NCBI RefSeq assembly: GCF_036321535.1
Contig: NC_087436.1
Span: forward strand, 6,696,001 to 6,760,000
Direction: 5' to 3'
Length of the DNA: 64,000 bases
DNA from: Camelus dromedarius
Lineage: Eukaryota
Part shown: piece by piece, positions 1 to 64,000 of the stretch
Layout: the number at the start of each line of letters is the position of its first letter
Numbering within the stretch: position 1 is the stretch's first letter
Notes under the pieces: generated by a model
Told to the model about the DNA's origin: nothing
Databases searched by the model: none
The model's input: the letters and a program-made list of their open reading frames with translations, nothing else
Position numbers and translations under genes: made by a program

Positions 1-997
1 CAGCGTTCCAGACAGCAGGCAAGGGTACTCCACTGCCCGAGAAGAAAACAAAAAAAAACAAAACAAAACCTTGGTAGAGCTAAGCTAGTTTTTTTTCTAC
101 TTAGTAATTCTTTAAAAAATTCAGCCCTAACCCCAGGTGAGAATGTGGACTGCAGTACCAGATTTAGGGGACCCTCCTCTGATCTGGGGTCGGCTCTGCC
201 TTGATCCCCTGATTGAGGGTTTGTCTCAACCTCACTGCATCTTCTATTTTCCCTTCTAGAAAAAAAATTAAAGTGGTGGGCTGGGTGAGTCATCCCCAAA
301 AATGTAGTTTCCTCACTTCAGATCCATTGGACCAAATTCCTGGAAGTGGAGCCCCGTGAAGGTTTGCTCATTAAAAACAAACAGATGCAAAGAGCTTCTA
401 GGGTCTTTCTAGTGATGAGTCAAGTCTGGGAACCACCCGCCGGAGGGCGGGCGGTGTCTGAGCCCCATCCAGCTCCAGCATTCTGATGTCCGCCAGTACT
501 GACGAGACTCAGAGGGGCTGGAGAAATGTGAAGACCTCGGTAACCAACAGGGTCCAAACTATGTCAGTGGTCATTTTTTCCCACCTCGGGGAACACACCA
601 CGTGGATGTTTGAGGAAAGGTGTTCTCGAGAGAGGGAACAGCAAGTTCAGAGATCTTAAGGCAAAAGCATGCGTGATGTGCATGCTAAAAAGTGATGCCC
701 ATGATGCAGGGAGGGAGTGGTCCTTTGTGGGAGGGGAAATGGGCTGGGTGTGCTGGTGGTCAGGACCAGCAGCTGCTCACTGGGACCTGACAGGACTGAG
801 AGGAGGGGGTCTGCAAAACTTCGGAGCCAGGACAGAGACGTTTGGTGGCTGCAGCCAACACTCAAGTCACGTGTCCTTGGTTTCGTCGCCACAGGGACTT
901 CTCTAGCAGTTTATAGTAGTAGACCAAAATGATCTTCCCAGAATATCGCCATGACAGACTTTAAAACAGTGCTCATTACTCAAAGTTCCTGTATTTT

Positions 998-1140
998 GTT
1001 TTGTTTTTGTTTGGCGGCGGGGGGGGGGGGTAATTAGGTTTATGTATTATTATTATTTATTTAATGGAGGGACTGGGGATCAAACCCAGGACCTCGTGCA
1101 TGCTAAGCACGTGCTCTACCACTGAGCTATACCTTCCCCT
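998..1140 (-). mobile_element. tRNA-derived camelid-type SINE (Vic-1-like) with 18-bp TSD
   Basis: Minus strand reads GGTATAGCTCAGTGGTAGAG...GGTCCTGGGTTTGATCCCCAG plus an A-rich tail; TCAAAGTTCCTGTATTTT is duplicated at 980-997 and 1141-1158. Confidence 0.9.
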
Positions 1141-1189
1141 TCAAAGTTCCTGTATTTTAAAAGTTCCCTTGGCCATTGAATTTTTTTAC

Positions 1190-3430
1190 AAAACAGATTT
1201 TATTTTTTTAGAGCAGTTGTAGGTTCACTGCAAAATTAAGCAGAAAGAAGAGTTCCTCTCTCCTCCCTGCGCCAGGCTCCCAGCCTCCCCACTGTCCACA
1301 CCTCACGCCAGAGCTGGACACCCGTCACAAGGGCTGGCACCACAGCCGACACCGCATGTCGCTCCAACCTTGGCTGACGTTTGAGGGTCGCTCTTGGTGT
1401 TGCTCATTCTGTGGTTTGGACGAACGTGTAACAAAACCTACCCACCGACGTAGGGTCACACAGAGGCATTTCACTGCCCTAAAAGTCCTCCGTGCTCTGC
1501 CTGTTCTCACCCCCGACCCCGGCCACCACGCTGGTTTTGCCTCTTCTAGACTGTCATCGGGCTAGAACCACACAGGGTGCGGCCTTTTCAGGTGGCTTCT
1601 TCCACTTAGTGATCTGCAGTAAAGTTTCCTCCGTGAGTTTTCATGGCTTGATGGCTTCTTTCTTTCTTTTTTTTGTTGAAGTATAGTTGATTTACAATGT
1701 TGTGTTCGTTTCTGGTGTACAGCATAGTGATTCAAGTAGCTCATTTCTTTCTAGTGCCGAATAATGTTCCATTGTCTGGATGGAGCACAGTCTGCTTACC
1801 TGTCCGTCCACCGGAGGGCATCTTGGTGGCTTCCAGGTTTTGGCAGCCATGACTCGAGCTGCTGTAACTGTCCATGTGCAGGTTTTTGTATGTTCCTAAG
1901 TTTTGTTCCTTTGGGTGAATATCAAGGAGTGTGATTCCTAGGTTGTAAGGTAAGAGTTTGTTTAGTTTTATAAGAAGCTGCCCAGCTTCCAGAGTGGCTG
2001 TACCGTTTGGCGTTCCCACCAGCAGTGAGAGGCAGTTCCTGTTGCTCCACATCCTCTTAGCGTTTGGTGACGTCAGCGCGCTGGACTTCGGCCGTTCTGG
2101 TCGGTGGGCGGTGGCATTTCACGGTGCTTCGCTGTTGCTTTAATGTATGTTTCTCTGATGACTAAGACGTGGAGCACCTTTTTCATATGCTTACTTGCCA
2201 GCTGTGTATCGTTTGTGAGCTGCCTGTTCAGGTCTTTTGCTTATTTTAATTTTTGTTTTTGATTTTTAAATTGGATTGTTTGTTTTTTTTTTATTGTTGA
2301 GTGTTATGAGTCGTGTGTATATTTCGGATACCAGTCCTTTATCAGAATTATCTTTTGCAGATACTTTCTCCCATCCTGAGGCTTGCCTTCTGCTCCTTTT
2401 GATATTGTCTTTCACAGAGCAGAGATTTTAATTTTAACGAAGTCCAGCTTATCAGCTGTCTCATGGCTTGTGCGTTTGTGTTTTCATCACCATGCTCGAG
2501 GGCGTCTAGATTCTCTGCTGTGTTACCTTCTAGGAGTTTTATAGTTTTGCATTTTAGGTCTGTGACCTATTTTCTTTTTTCAAATCATACACAAAAATCA
2601 GTTTTATGTGTATGGTAGTTCTAAATATGAAAAGCAAACAATAAACCTTCTAGAAGATAACAGAAGACAAGCTCTTCATTGTGTATGGGTAGGAGTAGAT
2701 TTTTTAAACAGTATACAAAAAAATACTAATCATAAAGGAGATGATTGATAAACTTGACTATAAAATATTAAGATCCATGATCTATTTTGAGTTAAATTTT
2801 TGTAAAGGATTTTAGGGCCGTGTTGAGATTCATTCTTTCGTGTGTGGATGGCCACTTGCTCCAGCGCCGTCTGTTGAAAGACTGTCTTTTCACCATTGAA
2901 CTGCCTTTATTCCTTTGTCACAGGTCAGTTGACTACATGGGAGTCTGTGCCTGGGTTCTCTGCTCCTGTTCATTGGTCTGTGTGTCTGACCTTTCACCAG
3001 GACCACACTGTGTTTGCGGAGACTGTAGTGGGTCTTGAAGTTGGGTGGTGCCAGTCCTCTGACCCTCTTCTCCTCCTTCAGTATCGTGTTGGCTGTTCTG
3101 GGTCCTTTGTCTCCCTCCCATAAAGTTCAGACTCAGCATGTCAATATCCACAAAATAACTTGCTGGGGCTTTGATTGGGATTGACTCTATGGATCAAGTT
3201 GGGAAGAACTGACATCTGGAGTCTTCCACCCATGAGTGTGGAATGTCTCTCCAGGTATTTCGTTCTTTGATTTCTTTTATCAGAGCTTCACATTTTCCTC
3301 ATACAGAGCCAGTACATTTTTTGTTAGATTTATCCCTAAGTATTTCTTTTTTTTATGGGGGGGTTGCTAATCTATGATATTGCCTTTTTAATTTTAAAAT
3401 CCAAATGTTAATGCCAGTATATAGAATATT
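1190..3430 (-). mobile_element. Old L1 (L1M-type) 3' end and ORF2 remnant with nested insertions
   Basis: Typical antisense L1 text (gagcagttgtaggttcactgcaaaatt; cccaccagcagtgagag; ggagcacctttttcatatgctta; gatcaagttgggaagaactgacatc); short younger L1 tail at about 1661-1735. Confidence 0.8.
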
Positions 3431-4296
3431 TTAAAAAGTATTCTAACAGGTGTATTTTTCAGAGCATGGCTGCATTCATGTCACACTATCTACTGTCTTT
3501 TTTTTTAAAAAATGCCTCCTTTTTCTTTCATATTGTTACTAAACTTATTTTTAATATTTTTCTTAAGTATCTTCTCTGGTTATCAAAATGATGCAATTCT
3601 ATTACAAAGCATTTGGAAAATGCAAACAAATATAAAAACGAAAACCCAGATTACCCATAGTGCTGCCACACAAAGGTTTACTGCTGAGAATACTTTGATC
3701 TTCCGCCCTGCAGTCCTTTTGGGCACGCAGATGTTAGCTGCACTGGGCTGAGTGAGTCATGCGTCCTGTGCGGGTACAGAATCTGCTTTCTCACTTAGTG
3801 TTAACATGCTCCCCATGTCATTAAAATGTTTCTAAGACAGTCTTTAGTGGCCACTTGTGGCATCTTAAATGGATGGCGTCCAAACCTTTGGGAATGTTTT
3901 CCTAATGAGTTTTAGGAAAATTTAGTTTTCCAGCTTTTGACTGTTACAGTGCAGACAAAAACCCTATTTTTGTTCAAATTTCTGACGGTCTTCTAGGGAG
4001 GGAATTTTCCTTGGAGATTTTCGTGGTAGGAAACTTGAAGGAGACCCATTTTCCTTCCTCAACAGATTTGGAAAATGTGGATAGAAATTGGTCCAGTAGG
4101 TGGCAACCCCACCACCGTTAACCTTTGGGAAACAGCCAGTGGTCGGTTATCGACCTTCAGGGTCCACACCGTGCGTGTCCTGAGCAGCTCGGGCACCCAC
4201 GGGCCTGGGCACATGGGACTCGCCCTGTAACCCTGATGTCCAGGAGTTGAGGATCCGATCAGTATGTGTGCGGCCTGCGGATCAGAACTGATTCCT

Positions 4297-4418
4297 GGGC
4301 AGAGAGGGTATAGCTCAGGGGTAGAGTGTGTGCTCAGCATGCGCAAGGTCCTGGGTTCCATCCTTGGGACCTCCATTAAAATAAATAAATAAACCTAATT
4401 ACCTCCCCCCTAAAAAAA
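4297..4418 (+). mobile_element. Vic-1-like SINE
   Basis: GAGGGTATAGCTCAGGGGTAGAG...GGTCCTGGGTTCCATCC...ATAAACCTAATTACCTCCCCCC followed by an A tail. Confidence 0.88.
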
Positions 4419-5514
4419 GCACTGAGTCCCTCCCCCGGGACAGGAGGGGCGGGGGGTGTGGCAGGCAGGTGTGACCCTCCTGGGGACTGTGCCTCTTCTT
4501 GGAAACCTGAAGCAAAGATAAGGACCCCCCCAACTCTGACATCTTTCATAGGTTAAATCACTTCTTAAAGGGTAGAATGTGAGGGTTTTTCCTTAATGTT
4601 TTAAAAAACATTATGTCTATATATCTTCAAAGATGATACATTCACTTAGTTCAATGATAAAAATACACATTTGAAAATTGATGCCCCCACCTCTTTTTTC
4701 CCCATCCCATTTAGGTCATCAGTTTTATTAGCTTCTTACAAATTCTTTTTTTCTCTTCCCTCTCATTTTAAAAGCTGTTAATGCTCTCTCTTTTTTTATG
4801 ACACGTTCCCATTACACAGGAAGTACAGACTACATTACAATAGCCATGTGTGTAACCACAACCCAGTTTTCTTAAATCTTACAAGTTTGCCCCTTTTTGC
4901 TTCACGTGTATGATTTCTTTTTTAAAAGAACTAAAACATCAAGGAAGCAGGTGGCGCTTCCTGCTCAGTCCTCCTGGGCCCCGTCTTCTCCGTCCTTCCT
5001 TCCAGAGGCGACCCCTGTCTGTGCGACGGCTCTCATTCCTCTGCGTCTCTGTGGGTTGCTGGCTGTGATGTTTCCATCAGTCATACTGGGCTACATGTAC
5101 CTAATGCTATAGAACGGGTATCACACTGCACATATTATTTTGATGCTCACTTCCTTATACAGCTGTATGTTTCTGAGATTCGTTCACATTTATCCATGTA
5201 GCTCCAGTTCCTTAATGCTAACCTCAGTATAGTCAATTCATTGTGTAAGTCAGTAAACTCATTTTGCAAATATGCTGCAGTTTATGTATCTATTAGTCTA
5301 TTGATGAGCATTTCAATTAAAAAAATTTACTATTATAGACAACATTGCAATGAGTAGTAGAATTACACGTGTCCCTGTCTGCACATCTGCATGAATTTTA
5401 CCAGATATATGCCTACGAAAGAGTGGGGTTTAGGTGTTAGGAAGTGTGCATGTTGGTCCCACTCCAACATCATCTTTGGGAGGAGGGTAGAGGGTGTAAA
5501 TTGAATCTCGGTCT

Positions 5515-6005
5515 CTTTGAAAACAGCTTTATTGAGATGTAATTCACGTATCATACATCCATCCATTTAAAGTGTAGACACACTTCAGTAGATTTGACTG
5601 TGTTCACAGACTTGCACCACCACCACCACGTCAACTTCAGAACGTTTTCATTACCCTTAAAAGAGACTCCACACAAAATGTACCTGTCCTCCCCCCGTGC
5701 CCCTACCTCCAGCTCTAGTCAGCCACTAACTTACCATCTGTCTCTATGACTTGCCTGTTCTGGACGTTTTCTATAAACAGAATCATCCAATAGATGATCC
5801 TTTGTGAGGACTTCCTTCACTTACCGTGATGTTTTCAGGGTTGACCCGCATTCTGACCTGGATTGGCCCTTCGCTCCTCTCTGTTACTGAGTGACGTTCT
5901 GTTGCGTGGATAGACCAGATTTTATTTATCCAGTGATGGACACGTGGCTTTTTCCACGCTTTGGCTACCATGAGTGATGCTATTCTAAAGATTCCTGGAC
6001 AAGTG
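5515..6005 (-). mobile_element. Old L1 (L1MB-like) 3' end
   Basis: aaacagctttattgagatgtaattcac...ctgtctctatgacttgcctgttctggac. Confidence 0.75.
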
Positions 6006-7380
6006 TTTATGTGGGTCTTTTTTTTTTTCTGGATGAAGAAATTAGAGTCTGGATGCAGTAGGAACAGAAGGCAGAGGTCCAGGTGTCCAGCCGGTGCAGG
6101 TGGGTGAGAAGCCGCAGGGGCCCCTTCTCCGGCGCCCTTGGCCGTGGTGGCTCACAGCTCCCCCGCCGTTGCTGGGTGGCGGAGACTCGTGGCTGCCGGC
6201 GTGGCATCCCGACCACTGCTGCATGTCCACTTGTGGTGCCTTCTGTGGCGTCGTACACGTCCTGGCCTCGAGTCCCAACTCCCAGACACCATGCTGGTCC
6301 CTCCCTAGGATGGCTCTCCAGTTGTCTTTTGTCTTCCCAGCCAGCTAGGGACAGCATTTCCAGGCCGTGTAATTTAAAAGCCAAGCCTAGGAGGTGCAGT
6401 TTGTCTGCTGGGTCCCCTCTGTCCAGGGCCGGGAGCAGACCTCAAGACCTGGAACTCCCTTCCAGAACCGATGGCACAAAACGCCACTTCTGATAAACTA
6501 GCCTCGCTCTTCACCTGGGAGACCAGAACATTCCAAGGGCAGAGCTGTTCTTCCTCTTCCTGCTTTTTAAAAATTCAGTTTATTTGAACCAAATCATTTT
6601 CTATTTCTTCCATGCAGAAGTCAGCGAACATGAATACACGTTCTTCCTTCTCCCGCGGGAGGCGGCGTGCCCTGCGCCGGCAGCTGCGCTGTCCCGGGGC
6701 TCGGCTGTGTCCCCTGTGGCCGTGCAGGACGCACTGTCGCACGTGCACCCACCAGCGCTGCTTTGTGGTCTGTCGTGCGGGTGGAGCAGAGTGACTTGGA
6801 GCTGTCTCTGCCCGTGTCCAGCCCGGTTGTTTCCGCCTCCTGCTTTTAGGAGTCGAGCTGCAGTCACGCCCTTGCAACTGTTTTATTCCGGCAGCAGGCT
6901 GGGTGGGTCCCAGGCCAAAAGCACTGGTGATGCTGAGAGCTGTGACACATCCCCTCCCTCCTAGTCGTGTTGAGTCTCCGCCCGTGGTTCTCTCGTGTGG
7001 GTGTCTGAACTTGTGGAGTTTCGCCAGTCTAGCAGGTGTACGAGTTTAATTTGCTGTTCTCTTTCTAAGAACGACAGCTAGCATCTTTTTGTGTATTTAA
7101 GGACCATCTTATTTTTGTTTTCCTTTGAACCCTCTGTATCCGTTGCCCACATTCCCAGTGGTTTCCAAATCTTTATCGATTTCTGGATGTTCTTTATATA
7201 GTATGGAGATGAATCCTTTGTAATATGAGCTGCTGATTTTTTTGGTGAACTTTTAAAAAGCCCTTGATCACTTTTTCCTCCTAATTGAGGTCATAGCATA
7301 TATATATACGTGTCCTGCTTTTCAGTCTTAACACTATGTCACCAGCATTTTTTGTGTGTTTTTGGGGGGTTTTATCTGTT

Positions 7381-7491
7381 TTTTTGTTTTGAGGGTGGTA
7401 ATTAGATTTATTTGTTTATTTTTAGGGAGGCGCTGGGGATTGAACCCAGGACCTTGTGCATGCTAAGCACATGCTCTACCACTGAGCTCTC
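7381..7491 (-). mobile_element. Vic-1-like SINE
   Basis: ctggggattgaacccaggaccttgtgcatgctaagcacatgctctaccactgagct. Confidence 0.85.
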
Positions 7492-8327
7492 ACTGAGTTT
7501 GAGAATTTTTATTTCTCAAACCTGTCATGTTTTGACACCTCAGTCAGAGACACAGAGGGAGGTCCTGGAGCAGAGCATGTGACCCTGTTTGCTAGTGACG
7601 TTAAGGTGGTGTCACAGCGCTGTGGGAAGAGCACGGAGTTTGGAGTCAGGAGACGTTGGTTTGAGTCCTGACTCTGACACTGGTTCTAAGCCTATAAACA
7701 TCTCCTACCTTTTGTGCAAAACAGACGGTATGATGCAGACTCTCCCGGACGTCGGGGAGGGCCAGCTCGGCGCTCTCCGGGGGTCTGTAGGCAGCTATTT
7801 CCCACGTGCGGTGCAGCTGGCATCACCTGCCCTCCCCGCCCACACCCAACAACAGGCCTTCTAGAACCGGTGTCTCCAGGCTCTGAGATTACGTGGTGAA
7901 AAAGGACACTTACTTAATACAGTGTGAATCAATTTGACACAGTCCTGGGGCAATAATAACAAATGCAAAGCCATAAATAGTTTTAATGAATGAGAAGGGG
8001 GATTACATTCTTAGAGAGACGCTTCGCCCTGTCCTAAGGGGAGGCGGGGTGGGGCAGGGTGGGGACACGTGTCTCTGAATGCTGAGAAGGAAAGCCGGCA
8101 GATGTCCACAACGGGGGCCAAACTGGCTCGGAACGGCCCGAGGTCATGAAGGTGGATTCGCTGCAGGACTTGACCCACTGCCTCGTGCTCCACAGCCAAG
8201 CATCTTCAAGCAAACAGTAATTAAGGTTGTTTAAGTCAATACTCGAGTCTTTGACGGGTTAAAAAAAAAAAAGTGTTCCTGTTGTGATCCTCAGTTTCAT
8301 TATTTTTTTCTTTTTTAAAAAATTTGC

Positions 8328-8425
8328 ATCTTTTTTATTGAAGTATCGTCAGCTTACAATGCTGTCAGTTTCTGGTGTACAGCATCATGTTTCAGTCAGG
8401 CACATACATATATTCATATATTTTT
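8328..8425 (-). mobile_element. Short younger L1 3' end
   Basis: tttattgaagtatcgtcagcttacaatgctgtcagtttctggtgtacagca; same family as the copies at 27773 and 55868. Confidence 0.7.
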
Positions 8426-11400
8426 AATTTTTCAAGAGCCAGGACAGTCATGTGGTTAAGGTCCAGAAGGCACGGAGTGCTGGTGCACAGCTGCAGCAGG
8501 CTCTGCGTGTCCTCACGGTGACAGGGCTCCCCGTTGTCCCCGCTCTGCAGAGGAGGGTGCTGAGCCTGGCCACGTCCTAGGCAGGGGCCGGACGAGGACT
8601 GGAACCCAGAGTCCGCACGCTTCCTCACTGCGCTGCCTCGCAGATATACACGTAAAGGTGTTTTCCACTCCAGATGGGACCATCCTTACAATGACAGCTC
8701 CTTCTAGAGATGACTCTATGCACGTATAACAAAATCCAGAGTTCTTCCCCTCGTTTTTCCTTTTTCAAAAATACATATGGTAGTGTCCTGCACACGCTGT
8801 TTTATACTTTTTTTCCAGGGCAGACGATGTCCTGGAGCTTATTCTGTAACCTCATAAGGAGCATCCTCGTCCGCTGCCCTGTCCGTATAGTGCTCTGTAG
8901 CATGGACGTGCTGTGATTTCTTTAGCCACCCCCGTGGGTGTTTGTCCCAGTCCTTTGCTGTTCCAAATGCTGCTGCAGTGGATCCCTTTTGTGTGTAATC
9001 ATTTTGGACCCTGCAGGTTGGTCTGTGGGATTAATTCCTGCAAATGGAATTGTGGGTCAAAGAGCATGTGAGTTTGTGTGTTTGTACCTCCCCCCCTTAT
9101 TTTGGCCCCTACCTCTGCCCCTCGGCCCAGCTCTGCCTCCTGCTCACCTGTACCCATCTCTTCTAAAAATAGTATTTTATAACCAGAGGTAGGTGTACGG
9201 TTTCTGTTTTTTGGCTTTCTCATTTGCAAACAAAAGACCATGTGGAGAATATCTCGCTTTTGACCCCTGGAAACCTCTAGGGGAAACCGTGATTTCTTCA
9301 TCTGTGAACGGGTTAGATGGATTGAGAATTAGTTAATACATAAGGCAGTGTCGTGACTATTTACTTCGAAATTCATTCACTCCCATGTTATTAGCAGGCA
9401 GCTTCCCTGGGTGGAGAGGAGGAGGGAACCTTGCCTTCAGGAAAAGGCACAACACCATGCTGATGGAGGTTAGCTCTCAGCAGGGCTGGAAGTCACAGCC
9501 CAGTGGTCCTGGAGCGCAGCGATGCATGCTGACTGCTGTGGTTATGCGGACGAGCGTGTGAGAGAATCAGCTCAGGGAGTACGGGATTGAGGCACACAGG
9601 GGGACGGACAGCAAGGCTGCTTAAATACAGGTGGTTTCCAGTTTCTAGATACCAGAAAAGAGTTAGTCATGCTGTTTGATGAATTAACAAACCATTTTGG
9701 AAAGCATAAGCCACTACGAGCCATACTTAGAGATTCTGTAAGATTTTAAATGGGAGAAAGGGAAGAAGGTGTAATAATGACAGCAAAACCTAGGAAGCCA
9801 GCCTCGGGCAGGATCCTGGGACACCTGCCCCCTCGGGGTCTCCCTTGCCTGGAGAGAACTTGCCCCTTTCCCCTTGAGATGTCGGCAGTGTCTTCTGAAC
9901 GTTCTACTGATCGGAGCTGTGTTCGTGTTAAGAAGCCTGCTAAGCACAGCGCCACGTCCTTCCAGGGAGGTGAGGGCGCCACGTGGGGGCGGAGATGGGT
10001 TCACGGAGGCCGCTCTCCTCCTAGGACCTGGCTGAGGTCACCTGTTCTGAAGGACACTGTGCCCACGCAGTTGACCATTTGAGATTACGGCGTGTCAGCG
10101 TCAGAAGGACACGAGCTTGAGGGATGATTCTGGCCACAGCCGTCCTTACAAAGCAGGGAGCTGGAGGGTGACTGGGCTCAGGCGCTGCCTCCTGCCTGGG
10201 AGCCGGGCGGCCTGACGTCCAGCGTGGCGCTCTGCTGGGCTGTCGCCGCCACGGTGGCCCCGGGCCGATGGTGCCGTGATGCCACACAGACTTCACCTGA
10301 ACCAGGAAGGGGGCCGGAATTTGCCTTTCCCTCTCGTGTGTGGCACCGTTCCCCGCCTGCAGCACCCAAACTTCCAGCCGTGTCGCGACTCATCGGGTTC
10401 TGTCGTTGCTGTGTGGGCGTGTTATATAAACACTGTGTGGCTCCAGCTTGTGACCTCGTGGCCACGCATAGCCCCGTCCCAGCGCGCAGAGCCCCGCCGC
10501 GAGGCACCAGCAGCCCCCACGGCCGGCGTGTTGGGACCGCGCACGTTCACGGTCACGTGGGAGACCCTGACCTTCCCTCAGACGTAGGAAGTGTTTCCCT
10601 GAGCAACAAACTCATCCTATGATCCCCAAATCCTAAACTCTCTGAAAAAACTTTTGGAACTGACCTGAACGGTTGTAAGGCTATTTGTAGTCTCTCGATA
10701 ATCCATTGAGCGTAAACGTCCATCACTTGGGCTGGTGAAATACTGACTTGTTTGGTCTGGGGGTTTGATCACACCTCAGCCCCGGAGGAGATGTTCTGTA
10801 ATACGTGGCATAAGCTTCTTTCTCAGATCAAAACAGTCTGAATGCCCAGGATCTCAGTGAAAGAATTGCGTATCTGGACTTCTCTGAGTTAGGCTGTACA
10901 GTGTTCAAAGTGCTTTCCTACTGATTTTCTGTCTTCCCAACAGCCCTGTGAGGTCGGTAAGGCAGATGCATTTGGGGAGAGCTGAGCTCCAGGGTACGGA
11001 CTCCCGAGTTCCCTGGGATGGCAGTGGCAGAGCCGGGAGCCCTGTCCACCCTGGAGGATGCTGACCATGTCCCAGGCACCGCGTCATCTGTGACCTGGAC
11101 CAGTGCCTCACCCGAGCTGGGCAGACTGACCTCTCCTTCCTCATAGAGACGTTTACCGCAGTGATGGGACAGTTTACTGACTGGTTTGTGTGTTGACCTT
11201 CCCTACCAGATTGTGAGCATCTGGAGGTAGGAGCTGGATCTGGTTGGCTTCTGTTTCTGGTGACTTTCACGGCACCGGGGTCCAGCCAGGCTCTGAGGGC
11301 AGGCATGGTCCCCGGGGCTCAGGTCTCAGGGCTCCTTCCCAGCCAGGCTGCCGACGGTCAGGATTGATTCTTTCACACCACACGTTTCTTTTACAAAAAC

Positions 11401-12959
11401 AAAAAAGACCTACATATCACCTACTTTTTAAAGACGAAAAAAGTTACAGCCAACATCCGATATCAGTTTCTTCTGGGGAAGTAACAGTGGGAGACGTTTA
11501 ATTGGAATCATTTTAAAATTCTGTCCTTAGGTCAGCATTATGTATTAAAGCTGCTGGTGAGAACGTGAACCTTCCAGAACTTTTTTTCTGCTATACTCTT
11601 GACCACAGGACAGCAATTCAGAGGTGAATTTTTTTTTTTTTTTTGTAGCTCTTCCAAAACAAAAAACCGGGCACTTTGTGAAGCTGTATCAGTACAAAAT
11701 AGGGGAAGAAAGAAAAGCCAGCTAATTTGCAAATCGGTTTTCCTGTTAGTCAGCTTCCTGAGCTCCTGACCTGGCAAAAAAGAAATGAAGAATTCCAAAT
11801 ATGTTACTACCATCTATTTACATAACTTTTTCTTGCCTAAATAGCCCGTTACTGGGCAGGAAATAATGAATATTTGTGCCAACCGGGTGAACTAGTTTCC
11901 CCTCCCCCGACCCTGTGTGCCTGCACTTCCAGGAGACAGTCATAGGGCCCCCTGCACTGTTCTGAGAAGGGTTTCTCTTTGTATTTAGGAGCTTGTTTTG
12001 AGAGTGAGAAGAGGGGCAGTAGGGGCAGAAGAGCCCAGATGAGGGTTTACGGGAGCTGGGGGGACGTTATGCGAACACAGCGAGGTCATCACGGGAGCAG
12101 GAGTCACGCTTTGTTCGCAGCTGCATCCCAGTGCCTGGGATGCTGGGCGCGTGGACGGTGCCCGCCGGTCTCTGTTGTGATCATTATCGTGGGCTTTGTG
12201 TGACCTTTTCTCTGACCGTGTGGAGTTCCCTGTCACATTCTCAGATCACAAGACGGCGCCTGAAACTCCTCCCTTGAACCTATTTTGACTATTTTTGTTT
12301 CCTTGCGGGAGAGCAAAAGGCAAAGCATTCTTGAAGGGTCCTTCCCTCATAGACCAGGTTTCAACACAGACACCCCCAAGCCCCTTCCAGCCTGACCCCT
12401 GCTGTCGCTCGAGAGGAATCGGACTCCAGCACCGTGGGTCCTGGAGGACGTGGCCAGTCGCCCTGCAGCAAATCACCACCACTGCCCTCACCCTTACTGG
12501 CAGGACTCCTGGAAACCCTGGGTTCCCCAGTCAGGGCTGCCTCTCCGCTTGCCCCGAAAATGGTTCCCTCCACCAGCGTTAGTTCTCTCCTGAAACACAG
12601 GTCAGGACACGTCGTGCTCTTTCTTAGAAAGTTTGATTGGCACGTACACCACTGCGTTTGGAGCAGACATACAGTCCTTGACTCCGTGGTCCAGGCCCTC
12701 CATCCGTGGTCCCCAAACTCACCAGCCTCCTCTTCTGTGCAGCTGTTCTGCACTAGAGCCTCTCCCAACCCCCAGGATGGTGGGTGACTTTGGACCCCTC
12801 GACTCTGTGTCTGCCCCGCCTCCGTCTGCCTTGACTCCCCCCAGGCACCACACGTCCAGTCCCCGAATCCTCCATCCCCTCATTAGTCCCCTGCTTCTGG
12901 GGACGTTTCTGTCCCCTCTCCTGCCTTGTCCTCTTGTTTTCAGGTTGTCTCTTCCAGCT

Positions 12960-13272
12960 CCTTGAGAGGAGGGACTCACACATTGCTTCCCTGTCGTGTC
13001 CCCCGAGTGCCAGTGTCCCTGGGTTCTCCTGGGCTTGTAGAGGCACGTCCCCAGGCTCCGTCCCCGTCATCACATGGCCATCTCCCCTCTGGGTCTGTGA
13101 CAGGTTTCCCTCCTCCTGTGTATACACCATTCACTGGATTAGGACCCGTCCTAACCTGGTGTGGTCTCAGATCACACTTGCAGAGACCCCGTTTCCAACC
13201 AAGGTCATATTCAGAGGTGCCAGGAATTAGGAACTGATTATATCTTCTGGGGGAGCACACTTCAACCACGAC
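12960..13272 (-). mobile_element. MaLR (MLT1-like) LTR fragment
   Basis: catcacatggccatctcc...tggattaggacccgtcctaa...gcagagaccccgtttccaaccaaggtcatattcagaggt...cacttcaaccacgaca. Confidence 0.75.
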
Positions 13273-13690
13273 ACATGATTGTATCTATTGTATCTATTTT
13301 AGAGACAGTTTGTTTTCTGTGCTTAGAATCGTCTGAACCGTTGCTTATCACCTTTCAGATACGTAACTGAGACTTTGGCCACTCGCTTCCCACTCTTAAT
13401 GAGTAGTTCTAGAAGTAAGACCTGGTTTTACCTCCGACCAGGCAAATCTTAGCATCATGGAATTTTCAGACTGGGTAGGGTCCATGTAAGTCCTTTCATT
13501 TAAATTTTGCTGTAGGAAAAGGTAGACCAGTCACCTTATTTTCTTGTGCCTCAGGTCATACAGCTGTAACCATAAAGTTGACAAATACAGTGTCCCCCCG
13601 TGCCAGAGACAACGGTCTTACTTTGCTTTCAACAAAAGCAGAGAAATGTGGCGTTTCTGATTAGAATCAATGTCTTTAAAATACTAGCCA

Positions 13691-13800
13691 GAAAGAATAT
13701 GAAAATGAATATACGTATGCATATGCATGACTGGGACACTGTGCTGTACACCAGAAATGGACACATTGTAACTGCCTGTACTTCAATTAAGAAAAAAAAA
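13691..13800 (+). mobile_element. 5'-truncated L1 3' end with poly(A) and TSD
   Basis: tgtgctgtacaccagaaatggacacattgtaactgcctgtacttcaattaagaaaaaaaaa; flanked by aaaatactagcca / aaaatactaccca. Confidence 0.8.
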
Positions 13801-14550
13801 TACTACCCATATATTTTAAGGCAAAAGCCCTGGGCTAGCTTTTCGCCCTCTCCGAGTCAGGCAGAAAGGAGCCGTGGTAGGTGCTCAGGGAAGCTCGAGG
13901 GTGACCAGTGCTTGGGTGTTGAAGGGAAGGTGAATGTGAAGGGCGCGTGCGTGCCCGTGGCTGCAGGTAACTCAGGGACGTGGGGAAAGAGCTGGCAGAG
14001 AACGGGAGACATGCACAGGTATCTCCCATGACCTTCCCCGCGGGCCCAGGGATGGAGCCTATGGGGGACGGAGCTGAGTGCGCTCCCAGGCCCGCCCCTC
14101 CCAGAACACTGGTTTAATCTCCTGTGTTTTCGTCCCAAGGTGCTCGCCTGTAATCCCCCTACCAGTCGTGGGGAGTGTCAGAATTACAGCTGGGTGTTCA
14201 GATTCACATGCAAGAAGAAGAACAGAGTTTTCCTTACATTTTAGAAACTACTTTGGAAGGTATTTTGATCACAAAGTGGACAGTCTGACATCCATCCTTT
14301 CCCCTTCTGATATCTTTTATTTTCACCTTTTTAAGTTGGAAAATAACATGAAACATTTAATAAGATGTCGTTATTAAATGTTAGCTCTTCCAGACAGGCT
14401 AGCCTTGGTTCGATTAATAGCCGAGTCAGGGTCACCCCTCAAAAATAAGGACTGAGCAGCTTGCTTTGTAAATTATAGTGCTGTTTTGGCAAAATGTAAT
14501 TGTTGGGCAACAAGAAAACAGAGAGCAATGAAATCTTTGTTGATGTTTTT

Positions 14551-14650
14551 CTCTTTTTCTTTCTTTCTTTTTAAAATGGGTGTGCTGGGGGTTGAACCCA
14601 GGACCTCGTGCATGCCGAGCACGTGCTCTACCCCTGAGCTGCACCTGTCC
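14551..14650 (-). mobile_element. Vic-1-like SINE
   Basis: ctgggggttgaacccaggacctcgtgcatgccgagcacgtgctctacccctgagct with a T-rich tail to the left. Confidence 0.85.
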
Positions 14651-15269
14651 GTCCCCAGGTTTTTTCACTTTTCATGGCTTCAGCCTGTGAGCCCAGTTTT
14701 CATTGTTGCGGAGGGTGTTTTAATGACCTGGTGTAGTTCTAAAGTGTCGGGGTTTGGGGCACAGTCGTCAGGGCTTGTTTGGTTGGAAGTGACGGGAAGC
14801 TCGCTGTGGGAACCCTGCTCCCCGGGAACAGCTGGCTGCCCCCTCACCTCTGTGTCCCTCCCCACGACCCCATTCTCAGGCGGGCTCTCAACCCACGATG
14901 GCCGAAACGGGCCCCAGAAGCTCAGGGCAACCCTTAGATTCACGCAGCCAGGGTGGGGCCGTGCGAAGCAGCCTGGCCTGGAACACAGGCGGTCTGGACT
15001 GAGAGAAAGAGGAAAACAGCTTCTGAAACAAACTCACAGCGTTGTGTCCAGACTGGGAGGCAGGGGTGCTGGGCAGGGCGGCTCGGCGTACAGGTTGCGC
15101 GAAGACAGTGCAGCCAGCACTGTGTGTTTTCTGGTGCTAGGATTTGAGAAAACAAATCTGCTCCCATAAAAGAGCGTATTCAGTGGTGACCACCACCGCC
15201 TGAAAATGCCTGAAAAAGGGAAGGACCAACGACGCGTAGTTTGAGATTGGGGACCAGTTTTTTTTTTTT

Positions 15270-15470
15270 TTTAAATGGTAATAGTAACAATTCTAAAAAC
15301 TTTAAGGAATTACCATTTTGGAGCCCTTACCTGTGTGAAGCCCTGTTTTATGTATTTCACGTAATTCCTCCAGCAGCTTTGTGAAGTGGGGGTTACGACC
15401 CTCATTGTGCTGGTGAAGAAATGGAATCTGGGAGAACTGGGGTTTGAATCCACGTCTCTGACTTCACTCT
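15270..15470 (-). mobile_element. MIR fragment
   Basis: taattcctccagcagctttgtgaagtggg...gaagaaatggaatctgggaga...gggtttgaatccacgtctctgact. Confidence 0.6.
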
Positions 15471-16966
15471 GTTAAGCTGTCTCTTACTTTAAAGTGTGCC
15501 TTTGTCTGTCTGCCTGTCTGTCTGTCATCTAACTGTCCATCTGTCGTCCCTCCTCTTCCACTGTTCTCAGCACTCAGGACCCTTTGTCTTGGGGCCACCT
15601 GTGGGGCCCACACTGACCCAGTCAGCTCCGCCCCCAGGCACACCTGCCCCTTCCTCCCCCCCTGTGCCTGTCACTCTGGCGTTCAATTAAAGGGCCTGAC
15701 TCGGAATAAATTCTGTTTGTCCTTCCTGCTTCTGGTCTTAATCTATCCAGCCCTGTCTTCCTCAGAGCAGCAGATTGAATTTTTTTTAAAGTGTAGACCC
15801 AAGTTTACCCACCTGTTGACCTTGGCTTCTCTTTGCCCTCCGGGGTGCCCGTCCGCCTGCCCCTCCAGCCCACTCCCTCTCTCCACCATTTTTACTTTCT
15901 CTTCTGGGCCTGTCCTTCTCTTACCCTGACCCTCCCTCTTCCCGTTGTGTTCTTCATTCTCACACTCCTTAACCTCTGCTTCTTCAAGTCTGTGGGAAAC
16001 ACCATGTCCTTAAATCCTTAGGGACCTCCCTGCCCCTCTCCCACCCCTGCAGTCTGAAAACGTGAGAGTCTCATTACATCCTGTCTTTTTTGCACTTAGG
16101 ACAGTCTGTAGTTATTCATGGATTCTTGGTGCTTAGCCCAGTGTCCCCACTAGAGCATGTCCTCCTGAGGGCAGGGACCAGACTTCCAGCGTCCAGCGCG
16201 GTGACCGGGACATCACCGGCTCTCAGATCTGTGCCGGGCGGGTCGGCAGGCTAGTGACCGAGGATGCCCGGAGCAGTGCGCTTCAGATGACTGGCTATCT
16301 CAGCTGTCACGTTCTGATTTCACTTACCACTCTGGCACGAAGCTGAGTGGAGAGCAGCTTTGTCCTGGTGGCTTTTGGTTTGCTCAGGAGCAAGCTGTGC
16401 CTCCTTTAGTGCTGATGGTTATGGTGTGCGGTGCAGATGTGCACAGAACTCCTGTGTCAGAGCCACGCTGGCAGGACCTGCTAAGTTTCAGGATATGTAA
16501 TTGCTCGCAGTTTGGCCTGAGCCTAGGTGGCTGGGAGTGGAGGACTGTGGGCCGTCCTGGCGGGCTCCAGATTCCCTGCCACTGTGCAGAGGCATGGGCA
16601 CTCCAGACCTTGGGTGGGCCTCTCTTGGAACCCAGGCCCCCAAGATTCAGCTCTCCACACGCCTCTGCCCTCCTGCCCGCCGTCTTTGCCCAGAGTTGCT
16701 TTGGAAGGAGACGCTTTCTCTCCAGGGATGTGCTGTTTGAGCAGTCTTCCCAGCCTGTGTCATGGGCACTGGGAGCATTTGGATGGTCCTTCGGGGTCTA
16801 CACCCGGGACCGTGTGCCCCCAGTTGGAAGGGATGGTGCCCGCTGTGCACGGTGGCTTTCCCGGCACCCGGGCATCCGGGCCGGGAGACTTCCTCCCTTT
16901 CTCTCTCCATGGTCCTGCCAGGTGTTGCAGCTGACATGACCTCTTTCTCTTCTTGTTAATCCATAG

Positions 16967-17093
16967 CTGGTCCTGTTCTGAGTTCGACCTGAATGAGATT
17001 CGCCTGATCGTTTACCAGGACTGCGAAAGGAGGGGCAGGCAAGTCTTGTTCGATTCCAAAGCTGTTCAAAAGATTGAAGAGGCAGCAGCTCAG
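16967..17093 (+). CDS. FNIP2: FNIP2 coding exon 2 (127 nt), start of longin/uDENN region
   Basis: ttaatccatag|C TGG...GCT CAG|gtatga; translates [42 protein letters not shown]. Confidence 0.95.
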
Positions 17094-17640
17094 GTATGAA
17101 ATGTGGGTTTGCTTTCATCGTTTTTGTTCATGCTGTGAGCGCCCTCGCTGAGCAGCCATGTGTTAATCCATCGTCCTCTCTTTGGGCTGTATCGTGCAGC
17201 ACCATTAATGGTTCAGAAGAAACCCAGGTGGAGCCGCCACCCCGCCCACCACGTTTGTGTTCTCACTAATACACACAGCCGAGACTGAGCAAGTGATGGT
17301 GACAGATGTAAGCAGTGTAAGTAGGTATTGCTAGAAGTGAATTTGCCGGCGAGTCACAGTCCAATAGGATTTTGGCGCCAAATACGTGCCGTGTGTAACG
17401 GGAAAAGTGAGGACTGTAAAATTCATGAAGTGTTAGCCTGAAGGGAAGGTACAGGTCATCCTGTCTGGCATTTCTCATAGATAGTAAGAGGTGTTACACA
17501 GCACTGGATTAAACAAGTAAACAGCTCTCCTCGCTACAGGGCTTCAGTGTGCCAACATGCACTGTCATCTTCGAAAGGGAGTGTGCCTCCAGCCTGTCTG
17601 ACCAAGGAAGCTTTTATTTATTTCCTCTTTTTAGTAGAGG

Positions 17641-17845
17641 GCTGGTGGTGGAGCTGGTGGAGGTGGTGGTGGTGGTGTTGGAGGTGGTGGTGGACGTGGT
17701 GGTGATGATGGTGGAGGGGATGGTGGTGGTGGAGGTGGTGGTGATGGTGGTGGAGGGGATGGTGGTGGAGGTGGAGGTGGTGGAGGTGATGATGATGACG
17801 GTGGAGGTGGTTGTGGTGTGATGGTGGTGGAGGTGGTGGTGAGCG
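17641..17845 (+). repeat. Imperfect (TGG/GGA/TGA)n trinucleotide tract
   Basis: gtggtggaggtggtggtggtg... over about 200 bp. Confidence 0.95.
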
Positions 17846-18855
17846 CGGTGTGGGTGTGGGGGGTCTGGAGCTGGGTAAAGTGAGGACAGAGCAGCTCTTG
17901 ATCCCTTGGAGCCAGAACAGAAAAAGTGGAGTGACATGTCCAGGTAGGAGCAGAGTCTGGTCCTCCCTGTGAGTCTCAGGGACATCCTCCAGAGTACTTC
18001 TTAGTTGTGGCCTTTCTAACAGTTGTTCAGAAGTCTCCAAAGTAAAAAAAAGCTTCTTGTGTGCATTCTGTTCACATTCAGTCACCTGCTGCTGTGTTGA
18101 TGGAACCCCGGCAGTGGGAGAATATGCGGCTGAGGGAGGGAATGGTCTGCATCACGGTCTCCGTCTCATCGGAGCGGAGATCTCCTCCTGCCTCTGATAA
18201 GCACCGTTTCTGCAGGAAGTGTCTGCTTAGAGGCAGCCACCTGGGCAGGCTCGGCGGGCTTTAGCGTGGGTGCCCAGCCAGGTAGCTGATCACTCCCGTA
18301 GTCGCCGGGCTTGTTAGGTGAGGTGGGGAGGCATGAGAAACCTCGTAGGTGATTCACCCAGAGGCCCTCCTGGCAGGTTGGTCTCAAAGCTGAGGTGAGC
18401 CAGGACTTGCCCGTCAGTTTGGTGAGCAGGACGTGGTTTCCCACAGCACTGCCTGTTTCCCCGAAGGCCCTGCCCAGTGGTTGACCACGCACAGGTGGAG
18501 GGAAAACAGTTCTCACCGGTTTCCAGAGGGAACCAGAACCTTCACTCTGTTGGAGCAGCGATGACCCTGGAGTCTGGAACTGAAGCTTCCTTGGAAGCTC
18601 TCAGGAATTGAAAAGACAGCTGGGTCCGGGGAGGTTTGTGACTTGCCCAGGGCTGCAGAAGGCATCCGGTCTCGGCTCTGCTCACTGTCCAGGGGCGGTT
18701 GCCGATCGTGGACCTCTTGGCAGGTTGTCCCCAGCTGGGAGCCTGGTAGCCTGGGGCGGGTGTGGACTGCCTGCCCCACCAGGCCCCTGCGGGCTGTGCT
18801 CCTGGCTTACGTGGTGCTAAGAGGCAGGCGGATCTGCAGGGGGTGAGGAGGGTGT

Positions 18856-18981
18856 GTCACGTGTTCAGGGACAGCTGTGGAGGCACTTCCTCACGTGCTT
18901 TGCCCATGTTCAACCCCTACCCCTTGGCAAGCACATGACTGCAGGCATTTGCATCCGACCACCCGTGTGACTGTCACGTGA
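18856..18981. promoter_or_regulatory. Cluster of MiT/TFE-type E-boxes (CLEAR/M-box) in intron 2; candidate enhancer
   Basis: GTCACGTG 18856, TCACGTG 18891, AGTCATGTGCT on the minus strand 18930-18940, GTCACGTGA 18973; octamer ATTTGCAT 18947. Confidence 0.6.
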
Positions 18982-19817
18982 AGATTAGATAAGCTGCGGT
19001 TGCATTCATGTTTTTCTGAGCAAAAGCTGCGTGAAGAAAAAGCAAATCAGAGTAGAAGCAACTTACCCTAGAGGGCGAGGGTGCTCCTGGGGGGAGGACT
19101 CCATTCTGGTGTGGGAGAAGCGGGGACGTTAGCAAAGGTGCGCCTTTATACCTTTGTGTCCCTGTCACAAAAGTCAGCAGCGAGCCCGTGTGGGGAGCGT
19201 GGAATAGCCAGTCCCTCCAACCCCTGACCTTTGAAGGCCAGGTGGCCGGCACACGCTGGGGCATCCAGGGGCCCCTGCTGCAGAGTTCTGGCTTCGTCTT
19301 TCCCAAGTCGACCTTGTGACTTTCTTTCCTGCGCCTTTACTGCTGCGGGAGCTGTGTCCCAAACACGGGCCTGTCTTTCCAGGTTAATAGGGGGCTTTCT
19401 CAGTTCCATCTGCTTGGTAGAAGTTTGCTTCTGAAGCAAGGGCTCTGTCCTCGTCGGTTTTGTAGATGACGACTCGACGTGGCAAAATCTCTAAGACAAG
19501 CACAGAGGGCAGACCTCATGGATGATTTTAAAATATGAATCGAAACAGAAGATATTTGAGTTACTTGAAGACAATAGTCTGCATACATAACCCGCCACCT
19601 TCTGTCTGTCCCCCTTCCTGAGTGCTCGCCTCTTCCAAGTGTTTCAGACTCTCAGGAACCATGTTTTTGTCCTTGTTAGAAAGGAAAAAACCCAAACTCT
19701 GGTTTTCTGCACAGCACAGGCACCACAGGACAGGAGGTTGTAATGAGGGAACCCCCGGTAACGCGTGTGTCGGAACCAGTATTCTTAGCGTGGCTGACCC
19801 TGCCCTCCCTCTTCCAG

Positions 19818-19946
19818 AGAGCGGAGGATGTGCCGGTGAAGGCGTCGGCCAAGTGCTGCCAGCGAGGCGGGGGCAGCAGCCTCTCTGCCCACGGTGCCCC
19901 CTGGGCGTCCGCGCAGCCGGCCAAGGAGCAGCTCCCGAAGTACCAG
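19818..19946 (+). CDS. FNIP2: FNIP2 coding exon 3 (129 nt)
   Basis: ccctcttccag|AGA...TAC CAG|gtaaca; RAEDVPVKASAKCCQRGGGSSLSAHGAPWASAQPAKEQLPKYQ; phase 0-0. Confidence 0.93.
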
Positions 19947-20391
19947 GTAACACACCCCTCCTGCCCGGAGTGCCCTGGGGCCGAGTTCAGGTACTGCCAG
20001 CTCTCCTCGGGGATGATGGCTGCTTGGCAGTTCAGCTCCAGGAATAAGAGATTAAGTGTTCAAACGCCAGTGCTGGGTCCACACGTTGGCTTTTCCCTCC
20101 CGGTAGAAGCTACTGAGCACGGGCAGCGGTGATCGGGAACAACGCAGCGCGAATGAGGAAGAAATGTTGCAGCTAGGGTGAACCCTCCTGTTTTGCTTCC
20201 TTTGCAGTCAGAACCAAATTAACACATGTGCATTTTCCAGTTTTGTTACACGAACTCTAAGGATTCTGGGATGTGTATCCTAAGAAGATAGCGCTTCCCG
20301 CTAAAAGGAAGGGAACCTTGTGTAGGAGCAGACGGAGAGGCCAGACCTACCTTGAGTGTGAAGGAGAGAGGGCTGGTGGCATTTTTCATGC

Positions 20392-20432
20392 TGTGTGTGT
20401 GTGTGTGCGCGCGCGCGCGTGTGTGTGCGTGT
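20392..20432. repeat. (TG)n(CG)n(TG)n alternating purine-pyrimidine tract
   Basis: tgtgtgtgtgtgtgtgcgcgcgcgcgcgtgtgtgtgcgtgt. Confidence 0.95.
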
Positions 20433-20997
20433 AAGCCAGCAGAGGACAGGAATTAGGGTTCCCGAGGAATACTGACTGACTAGGTCTAAGGGAGGAAGTG
20501 TTTCATCAGTGCTGACTGGCAGAAGGATGCTGCTTGAGCCAGGATATATCAGGGTTTTTTGGGGGGTGGGGAGGAGCCATGTAGAGTTTTGCCTACTATG
20601 TTGTGATCTGGACCAGCAAAGCCAGGGAAGTCACCAGGGGCCACAGGTCTACAGCGCTCTGTCAATTTCACGGTCTCAGGACTTGCGCCACGCGTCAGCC
20701 CTCGCCCTGCCGGGCTCCTGGTCTCAAAGCAGTTATGTGGTTAAACCAGTACAGGGTGAGACTTTCAGCTCATGGGGAATCACAGTTGGCGTGTGGACCT
20801 GGTACCCCAAGAAAAAGCAGGTTACGAAGTGGAGGTGCTGGGCGCAAGTCATGAGTAAAGAATGTGAAAGCCTGTTGGTTGCTGTCTGCGGGGAGTGAGA
20901 AGAGGTCGGTGTGCGCTGTAACCAGAGAGGAGCCCTGTTAGATAAGGCTGAGAGATTTGTGTTTCTCTTTCCTCCTCTGCAAACATGTATAAGGGGG

Positions 20998-21002
<5 letters not shown>

Positions 21003-21028
<26 letters not shown>

Positions 21029-21060
21029 TCGTGTGAATACATGTGTGTGTGTGTGTGTGC
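21003..21060. repeat. Interrupted (TG)n microsatellite
   Basis: Read directly from the sequence. Confidence 0.9.
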
Positions 21061-21930
21061 ATTTGAGGTTTAAAAAAAAGAAGAGCATGTTAATTCAAGA
21101 GCGATTGGCGTGGTTTTGCTAGAGCAGAAGGAGGAGCAGCAGGAGGCGGCCACTGGTTTTGGTCCAGCTGTGCGGGTGCACACGCACACCTGTCCTCTTC
21201 ATTGGTGTGTCACCAGCTCTTAGAGTAGGAGCTGAGGATCCTGTATCCGAGTGATTGAAAAAGAGCATTAAGTCCACTGGATACAGGAGAGATGGTTAAG
21301 AAAGCCAGCTGGGAGGACGGAGGCACCACCAGAGCAGTCTGAACACTGGGGAGGGGGTGGGGGGGGTGGGCAGCGCCGTTCCCCCCACCCCCAATGACAA
21401 AAGGGGCACAAAGGACTACTCAGGAGTTAGGGGGTCAAATATTTTAAAAATATTTTTGTGAAATGTTAAGGTCACCAGACCGTCCGTGATCCTTGGGACC
21501 CACAAACCCTGCCGGCCCCACCTGGCATCTTTGTTCAACACTGTTGCTCATTTGGTTGAGTCATCCAGACCGTGCTTCTCTCCAGGCCGTGTTCTTAGCT
21601 CCACGAGAAGCGCTCCCCTGTCTTCTTCCGTCATTCCATCTTTCTGTTTAGCGTTTGTAAGCGGGGATAATGAAAATGTTTGTTTCTCAGAGCAAGGTAA
21701 AAATGAGCTCAGATTAAACACTTGGGTCCTGCATGGAGAGGGTGTGTGTAAAGAAGAAACCGTGTTGGTTAGTGATACCTGGGGGGAGCAGGCAGTCGCC
21801 CCCAGGCCTGAGACACTGAGATGAGCGGGGCTGCCCCGAGCAGCAGCTCTCCTGCCAGCCGCTCTGGAGGTCGCCCTCCTCTGTGTTCACTGCCTGTGAC
21901 GTGACTCTGGGTTTCTTCCCTGGCGCCCAG

Positions 21931-22031
21931 TACACCCGGCCAGCGTCTGACGTCAGCATGCTGGGGGAGATGATGTTCGGCTCGGTCGCCATGAGCTACC
22001 AAGGCCCCACCTTAAAGATACACTACATACG
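21931..22031 (+). CDS. FNIP2: FNIP2 coding exon 4 (101 nt)
   Basis: tggcgcccag|TAC...ATA CG|gtgagt; [34 protein letters not shown]. Confidence 0.95.
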
Positions 22032-22136
22032 GTGAGTTTGGGCTGCCTCTGCGTGCTGGATGAGGGGTGCTGGGGCGGGCTCCTCCGCTCAGAAATGCAC
22101 TGCTCCCTCTCCTTCTGTTTCTGTTTTTCCCTCCAG

Positions 22137-22208
22137 ATCCCCTCCACAGCTGATGATCAGTAAAGTGTTCTCTGCTAGAATGGGCAGCTTCTGCGGGAGT
22201 ACAAACAA
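22137..22208 (+). CDS. FNIP2: FNIP2 coding exon 5 (72 nt)
   Basis: tttttccctccag|A TCC...AAC AA|gtgagt; [23 protein letters not shown]; preceded by a 105-nt intron. Confidence 0.95.
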
Positions 22209-23784
22209 GTGAGTGGGGGGCCTCGCCCCCCGTCTTCCTAGGTGGCTCTTTCTGGGGAGGGCAGTTCTTTGAGGCCCTGAGGGTTTCTGAGATGGGAAGC
22301 AGGGTGTGTCCCCATTCCCTGAGGGGTTTTAAAGCAGCCATGTGTCCAAGACACAGTGAGCTCCTATGAAAAGGCCTTGGACCTTACCAGGTGGCCGTAA
22401 AGACAAGCTACTGTCTAGATGGGGGTACTGGGGTCCCCATCTGCTACCTGCCATGTTCCTCCTGCCCGTCACCAAGTGCTCGTTCCCTGGAGAATGAAAA
22501 GTGAAGGGGGAAGAGAAGGGACCGCAGCGAGGAGTTCATGGGCGCTCCTGATACCACTTTGTCTTTAAAAGAAGCCTTGTCTGTTAGTCTGTTCACCGAT
22601 TCCTTTTCTAAAGGAACGAGGCACAGGGTGAGACCCTCAGGCCTAGAGGCACCAGGACGGCAGGAGGGTTGCTGTTCTTGCGTCCGTCTGAGTCATCATG
22701 CAGACTCCGGGGTCGGCTGGGACTTGGCCAGGCAGTATTCCGATGGTCACTCCCGAGCTTCCCCTCCAGTCTTAATGTCACTCTTCTGTGCAGACTAAGA
22801 ATGCAGAATGTCTGACCTAACTCTTACTCTGGGACGTGTGTTCATATATTCTCAATTTTTCAAGCAGAAATATTTCATATACTTCTTAGAACATCGGTTA
22901 ACTTGGGTCAGGTTGAAAGAAATGTTTGTTATAAATTAAAGGGGTGTTCTCAGGGGTCAGATGAAGGCTGTTATTTTTTACAATCCTGGGAAATTAAAAG
23001 TATATTCCTCTGCAAATAGCTGGGTGCCATTCAGTAAGTCAGCTTACTCTTCAACAAAATAACGAATTTACTTGTTTGAGCATTTAACGTTGGATTGTCC
23101 TGACTTAAGCCAGGTTATGCATTGATGTTTATTTCTTGTGAGATATTCTTTTTCGACCCTTGATATAACCTGAACATTTATTACACTAACTCCCTCTGAT
23201 AAAATACCGAGCTCAGGTTTAAGTAAAAATGATTTTGGCCTCATTATGCTCTATTATCCTCGAAATCTTTATCTGTTCTGAACTACAATGAATTATTAAA
23301 ATCTGCTTCTCTCATGCGTGTGTTTATGAGTCATTCTAACTTTTTAGAAGTTGTGAAACCAAACTCCGATAGGGAGCAAAATTTCTGTTATATCCTCCTT
23401 CTGAAAAAAAGTGGCTGAATTGCTCAGAGATGTTAACAAGGAGTTAAAATGGATCGCATTTTGAGAGTTTATGTAGACTTGCCCTTGAAATGAGAGGCAG
23501 TGTCCTAGGTGTCAGTCACTAAAGCAAGGCTTGTAGAGTTTGCTGTCCCCCATCAGATGACGTGGAATTGTCTGGAACGTGTCGTTTAGTTTTCCAGGTT
23601 GAACCACCTCCAAAGAACCTGTCTTGTCTTTTCCTCCAACAAATTCCCCCAAAGCTTAATCCCCTTTGGCAGATGTGAGACTTTATTAACTTACTGAGGA
23701 AAGTCTGACCAGCAGATAGGATGTCTGTATCTGACAGTCCTCATGTTCTTCTCCCCTTGACCTTCCGTCCCTCTCTGGATTTAG

Positions 23785-23885
23785 CTTGCAAGACAGCTTT
23801 GAATACATCAACCAAGATCCCAACTTGGGGAAACTGAACACAAATCAGAACAATCTGGGTCCCTGTCGTCCCGGAAGCAACCTAG
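23785..23885 (+). CDS. FNIP2: FNIP2 coding exon 6 (101 nt)
   Basis: ggatttag|C TTG CAA...CTA G|gtaaaa; [33 protein letters not shown]. Confidence 0.93.
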
Positions 23886-24066
23886 GTAAAATCCGCCGTG
23901 TGGCTGGGCTCTTTCTTTCTGGGAACCACTCTCGTGGGTGTGCATTCGCTTTCTGTGAGTCTGTGGTGGTGTTGTTCTCTGTGTATTTATTTTGCCCCAT
24001 CTTTAATCCGTGTTTCTCTGTGTGTGTGTGTGCTGTGTCCGCCCTCCCGTGTGTCTCCACCTCCAG

Positions 24067-24156
24067 GGCCACTGCAGTCCTGGGGCAGCAGACAGCTGCA
24101 GGGGGGCGCTGAAGGAGGACCTCTCCGGCTCACCCGCAGCGCCTCTTTCTTTGCAG
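24067..24156 (+). CDS. FNIP2: FNIP2 alternative cassette exon (90 nt, phase 1-1)
   Basis: ctccacctccag|GG CCA...TTT GCA G|gtttgt; in frame between exons 6 and 7; [30 protein letters not shown] resembles FNIP1 GPLRLIRSASFFA. Confidence 0.8.
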
Positions 24157-25522
24157 GTTTGTGTGGAATGCTGAGCCCAGGGGGACCCCCCCACCCCCAC
24201 CGCACAGCAATACATCCTGGGCAGGTTCTTAGAAAACAAAATCCTATTTGGTGCCTCTCGAGAAACCCAAGGGGCTCTTGAGATGTCCGTTCCAAACGTT
24301 GCCAAGTTCCTGGTGTTTTGAAAATTCCACCAGTGAACCTCTCTCACCCACGGCTCTGCTAACAGCCCAGCGTGAGCTAATTGTGATCTAAAACGAGCCC
24401 TTCGTGTTTCTAAGAGGACAACATTCTGTGATTTTCCTCCACCTCTTCTGCTGCTGTGAACCGTTTCTCTTGGCCGTGGTGTCTCTGGTCCATTTCTTTA
24501 CCCGCACCCTTTCCTGCACAGAATGTCTTCAAAATCACTCTAATAAGAGCATGGACGACCCCCCCCACTCCCTCATCTCTCTCTCACCCGCTAGCATTTA
24601 AGTAGTTGAAATGTACTTTCCAGCTTCTTGACAGATGTAATCACCTCGAGGTGTCTCTGGGCTGCGTCTGTTCTGAGATGGCCCAGCCTCCCAGCTAAAG
24701 CTGTCGCGCGTCTGCCGCACTCTGGCGAGCTTAACACGTGTGGGAACCTTCGTTACTGACACTCAAAGTGGTTGGTGGCAAGTGGCGTTCTACGCTGTTT
24801 GCCTCGGTAACCTGAAAACCTGCGTGGCTAACGGGCACCCTCCCACCTACTTCAGCACGAGGATGGCATGTGTGCATGCTCTCCTGCAAACTGGGAAAAT
24901 AAACGTGCTTCACAAAGTAGCCGCGGGTGCCACAGGCAGGCAGCGGGTGGGTTCCTCGGGCGCGGAAGCCTCCCCGTAGCAACACATCACCCCCCTGGAG
25001 TCTACTTCAAAGTGAGTGGAAGTCTTTTCTGTCTGCCAAGACAGTGGGTTAGAAACAGAGGAGCCCCTTTTATGTTAATGAGATGGTTTCCAAGCCCGTC
25101 TCCTCTCCAGGTTGTCCCCAGCCACTGCTAAGACCAGCTCCAAAGCAGTTTGGGAATGCAGCGCTATTTAAATACTAATAACGAGGAAGACGGCTGGAAC
25201 AACCTGCCTGAGCACGCTTGTCCGTGGCACCCACTGCACGCGCAGTTTACTGTTCCGTTTCTCCGAGAGACAAGTGTCCCTCAGAGAGGCTTCTCTGCTG
25301 CAGTGGGGCAGGGACAGGCCGGTGGGGACTTGATTCTGTTTCCCGCCTCCTCTCACCAAAGTCCGTAATGGCCTGAACTTTGCTCTCTGGCGCATCTCTC
25401 TGTAAACCCGAGCCAGTCATTGCGGGCTGTCGCCTGCCCTGAGACGCAAACGTCACAGCAGATTTTAGACGGCTGGCTCTTCGGAGAGCCCAGTAACGTA
25501 GCTTCCTTTGCCTTTTCCTCAG

Positions 25523-25594
25523 CACACAGCACTCCTGTGGACATGCCGAGCAGAGGACAGAATGAGGACAGGGACAGCGGCATTGCCCGATCAG
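25523..25594 (+). CDS. FNIP2: FNIP2 coding exon 7 (72 nt)
   Basis: ccttttcctcag|CA CAC...TCA G|gtacgc; [24 protein letters not shown], containing a DSGxxxS beta-TrCP-type degron motif. Confidence 0.95.
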
Positions 25595-27739
25595 GTACGC
25601 CTTTCCTCCTCCTGGGGTGCCTGCCCGCTGGGACCATCCCAGGGCCTCCCATGTTGAAGCTCCGGGACTGACGCGCAGCGTGTGGTGCACGTGGGCCGGT
25701 TTCTCCTGACGCCCACACCCCTGGGAGACTCCTGTGCTTGGGGAGGTTTCTTTTTAGAGGGAAACCTCCTGGAGCCAGTCATTCTGGGAACTTGCTTGCT
25801 GAGCACTGAGCGCGGAATCGGGGGAAGGACCGGGTCTGTGGGAGTAAGTCTGTCCACCACCGTGAGTGGGGCTGCCAGCTGACTTGTCACCCTTCCTTCT
25901 GTCCTGGTGCCACGCTGGCCTGGGTCTCATCCCCAGGACTCCCTCCCTCCTGGTGTCAAGCCTTAAACTTTCCTAGTGCTGCTTTTAGGATCTGTGGGTT
26001 TCTGCTTTTGCCCACGATTCTGCTGTTGGTTTTTGATTTGTGGTTCAGATCCAAAATAGCGTCCATGCTGCTGAAAGAAGGGTGCTGAATGAATGATCTG
26101 AAATTCGGGGGTTCGGGGGCATGTGGGCTGAGTGCCTGCAGAGTCGGGGCACCTGCCCGTCTCTCCAGTGACATGGGCCACCTGCCTGCAGGGGTCCAGG
26201 CTCGGTGCCTTCGCTCACTGGCTTCCCGCTCAGGTGCTCTCGGAGGAGCCCTGGGTCCCATGCGCCTGGTCCCTGCACCGCTCAGCGCAGCCCTGCCCCG
26301 CTTTACAGACGAAAGGGAGTTTGCTACTGAGTCAGCCTGTTTGGTTTGTTTGTGTCACAGAGTGGAAGGGACGCAGCATTTTATTAATGGTTAAATGACA
26401 TGACACTAGTAGATTCATTTTGGTCTTCCTAATCCTTCCGCACGTCAAGTTGGGTGGTGACCTGTTGGGCGGAAGTGTAGTTAATTCCTGTTGATTAGAC
26501 CTCTGTCATTTTCATTTGTAGCAATTTTTGTACAAACATAAAATCTGAGAAAGTGAGGAGCTTACGAGGTGCCCAGAGAACTGTTTTACTTTTTGTGTGT
26601 GCTTGATGGTACTCGGGGAAACTTCATCATGGGGCCCGGTCAGCATCCCCTCCGCAGGTGTGTCCAACGTCTCTGAGTTACATCCGTCCGTCAGTTACTC
26701 AGGGCTGTGAGGCTCCTCCTCCCCCTCCTCCCCCTCCGCCTCCTCCCAGGGCTGGCCTGGGGCGGGCTTTGTTCTGGCTGAACTTCCAGGGAAGAAGATG
26801 TGGGCACCACCGTGGAACCGAGATCACTCTCAGTCAGAACTGCTGCCCGAGTGGCTCATAGAATTTAGTATGTTGGGCCTGGTGTGGCGTGTGCTCTTTA
26901 CCTCTCTGCGAAAGAAAGAAAGAGAGGAAGACAACTGTCCACCGTTTACCGGGGGCCCATTCTGACCCTGACCCGCAGGGTTCCTGCAGGAACCTCCCTG
27001 TGTTTATGTGTGTTTTGCCCCTTCTTGTTCCAGAAGAGATTAAAGAGACACCGAGGGAGCTGGTCCACCAGACACGTCGGGCAGCTTTGGAGGTTCCCAG
27101 CTCACGTCTCGGTTTATGCCATAATTGATGTAAAGGGTTCGTGTTGTGCACGTCAGAATCCCATTGGTTTGGTACCGTTCAGATTGTCAGTTGCTCCTGA
27201 AACTAGCTTTCCTTGCCCTTTGAGAAGCAGGAGCATTGAGGGGCGAAGTTTGAATTGGAGGGAGAGGTCTGTCACAGCCGGGTCTCAGTTTTCCCGTGGG
27301 GGTCGGGGGAGCAGGCGTGAGCCCTGGCCTGTCTGGCGGCGTGGCCCCTGGCCCAGGAGTCTCTCCTTCCAGGCTCCAGCTCTCCTGCTGGAGGAAGGGC
27401 AGGTGTGGGGCTGCAGGTGGTCTCCCTTCTCTTGGAGGATGTGCTCACCTTTCTTAGTGGGAGCTGCTCTTAGATTGGGGTGAGGGTCACCCCCGGGGAG
27501 GGCAGCCCTCTGCTAAGTCCTCTTGTGTCCCCACTGTGATTTGGTCTCCAGGTCTCTCCTGGTGACGTCACCTGCATCGTGCGGGGACCAAGGTCCTAGT
27601 CCTGGAGCAGAACAGGGACTCCCAGTGTTTGACTGAATTGGCAGCAGTAGGAGATGTAGAGAAATTAAAGATGTTGATGATTTCTTTCTCCTGTAGTTTT
27701 TAACCTCGTATCTGAAGAGTTGAGAGATGGGGGGAATAT

Positions 27740-28831
27740 TTTTAAACAGGTTTTGTTTTTCAGAGCAGTTTTTAAAAAATTTTTATTTAAAAAAATTTTT
27801 TTAATTGAAGTAGTTTCTGGTGTGCAGCACAATGCCCCAGTCATGCATATACACACATAGATTCATTTTCACATTCTTTTTCATTAAAGGTTGTTACAAG
27901 ATATTGAATATATTTTCCTGTACTGTACAGAAGAAATTTGTTTTTTGAATCTATTTTTATATATAGTGGCCAACATTTGCAAATCTGAATCTCCCAAGCT
28001 CATCCCTTCTCACCCCCTTTCCCTGGTAACCACAAGATTGTTTACCGTGTTCAGAGCAGTTTTAGATTTGCAGGAAAACCGAGATGGGAGCACAGGGGTT
28101 CCCAGCCTGCCCCGTCACTAACGTCTTACACAGTGCAGTGCACTCGTCCTAGTGACTGAACCCAGATCGACATGTTATTATTCTCTGAAGCCCACAGTCT
28201 ACTTCCAAGTCCTTGGTTCTTACCCAGTGTCGTTTTCCTGTTCCAGGACCAGGTCCCCTTTGTTGTCACCGCCTGTAGTTCCCTCCAGGCTGGGGTGTTT
28301 CTCAGACTTCTTTGTCGTGACGACTCTCACAGCTTTGAGAAGTAGTGGGCGGGTGTTGTGCGGAATGCCGGCTGTTAGGATGTGTTTGGTGTTTTCGGCG
28401 TGGCTAGATGGGGGTGACGGGTGTCTGGAAGAAGGATCACAGAGGTGAAGTGCCACTCTCATCACATCACATAAGGGTGCGTGCAGTCAGCCTAAGTCGT
28501 GACCGTGACGTTGGCCTTGGGCACCTGGCGGAGTCGGGTGTGTCCAGCTTCTCCCTGTCCCCTAACTCGGACCCCTCGCAGCAACTCAGGAAGGAGGTCA
28601 CCGTGTAGCCCACACCTACAGCTGGAGACTGTGCCTGCTCCTGGGGGCAGAGCCCTCATCCACTGTGCCTCCCTCATCCATCCATCCACCCACCCACCCT
28701 TCTGTATCAATGTGGACTCAGATATTTATTTTTCAAATGGGTCATCACAATACCACCTTATTTTGTTGCTCTGAGTCCTCCAGCTTTGGGTATGGGAACC
28801 ATGGCTCCTGTGTTTCTTTAACATACCAGTC

Positions 28832-28879
<48 letters not shown>

Positions 28880-29050
28880 CACTTCTGACCTTCTGTCCAG
28901 ACTGGATGCTCCAGATCTGCCTTGTATATTTTCTACCCAAGTCCCGGAGTCAGTCTTGTCTTCATGGAGTCCTGGCTGTCACTGGAGGATGGAATTAGAT
29001 TCCGAGGTCAGGACACAAGGTGTGCTTGCTGCCACTGGAGTGTCGTCTAT
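27740..29050 (-). mobile_element. Old L1 (L1MC-like) 3' region interrupted by a younger L1 tail (27773-28049)
   Basis: TTCAGAGCAGTTTT duplicated at 27759-27772 and 28050-28063 around the younger L1 3' end; host continues gatttgcaggaaaa...gaggtgaagtgccactctcatcacatc. Confidence 0.72.
28834..28877. repeat. (GT)n microsatellite
   Basis: About 22 perfect units. Confidence 0.95.
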
Positions 29051-29099
29051 TACAAGCCCGCTCAAGACATTAAGCCACATGTGTTTACTGAGTAACGTT

Positions 29100-29206
29100 A
29101 CCACCACCTCCTCTACCTCCACCTCCACCACCACCACCACCATCACTACCACCGTGACGGGTCACCACCACCACCGTCACCATCACCACCACCACCACCA
29201 CTACCA
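29100..29206 (+). repeat. Imperfect (CCA)n trinucleotide tract
   Basis: ccaccacctcctctacctccacctccaccaccaccacc... Confidence 0.92.
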
Positions 29207-29389
29207 GACAAAATGGGGGAAGAAAAAGAGAAAATCCAAGCACTGTGTATACAGCTCTGACCACAGGAAGCTTTTAACAAACTCAGACTTTGGACTCTGC
29301 CTAGAAATTGTTTTCTAATGCCTTGCCCCTGTCATACTTATCAATTGAGGCAGGCATCCCTGTCCTGCACGTCATCATCTGCTCATTTT

Positions 29390-29800
29390 CAGGCAGCGTT
29401 TCTTGAGCATCTTACGTGCCAGACATTTTTGCAGGCTGTGGGACAGATCAGTGATCCAATAGACATGATCCCCGATGTCCTGATGGAGTTTATATTCAGT
29501 GAAGGACACGTGGGTCATAGTCAATGAAATGCAGGCAAGTATTCATCACTGAGCTGGAAAGGGTGCTTGGGAGGCCTCTCCGAGGAGATGAAATTTCAGC
29601 TGACTTGAGTGCCCCTGGTAACCAGCCTCACGGAGACCAGAGCAGAGAGCGAGTTAGGCCAGGGGGGCGGAGACAGAGGGGGGACAGGCCATGCAGTCTG
29701 CGTGTAAGGACTGGCAAGACCGCGTGCACCAGGAGCCCAGGGGAGGTGGATGCAGTGAGATGCTGGTACAAGTTGAGCTTGGAGAGGAAGGAGATGCTGA
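29390..29800 (-). mobile_element. L2 fragment
   Basis: ttcttgagcatcttacgtgccagaca...gtcctgatggagtttatattcagtg...ggcctctccgaggagatgaaattt. Confidence 0.5.
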
Positions 29801-32800
29801 CCCCGTTCACGTAGCTTTACTTTGCCAGGAGCGTTCCCAGATACACACAGACCCGTCTGTCCAAGCTGCAGAAGCGACAGAAGGCTGGGAGCACTCCCGG
29901 CGTCCTTGCCCAAGGTGCCTCCTTGCAGGTGGGGGGTGTGGCAGGTCCGAACCCGCGGTTCTGGGCCAGCGTTCGCACTTGCCCTGAACGTGGGCCAGAG
30001 CCCTGCCCCTCCACCCTCCGGGCGTGCTGCTGCGCCTTTGATCCCGTGATCACGGATTCCAGCTGCGTCAGCGAGTCAGTGGGAATTCTCCCACTGGAGA
30101 AATGACAGCAGCATCTGAGCTCCAACCCTCAGTCTTCCCTTTCCAGGGTCCAGGTGGTTCCCTGTGACTCACCACCTTCTGTGGGTCTCCTGTGCTTCCT
30201 CGGGCATCTTTGTTTCTTCTTCTCCCCTAGCGCGTGAGCTCCCTGAGAGCGGAGATGCACCTCCTGTGTCTGCTGACTGCTCTGTCCCCCGAGGCCAAGT
30301 CCACCCGGCACACAAATTGAAGATGCTCAAAGGATGTTTGAATCAGGGCAGTGGGGATGTATATGTCCCTGTATATACAGGGAGAAATGCACATAGGTTT
30401 TTGAAAGAGTTATTAATATATCCAGCTACTTTCATTCAGAACACCTGGGCTGCCCTTCCCACGGCTGGGTCTCCTGGCTTTTAAGTCTTAGTTGAGATGC
30501 CCCATTTTCACAAGGCTGTTCTCCAACCGCTGATTAGAAAGTTTACCTTGACCACCCCCGTAAATCTTTGCCCTAGCTGCTTCAAGAAAATCGTATGACC
30601 TTGTCACAATCTGAAATCAGGATGTTTATTTATTCCATGCTCAGGAAACATGTGTCATAACAGTTTCAGGGCATTATTTCTTCAGATCCAAAGTCTGCAG
30701 CCAGATCATCAGTCCAGTGTTTCTAGTAAACTCTCCCAATAGCAACCATATTTCCAAAGAAAGTTAAACATTGATCTTGAACTTGCACGACAAATGACAC
30801 AGGCCCAAGAAGAGCCAGCAATCAGCATTCTTAAGCCATTAGACTTACTCTCTGTTCTCACTGCACATTTCAGCAGCAATAACTAGATGTTCGTGGAAGA
30901 GCTCCCCCTCCGCCAGAAGGGTGGGGATGGAGGCACCAACCACTTTCTTACTAATGTGCAGAACTGCAGAAGCCTTTGCAAGCTGTATGTCTTACCGTTT
31001 TTTTTTCTAATCAGAAAAGTATTCTGAAAAGGAAAGTGAGACTAACAACATTAAGGCGTGTTAGACAGAGCACTTGTAAAGCTGAAACAGCCTATGACGA
31101 GTTTCATTCAAAAGTCTCCCGTCTTACAAGTGAGGCATCAACTGGAGGATGTCTTTGCCAGCTCCCCTTCCCCCCCGATAACCATAAGTTTGTTTTCTAT
31201 GTCTGTGAGTCTCTTTCTGCTTTGTAAATAAATTCATTTATGTCTTCCATAAAAATTGTTATTCAGCGTTTTATAGTGAGGATAAGAGGACATCCTCCTC
31301 GGGTTTTTTTTATTATTATTTTAATTTTTTGCCTTTCCTTTTCATGTCTGTATTACAAGTTCTAGGTCTTTCCATAATTAAGTAATCAGAATGAATGACC
31401 TTTGAGTACTCCGAAATGTCTTCCTTAATGCACCTTTGCCAAGAATGATCAGAGAGAGAGCACAGCTGACATTTATTGTGTGGGGCGCCGGGCTAAGCGT
31501 TTGACTTGAATTGATGTGTTTAATCCTCACAGGAACCTTCTGAGATAGGTCAGTGGCTTGCAGACTTTTCATTTGTCTGCAGCCCACGTGAATGCATTTC
31601 ACATCATGGTCCAGTAACAAGCATCTTTATACATAACAAACAAAAGTGTCCTCCCTTCATGTTAATGCTACAATCTACTCTATTTTCTTTTCTGCTCCTT
31701 TTTTTTTTTTTAAATGCTGGTTTTGATCCACTAAACAATCCCTAACCAACTACAAATTGCACCCCTCCTGAAACACACTGAGGCGCGGTCCTTTCCTGCC
31801 GCCGTCTCACAGACGAGAACGCTGACAGGTTAGGCGAGCTGCCCTCATGGCAGCGCTGGGGTCTGAGCAGGAATCCGGGCTCTTCCTCGCTTCACTGAAC
31901 CCAGGGACGCAGCAGCACACTGCCCAGCACACACTGGACCTTGGGGTCGTCTCCACCTGCTTCTCTGATAGGGAAGAAGTGTTTCTGGTACAAGTACTGG
32001 CCCTCAATCCTGTCCTCCACCTGCCAAGGAGGTGATTTGCTTGGCCTGACACCGGGAGAGAGACAGGGAACCTTGAAGGTGTGGGAATAAGGGACAAGAA
32101 TCTCCTGCGTCTTACAGGGGGCTTTGGGAACCTGGGGGCAGGCATAAGTGTCTAATTAGGGTTTTTTATTAAGTAATTTTGTGTGACTTTGAGAGAAAAT
32201 TCTCTTCTCTCCCCCTTCAGAATTCTCGGTAACGCTACCTCCCTGATGCTGTTTGGAACAGGGATTTGATTTTGGAGGTTTGAGTCCAGCCTCAGGGCTG
32301 AAACCTGGTCGTCTGCTGGCGCCAGCCTCATCTGGTGACACCAGTGCAGAAGCGCCATCCATTTGCAAACGTTTACTAATTGTCTGTTGTGTCCCCGGCG
32401 CTGTCCTGGGTACAAGGATCAAAGATGAATAAGATCTAGCAGGCATGTGTTCTGTGCATCGGACCAGATCAGAGGAAGAGCATGTTAGAGATGCTCGTGG
32501 CACCGGAGCCGTTGGCATCCTAGCTGTGTGGGACTCCAGCCTGGCGGCCGTGCAGCTCCATGGGGGACCCCAGGTGCACACACAGTGCCTGGCACACCGT
32601 AGACACCGGACTTGCCACCAAGTCACTGTGGCAGGATTCTGGAACTCAGGCCGAGGGACTCGGCTTATTGCCATCTGCCTGTAGAGTATAAATAGGAATA
32701 TGATGGCTCATGCGGAGAAACTGCCTTCCAAGTGCTACCCACGAGCGTAGTATACCGCGTTTAGTGAAATCCGTGTCCTCTGCCCCGTGCGTGACTCGCT

Positions 32801-33585
32801 TCTGAAAATGTTGACCGGCCGTTGTAACGTTCCCTCCTCCACTGGACCGAGTAACGTTTTGGCGTCTTGGTCCCTGAGCCCTGGGGCAGTAAAAGGAGAA
32901 AAATTCCATCTCCTCCTGTTCTTCTAAACCAGCAGCCCCCGCCCAGCAGCTGGGGTTTGAAAGATGCTCTTTGCCTGTCCGGATGGGGGCTGGTCGGGCT
33001 GGCGCGCGCCTCACGCTTACTGCGAGACCTGGTGCAGCTCGGGGACCACGTACAGGAGGAAGCAGAGAGGCTGGGAGGCAAATGAGTAATCCAGGCAGAA
33101 AATCTGCTCGGTGCTAGAGGTTGTGCCTTCACAGCTGGGGAGTGGCAGGGCTGGGGGAGGGTGGGTGGTGTTGTGTATTTGGGGGTTGAGGGCAGGAGGG
33201 GCTCCTTTTTAGCCTGGATTTCACCTCAAAATACAGAGTGAAGAAGTCGTCAGGAAGGGAAGTGTGTGTAGGTGAACAGCGTGCACGGCTCCCGTCACCG
33301 GGGAGCAGTACCGTAGTTGGGTGCACCCCGCCGTCAGAGACCTGCCGTGTGCACAGACCGGGGGAGCAGCAGTTGTTTGCATTTGCCGTGGTGCCCTGGC
33401 TGTGTCTGCAACCCTGTTCTCCCTTTTAAAGGACGTTTCTTGGCTGTACAGCCGTCTTAGAGAAGCCAGTCCCCCTGCTGGGGGTGGCTGGGAGGGCCTG
33501 AAGGTTGAGGTGACCTGGCTTGTGTTTCAAAGTGCAGGTTCAGGTGGCCTCGCTGAGCTCAGCTTTCGGACTTTCTGCCCCACAG

Positions 33586-33715
33586 CCTCACTCAGCAGCC
33601 TTCTGGTCACCCCTTTCCCATCTCCGAGCTCCTCGACGTCCTCTTCCAGCAGTTACCAGCGCCGCTGGCTCCGAAGTCAGACGACACGTCTGGAAAACGG
33701 CATCCCGCCGAGGAG
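33586..33715 (+). CDS. FNIP2: FNIP2 coding exon 8 (130 nt)
   Basis: ctgccccacag|CC TCA...AGG AG|gtgagc; [44 protein letters not shown]. Confidence 0.95.
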
Positions 33716-34854
33716 GTGAGCTGCGGGTCCCTCTGGCTGAGGCGGGTGCCGGGGGGTGGGGGGCCGCCCACTGAGACGGGCATGCAGTGGGCACCTGCCA
33801 CCCACGCAGACACTGGCTCCCGCTCAGCCTGAAAGTTCACAAATTAGAGGTTTCATGGAAAGAAAAAAAATTTTTAAAAAAACAAAAATCTCCTGGTTTG
33901 GAGGACACTGGGAAATACCCGCGTAGCTGTGAGGGGGCCAGATTTGTCCATTGGAAATGAGCCTGCTCTGTCTTTTCTGGCTCCCTGAGATGCGGCTTTT
34001 GTGAATTAGGAGGGTGGAGTACAGCTTTCCTTGGCCGACAGTGACACCAGTGTGGTCTTTGAAAATATCCAGACTCGAGGCTTGTGACAGACTCTCTTTA
34101 GAAAACTTAGATTCTTAAACTCAACAGCCATGAGCCTGATTATGAAGAGGTTCGGCCTCAGGATACTTTCTGTCTTCATTTAAGTGGGTTTAGTTATGTT
34201 GCAAAATGGACATTTTGGACTTAGTGCAATGTTACATCTACAGCGTCCAGCCTCTTCTTCCAACAATCCAAAAATTTAAAAGGGAATTAAGGTAGGTTGT
34301 ACCTATGAAGATGCACATGTCAGATGGTGGACTTTGTAATTGACCAGTAATCGCCACGCGCGGGGATCTGTGACGGGGTAAACGTGAATTCGTCCACACA
34401 TCTGCACCGAAGATGATACGCATATAAACGAGGGTGTGGAGACCCTAAGTGATAAGCACTTGAGAGGCGTCAGGTGTTTTAGTGTTGGGGGCAGGGGAGC
34501 TTCATGGAAGAGGTGATACTGAAAGGACACGGTGGGAAACGAGGGGCCGAGGCATGTGCAGCGCAGCTGTGCTGGCCCCCTTCTCCCGCGGCCCCACCAC
34601 CCCAGGGAGCTGGACAGAGAGAAGGAATTACATCAGCTCACTGGCTGAGGAGCGGCTCCTTGGGTAGTGGGCTTGGAACTGAGTGGTTAAGCGCCTGGAG
34701 TTGGTGTGGGGCCAGGAACTTGCTCCCGCTCGTGGATGCAGGTGAGAAGGACGTGCCATGTCCCCCTCAGCAGTGTGATGGCTGTGCTCACACCGCAAGT
34801 CAGGTCAGGCGGGACAGAGCTGGCAGAGGAAATGCCGCCAGTGTGGCTGTTGTC

Positions 34855-35002
34855 ACCATCCCCATCCCCACATCCCCATCCCTGTCCCCACATCCCTGTC
34901 CCTTCGTCCCCCATCTCTGCCTCCCGCATCCCCATCCCCTTCCCCGTCTCTGTCCCCATCCCTGTGTCCCTGTCCCCACATCCCCATCCCCGCGCCCCCG
35001 TC
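34855..35002 (+). repeat. Low-complexity (CCCCAT/CCCTGT)n tract
   Basis: catccccatccccacatccccatccctgtccccacatccctgtcccc... Confidence 0.85.
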
Positions 35003-35230
35003 CCTGCAGCTGCCAGAAGGCACCCCTGGCCCCGCGTCATCATGACAGCTTCTGGGATTGGAGGACACAGGTGGTCTTATCCACTGGTTTCACCGTGGTT
35101 CAGGCCCTTTTTGCTTTCTTTCCATTTTGTATTTTTACTTTTTATGATAATTGGTATCCATGATAAGAAATTTATTTTTTCTTTTTTACTCTTTTAACTC
35201 TTTTTTTAGATTTTTAAATTTTTAACTTTT

Positions 35231-35319
35231 ATTATTTTTTTTTAATGGAGGCACTGGGGATTGAACCTAGGACCTGTACATGCAAAGTACATGCTCCACC
35301 ACTGAGCTGTACCCTCCCT
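35231..35319 (-). mobile_element. Vic-1-like SINE
   Basis: taatggaggcactggggattgaacctaggacc...ctccaccactgagctgtaccctcccc. Confidence 0.85.
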
Positions 35320-35504
35320 GCAGGTGATCCTATTAGAAGCCTTCCCCTTCAGACATCTCTTACTAAAAATGCTTTTCCATCCTTCTGTCCCCTCAGGTTC
35401 AAATTCAAAGGTGAATAGCATTCCCCAACCCACTCCTTCCAAAGTCTTCAAAAGCTATAATCCGAATCGAGGCCTGGCTTGGAAAGTAATGAACCTCTAG
35501 TGAA

Positions 35505-36600
35505 CTTACACCTAAAATAAGTAGCTTGGGCTCAAAAATGAAAATGTGGGGCCCCTTGTTCAAAAAGCAGGAAAAAGTGCTATTAAAGGTAAACAGTGTA
35601 AGGCTTTTCCATTAAAAATAGTTTACTTATAAAATGTAAGAGGAATAGCAGTGATACATGACTAACATAAACTTGTAAATTGAAAAAAAATGTTTTGGTG
35701 TAATAGTTTTATATAGTGTAATCAATAATAATACCTAGCGTGATGTTTTGATTCATTGTAAGTTTTCTGGCTCATTCTTCTGCAAAGTCAGTTGTATGAG
35801 TCATCAAAATTTATACATCAGTCAGTGGGGACGGTATAGCTCAGTGGTGGAGTGCATGCTTAGCATGCACAAGGTCCTGGGTTCAATCCCCAGTACCTCC
35901 ATTAAAAAAAAATACATAAATAAAAACCTAATTATCCCCCAAAAAGAAAACCAAAAAAAAATTTATACCTCAATTGATAAAATTAAAAGCAGCGTTAGTC
36001 GCTGCTGGCAAACGCAAGATGGCAAATAACTTTTGATAATTCTTTTATTTTGAGAAAGCTGTTTCTGCTCACTGTGACTGTTACTGGAGACTTAAAGGTT
36101 GTGACAGCACTGACATAAATTTGTGATAAACTTGAAAAATATAAATTTCAGTATGTCTAGATCAGATGTTCTTATGGAACCGTTTTGCCAAAGATTCTGT
36201 TCTTCACACACATCCATTTTGTGTAAGTTTGAACTTAATTTTAAATGTAAATTTGTACAAGGTTATGTTAGTGTGCCCTCTGACAGTTCCTGAATGGTGT
36301 GGAGGTCTCACAAGAAACTGGAAGTGTCTTCGTGGGTTGCATATAATGCAGAATGCCTATTTATGCATTCTGTCACGGCATCTTCAACTACATGGAAAAA
36401 TTAATTTTAAAATGGGCTTCCTGGTTAATGATTTCTTCGCCTGATGCTTCATATGAAAGTAACAGGTACTTTCTATGCAGTGCAACAATATTTGCATTTA
36501 ATTTCTGTATCTGTGCCTGTGGATATTTGCATTGCAGTGTTGCCACATTTTTCAAAAGCAGAGATTACAAAGTCTTGGAAGGATTCGGGTGACTCCCTGA
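35505..36600 (-). mobile_element. Fossil hAT (Tip100 group, Zaphod/MER45-like) DNA transposon with a transposase C-terminal remnant
   Basis: aaaatgaaaatgtggggccccttgttcaaaaag is MER45-like; minus strand 35968-36090 translates, with frameshifts, PVTV..AETAFSK*K..IIKSYLPSCVCQQRLTLLLILSIE, the hAT dimerisation motif. Confidence 0.75.
35827..35960 (+). mobile_element. Vic-1-like SINE inserted into a hAT fossil
   Basis: GGTATAGCTCAGTGGTGGAGTGCATGCTTAGCATGCACAAGGTCCTGGGTTCAATCCCCAG; near-TSD aaaatttatacatcagt / aaaatttatacctcaat. Confidence 0.9.
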
Positions 36601-38334
36601 TGTACTCCCGTCCACTGTGGGCTCTCACTTTGTGGCAATTTACTGTCCGGGGCTCAGGTCGGAGAGAGTAATGTTTGTGCAGACTCCACAGGGACGGGCT
36701 CCGATGATGGACAGACAAGCTGCCTCCACATGGGTCATGGCCTTGGTCAAATCCTTCCTCTCTCCGATGGCCATGATGGCTGCTGCTGCCGCCAATCTGG
36801 GCCCAGGTCCCAGCCTTGCAGGCCCCCAGGTTCCCTGCCCCCCAGGTCAGCTGCTCAGTGTCCGAGGCCCCCCCCCCCGTGCACTCTGCTGCCCGGGGTC
36901 TTCCCTGCACACGCTCATGTGTCATTGTCACATCAGACTTCACCTCTGTAGCTTAAGGGTGAGGGTGAGGCTGTTAGGGATGGAGATGGCACCCCCAGGT
37001 CACCACCCGAGCTGCCTCCCAGAGCAGGCTCCGTGGGGCTGCCAGATGCAGGGCTGGCCCTGGATGCTGGGCTGCTGGACTTGGGGCAGGTGCTGGACAC
37101 AGGGCTGGTGCTGGACGGGGACTGCCCAACACCCATACGGAATTTCTGTGGGCACTTTGACTCGACCCCGTGCTTGTGAAGACCCCTCTTTGTTTACAGC
37201 TTGCAGCCCCTCACCACCTTTGGCAGGCATTGGGTTGGGGAGAGTCTCTGGACTAGACGGGGCACGTGGGTACCAAAACCATGATTGCTGCCGGCGTTGA
37301 GAGGGAGTTCACAGCAAGCAAAGACTTCACCCCTAAGAGCATTCAGGGGAGCCAGGGAGGCTCCTCACCACCCTAGGGGTCAGGTGCCCGCTGACCTCGG
37401 GGCCCCTGCCAGGCCGCTGGGTCAGCTTTGGTGACCCGTGGGGAGTCGGGGGACTGACCAGCTGCTCAGCATAGTGGAGGACGCTGCAGAGAACCCCCGC
37501 CCCAGCTTAGTGGGGCTGTTGAAACCCTAGAGAAGCAGATGTGCTGTCCCAGAAAGGCTGTTGGCTGGGACTGTAAAGCTGAATAACCGTGCAGAGTTTG
37601 ACCTACAGAAGTGGTGGTTTCATGTGGGCCGCTGTAACACATAGGTTCCCCATAAGTTCAAAGCTGACGTAACCAGTCAGACTGAGCAGTCCCGAGACGA
37701 TGGCAGGTCGCTGAGATGTCCTTAGACAGCCTCCATCGCTGCTTTATTCAGGACCTGGATGTGCACATAGTGTCTGTGAATGCTGGGTCATAAATGTCAG
37801 CTCAGCCCTGCTGGATTATTTTATTAAAAGGAAATTTGAGCGTGTAGCGCAGTCTTCCCTCGATCTGAAGGCCTGGGGCTGGTGTGACTGCCCCCAGCCC
37901 CTCCTCGGCGCCCCGGCGGGTGACGCGGCGGATGGCGTGGACTCCAGCACATGGAGGAGACGTAGGGCAGGGCTCTGGTCCTTCCCAGTGTCCAAGAAAC
38001 GAGCCCAGACCAGCCGACAGGAGCCCTGGGCTCTGACTCCAGCACCGTCACTAAAAACCTCTCTGTTCTGAGGGAAGGGGATGCATCGCCCTGCCTCAGT
38101 TTCCTCATTTGCGAGACGGTCTATGTGCCTGACCCAGTGGCTTGAGGGTAAAGATATGATGAAGTGTTTCTGTGCATCCTTACCTTTTTTTAAAAACATT
38201 CTGAAACATCCTTTCATTGTAGCTTGGCTTTTAAAGTATATTTCCAAATACCACATGACCTGGTTTATTCCAGTTTGCATGGTTGATCCAAGACTATAGA
38301 TTGAACGAAGCTCAGTTGCTTTTTTTTCAAATTT

Positions 38335-38755
38335 TAATTTTTTAAAATCTTTTATTGAAGTGTAATTGATTTGGTGTTAATGTCAGGTGTACAGCACAGT
38401 GATTCAGTTGCACATATACATACATATACTTTCTTTTCAGATTCTTATCCATTATATGTTATTACAAGAAATTGAATATAGTTCCCTGTGCTACACACTA
38501 GGTCCTTGTTGTTTATCTGTTCTGTATATAGTAACATGTGTCTGTTGATCCCCAGCCCCTAATTTATCCCTCCCCACCCTTTCCCCTTTGGTAACCATAG
38601 TTTTCTATGTGTGTGAGTCTGTTTTTGGTTTGTGAATAGAATTTGTATCATTTTTTTTTTGATTCCACGTATAAGTGGTATTATGTGATATTTGTCTTTC
38701 TCTGTCTGACTTACCTCACTCAGTGTGATCATCTCTAGGTCCATCCATGATGCTG
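38335..38755 (-). mobile_element. L1 3' end
   Basis: ttttattgaagtgtaattgat...ttgaatatagttccctgtgct...ggtaaccatag...gattccacgtataagtg; antisense ORF MDLEMITLSEVSQTEKDKYH is L1 3'-end text. Confidence 0.85.
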
Positions 38756-40300
38756 TAACCTCCAGCTGCTTTAGAAGTCAGCGGAGATATGCAGTAAAGC
38801 ACAAAAGAGCTGTGCACGCTATCAAAGGCGGGGAAGTTTCTCAGACATTCAGTAGGTGGCACCGTCTGCTGTGTTAGGTGGAGTTGGTGACTGCAGGGTG
38901 GAGGTGAAGCTGGTGGCCATGTCTGCAGGGGCTCAGTGTTTATCACCATTTGATTATTAAGGACCACGTTGGCCCAAGATGAGTGCACGGATATGGTCGT
39001 CTTACTTTTGAAAAGGGAGGGAGATAGGAGATAACAGACGAAGAAGAAAGGGTTGCAGGGAAGTGTTGGTGTAACAGCAGCTCAGAATTACCTGTGCGGA
39101 ACAGGAATAAACTGGTGCAGGAAAACAAAGTTACAGGACCGTTCTCTGGAAAAGGAGAGGGAACTCACTGTATGAAGCTAAGTAACATCGCCAGAGCGCC
39201 TCCGGAACGTTTTTTCTGACGAGCGGATGGTTAGGATCAAGGAATTTCTCAGAGAAAACAGTTGCTGGTTCATTTTCGCATGTAGCATGAACCGGAGCAT
39301 CTGGAGCTCCTCCCCGTGCGTCTGTGGGAGCGCCGATGTGTCAGCCACACTCCTGTCTCCGGGATCCTGGATGAAGTTGAGAGAAGCAATGACCTGTCCC
39401 TCTGAGGTCAGAACAGGATGTCTGTGTCCTTTCCTTTAACAATAGGATAGCTTTCCTGGCGATAAAACTTCTGATGTGGGTATGTTTGAGGTCACAGGAA
39501 TGTTACAGACCCTGAGCAGACACTAAATAAGAAGTTTAAGACCAAGAAGGAGGCTGGGGCCTGGAGTTCTGCTAGCAGACATGGTTGTTGGGGGTAATTC
39601 ATAGTAAAGGAAGTGGGAAAGGCAGTGTCCTCCTGTACTGGGCAGATAGAGGAGGCTAAACATGGAGGCTGTGAAAAAAGGAAGGTTAACTGCACACCTG
39701 CCGCGTGCCAGGCTGGGAGCATTCATTTGGTGTTCTGTCCTTTGCTTCGAGATCTTAGAAAAAATAATTTTTTTTTAAATTTTCATTCTTGATTTTAGTA
39801 GCTATGTGGGCATTATTCTTGTTTCTCGGGAGAGTTAAAGAAGGAACATGGTTGGGCCATGTCTGGGAGGCTTACCCCCGAAGACAGACTGAATACATAT
39901 TCAGGATTTATTGGCTTCAGGATTCTCTTATCATAGACGCAGAGCCTCTCGACAGAATCTTAAGTTTGTTGGGGATCTGACTATTCCAGGAGAGAGGAGG
40001 CTCTTTCTGCTTGGCAGACTTCCTGGAGAGTGTGATCAGCCACCGGGGTGAATCTGAGCGTTTATAGGAGTAACTGCGTCCAATGGTCTTAATAACTTTG
40101 GGAAGTCGGGCGAGCCTCAACTCCCGTAAATACCCAAATGTGGTGCCCAGGGCACACGCAAACCACAGAGGGTCATTTCCCTTCGAATGCTCTCATCCAG
40201 CGGGATCCATCAGCCAAAACAAAGGACCTGCATTTTGAGCCAACAGGTGTTCCACGCCCCTTCCTAAATACTGCCAATCTGGTATAAAAATAGAGCCCTT

Positions 40301-40440
40301 GGGGGAGGGTGTAGCTCAGTGGTAGAGCACGTGTTTAGCATGCACAAGGTCCTGGGTTCAATTCCCAGCACCTCCATTAAAATAAGTAGACCTAATTCCG
40401 CCCCCACCCCCACCCCAAAAGCAAAACCAAACAAAAAATA
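40301..40440 (+). mobile_element. Vic-1-like SINE
   Basis: GGGGGAGGGTGTAGCTCAGTGGTAGAG...GGTCCTGGGTTCAATTCCCAG followed by an A-rich tail. Confidence 0.88.
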
Positions 40441-40719
40441 AAGTCCAAGGGCGAAGGATTAAGAGTCTAACAAGAGGACATTCTCAGTTACTCTCAGTTG
40501 TCACTAAAGTTGCTTTTCACGTTAGGAAAGCACCGTGTGGTGACCAGATGTCTTGGTTTCCATGGCAGAGAATGGAGGATGGAGGAGAATGAATTAGCAG
40601 GGGACACTCAGCTGGACCGAGCACCCGGGAGTAGCCGTCTGAACATCGCCCTGCATTTCAGTTCACCTTCCGCGTGGCTCCTGACGCAGGACAGCTTCTC
40701 ACCCCTCTCCTTCCTCCAG

Positions 40720-40921
40720 GTCCACAGACGAAACGTTCAGCTTGGCCGAGGAGAGCTGCAGCTCGAACCCGGCCATCGTGCGGAGGAAGAAGATCGCCGT
40801 CAGCATCATCTTCTCCCTGTGCGAGAGGGAGGAGGCGCAGCGGGATTTCCAGGACTTCTTTTTCTCTCACTTCCCGCTGTTTGAATCTCACATGAACAGG
40901 CTGAAGAGTGCCATTGAAAAG
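40720..40921 (+). CDS. FNIP2: FNIP2 coding exon 9 (202 nt)
   Basis: ccttcctccag|G TCC...GAA AAG|gtactg; [67 protein letters not shown]. Confidence 0.96.
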
Positions 40922-41232
40922 GTACTGAGACCGTAAGCCGTCGTCCAGTGGAGACACGGTCACGGGGCTCGCGAGGTGGTGGGGGCTCTAGGCACCACAT
41001 CCCTTTCGCGGGGAACATGACTCGTCCAGCAGGGCTGGACCCGTGGGCACCGTGGTGTTAGGTGCCAGCTGCTGGATGGCTTGGGGAAAGGAAATCCCTT
41101 CTCCTGTCACCATCAGTCATTGCTACCTGGGGTGTTGACTATAACATCGTCTCTTACTAGTGAAGCCCTGTAGATGGTTACGAAGGAATTTCTCCTCCAA
41201 GGGTCATGTGGTTTGTTTTCTCTTCAACGAAG

Positions 41233-41321
41233 GCCATGATCTCCTGTAGGAAGATAGCAGAGTCAAGTCTCCGCGTCCAGTTCTACGTCGGCCGGCTGAT
41301 GGAAGCACTGGGGGAGTTCAG
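41233..41321 (+). CDS. FNIP2: FNIP2 coding exon 10 (89 nt)
   Basis: ttcaacgaag|GCC...TTC AG|gtaaac; [30 protein letters not shown]. Confidence 0.94.
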
Positions 41322-41409
41322 GTAAACTGGCAGCACCCAGGGAGCCCAGCAGGGGACAGGACAAGCCGCAGCAGGGCAGCTGCGGCTCTCAGGACGTTCC
41401 CACCGCAGC

Positions 41410-42290
41410 TGTGAGGGCTGCCTTTCCTCCACACTGTTGCCAACGCTTGTTATTTCTTTTCTGTTTGATGATGGCCATTCTGACAGATGTGGGGTGGTGT
41501 CTTATTGTGGATTTGAGTTGCATTTCCCTGATGTTTAGTGATGTTGAGCATCTTTTCATGTGCCTGTTGGCCATCTGCATTTCCTCTTTGGAAAAATGTC
41601 TGTTCAGGCGCTCTTCCCATTTTTTAATTGGATTGTGTCTCTTTTTTTTTTTTAATTGAGCTGCATGAGCTGTTTATATAATTTGGATATTAACCACTTA
41701 TTGGTCATATCATTACAAATATTTTCTTCCATTCATTAGGTTGTCTTTTCATTTTGTCGATGGTTTCCTTTGCTGTGCAAAAAGATTTTGAGTTTTATTA
41801 GGTCCCATTTGTTTATTTTTGTTTTTATTTCTTTTGCTTTTAGGAGATGGATCCAAAAAAAAATATTGCTGTGATGTAGGTCAAAGAGTTTTCTGCCTAT
41901 GTTTTCCTGTAGGAGTTTTAGAGTATCCGGTGTAACATTTAGGTCTTTAATCCATTATGAGTCTATTTTTGTATCTGGTGTTAGAGAATGTTCTAATTTC
42001 AGTCTTTTACAGGTAGCTGTCCAGTTTTCCCAGCACTGCTTATTGAAGAGACTATCTTTTCTCTGTTGTATATTCTTGCCTCCTTAGTCGTAGCTTAATT
42101 GACCATAAGTGCATGGGTTTATTTCTGGACTTTCTGTCCTGTTCCATTGATCTATGTGTCTTTTTTTGTGCCAGTGCCATGCTGTTTTGATTACTGTAGA
42201 TTCAGAGCCTGAAAAGTCAGGGAGTGTAATTCCTCCAGCTCCTTTCGTCTTTTTCAAAATTGTTTTGGCTTCTCAAGATCTTTTGTGTTT
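41410..42290 (-). mobile_element. L1 ORF2 C-terminal fragment
   Basis: Antisense ORF MQMANRHMKRCSTSLNIREMQLKSTIRHH is the L1 ORF2 cysteine-rich region. Confidence 0.88.
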
Positions 42291-42384
42291 CTTCCTTTGT
42301 TCTGACACAAAGCATTGTGAAAACAAAATTTTTTAAGAATGAGCATTTTATATGAAGAGTTACTATACTCTCTCTGTAGAGGGT

Positions 42385-42538
42385 CTCTGTCACTGCTGCT
42401 TAACTTTGCCATTGTGCAAAAGCAACAATAGATACTGTGGAAATGGTTGCACATGGCTGTGTTCCAATAAAACTTTATTTACAGAAAGCTGGCAGTCAAG
42501 TCAGATCTGGCCTGTGCATCCTAGTTTACTGACCCCTG
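42385..42538 (+). mobile_element. MER58-like hAT-Charlie MITE fragment
   Basis: tggctgtgttccaataaaactttatttacag...tagtttactgacccctg. Confidence 0.7.
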
Positions 42539-42669
42539 TTTTATATACTGCTTTGGATCCCTTGGGGCTACATAAATCCAGATTACTGTTTTCTTCTTTA
42601 TTCCTTTGCATAAAGATTCTCCGAAGTAATGTCTGTGACAGTTCTGGGTCACCCTTCTCTCCTCTGCAG

Positions 42670-42816
42670 AGGGACCATCTGGAACTTGTATTCTGTCCCG
42701 AGGATCACAGAACCGGTGTGGCTCACCATGATGTCCAGCACTTTGGAGAAAACGCAGCTCTGCCAGCGCTTCCTCAAGGAGTTTACCCTCCTGATAGAGC
42801 AGATCAACAAGAACCA
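42670..42816 (+). CDS. FNIP2: FNIP2 coding exon 11 (147 nt)
   Basis: ctcctctgcag|A GGG...AAC CA|gtaagc; [49 protein letters not shown]. Confidence 0.96.
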
Positions 42817-42940
42817 GTAAGCGTTGGCTCCCTGGAGCCCGGGATGCGCGTGCAGTGGCCGGTGCCTGTGCTGAACCTGACGCCGTGCCGCGCCTCCGCG
42901 GCCCTGACTCTCCCGCTGCCCCCTTTCCTGTTCTGCCCAG

Positions 42941-43110
42941 GTTCTTCGCTGCCTTGCTGACCGCCGTGTTAACCTACCACCTGGCCTGGGTCCCGACTGT
43001 CATGCCAGTGGACCACCCTCCCATCAGGGCTTTCTCAGAGAAGCGCACCTCTCAGCTGGTGAACACGCTGGCCAAGACACACCCGTATAACCCTCTCTGG
43101 GCGCAGCTGG
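42941..43110 (+). CDS. FNIP2: FNIP2 coding exon 12 (170 nt)
   Basis: ttctgcccag|G TTC...CTG G|gtcagt; [56 protein letters not shown]. Confidence 0.96.
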
Positions 43111-43307
43111 GTCAGTACCGACGTGACTCTTCAGAGCCCATGTGGGATGGGTTGGGGAAATGCTGGAGAGTTTAGCTGATGTCGGCCACGCAGCCTGGCC
43201 ATCCAAGGTTGTCCTTGGGCAGGCAGGGAAGTGGCCCTGGGAGCCTACCTGTAAAACATCCCCTTCCTCCCCTCCCACTGCCGGCAGCGTCCTTCTGCTC
43301 TTTAAAG

Positions 43308-43529
43308 TGGGGTTTCTTAACTTCGGCACTCTGGATACGTGGACCGGATCATTCTTGGGTGGGTGGGTGGTGGAGGGGCTTGTCCTGTGCCTGGAGACTG
43401 AACACTGCATCACTGGCCTGTGCTCACCAGCGGCCCAGGAAAACCCCTCGTAAATGTCTCCAGACACCGCTGAGTGTTCCCCCCACCCCCCGTGCAGGGT
43501 GCAAAACACCCCCTGGCTGAGAACCGCTG
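43308..43529 (+). mobile_element. MER20 hAT-Charlie MITE
   Basis: tttcttaacttcggcact...tgtcctgtgc...aaatgtctccagacac...gcaaaacaccccctggctgagaaccgctg; flanking ctttaaag / ccctagag. Confidence 0.8.
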
Positions 43530-46500
43530 CCCTAGAGGATGGACTGCGTAGGAGAAAAGTGAGAGAAAAGAAAGTAACACACTCTGTGATTTCACCCCCT
43601 TTTAAATCTGAGCTGAAGTCAGAAACCCCGTCTTTTCCACACTGCTCTGCTCAGTGCTGGTGGTTTTTATGTCCTCTAGGCTTTGGGCTCAGAGGGGTTG
43701 CAGGGACCTGACGCCCCAGCGTGGCTGGTCAGAGTGTGGACTTGGGAGACCAGAGCTCATGTGCAGGAGAGGTGTGCTCCGGGGCCTCACCTGGCACACG
43801 TCTGCAGTGAGCAAGGCAGGCCTGCACAGCTGCTCTGTTCCAGACCCTATCCCTCCGCTGGGCCCAGGGGTGCAGAGCTGGGTCACGTGCAGCTCAGCCT
43901 CGGGAAGCCTGCAGCCTGATGGAGGAGGCGCAGGTGGTATTCAGAACATCCTGGTTGCTCCTTCGCTAGGGGTGTGTGATGGACATGAGAGACAATGCAG
44001 TGGAGAGGGCAGGACGTGGGCAGCAGGGCCAGACTGCCTGGACCCAAATCCAGCCTTCATGGGCAAGTGCCTCTTCACCTGTAAAATGCTAGTTCATGGT
44101 CACCAGGGGAGGTAAACCAGTTAACGCTGGGAGCACCTTGGTCATGGATGCTGTGCTGAGGATGTTATGAGGGGGCTCCGAGAGACGGGGGTGGGGTGGG
44201 GAGGGGGCTTTCAAGGAAGACATGCTTGAGGAAGTCGTAAAGTGGCATTCTCCAGAAACAGAATTGCAGACAAGCACTTGAATGCCAGGAAACAGTGTGT
44301 TACAGTAGTAATGCAAGCCATCCCTGGGAGCCATGCATGGCTCCAGGTGCCTTTTGCATGTGTTAATTCATTAGATTCTCATTTTAGACCTGCTAGTGTG
44401 TCCTCACCAGACGGTAGGTAATGAAGATGCCTTTCCCTGTGCCCTGAGTCGTGAGGTTGTGAGGTGGGGACTACATGTCCATCCTTAGGGGATCACAGGT
44501 GAAAAGCAGCTTTTCTCCTCAAAAAGGGTTTGATATTATTGGCTTAAGTTAATGCAAGTTAAACAGTCTCAGATTTTGTCTTCATTTTTTTTTCCTCCAG
44601 AAGTTTAAGTTGTATTTTCCAGAATGCAGTGGAATTAGACTGCAGATCAATTTTTTTAAATGACCAGGAGACAATTCCCACCTGCTCAGAAAATCAACAG
44701 CCATATTTAAATAACCCACAAGCCAAATGAGAGAAATAAGAAAACAGTTTGAACTAAGGGATAACAAAGAGACGGTGAATGACAGCGTGCAGGACTAGCG
44801 AAGCACTGTCCGAAGGGGGCTTGGTCGCCCTGACGCGTCTATGAGATGAAACAGTGAAATAGACACGTCTGTGATCAGCGGCCAATTAGGACCAAGCTCC
44901 TCTCTTTGTCTCCTGTTTTCTCAGCCCCCCATTCCCGCCATCCCCTGTACCCTCTCGATTTGTGTCCTGAGCGCTTCTCCCTCCCTCCCCTGTCTTGTTC
45001 TCTTGTCTCTAGTTTGTTTCTTCTCTTTTCCCTCCTGCTCCCTGTGATCTTATCCGGGGTGTGTTTCACCCTCCCTGCCCACCTCACCCTCTTTTTGCTC
45101 CTCCGTCTCCTCCCCTCTCTGTTATTTCTCTGTCTTCTCTTCACCCTCCCTGCCCCGTGCCACCCCTCCCCCACACCTGTGTCCCCCTGTCCCCGTCCAT
45201 CTGTCCTGCCCCTTCTTGCTTCCATGCACTCCGGGTTTTGGACTCTCTCTGTTTCACCTGCACACACTCTTTTTACCCCTTCCTTTCTTCTCATTGAGTT
45301 GCCTTTCCACAGTGAGGTGGTTTGGGTTTTTTTTTGTTTTTTGCTAGATTTGGGATATGTAATACTTCTTTATTAACACTGGGACTGATTTAACAACGGC
45401 ACCCCAGGAAGTCCTGAGGTGGCCGTGAGTCCCCACAATGATGGGCAGATGTGATCACAGGAAGTAACAGCAATAAATCCTTAGTCAAGCAAGTTTTCCT
45501 GAATGGAAGTGCCTGTCCTCGCATCAGATGACAATTCTGAGTTACTCTTTTGAATTCTTGGGTGATTTTTCAGTCAGTTGCAAAAGCCTCAGAGATGAAG
45601 TTCTATTAGCTGTGACTTGGTCCTTTTGTAGAGAGGATGGTTTCATATCACTTCCGTCCCACCCTTTACCTGTTCTCTAGAGCCCTACCCCAGGGAATCT
45701 TTTCCAGAGGAGGCACTTCTAGGGGGATCCTCTCCCTTTCTCTCGGTTTGCAACTTGGCGATTAGTTTTATCCAGTATATGCCGCATAAATGCCTCCCCT
45801 CCTCTCTCGGATGGAGTCCAACTCCCTGAGTTCTTATTTATAACTGTTACCATGTATCTCTGCTCCTTTATTTAGAATCCTTTCACTTTTTGATCTATTG
45901 CAATATCCTGATTAATCCCACGTGGTTTCTGACTCAGGGATGATTATGCAGAGATGTAAACAAGATAAATCCGTGTAAAACATGAAACACTCAGCAGTGC
46001 TCCTGTGCAGTCAGTAAGTGTTGGCTTTTGGTTGTAATTGTCAATAATAATAATAGCAGAGCATCAAAGGTGCAGCTGTCAAGTGTAACATTCCGATTAT
46101 CAAAAGCACTCCTTTTGATAGGCAGGCACGTGACAGGCACTTGTGAGGAGAAGCCGCGCTGCTGGGTTGCTCCACACATTGGCCTTTCTTCTTCCACCTG
46201 TAAGCTGAGTGTCCGTGGTTCATTAGCCAGTTTCTAATGAGTGTGTCAGGGTATAACTTGTGGGACATTGTTTTCCAGTAGAATTTTCCTGTGAAGTAAT
46301 AGGAAAAAATTCAGATTCATTATTTACAACTAAGTGAGTTTCTTCTACTTGGTGTGCGTGTGCAGTGAGCAGACCGTTTCATTAAGCATTCTGAACTGAT
46401 CCACTGCACTTCTCTTCAGAGATCCCGGCATTGGGATTTCACGCCGAGGCCTACTGTCCTGGGAGTCTTCTAAAGAGATCTCATTCTAGTCCCAAGATAA

Positions 46501-46611
46501 ATTATTTGATTTGGTCACATATTCAGGGCTCTGGTTTAGCCTTCCTTGGGGAGATGGGAGCCGGGCAGCTTACTAAGCTGCATGGAAAGACCCAGCAAGC
46601 ATCACCAGGGA

Positions 46612-46842
46612 CTGTGCACTGCACCAGAATTACACCAGTGCTGCACCCACCATGCACTGCACCCTCTGAGCACCAGCCCTGCACTGCACCCAGCATACAC
46701 CGGCACTGCACTCACTGTGTACCGGCTCTGCACTGCACCTGATACACACCAGCACTGCACCCGCTGTGCACTGCACCCGCTGTGCACTGCACCCAGTATA
46801 TACCAGCAGTGCACCTGAGCAACAAAAGCGGGGCTGCACCCG
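46612..46842 (+). repeat. Degenerate minisatellite built on GCACTGCACC
   Basis: Repeated (T)GCACTGCACC cores, including cactgcacccgctgtg twice in tandem. Confidence 0.85.
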
Positions 46843-47021
46843 GCAGGCCTTCCCAGGCAGACTTTCCATCCTAGAGGAAAACTGAAATACCGTCAGCGCT
46901 CAGAATTGCCTCTTTGCCTCAGTCAGGGGAGTGAAGCAGCGATTCCGGGTTTCAGGCTGACGTGCCCTTGACTCGATCACCCAGATGACTGTCCCTTGTG
47001 TCGGTCTGCTCTGCCCTCCAG

Positions 47022-48198
47022 GCGATCTGTACGGAGCCATCGGCTCTCCAGTGAGGCTGACGCGCACGGTGGTGGTGGGGAAGCAGAAGGACTTGGTCCA
47101 GCGCATCCTGTACGTCCTGACCTACTTCCTGCGCTGCTCCGAGCTGCAAGAGAACCAGCTGACTTGGGGCGGGCCCCCCGGCGAGGCCGACCAGGTGCTG
47201 AACGGGTGCAGCATCACCACAGCCTTGGAGAGGGGGCAGGTGGAGGAGTCTGAGTACGTGGTGGTCACAGTGCGGAGCGAGCCGGCCCTGCTGCCGCCCA
47301 TCCTGCCCCCGACCGCGCCTGAGGGGCTCCCGGAGGGCTCTGACCTGTGTCCCGTGCTTGACAGAGAAGGGAGCCTGAGGCCTGAGCAGAGTCCCGAGGC
47401 CGGCGGCGCGGGGTCCCCAGCGCCAGCCCTGGACGGCGCCGGGCATCCTCCGGGCGCGACGGGTGGGGATGCAGAGAGTGAACACGAGGCCCCGCAGGGC
47501 GGCGCTGCCAGGCTCTCGGGCTGTGCGGGCTCGGCGGCGGGACCGAAGATGGGCCCACGCGCGGCAGGCGAGGAGCTGAGGCCCGAGATGCCTAGGAAGC
47601 TGCCGGAGCGCTCCGCGGCCAGGCCGTGCCCCGACAGGCCTTCCCGGGAGCCGCCGCCCCGGGAGAAGGTCACCTTCCACATTGGAAGCTCCGTGTCGCC
47701 AGAGTCGGACTTTGAAAGTCGCACCCAGAGGATGGAGGAGCGGCTGAAGGCCTGCGGACGGGGCCTGGAGCCGGCGCGGTGGCCCTCGGCCGGGTGCAGG
47801 GCGGCCGCCGACGCGGCCCGGGACCAGTGGGCGCCCGGGTGCTCCTGCGGGCCTGGCTTCCCGCCCTCCGAGGACTGCGGGGGTGCTTCCGGGACCCGCA
47901 GCGTCAGGACCGGGGGTGCGGAGGATGACGCCGCGTGCGCACCTGCGCCGGGCGCGGACGGGCCCTGGCCCCAACAGGGCCCCAGCGCGTGTGGCCCGCG
48001 GGACGCTGTCCCCCATGGGGACGCCGGCTTCAGGGTGGAAGGAAACATCCCCAGGAACGAGAGCTCGGACAGCGCCCTCGGGGACAGTGACGACGAGGCG
48101 TGCGCTTCCGCCTCCCCGCTTCTGGATCCCGGCGGCGCCGGGGACCACGACCCCGACCGGATGGAAGGGTCCCTGGAGGTGGAGCTGCCGCTGCCCAG
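47022..48198 (+). CDS. FNIP2: FNIP2 large coding exon 13 (1177 nt): end of the DENN core plus a disordered linker
   Basis: ctgccctccag|GC GAT...CCC AG|gtaaca; [20 protein letters not shown]...EESEYVVV (LIR-type motif)...[18 protein letters not shown]...[15 protein letters not shown]...EVELPLPR; corresponds to ORF 46985..48202. Confidence 0.96.
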
Positions 48199-48968
48199 GT
48201 AACACGGGTAGGAACAGAAGGCGTGGCTCAGGGGCGGTTCCTGGGACGAACATCCCGCGTTTTTGCCGCTGTGCGCTGTGTTGCGGGTCAGGGTTGCGTT
48301 CTCGAAGGTTGGGGCCTGCCCTTCCTCTGGGAACGATGGGGGATTAGAGCAGCCGAGCCGTAAGACAGGCGGCCGGCAGGGCCTTTGCGGCTCTTGAGAC
48401 GTTTGGGGGAAGTAAGGGACGGATGCGGTGGCTTTGGGGAGCGGGGAGGGCCATCTCCCGTCGCGCCTCAGTGGTGGCGGGTCACACCCCGCCGCCTGCA
48501 GCCGGAGCAGTGTGAAGGGGCCGGGAAGCACCACCTCTTCATAACACTGTGGCAGGTCGGCGGTTTGGTCTGTGGGGCCCGGAGCCGGAAGCAGAGATCG
48601 CTGTGTTCCGCCCTGTCCTGGACGGATGTGCAGCTGTGTCCAGCTCCCAAAGCCAGGCTTGGCAAGAGCCCCTGGGGAGACTTCCCCTTTCTTGCCTGCT
48701 GGTGATGTGCTGTGTGAGGCACAGGAACAGACTCAACCAGCTGTCAGAATGCTTGTTTTTTCCTGCTCTTCCCCTTTAAGGAAACCCTTCTTCCTCTACA
48801 CTCCTTTCCTTTTGTGGCAGGCGCACCAATGCCCCGCTTTCTGGAGGGGTCCCGATGGGAACCACCTGAATCCATCTTCTTACCCGCACCCCCTGGGGTT
48901 CAGGCCCAGCGGCAGTGCGAGAAGGGGCACTCGCTGGTCGTGTGTTCTAACAGCTGGTGTCGTCCTAG

Positions 48969-49125
48969 GTCTCAGAGCATCAGCAACCCGAACGTGAGAA
49001 ACTTCGGCCGCTCCCTGCTGGCGGGCTACTGCCCCACCTACGTGCCCGACCTGGTGCTTCACGGGACCGGCAGCGACGAGCGGCTGAAGCAGTGCCTGGC
49101 TGCCGACCTGGTCCACACAGTCCAC
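48969..49125 (+). CDS. FNIP2: FNIP2 coding exon 14 (157 nt)
   Basis: gtcgtcctag|G TCT...GTC CAC|gtgagt; [52 protein letters not shown]. Confidence 0.95.
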
Positions 49126-52100
49126 GTGAGTGATGCCAGCGGGGAGCCGGGGGGTGCGTCAGCAGCAGGTGCTCAGACCCAAGAGACTGCAGTTACTGGC
49201 TTGGTGGTGGAGATGCCGTGGGCAGGGTTACGGGAGGAACGCGGGCTGCCAAGGCACCCAGGACTAGCAGCAGTTGGAGGCTGAGCATGGGGGCCCAAAG
49301 CAGCGAGGGGTGCAAGAGGGGCTGCCTGGCTACAGGAGCACAGGGTGAAGGGGGGACCCCGACATCCCTCTGCTCCTGCCTCTGAGCCCAGCCGGAAGCC
49401 ACAGAGCAAGGCCATGGCTGATGCAGATAGTTCTGCAGTCCAGAGGTCACGTCCCGGGGCCATGCTGGACAGAGGAGGGCACAGGGCGGCTCCGGGGAAG
49501 GCAGGGGTGGGCAGACAGAGCAAACGGCACAGGCGGTGACAATTACAGCCATCACAGGGAGGACCAAAGAGTCGTCACATATGGTTTGCTTCTTATCCAA
49601 TCCCTCCAAGTTCCTAAAAGTGATTTATTTTCACCCATTTGTCATGAAGCTCACTGTGATGGCGGCTTGAGGATGACTGTGTAAAGACTAACACGTCTTA
49701 TTGGAGAACCGCCTGGCGGTGGCTGCCCAGCGCCATTCTGCTCTCTGCGGCGTGGCCAGGCTGGCAGTTAAGGAGACTGTCAGCCCGAGGCCTGCTCTTA
49801 GCCAAGCTGCTCCGGGGCAGCTGTGCACAGACAGATGTCGTGTATTAGGAACATACTATGTTTTGTACAACAGGGAAAGTCCTTGTGGCTTTGGGAGAGT
49901 TGGAATTTGGCTGGTTACCACCCTCCCCCGCGTAGCAAACTCTTTCGCGTGGTGACCCACAAGGCAGTACGTCTTCTCTCTGGCCTCGAGCATCTCCTCT
50001 GTGGAGACCAGGCATCCATCAGGCACAGGCCAAGCAGGAGGAAGACGTTTGTGTAAAAGGGGAGGAAAGGGCGGCCCTGAAGCTGATGTTCTCACCCCGT
50101 GGGCGAGGAAGGCAGCCGGGGAGAGGTGGCCCTGCCCTTTGCTGTGACCTCACCCGCCCAGGAGGTCCCTGGAAGGAAGCCGGTGACGTGACTTTTGTCT
50201 CTGTGAGGATGGAATGCCTCCACTTTATCCTCGTAGTTGTGTGAGCACTGGGACTTGTCCATCGTCTGAGGCCGGTCCATCCCCGGCAGAGAGAGAGGAG
50301 GTGCCCTCGTGTGCGGAGCTGTCTCCAGGCTGTGGTAACCACGTGGGGAGCCCCAGTGATTCCAGAGACCCGCACACATTTATCCAGGGAATGAGGGGCC
50401 CTCTTCTCCTTGTCTGTTGGCACCTTGTGTTTATGATCACATATGCAAACCCTGTGGGCTTTCTCTCCTGTCTGTGTCCGTTTGCTCTGTGAGAATATCT
50501 GTGTTGCTCGGTGCGCCCTCCTCCTGTGAAGCCCTGTGTTCTGCTTCTGACGGGCTGTCGTCCGAATACCCTGGAGACGGCATCTGTTGCTCAATGCCCC
50601 TCCTTGAACTCACCAACCGCAGAACCATTCATGACCCTTTTGAGATTTTCCACAGGCTGACAAGTTCAGGTGTTTGCTTGTTAGGTTTTCATGGTGACCA
50701 TCTGGCTCTGTATTTCTTAAATTAAAGGAGAAAAAAAAAAAAAAACCACGTTCCCTCTGTTTGTTCTCTGAAAGGCTTTTCATCTCTCATTTCCTCTTCC
50801 TTTTAGTAGTAGCGTTTTCACACTACAGCTGTTTGCATCTCTTTAGACTTTGCGGTCAGCCTGAGAGGTGGAAACTTATTGGGCATAATAAGCCAATATT
50901 GTGTCAAATTGTGGCACATCCACAGTGCAGCCAGGCCTAGGTGTTAATAGGAAATTATAGAGGGGTCACAAAAGTATTTTCAGACTTTTAATACATTCAG
51001 AGGGTATCCATTTGGCATTAGTGGAGTTCCCATTTTACTTGGCACGTTCCTCAGAATGAATTCTGCTTTTGAAGTAAGCGTTCCACGTAAACCACTTCTC
51101 AGACTGGGGCTCTGGTCTGCGGCAGTGTTTAAGTAAAGACAGCCTTACTTTCAACTACCATTGACAAATATTTGTTGAGAAATGAATGAGGAGGTGGGTG
51201 GACATTCTATTGAATTTACTGCTCCATTAGCCTAGTCACTGTTTAAATTCTTGAGTGTGGTCCCAGAGAAAGAAGCAAAGAGCCAAGACAGAGTGCGGGA
51301 CCATAGTTAGAGCTGATGGAGGAAGAAGAGATCAGCGTACGTGGCTTTACCATCACTTGTTTTTTTTTTTGAACGTCTTTCTGTTCATGCCAGACTTCGT
51401 CCAGCTTTGATATTCACAATTGTTTTTAAAGAGGAATTTTTAGTAATTGTTGAAAAGCAGTTGATTTCAGTTACCGATCTCTTGTCAAGGCCTGTGTGTG
51501 ACTGGACTGTATAATCTGTCCCGTGTAAATGTGAACTTTTATAACCGCGGTGGGCCGGCTCATGGGTTCCTTCTCTCACTGAGAGATGGTGTCTGGAGCT
51601 TCCAATTCTAAGAATTTCTTTTCATGCCTTTCCTTATTGTAGGCTCTTATCAAAGAAAGACACATTAACTTTATTTCCGTTTTTATTATCGGCTTTCACA
51701 TGGGAAGATTCTGATGGTTTTTAAATATTTAAACACATGTTCTTGTTTAATCCACCGTCTACCTCTTTTCTGTCATTTGAACTGTTGCTTTGCCTCCTAA
51801 CATATAGATTACACAGCTGCCTTAAATTAGGCCAACATCATATTTAGTTTCTTTTTTTTTTTTTTCTGCCACATCTAAACGTGGCTTCTTTCTTCTATTT
51901 TCCTTTTGACTAGAGATGGTGATGTGGGCAAGAGAGGGTGAGAGAGCCAGCTTCCCTTCTTGCCTCTGACCCTCCAAGAACTTTTTCTCTCTTTGTGTTT
52001 TCTCCCAGATGCCCTACTGCTGGGGGCACTGCTGACCAGGGCTGGGTCAGGGTATTAAATTACAGGTAGCTGTGGGGTGGTGGAGGGGCACCGACTCTAC

Positions 52101-52204
52101 ACTGATGGCTTCGGCATTACCACCCGTTCGCTGTTCCTCAAGGAAATCAGTGGGTCTCGCTAAGCCTCAGAAACGCGTGTTTAGAGGAACAGATAAAATA
52201 ATCA

Positions 52205-52420
52205 CTTAGCAGTTAAAACTTTGGCTTCTAAAGGCAGGCGTGCCTGAATCTGAGTGACGGCTCCTCCCCTGTGGCTTCGTGACCTTCGGCAGGTTTCTTT
52301 AATCTTCTAGGCCTTAGCTTCATCTTTCAGGAAATAACAGGACGTAAAGTCTGGTGTGAAGACTGCGCGGTGGGGCGTATGCAGTGTGTAGCGTGGTGCC
52401 TGGGACTTTACCGGACGCCT
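52205..52420 (+). mobile_element. MIR fragment
   Basis: gtgaccttcggcaggtttctttaatcttctaggccttagcttcatct core. Confidence 0.55.
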
Positions 52421-53380
52421 GATGGCTGTCAGCAGTTACAGTTACACAGGTGGCCGTGCTTCGTGAGTGAGTTTCCCGGGAGGCTCCCGTGGGGCTGCCA
52501 GGACAGAACCCGGACAGTCACCCATTCAGCGCGGACAAGGGCCACTCTCCCTCTGCCAGCGATGTGGCCAGGAGCAGGGCAGGCGCCCCGCTCTGCAGGG
52601 GTGGGGCATCAGGACCGGAATTCATGTCCCACGTTATTGGTTCTCTTCAAGAAACCGCGCTCCAGGACCTCAGGCATTTTCAGCAAAATCCACAACACCA
52701 GGCGGCAGTTGGGTGTAGCAGCCTCTTTCATTTCATTTTTGAAGGAGCAACAGACTGACTCCAGAAATATCCGCAGAAAGCCGCAGCACAGATCAGGAGC
52801 GGTGCTGAGCGCTCGGTGGGGATGTAGGCCTATGAATAGCTAAGTAAGCCTGATGGACCAGGAAGTCTCCCAAAACAACAGCGAGTCCCAGCGAGTGATC
52901 AGTCATCACCTCCGTAACAGACGGCCCTGGGGTGGCCTCCTGTCAGTGGCAACCCGACACAGTGCTGTGGGGAGTGTTTCTGGGGGATGGGGCTGCTGCT
53001 TCAGAGCACCCCTCGCTGCCTTCACCCCTGTGCTGGGCGATGTGTGTGGCGGGGCCGCGGGCCTGCAGTGCCGTCTTACCATCCAGTGAAACCTTCGGGG
53101 CGTGTGTGCACGTGTACAGACGCAGAGGCACCGATGGACACTCACTATAAGCGTGCACACTGGGTATGATGTTAACATGTGTCTCCTATAGCGGACTGTC
53201 GTTCTAACGATGTGGAAACAGTACTGATCTCTCCCGTAGTGCCCGGTCCAGTCTGTGGGCTTCATGGCCCCCTCCCTCCTCACCGTGAGTGCAGTGACCT
53301 TGCAGCCAGCACCTGCGTCCAGTCGTCCTGCATGGGGCCACGGAGGGCTCCTCCTCCAACGTGGATTTGATTGCTTACTT

Positions 53381-53516
53381 TTTTTTCCCCAATCTTTGTT
53401 GGTGGGGGAGATAATTAGGTTTATTTATTTATTTTTCACAGAGGTACTGGAGGTTGAACCCAGGACCTCGTGCATGCTAACCACACACCCCACCACTGAG
53501 CTGCGCCCTCCCCCCC
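53381..53516 (-). mobile_element. Vic-1-like SINE
   Basis: taattaggtttatttattt...ggttgaacccaggacctcgtgcatgcta...ccactgagctgcgccctcccccc. Confidence 0.87.
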
Positions 53517-54719
53517 GATCGTTTACTCTTCTCTCTCCTGGGGACCCATTTCTCCTGGAGAGCAGCATCCAGGCTCCTTGGCTAGAATTGCCCCTCTTAT
53601 GTCCTCGGACGTGGACACAACACGCACAGCTCTGCACACGCCTCCTTTCCGGCACAGTATGCCATGAGCCATCCTTCAATGGCCTGTCTCCTCCTGGCCT
53701 GCCCTCCCTGACTCCCTCTCCCTCTGGCATCGTCGGACCAGCCTCTGTTCCTTCTGCAGGACCTGCTCCAACATTGCCTCTTCTCTGAAGCCACCCCAGG
53801 CCCCTTGGCACGTCCTTGTCCCGCCAGGCCTGTGGGCCCCAGGGCAGGAGGGGGGCTGCATGCACCCCTGTGTGTTCCAGCACCTCTCCCAGGCTCCAGG
53901 ACATCCGAGGGTCCCCACAGGACTGGGTGTGGGGGTGCGGGCTCCTCCACGTAAGGCTGTGATCGTGGCCATGACCCTGCCTTCCAGAGCGAGAGAAGCA
54001 GATGAGGGCCTTTCTTTAGAGGGTGAAGGGGGAGGGTGATGCTTTCAGATATGACGCTCTGGCTTTTGTGCTCATTTTCTTCCCCTAAAGGAGAATAAAA
54101 AGTTTAGTCTATGTCTCTCAGGCATAATTCCTCTTGTATTTTGTAAATATTAGACACGTCGCTGATTTTGATGTTTTCCCCAATTTTTCCATTGTGTGCA
54201 AAATATTTGGATGTCTGTGCCATTCTCTGAAAAAAAAAAAAAAAGCTCCTAGCCTTCTCACATTTTATTGTGGCATCACACACATCCTTACAGAACGTTA
54301 CTCCAACGACCTTTTTGACCCTGAGCCCCTTCCCTTGACTTTAAGCTGTCTCCTTCCTCCGCAAGTGACTGGCCTGCCTTCTGTGGCATCCCCGGAGCGG
54401 CACGTGGGTCTGCAGGGCGCCCGGCAGGAACAGGCAGAAGGGCAGGTGTCTCCCCTGCACCCCAGCCCCAGGCCCCCTCAGCAGTGTCCGGTAGACCAGA
54501 ACAATCGATTCTCTCTCCTCCACCACCTTACCACAACTCCTAAGACTTCAGAGAGACACCGAACCTGCTTCCAGGGAACACACATGGGACATAAAATAAA
54601 CAACTCCAGCAAGATAGGCTCACGGTCAGAAATTACCCACCATGATGAGGGGGTACAGGCAGGAGGCTTCGCCCTCCTAGAACAATCTGAAACAACTGCC
54701 GAGTAACTACTTTAAAACG

Positions 54720-55200
54720 GCTCCAGTGTAAAAAGAAGGAACCAGAACCTTGAGGAAAGATGGTCTGATACAACACATGATTGTGTAGATTTGTTAAAGA
54801 ACTAAAAAGAGCTGCTAAAATGGAAAAACACAGTCATGGACATTAAAACTCAAGGGATAGTTTAAAAAGCAGAGCAGATTAAATACAGCCAGAGAGAATT
54901 AGAATTCATGAAGGAGACACTTGGTACGACACTCTCTGTAGCTCTGAGACAAAAATACAGGAAAAATTATGAGAGAGCAAGTAAGAGACGTGGAGGCTGG
55001 AACGGGATGATTTTGTAGCACATACAGAAGGGGAGAAAGAGAAACAGTACGGGAAGAAAGAATGGCCGTGATCGTTCAGATTAAAGGAGCCCACCGACTC
55101 CTGAGTAGGGTGAATAGAAAGAAGCCCACACTGAGTTCTGGGACATCAAGGATGAAGGAGACTCTCAGCAGCAGCAGAGAGGACGCGGCCCTGTCCTTCA
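54720..55200 (+). mobile_element. Very old L1 ORF1-region remnant
   Basis: A-rich text aaaaagcagagcagattaaatacagccagagagaattag...cagattaaaggagcccac typical of decayed ORF1. Confidence 0.45.
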
Positions 55201-55867
55201 GGGACCGAAATCCAACAGGTGATACAGAGAGCCCACTGTAGGGGGAGGTGTGGGGCGATGCACAGAGGCTTCCTGGAGGAGGGGGCGTCTGCAGTGGGGA
55301 TGAGCCGGGAGAGGGCTAGGGGGCCAGGCCAGCTGCAGGAGCTTCAGACTCACCATAGGCAGGGCCAGCCTGGCCGCCGCAGGAGGTTCTGTCTGTCCGT
55401 CTCTGTAAAACTGACATCAGGGAAGTCAGGATGCTGGAAATTTAGTATCTCGTTTTCTGGATGGTTGTATAGACAGGAGGAGGCAGGTGACCAGCAGGTC
55501 TGTTTCCTCTGCATGGATGTGAGACTGGGCACTGGTCAGCAGTCCACACATCTGCATCCTGGCAGGTGGCTCTCAGCCATCCAGAAGTGGGTGGGTTGGC
55601 CAAGGACTAGCTTAGCTTGCTTAAATCTTCAGTTCAAGGACATGGAGGTGTGGTGATGGAGGTGGGCCTTGGCTCCTAAGGACGCAAAGGGGATCTGAGG
55701 ACATTTAACCAAGAGCGGATGCTGAGAAGGTAACCGTCATGGCAAGAATCACCCGTTTTCTCTTTGCGACCAGTCAGAGCCTTACTTGAAGCCACATGAA
55801 GGCTGCTGTCACTAAGTCATGGTGCTGTCACCAATGGTGAGGGTCTCTTTGGGGTTTTTTTGTTTGA

Positions 55868-56348
55868 TTCTTATTTTTTTTTATTGAAGTGCCATCAGTT
55901 ACAATGTGTCAGTTTCTGGCGTACAGCACAATGTCCCCAGTCATACATATACATACATATATTCATTTTCATATTCTTTTTCATTAAATGTTATTACAAG
56001 ATATTGAACATACCTCCTTGTGCTATACAGAAGAAACTTTTAAAATCTATTTTCATATATAGTGGCTAACATTTGTAAATCTCGAACTCCCAAATTTATC
56101 CCCTCTCACCCGTTTTCCCCCGATAACCATAAGATTGTTTACTAAGTCTGTGAGTCTGTTTTTGTTTTGTAGATGAGTTCATAGTGTCCTTTTTTTTCCT
56201 TTTCTTTTTTTAGATTCCACATATGAGGGATATCATATGGTATTTTTGTTTCTCTGTCTGGCTTATTTCACTTCAAATGATGATCTCCAGGTCCATCCAT
56301 GTTGCTGCAGATGACATTATTTTATTTTTTGTGGCTGAGTAGTATTCC

Positions 56349-56405
<57 letters not shown>

Positions 56406-56880
56406 CTTCTGTATCCAGTCATCTGTCGATGGACATTTAGGCTGTTTCCATGTCTTGGCTATTGTAAATAGTGTTCTATGAGCACTAGGGTGCATGCATC
56501 TTTTCAAATTAGAGTTTCCTCCAGATATATGCCCAGGAGCAGGATTGCTGGATCATACGATAAGTCTATTTTTAGTCTTTTGGGAAATCTCCATACTGTT
56601 TTCCACAGTGGCTGCACCAACCTGCATTCCCACCAGCAGCATAGGAGGGTTCCCTTTCCCCACAGCCTCTCCAGCATTTATCATTCATGGACTTTTGAAT
56701 GATGGCCTTTCTGACTGGTGTGAGGTGATACCTCATGGTAGTTTTGATTTGCATTTCTCTGATAATTAGCGATATTGAGCATTTTTTCGTGTGCCTATTG
56801 GTCATTCATATGTTTTCACCAGAGAACTGCTTGTTTAGGTTTTCCGCCCATTTTGGGATTAGGTTGGGTTTTTGTTACTA
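55868..56880 (-). mobile_element. Younger L1 3' end/ORF2 end with internal (CA)n
   Basis: Antisense ORFs [32 protein letters not shown] and LFTIAKTWKQPKCPSTDDWI are the L1 ORF2 C-terminus; poly-T at the left. Confidence 0.9.
56352..56403. repeat. (CA)n microsatellite inside L1
   Basis: About 26 perfect units. Confidence 0.95.
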
Positions 56881-57628
56881 AATTGTGTGGGCTGTTGGGT
56901 GAGGGTCTCTTTGAAAGGTGTTTTCTCACGCAGCATCCTCTTACTCAACTTCAGTTTAATCAAGCTATGGAACTTGCTAGAGTTATCCTCTATAGGACGG
57001 CTAACAAGTTGGTGCTTACATGATCCCCAAGAATCTTATGTTTTATAATCTAGAATATTTCAGAGAAAAATTCCTTCCTAGCCTCCAAGTCACCAATCAC
57101 CTGCCCCCTTGTGTGTGGAAGAGGCTGCCTGGTGGCTTGTCCTATGGTTAAGTCTGCAGTTGTCAGTCGTGTGCAGAGTGTGGGGCCGGCAGTGAGTACG
57201 ATGTCCATCTGCACACCTGTCGTCTGCTGCACACTCCGGGCTGCCCCTTGAGGGCTCACAGAGGCTCTGTTGAGAGTAGACATTGGGCCATGCCAGCGGC
57301 ATAGAGACGGGAAGTTTCTTGGCCAAGTCACATCAGAGGCAACCGTGTTCTCTCCTCTCGACATAACACTGCGACCGTCACACGCACTGTCACAGTCTTA
57401 TCTCCGAGGGACTTCCACCCCGACCAGGTCCTCAGGTTTCAAAGGAAACGGCTTGGCAGACTCGAGCTAAAATGTCAGAGGCAATTGGATGACGTCCTAG
57501 ATTCCGTTTCTGACACGCCAGGATACGTCGTGAGCTCTTGTATTTTGTGTCCGTGTGTTTCTCTCGGTAGCGCAGAGCTGCCCTGGGCCCCCACGGGGGG
57601 GGATGGCGTGATGCGCTCATCAGTTGCT

Positions 57629-57756
57629 GGGGGAGGGTGTGGCTCGGTGGTGGAGCGTGAGCCTGAGGTCCTGGGTTCAGTCCCCAGTGCCTCCTCTAAA
57701 ATAAATAAATAAGTAAACCTAATCACCTCCTCCTGCAAATAATAGTAATAATAATA

Positions 57757-57787
<31 letters not shown>

Positions 57788-57807
57788 ATGAAGACAATTT
57801 TTAAAAA
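57629..57807 (+). mobile_element. Vic-1-like SINE with a short internal deletion and (AAT)n tail
   Basis: GGGGGAGGGTGTGGCTCGGTGGTGGAG...GAGGTCCTGGGTTCAGTCCCCAG; near-TSD ctcatcagttgctg / ctcatcagtagctg; (AAT)n at about 57728-57787. Confidence 0.82.
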
Positions 57808-59461
57808 ATGAACTCATCAGTAGCTGAAGGACACGTACGTGGGGGGTGGTCGTTTCCGCCTCTTAAATGAGAAATAGGTAACCACGTGACAGGTTGGTCA
57901 TTTAAACGTGGGACGTGCAGGAGAACGATCTTGACAGTTGTGCAGATGACTTAACAGGAACTGGATTGACCCTAAAAAGGAAGAAATCTGAGCAGAGGAT
58001 TATTCGCCAGGGCTGGCCTGTATCAGATAGCTAGCCCACGCCTGGCGTGTTGTTACGCTCATTTCAGAGGCTACAGAAGAAAAATGTGACTTCTCTCCTG
58101 GAGTGACTTATGCCATCACTGAGGAGACAAACAGATGTGAAATCGTGAGCACGTTAAGGCAGTGATTAAATGCCTGATGGTGAACGTGGGGTGCCGGGGA
58201 GACTGGACCCAAGCTGGGTCCCTGAGGACCCGAACCGTTTAGGAGGGAGGCGGGGAGACATTCAGGGACAGCCTGATAAGAGCAGGCGCCCTCCCTCCCC
58301 GGACAAGGGGGCCCTTCTCAGGGAGCCCGGGTGGGGGAGGTGGGCGCAGGCGCAGAGAGCTCTAAGGTGGAAAAAGACAAGTCTGCACTGGAGCGTTTCA
58401 GGGGACGAGCTGGAGCAGGTTGATGCGTCGCTGAGGGAAATGGCAGTGTGGTATGCTAGGAGGTCGCAGGGTTTTGGAGACAAGATTAACGTGGCAGACA
58501 CGTTTTTCTCACAGACTGTGTGACTTAAGTGCCATCACACTTCACAGACGTGGAAGCCGGGCGGCCCCCAGCTGGCAGGGGACAGAGGCAGTGCCCCAGC
58601 CCTGTCCTGCCTGACGTCAGAACCTTTGCTCTTTGGTGACCATCAGAACCAAGTCCTAAGGACAGAGCTGCGGAGGTCAGGGGTCTGACAGGTGTTTGAA
58701 TCATCGCCTCGTGGTCTGCAGCACTTGTTAAAGTGTTCCCTTCTCAGAAGCACGGTGCCACGTGTGTCACTGCTGGGTGGGTGAGTGGCTCCTTGTGTGT
58801 ACCCGGCGTGTGCGTGAACTTGGTACAGTTGTGAACTTAAAAAACCTACCTGACAGACTTCACTAAGGACCAGGTTACGCTGATGACAAGGCATTGTCAT
58901 CTTGCTGTGAATTTATGACGCGGATTGAGCAAGAACTTGCAGGAACTGGTAAAGGAAAGTCGCTGCAGTCACCCCGTCCTTCCGCACTCCCTGTTTTGGT
59001 GCGTGTGTGTGTCTGTCTCTGAAGGGCAGGAGTCGGGGTCGCAGAAGCCTTCAGGTGGGAGCGGGACTTCGGGTCATCATGTGTGTGGCGTTTGTACAGT
59101 TTGGTTTCCATGTCTGTAAAGTGAGAACCATCCTTGGGAAACTGGGCTTCATTCATTCCAGGAGCCGCCTTGCCACATTCTTCACTTCTCACGTTTAAGA
59201 TTCGTTGAACAGACGCTTAAGGAAAGGTCTGGCCATTAGACTTGCCTGATCGGCTCTTCTTCGCAATGGGAAACACATTTTAAGTCCTGACAGTCTCCTT
59301 CCTGGGTGTAATAGAGGAAAAATGTCGGCCCCAACACGGCTCTCATTCAGCCCACCAGTCCCTCTTTCCTCATCTGTGAGAAAGAATGCAAAGCGAGGCA
59401 GGTGAAAAAGCCCCAAACTGGGGAGCCAGGTCGCCTGTTAAAAGTACAGTGTAGCACAGTG

Positions 59462-59596
59462 AAAAAAAATGTGACAATGAATATACGTATGTTCATGTGT
59501 AACTGAAAAATTGTGCTGTACACTGGAATTCAACACAACATTGTAAAATGACTATAACTCAATAAAAAATGTTTTTAAAAAATTAAGAAAAACAAA
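59462..59596 (+). mobile_element. 5'-truncated L1 3' end
   Basis: gaatatacgtatgttcatgtgtaactgaaaaattgtgctgtacactggaa...ctataactcaataaaaa; near-TSD gtacagtgta / gtacagtatg. Confidence 0.78.
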
Positions 59597-61033
59597 AGGG
59601 TACAGTATGACAGCCAATGTCTGGAGTTTCCGACATCAGCCTCCCTCCCAGCCCCGAGTGCTGTCGTAAAAATCCCAGGCCACGGTTGTCCGCGGCGGGG
59701 CTGTGTGCTGTGTGGCTCCTTCGCTGCAAGCAGCAGGAACCGACTCTTAATTTAAGCAGAAGGGACTTTATTGGAAGAATATCAGGGAGTCTTAGAAATG
59801 ATAAGAAGACCAACGAACTAGGCTTGGCCAGACGGAGAACGAGGCATCCCGGGAAGTCGGGGACCAGGAACTCCCTGAGGGGTCTGTAGGAGCTGCTGTC
59901 TGGCCAGGAACACGGTGGTACCAAGCACCCTGGGCTTCCTGACCCCTTGCTACGGGGGGACCGCTGGGCATCCCCGGAGCATCTAATCGGACTTGCCTGG
60001 GTCGTGTTACCACAATGCGGTGGAGGGTGGGCGGCCCTCCAGGACTTACCCAGGAAAGGTCCTTCTCCAAAGGGAAATTGGGAGGAAGCTAGACTCAGCA
60101 GCCAAAGCGACAGTGGCCACCACCGGGCAGGGAAGGGACCGCACAGGGGACGAGGCCAGACCCGGTTTCCTTTGGTAAAGGAGGGTCAGAGGATGTTTGC
60201 GAGGACGTTGGCTGCAGGGTGCGTCTGCCTGTACCCTCTCCCACCCGCCTCCTTGCTTCTGTCCTGCGGCCGGGAGGGCGGCCTTGTGCTGCTGGTTTGT
60301 GCACGTGTGGACGCTCAACCTGTGTGGCACAGGGCCTGGCAGGGAGGCAGTCATATGGTGATCAGTTTCAAGGAATTCAGTTTTTTAGGCCCTTTTCCTT
60401 GGCTGCGTCCACGGTCACCCCGTCTGCCCTGGGGCATGGCTCTCGTCACTGCGCAGCTCCTGGGCGTTTGTGTCTTAAGTCTGTTCCTCAGGAGCTGTAC
60501 TTGGACTTTCTGGCCCCATCCAGATAAGTGACTCGCTGCCCACGTCTGATTCCTGTTGGCAGTTGGAGCTGATCTACGCCTGTGGCACGCGGTTACTGAA
60601 TCCACACTGCTTTGTGATTCAGGCCATGCCTTCCAGGGAATGCTGTGACCTGCCAGACCTTGTTCCTGGGGGTAGAATCCTTGCCCTCATTCTAAGTGTC
60701 CATTTTAAAAGGAGGGTGCAGTCTTGCAGAAGGAAGTGGACTTTAATGTCCGGGGCTGGAGGGAAAGCATGTGCCTTTGCACATTTCTGTGAACCCCCAC
60801 ATAATGATGACATTACAGTGTGCCTCCCGGTGCCACAGGGAAATAATGATTGCATGCTGTTTCTGTCAAGTAAATTTTTACATGACAGTCCGATAACACC
60901 CTGTGTGAGTCCCCGGGAAGCTCCCCACTCCTGGGGTGCCCATCACCCCCTCCCGCCCCTCTGACGCTGCTCAGAAACTTCTGGATGCTCTGGGTGACAC
61001 CTGGGAAGAGCTGACCCTGTGCTTCCCCCGCAG

Positions 61034-61234
61034 CACCCCGTGCTGGACGAGCCCATCGCCGAGGCCGTCTGCATCGTCGCTGACACGGAGAAGTGGAGCG
61101 TCCAGGTGGCCACGAGCCAGAGGAAGGTGGTGGACGACTCGAAACTCGGCCAGGAGGTCCTTGTATCCAGCCAGGTGTCCAGCCTGCTCCAGTCCATCCT
61201 GCAGCTGTACAAGCTGCACCTCCCTGCCGACTTC
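61034..61234 (+). CDS. FNIP2: FNIP2 coding exon 15 (201 nt)
   Basis: cttcccccgcag|CAC...GAC TTC|gtaagt; [67 protein letters not shown]. Confidence 0.96.
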
Positions 61235-62696
61235 GTAAGTATGGCCAGAGGACACGGCCCTTGGTATGGTGACTGTGCAGCCCGAGCTCCCGTGGACTGC
61301 TTGTGCCATAATTGGAGGTTAGATCAGTGGAATCAGACCTGCGACGGAAGAGCGGCACAAGGGTAGATCTCAGTCTCAGTGGCTCTCCCGTGAGACAGGG
61401 GATGTGGAACCACACACAGCTTTCTGAACAAGTTCTGTAGAAAAGTAAGTAAGGTGTAGAGGCAGGGACCACACAGAAAGGGAGATTGAAAATCCTCCTC
61501 CGGAGAACTCACTGGTTTTCCTTTTATTCCATCCATGCCAAGCAAGCTGGTTTCTGAAGGGACCGCAGTCCCGTGTGTTTGGGGACTGTCCTCCCCAGGT
61601 TGTTACAGATAAAATAGGATATGGTCTGTGTCAACACTGAAAATGGGGACGCACCAGACCCACAGAAGATGGTAGCAATCATTCCTTGTCAAATGGGATT
61701 TTAAATCATTTTGGTAACATTACATTAAATACAAGCAGCAGGCAGCGCCCAGCATCTCCTAGAAAATGATGACAGCTCTGCTGGAATAATATGCAAAAGA
61801 AATCCATGAGTGCGTGTGTGTGCAGAGACTGAGGGAAAATGTACTTAGAGAGGGAGGGAGGGAGGTTTCCAAAGCAGGAAGCAGCTGAAGGGCGCGCGCC
61901 CTGGGAGAGCCCGCGGGCTGGAGCAGATGCAGGTGGGTGAGCGAGCATCCCCGTCCGCCCGCCCTCCCTCTGCTCAATGCTGCTCTCTGCGCTTCTGCCC
62001 CAAACCACACAGCCGTCACTTCCCTTCCGGCCGCCACAAAAGATGCAGCGCTATCGCCCACGGAGTAGGAAGCGGAACATTAGCTACCTGCACCCGCCAC
62101 TTACGGAGCAGTGATTTTCATGAGCTCCTGTGACCGAACCTCCAATCACACCACATTCTGCAGGAAGTCAGGGCTTCTCTGTCCTGGAAGAAGGAGCCCT
62201 GAGACACCGTCCGGCTGTCTTCGGAGGTGGCAGTGCGACATCACAGGGACACCGCTGGACGTAACTGGGGTAACGTCCAGGCTCTGCCACTGCCTCGTTG
62301 GCGGGCGACCTTGAGATCTCAGAACCTCAGCCTTGTCATCTGTAAAGTAAAGACGGTGCCTGTTCGACAAGCGTGTTTTGAGACTCCTCTGAAAACACTG
62401 CCCATGAGAGGTGCCTTAACCGCCAGTGGACACTCGTGGCCAGTCCTTTCAGGGCCAGTGGCCCGGCCTCGTGGCCCAGCCCCACTGCCTCCTAACCGTG
62501 TGCCTTGTCAGAGCTGAAGCTGGGGGAGCGACAGAACCCGTCTCGTGTGGTGACGAAAATGAAGTCAGGTGGTTCAGGGAAGCCCTTGCAGTAATTGTTA
62601 CAGATGTTTTAAGCTCTCAAGAAACATTACCGTTGGTGCCACTGTTGGAAACCATTGGTTCTCTCAAGCAATATTCGTGGCTCTGAAGACCGACAC

Positions 62697-62857
62697 CACC
62701 GCTTCACGGGAACATTTATTTGGGCCTGAGCAGCGGGGGTGAGGGACGCAGGAGGCTCCTGTGGGTCTTACAGCCTCATACTTTGTTCTACATTTGTAGA
62801 CAGCTTTCCTTTGTAGTAGCAAGTTGCTTCCTGCCGACTTGGAGGCTGAAATCTTTT
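62697..62857 (-). other. Candidate terminal exon of a convergent antisense gene (probably the C4orf45/SPMIP2 orthologue)
   Basis: Minus-strand acceptor AATCTCTTGCTCCTCTCTTATAG|AAAAGA (AG at 62859-62858), AATAAA at 62720-62715, then a GT-rich stretch; the 3' end coordinate is approximate and gene identity rests on recalled human synteny only. Confidence 0.5.
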
Positions 62858-63199
62858 CTATAAGAGAGGAGCAAGAGATTTGATTTTACAAATTTTTACT
62901 GTTACAAGTATTTACAAAAACTTTTATGTTGTAGTCTATGACATATCTCTTGTTAGATTTGACATCTTAGTTATCCCAGTGATCAGTTCCCATAGCTAAT
63001 TCTTCCTCCTCCATTTGGGTGGAAGTTACGTTTAAGTTAAGAGTGACCGACTTAACCTGACAACATCACCATCAAAGGAAATTTAACCCACAGTTTAAAA
63101 TTCTTCGTAAAAATCACTTGAATGAAACACTTGACTAAATGCCTGTTAGTTCCCTCAGTATGAGAAGAGAAAGTCGCTATTTAAAATTTCAGAAGTTAA

Positions 63200-63241
63200 A
63201 ATTGAAGAAATCCATCTCAGAATTGAAGAAATCCATCTCAG
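63200..63241. repeat. Perfect 21-bp tandem duplication
   Basis: AATTGAAGAAATCCATCTCAG x2. Confidence 0.95.
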
Positions 63242-64000
63242 AAAGGGAAGGGGGATCCCCAAACAGTTCTGTTTCATAATCAGGCTTTTACAAAGTGCTT
63301 TGAGTTCAAGTTCCGTGTCCACTCTGTGTAACCCGGTGTTGTCTTCATTTCCACGTGGCAACACCCAGTTTTCCGGGGGACCACGAAAACACCGTGAACG
63401 AGCTATTTTAAGACATAAAGGACTCAGCATAATGTGAATGTTCTCTTTCGTATTTTGTAACACTTAGTAAACCTTTGCATTTGCTCCGTTAGGAACTGAA
63501 ACGTAACAGGACACCTTTCAGCACTGGACTTGGTTTACCTGGGGGGACGTGTCTGTGAGAATGGCTGCGGCCCTCCTTGCTTTGATTATTACTCTCACTT
63601 GCTCACCGGTTGTGCTCCAGCCACCCTGCACGGCACATTGAAGAATTTAAGCCAGTGAGAAACGGAAAAGATGGCATCTCTCATGGGATGCTTTTTCCAT
63701 CACTGATCCGCCCAGATGGTCAAGATCAACATTTTTAAATGCATCTGTTAATCTTTTTACCTTGAAAACAGCAGGCATAATGATCTACAAGAAAATCACG
63801 TCTGATGGAGTTAGCCGTCCCGGAGCCATCAGGTGCCTGGATAGCTCTGCCTGCCAAACCCAAAAGCATTTGCCTCTGGTGCAAGACACAGATGGTGGCT
63901 GCTCACTAAAAAATGAAGCTGGACACAATTCCAAGCGTAGAGACGTCCTGGAAATAACTGACCTTTCTTTACTGTCATCAAAGACCTACTTAAAGTACAT

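Follow-up and report, generated by a model that had tools for sequence, protein, structure and literature searches.

Four MiT/TFE-type E-boxes clustered in FNIP2 intron 2 of the dromedary: a candidate feedback enhancer

MiT/TFE feedback through FNIP2

The MiT/TFE transcription factors take part in a feedback exerted through the Rag machinery, in which they induce targets (RRAGD, FLCN and FNIP1/2) that control their own phosphorylation by mTORC1, and the FLCN-FNIP2, RagC/D and mTORC1 steps of this pathway are established. Neither the loop nor FNIP2 gene-body enhancers are new, both having human and mouse precedents, and the preliminary description of the DNA studied here was right to suppose that MiT/TFE control of FNIP2 had already been reported: activation, loop and gene-body enhancers are all in print. 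FNIP2 is upregulated in FLCN-knockout stem cells, where it is flagged as a Tfe3 target (PMC6367455), induced Tfe3 binding at Fnip2 regulatory regions has been described in mouse cells (PMC13049674), and the induction of fnip2 in zebrafish is AMPK-dependent (PMC6902666). FNIP2 is also listed, without coordinates, four times in Table S1 of one study (PMC7427332) and three times as co-bound by MITF and BRG1 in another (PMC4407272), and unspecified enhancers in its gene body lose H3K27ac in MITF-KO (PMC11257520); another melanoma paper emphasises the FNIP2 isoform-2 promoter. Most binding sites are common to MITF, TFEB and TFE3 (bioRxiv 2024.12.23.629393). One further report (PMC9649702) was set aside as an account of this loop, as it describes a different feedback. 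A literature search that covered few subscription papers returned no dissection, reporter or deletion test of an FNIP2 intron-2 element.

The closest described element comes from human cells. An HA-MITF table for 501Mel cells places two FNIP2 peaks in intron 1 and a third in intron 2 (PMC7857731 supplementary file 4), the third at chr4:159,748,381-159,749,843 (hg19; 1,463 bp; tagged MITF in one cell line), whereas the COLO829 MITF table of the same study holds a single FNIP2 peak, in intron 1, and none in intron 2. A peak in human intron 2 is present in one of these two tables. The cluster reported here shares with the MITF-bound human gene-body enhancers (PMC11257520, PMC7857731) its gene, its intron number and the factor family predicted from its motifs, but lies in another species, and its match to the human peak is by intron number only.

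We analysed a window of 64,000 nucleotides of Camelus dromedarius contig NC_087436.1, in which the cluster is probably an intragenic MiT/TFE-responsive enhancer of FNIP2. When mTORC1 phosphorylation of TFEB/TFE3 drops, or where MITF is constitutively nuclear, MiT/TFE dimers would occupy three or four of its boxes, open the chromatin and, jointly with elements in intron 1, boost FNIP2 transcription; the additional FLCN-FNIP2 would activate RagC/D, through which mTORC1 would send TFEB/TFE3 back to the cytoplasm, closing a negative feedback. We infer binding to the cluster in this species, its action on FNIP2 and its equivalence to the human peak. Compared with the known Rag-machinery feedback, the locus contributes a candidate cis-element and no new component or step; with the loop already known, the gain is one of resolution. 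It offers a target of about 130 bp in which to dissect how TFEB, TFE3 and MITF induce their own inhibitor, of relevance to Birt-Hogg-Dube disease, TFE3-fusion kidney cancer and melanoma state switching.

The E-box cluster in intron 2

The gene context was established from translated matches to human FNIP2 and from RNA contigs of four runs of relatives. The short interspersed repeats of the window appear to be of a camelid type.

16967..17093, plus strand: FNIP2 exon 2 (translation corresponds to human FNIP2 residues 37-78, E 6e-21; AG/GT ends)
17094..19817, plus strand: FNIP2 intron 2, 2,724 bp (exon 2 and exon 3 joined in RNA contigs of all four runs)
19818..19946, plus strand: FNIP2 exon 3 (aligned to human residues 80-127, E 9e-7; RNA contigs spliced on both sides)

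Because the exon 2 peptide matches FNIP1 at only E 7e-10, the gene is FNIP2 and not FNIP1, and because the RNA contigs of every run join exon 2 to exon 3, the intron holding the cluster is intron 2, confirming its earlier placement; the join of exon 3 to exon 4 is present in two of the four runs. The cluster begins 1.8 kb beyond exon 2 and occupies 65-69% of the way along the intron.

18856..18863, plus strand: site 1, GTCACGTG, MiT/TFE- and USF-type; variant-free in all three covering runs
18872..18877, no strand assigned: CAGCTG E-box, a common motif whose role is without evidence
18891..18897, plus strand: site 2, TCACGTG; 18895 G>A in two of three covering runs
18930..18940, minus strand: site 3, exact 11-bp M-box AGTCATGTGCT, unique in the window; variant-free in all three covering runs
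18947..18954, minus strand: octamer (POU-type) ATTTGCAT, one of five copies in the window
18973..18981, plus strand: site 4, GTCACGTGA, full 8-bp CLEAR box; 18975 C>T in all three covering runs

Four T/A-flanked CAYGTG boxes thus lie within 126 bp (18856-18981), with cores starting at 18858, 18892, 18932 (minus strand) and 18975 and spacings of 34, 40 and 43 bp. Every motif named in the preliminary description, including the exact M-box, the octamer and CAGCTG, was found where it had been placed. We take site 3 to be an M-box on the basis of the 11-mer consensus, and the octamer might have a POU-type role, judged from its letters. The CAGCTG hexamer has 104 matches in the window on both strands, corresponding to about 52 sites, with 0.57 matches expected per 350 bp. 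The full 10-mer consensus, GTCACGTGAC, is matched by none of the four sites, which carry one to three mismatches each, and TCACGTGA occurs a single time in the window, within site 4.

Measured against the published CLEAR consensus TCACGTGA and the M-box (PMC7427332; bioRxiv 2024.12.23.629393), sites 1, 2 and 4 are CACGTG with a 5'T, site 4 presents the full 8-mer and site 3 is of the M-box type; all four sites also agree with the MITF binding rule of CACGTG or CATGTG with a 5'T and/or 3'A (PMC7427332). The cluster has no second copy elsewhere in the window, and tandem duplication was ruled out as its origin, with no repeat family spanning the boxes. Classical CLEAR elements are found near promoters and transcription starts, whereas this cluster sits in intron 2, over 18 kb into the gene, and combines cores of both types, CACGTG and CATGTG. 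As far as motifs can tell, it is probably functional and CLEAR/M-box-like in action, but not promoter-proximal.

The same letters admit other occupants. BHLHE40 prefers TCACGTGA, and the element might be held mainly by USF1/2, or by BHLHE40/41 at that motif, setting or repressing basal FNIP2 expression while MiT/TFE factors merely compete; sites 1 and 4 carry GTCACGTG, the motif of most USF2-bound regions, at which USF2 competes with TFEB (PMC11436898). We regard this account as quite unlikely, in view of site 3, a CATGTG M-box with a 5'T that bears an MITF-type signature and is variant-free in the relatives, and of the MITF peak in human intron 2.

To assess the clustering, three motif definitions were used: T-flanked sites (strict; 25 in the window), the 5'T-and/or-3'A rule (30 sites) and any CAYGTG core (79 sites). 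With the strict definition, four cores fell within 117 bp in 50 of 200,000 uniform placements, in none of 400 order-3 Markov simulations and, for such a cluster, in none of 5,000 local dinucleotide shuffles of 17860-19817; under the flank rule a four-site cluster appeared in 56 of 100,000 placements. The motif cluster is real and non-random under these two definitions. The strength of this result hinges on the motif definition, since P rises to 0.03 (1,497 of 50,000) with the loosest motif, and the definition was chosen post hoc, once the cluster had been noticed. Three sites within 74 bp are themselves uncommon (1,538 of 100,000 placements). The accompanying statement that such sites occur only singly elsewhere needs a small correction, as a pair at 43758 and 43884 lies 126 bp apart; it is part of a more dispersed group, spanning 40889-43889, whose flanked E-boxes lie at 40889, 41205, 41557, 43758 and 43884.

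These figures bear on a second alternative, in which the cluster, set in a GC-rich intron, arose by chance or is decaying and hardly affects FNIP2, and the true MiT/TFE input is the isoform-2 promoter in intron 1 together with its neighbour. At the observed density about 7-14 chance clusters would be expected in an assumed genome of 2.4 Gb, the loose-motif P is only 0.03, and intron-1 MITF peaks are present in both human tables. Chance would, however, seldom place a cluster in an intron that has an MITF peak in human and whose gene is a known target of MiT/TFE, and we consider this alternative unlikely.

Site variation in close relatives and distant homologs

Four RNA runs of relatives (out of 24), with word shares of 0.56-0.78, were compared with the window over 17860-20380. 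Three of them cover the cluster; the gap in the fourth (X19) carries no evidential weight, and intron coverage in these runs may derive from pre-mRNA or DNA. Over these 2,521 bp the four runs show substitutions at 23 sites, plus a single deletion of 2 bp. Sites 1 and 3 are invariant in the three covering runs. At site 2, the change from G in the window to A in two of the three relatives (18895) converts CACGTG to a weaker CATGTG-type core with the flank retained, and at site 4 the change from C to T (18975) destroys the core in all three, with both alleles present in one run. The claimed four-site architecture is not stable: sites 1 and 3 are free of variants, but in close relatives site 4 has lost its core and site 2 is weaker.

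The 24 core bases are hit by two of the 23 substitutions, against a flat expectation of 0.22 (P = 0.020) and a CpG-aware expectation of 0.43 (P = 0.069), and variant density is 3 per 126 bp inside the cluster versus 20 per 2,395 bp outside. Ten of the 23 variants fall on CpGs and the CpG ratio near the cluster is 0.41, not above the window's 0.48, which together suggest germline methylation. Both the loss of site 4, the best site, in every covering run and the higher variant density inside the cluster favor chance or decay, and the core-base variants argue in part against tight constraint on a four-site design, on tiny counts. Weighing the other way, besides the small numbers, is the tolerated nature of one of the two changes in the cores. 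Three sites survive under the broad flank rule with both alternative alleles, and for an MiT/TFE-responsive enhancer with redundant sites the turnover of single sites would be permissible. MITF affinity for the M-box is about 11-fold below that for the full CLEAR box (PMC7427332). Site turnover between close relatives is the sole mildly new aspect of the locus, and their natural alleles provide a cheap test of site function.

Scans with the exon 2 peptide matched 10 of 565 candidate stretches in metagenome contigs, none of 442 in genome contigs and none of 26 in viral contigs. The one homolog compared, L001 (83% identity; nine others, 40-49% identical, were left out), contains an FNIP2 exon 2 homolog with flanking introns (L001 5001-6774) on a metagenome contig of 39% GC, and is probably from a non-mammalian vertebrate, apparently as host DNA within the metagenome. 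Its first intron bases agree with those of the window, and the approximately 1.6 kb following its exon 2, which would be the whole intron if the plausible acceptor at its end is used, contain no flanked site and no alignable intron sequence.

An antisense 5' end and neighbouring sequence

A contig of run X19 stops 21 bp to the left of site 1.

18835, minus strand: candidate capped antisense 5' end, enhancer-RNA-like (one contig, run X19 of a relative)

The contig ends there in 40 loose letters (30 displayed), which on the minus strand correspond to a 5' single-cell template-switch oligo, one extra G and 26 letters, presumably a barcode and UMI given their length. The extra G is unencoded, the minus strand of the genome having a C at this position, and the start context, with C before the start and A at it, resembles the initiator consensus. 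An unencoded G is a mark of the cap, and strand invasion is recognized by an edit distance under 3 (PMC10636040); with an edit distance of 10, strand invasion was ruled out as the cause of this end. The evidence consists of one contig, apparently of one molecule, from a run with no library record, and contigs cannot show starts; it provides a weak hint of enhancer transcription. No sense-strand partner was seen in the RNA contigs of the four runs, and a sense loose end at 18171 in run X18 was rejected as capped, its Gs being matched by the genome.

This end also raises a third alternative, that the cluster is an MiT/TFE-driven promoter of a stable antisense RNA starting at 18835 or of a short FNIP2 isoform from intron 2. 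Together with the cap-like end and its initiator-like context, the leftward extension of the X19 contig over at least 976 bp from 18835 (depth 16.5) and a polyA hexamer on the minus strand at 17622 are consistent with it. It rests, however, on that single contig; in the contigs of all four runs there are no new joints at exon 3 and the loose ends before it are all exon 2, so that no new first exon is joined to exon 3, a TATA motif is absent from 18750-19100, and there are no Rfam matches in 17000-20000. We judge this promoter highly improbable.

The intragenic enhancer remains the preferred reading, and a more specific form of it, which we consider improbable though worth stating, is that a transcribed MiT/TFE enhancer determines the gain with which the TFEB/TFE3-FNIP2 feedback operates, with its strongest site differing between very close relatives and segregating in at least one sample. 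If so, starvation would induce FNIP2 to different levels from natural alleles with four sites and with three, providing a ready test of how the hold of this feedback over lysosomal and fasting responses evolves.

Several further features of the gene were recorded. About 1 kb to the left of the cluster, intron 2 contains an imperfect TGG repeat of approximately 67 copies (17643-17841), which is G-rich and may form triplex or G4-like structures. In intron 1, GTCACGTG occurs at 866-873, 18.0 kb upstream of the cluster, and a human intron-1 MITF peak shared by the two tables precedes the intron-2 peak by 17.5 kb (PMC7857731); the former is possibly the counterpart of the latter, although such sites are frequent enough for this to arise by chance. 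A CpG-richer patch at 10001-10600 (37 CpG in 500 bp, 64% GC), which holds GTCACGTG at 10552 and, near 10423, a TATA-like sequence, is a possible intron-1 regulatory element. Contigs running from exon 3 into intron 3 (19917-20380) have depths of 22 in run X16 and 47 in X18, compared with 30 and 8, respectively, for intron 2; contig depth is unreliable, and the X18 pattern could reflect retained intron-3 sequence. Finally, the large FNIP2 exon at 46961-48343 is very rich in GC and CpG (73% GC and 106 CpG in 47001-48000), and the long antisense open reading frames that overlap it are likely a by-product of this GC-biased composition.

Follow-up and report, generated by a model that had tools for sequence, protein, structure and literature searches.

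An optional 30-residue exon of camel FNIP2 carries counterparts of two FNIP1 AMPK sites and may tune energy-stress input

AMPK phosphorylates FNIP1 at S220, S230, S232, S261 and S593, and a 2023 commentary (Freemantle and Hardie; PMC10445941) raised the question of whether FNIP2 could take the place of FNIP1 when AMPK controls TFEB. The FNIP2 locus of the dromedary (Camelus dromedarius) contains a 90-nt segment that bears on this question; it was analysed here with regard to whether it is a real exon, whether it encodes FNIP1-type sites and what its inclusion would change. The window was the whole 64,000-nt stretch analysed (assembly GCF_036321535.1, contig NC_087436.1, positions 6,696,001 to 6,760,000, forward strand), and coordinates refer to it. 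A first-pass annotation had described the segment as an in-frame cassette exon by which splicing toggles an AMPK-type input to FNIP2. The features were:

23785..23885, + strand: upstream constitutive exon 6, 101 nt, holding the residues that match human T214/S216
23886..24066, + strand: upstream intron, 181 nt, UG-rich in the window sequence
24067..24156, + strand: cassette exon 7, 90 nt, phase 1-1, adding 30 residues, paralogous to FNIP1 exon 7
24108..24110, + strand: Ala codon at the FNIP1 S220 position, site not retained
24123..24155, + strand: 11-residue motif, with Ser 24138-40 as FNIP1 S230 counterpart and Ser 24144-46 as S232 counterpart
24157..24176, + strand: splice donor with roughly the first 20 nt of the intron that follows, conserved from shark to mammals, candidate splicing regulatory element
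25523..25594, + strand: downstream constitutive exon, 72 nt, encoding the N-terminal part of a constitutive S261/S244-type motif

The cassette is bordered in the window sequence by AG at 24065-66 and GT at 24157-58 and has no stop in the required frame. When the joined sequences were translated, the junction from the exon at 23785-23885 to 25523 was in frame both with and without it, so that in camel the splice borders and the reading frame suit either form. Length, phase and frame had been given identically in the first-pass annotation, and the human junction without the exon that it gave (GSNL-AHST) was found at residues 218/219 of PDB 6ULG. All 14 junctions of the dromedary protein FNIP2 X1 (XP_064343028.1, a record common to the Bactrian camel) mapped to GT-AG sites in the window, with full identity over residues 58-1047, cassette included; this annotated inclusion isoform has the very same exon, with identical boundaries and translation. 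The open frame alone is no evidence for an exon, since of 298 AG..GT pairs in the region whose spacing keeps the frame, 76 were also stop-free. The case lies instead in conservation, with a 30-residue insert at this exact point in FNIP2 matches. The donor had been called weak, which is plausible but only partly borne out: among the 14 FNIP2 donors it is the sole one with T at +3, but by simple match it agrees with the 9-nt U1 donor consensus at 7/9 positions, equal to the gene's best donors. The camel protein contains Pfam FNIP_N (69-184), FNIP_M (345-578) and FNIP_C and clusters with FNIP2, which places it in the FNIP1/2 family; the cassette sits in the linker between FNIP_N and FNIP_M, and a Pfam scan of the protein gave no family matching the cassette exon itself. 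In an AlphaFold2 model built on a 20-sequence alignment the cassette was without secondary structure, at a mean pLDDT of 40.7 that makes the model too poor to inform.

The exon itself is not new: RefSeq already models camel FNIP2 both with and without it, and a human counterpart is annotated in a partial inclusion record (KAI2536415.1); neither this record nor XP_064343028.1 gives the inclusion isoform a function. Among the 14 camelid FNIP2 records listed, nine include and five skip the cassette (15 of 17 cluster members were listed, one being the query). Across 120 FNIP2 matches the 30-residue insert was present at exactly this point in 51 and skipped in 66, and three were without anchors. 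Inclusion and skipped forms both have annotated records in mammals, frogs, sharks, teleosts (Garra) and hagfish; for FNIP1 the same holds in gar and turtles. The 30-residue insert recurs from sharks to mammals, in line with the frame conservation that the first-pass annotation had set as a check. Proteins called on short assembled contigs (P0466, P0510) also show the spliced inclusion form. The insert was absent from 9/9 amphioxus records, the one lamprey record available is of the skipped form, and among 149 distant representatives the motif occurred in six, every one a vertebrate. From the two forms in sharks, frogs, Garra and hagfish, together with FNIP1 of gar and turtles, the exon appears to have been present and optional before the FNIP1/FNIP2 split; in a quick tree of 20 proteins FNIP1, FNIP2 and the cyclostome sequences formed three clades in unresolved order.

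Within the insert, SASFF was retained in 43 of 44 FNIP2 species (one hand-picked inclusion record each, from the fetched records), in hagfish and in 3/3 FNIP1s. Brachyhypopomus FNIP2 (P0313-P0321) keeps an alternative 30-residue segment at the same place and has lost SASFF, and cyprinid versions of the cassette are shortened to 21 residues with the motif retained. In camelids seven of the first 13 cassette residues (24067-24105) depart from those usual in mammals, with no change in the motif half, and a Cys kept in FNIP1 and in nearly all other vertebrates checked is Trp in the camel and alpaca cassettes. Three bird FNIP2 models (P0460, P0468, P0469) are five residues shorter at the border of exon 6 and cassette, either through another splice site or as a modelling effect; at the position equivalent to S220 they carry Ser.

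Usage of the exon was seen in mouse lung. A skipped-exon event of Fnip2 in a supplement of PMC13289353 has the lengths 101|90|72, as in camel, and was equated with the camel cassette by these lengths and not by sequence. In control lung its PSI was 0.82, 0.73 and 0.83, and in silicosis the mean was 0.59 early and 0.58 late, on a PSI normalisation that is not fully clear from the table. The first-pass annotation had proposed an alternative exon, to be abandoned if no tissue gave inclusion reads; in the mouse orthologue inclusion prevails in control lung (0.73-0.83) and the ratio of the two RNA forms varies, and for camel both forms are RefSeq models. The 84-nt exon of Fnip1 went from 0.64 to 0.39 in the same lung data, and the two exons co-varied (Spearman rho 0.80 with 18 samples and 0.71 when the 15 silica samples are taken alone), which in bulk lung may reflect only changing cell composition. 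Fnip2 expression rose about twofold in silicotic lung while cassette inclusion dropped, and an alternative first exon of Fnip2 went from a PSI of about 0.03 to about 0.2-0.3. Taken with its conservation, the cassette is almost certainly a real regulated exon.

The last 16 cassette residues aligned with FNIP1 220-235 (PDB 8JE2) at 12/16 identical positions; the E-value was weak, the query being very short. The paralogy to FNIP1 serines claimed in the first-pass annotation thus held, in that the two cassette serines are the counterparts of S230 and S232 at a homologous position. A counterpart of S220 in basic context is missing: this position is Ala in camel and in 27/43 FNIP2 species, and the Ser or Thr found in 10/43 is without FNIP1's RR. 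The AMPK consensus has a hydrophobic residue at -5, a basic residue at -4 or -3 and a hydrophobic residue at +4. The first serine (24138-40, S230 type) has L-5, R-4 and F+4 and fits it fully in camel and in 34/43 species, with His scored as basic; pig, most sharks, cyprinids and hagfish no longer have the basic residue. The second serine (24144-46, S232 type) has L-5 and R-3, with Ala at +4. It was for this serine that LxRxxS had been said to fit the consensus, which is correct for -5 and -3 (42/43 species, zebra shark being without R-3) but not for +4, where Ala stands in 42/43 and a hydrophobic residue in 1/43; by motif, the first serine is the better fit. L257 and F264 were invariant across the 20 aligned proteins. 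A possible LIR motif was rejected because FFAV, the FNIP1 sequence, is replaced by FFAA in FNIP2 and by FFSG in FNIP1 of fish.

The published mapping of these sites is affected. PMC10445941 gives T214 and S216 as the conserved FNIP2 equivalents of S230 and S232 and places them outside conventional motifs, as poor AMPK sites. In the human 1114-residue FNIP2 chain T214 and S216 fall within CRTGSNL, as its T and its S, just before the insertion point, and camel FNIP2 has Pro at the position of T214. The reference human FNIP2 protein is without the cassette, and the full-length PDB chains (6ULG, 6NZD, 8DHB) skip it in 3/3 cases. The published mapping therefore appears to stem from the skipped isoform; judged by alignment, the true FNIP2 counterparts of S230 and S232 are in the cassette, in almost identical context. 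The statement in PMC10849678 that S220 is not conserved in FNIP2 holds for the camel sequence, with its Ala.

The first-pass annotation had splicing toggle the energy-stress input, and this was overstated. An S261-type site, IARSASLSSL (human S244), fits the full motif and is encoded in constitutive exons, with its serine in camel at the start of the exon that follows 25523-25594 (33586 onward). Skipping therefore drops two sites and leaves one, and the cassette makes a change of dose and not an on/off switch. The cassette RSASFF (24123-24155) resembles the constitutive IARSASL about 30 residues downstream; neither arginine motif is present in amphioxus, so both may be vertebrate additions. 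Phosphorylation of the FNIP2 cassette was not reported in print in the full texts and two supplements searched, all weak tests: the cassette phosphopeptide gave 0 full-text matches and was absent from the 11 kb of text accessible in the supplements of PMC9421328, and the accessible table of PMC6328551 had only other FNIP1/FNIP2 sites, FNIP1 S230/S232 being absent too.

FNIP1 exon 7 (84 nt, with residue 235 as its last and S220/S230/S232 within it) is the closest known system. It equals the FNIP2 cassette in position, in the 3' end of the encoded segment and in the RSASFFA motif, it is likewise alternative from fish to mammals, and the two co-vary in the lung data (PMC13289353). The FNIP2 cassette differs in its 90 nt, in having neither S220 nor the RR before that position and in Ala instead of Val at +4 of the second serine. 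The reference FNIP1 includes its exon, whereas the reference FNIP2 protein omits the cassette. The cryo-EM chains of FLCN-FNIP2 belong to the same family and complex but, being of the skipped form, are silent on the cassette segment. The splice-switch concept is already published for FNIP1: PMC11462206 (2024) placed S220/S230/S232 in exon 7, proposed a splice-controlled AMPK-TFEB link and found exon 7 skipping with poorer TFEB nuclear entry after knockdown of SETD3 or hnRNPK. These knockdowns alter many exons, so the result is not exon-specific evidence. FNIP2 is not mentioned in the text of that paper. In the hits listed by the literature search, drawn from openly accessible papers (hence without Malik 2023), no account of the function of the FNIP2 cassette was found.

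The flanking introns hold candidate splicing signals. The last 150 nt of the upstream intron contain 12 TGTG, against 0-3 in the other 13 FNIP2 introns, and only 7 of 792 intron windows reached 12, one of them overlapping this site. Between 24007 and 24058 there is no A, which puts the branch point presumably at least 60 nt upstream (candidate 24003-24007), and the UG runs would lie between it and the AG. Downstream, translation of the intron's first 20 nt gives GLCGMLS in three sources, namely camel, a whale-shark read-through model and a primate-like contig, a match with a chance of about 5e-8 for six codons; sharing by three lineages, seen through translations and not through DNA alignment, suggests a conserved splicing element at 24157-24176. 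The DNA pattern of this candidate had 0 matches in metagenome contigs, which is uninformative for vertebrate genomes. FNIP1 exon 7 is reported to depend on TDP-43 (PMC4605304) and on ESRP2, MBNL and RBFOX (PMC6788855); the searched parts of both papers do not list the FNIP2 cassette. The mentions of FNIP2 splicing in PMC6736558 were set aside, as they concern an alternative promoter.

These observations are consistent with a regulated cassette as old as vertebrates that was inherited by both FNIP1 and FNIP2. The UG-rich runs upstream and the conserved element downstream would recruit to it the regulators of FNIP1 exon 7 (ESRP, TDP-43, MBNL, RBFOX, hnRNPK), and these would set inclusion by cell type. 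Under energy stress AMPK would phosphorylate the included serines, raising the good sites of FNIP2 from one (S244 type) to three; with more sites the RagC/D GAP FLCN-FNIP2 would be more readily inactivated and TFEB/TFE3 more readily released, so that splicing would tune the AMPK input on FNIP2 instead of toggling it. That AMPK phosphorylates the cassette serines is somewhat more likely than not. That this phosphorylation changes TFEB output is a serious possibility which we stop short of calling probable, and the idea that a splice-set dose of AMPK-type sites tunes FLCN-FNIP2 output, which is the leading explanation, is held to about the same tentative degree.

It is extremely unlikely that the exon is neutral, rarely used or an annotation artefact, a view already refuted for mouse by majority inclusion in control lung (PMC13289353). 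Its absence from the reference human protein and from all three full-length PDB chains would fit such a view, as would the frequency of chance stop-free pseudo-exons noted above, but the same 30-residue insert recurs from sharks to mammals, contig-derived proteins contain it in spliced form and the flanking intron is conserved. The segment could also serve mainly for docking, as a short motif, or as the target of another basophilic kinase (MARK/SIK, CHK, CaMKII, PKD), perhaps creating a binding site that depends on phosphorylation, with the AMPK fit incidental. SASFF and two upstream Leu positions are more invariant (43/44) than the basic residue of the first serine (34/43), the invariance of L257 and F264 points the same way, the second serine is without its +4 hydrophobic residue, and many CAMK-group kinases share the motif (PMC12814917). 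The identical FNIP1 context has nevertheless been mapped as AMPK-phosphorylated (PMC10445941) and the second serine keeps R-3 and L-5 in 42/43 species, and this explanation is rated as rather unlikely.

If the serines are AMPK targets, their output may still be other than Rag GAP and TFEB, with the exon tuning mitochondrial association, stability or partner binding. Whether phosphorylation at such sites lowers RagC/D GAP output and releases TFEB is disputed even for FNIP1: in a 2026 preprint the five-site mutants left FLCN GAP activity unchanged, and S220 acts on mitochondria with TFEB unaffected (PMC10849678). A five-site mutant of FNIP1 does block AMPK-driven TFEB entry (PMC10445941, commenting on Malik 2023), although by the same account the individual sites were never dissected, and reduced TFEB entry accompanied exon 7 skipping (PMC11462206). 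An output away from TFEB is rated as rather unlikely.

In its widest form, tuning by splice-set dose would extend to a single splicing programme, predating the FNIP1/FNIP2 duplication, that sets both exons and with them the share of the FLCN-FNIP GAP pool that AMPK can shut off. The inclusion form would be the main FNIP2 in some tissues and a true AMPK effector, its role having gone unnoticed owing to the skipped form in reference clones, structures and alignments. Since FNIP2 is itself a TFEB/TFE3 target according to the 2026 preprint, FNIP2 made anew in the skipped form would end the response as a brake resistant to AMPK, and the rise of Fnip2 with falling inclusion in silicotic lung would fit this. 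This extension is quite unlikely.

With the cassette FNIP2 regains two FNIP1-type energy-stress sites missing from its standard reference sequence, and the judgement of FNIP2 as insensitive to them may therefore be wrong. The PDB chains are of the skipped form, yet mouse lung mostly includes the exon (PMC13289353), and the FNIP2 rescue experiment raised in PMC10445941 could differ by the isoform used. The cassette corrects where the FNIP1 sites had been mapped in FNIP2 and indicates the isoform with which that rescue has to be done.

Elsewhere in the window six Rfam tRNA matches (1065-1136, 7433-7488, 14577-14645, 35246-35316, 35830-35901 and 40305-40376) are probably the heads of tRNA-derived SINEs; a T-rich run at 35171-35245 adjoins the match at 35246-35316. 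FNIP2 introns also contain (TGG)n and (ACC)n triplet arrays, both degenerate, at 17643-17841 and 29100-29206.
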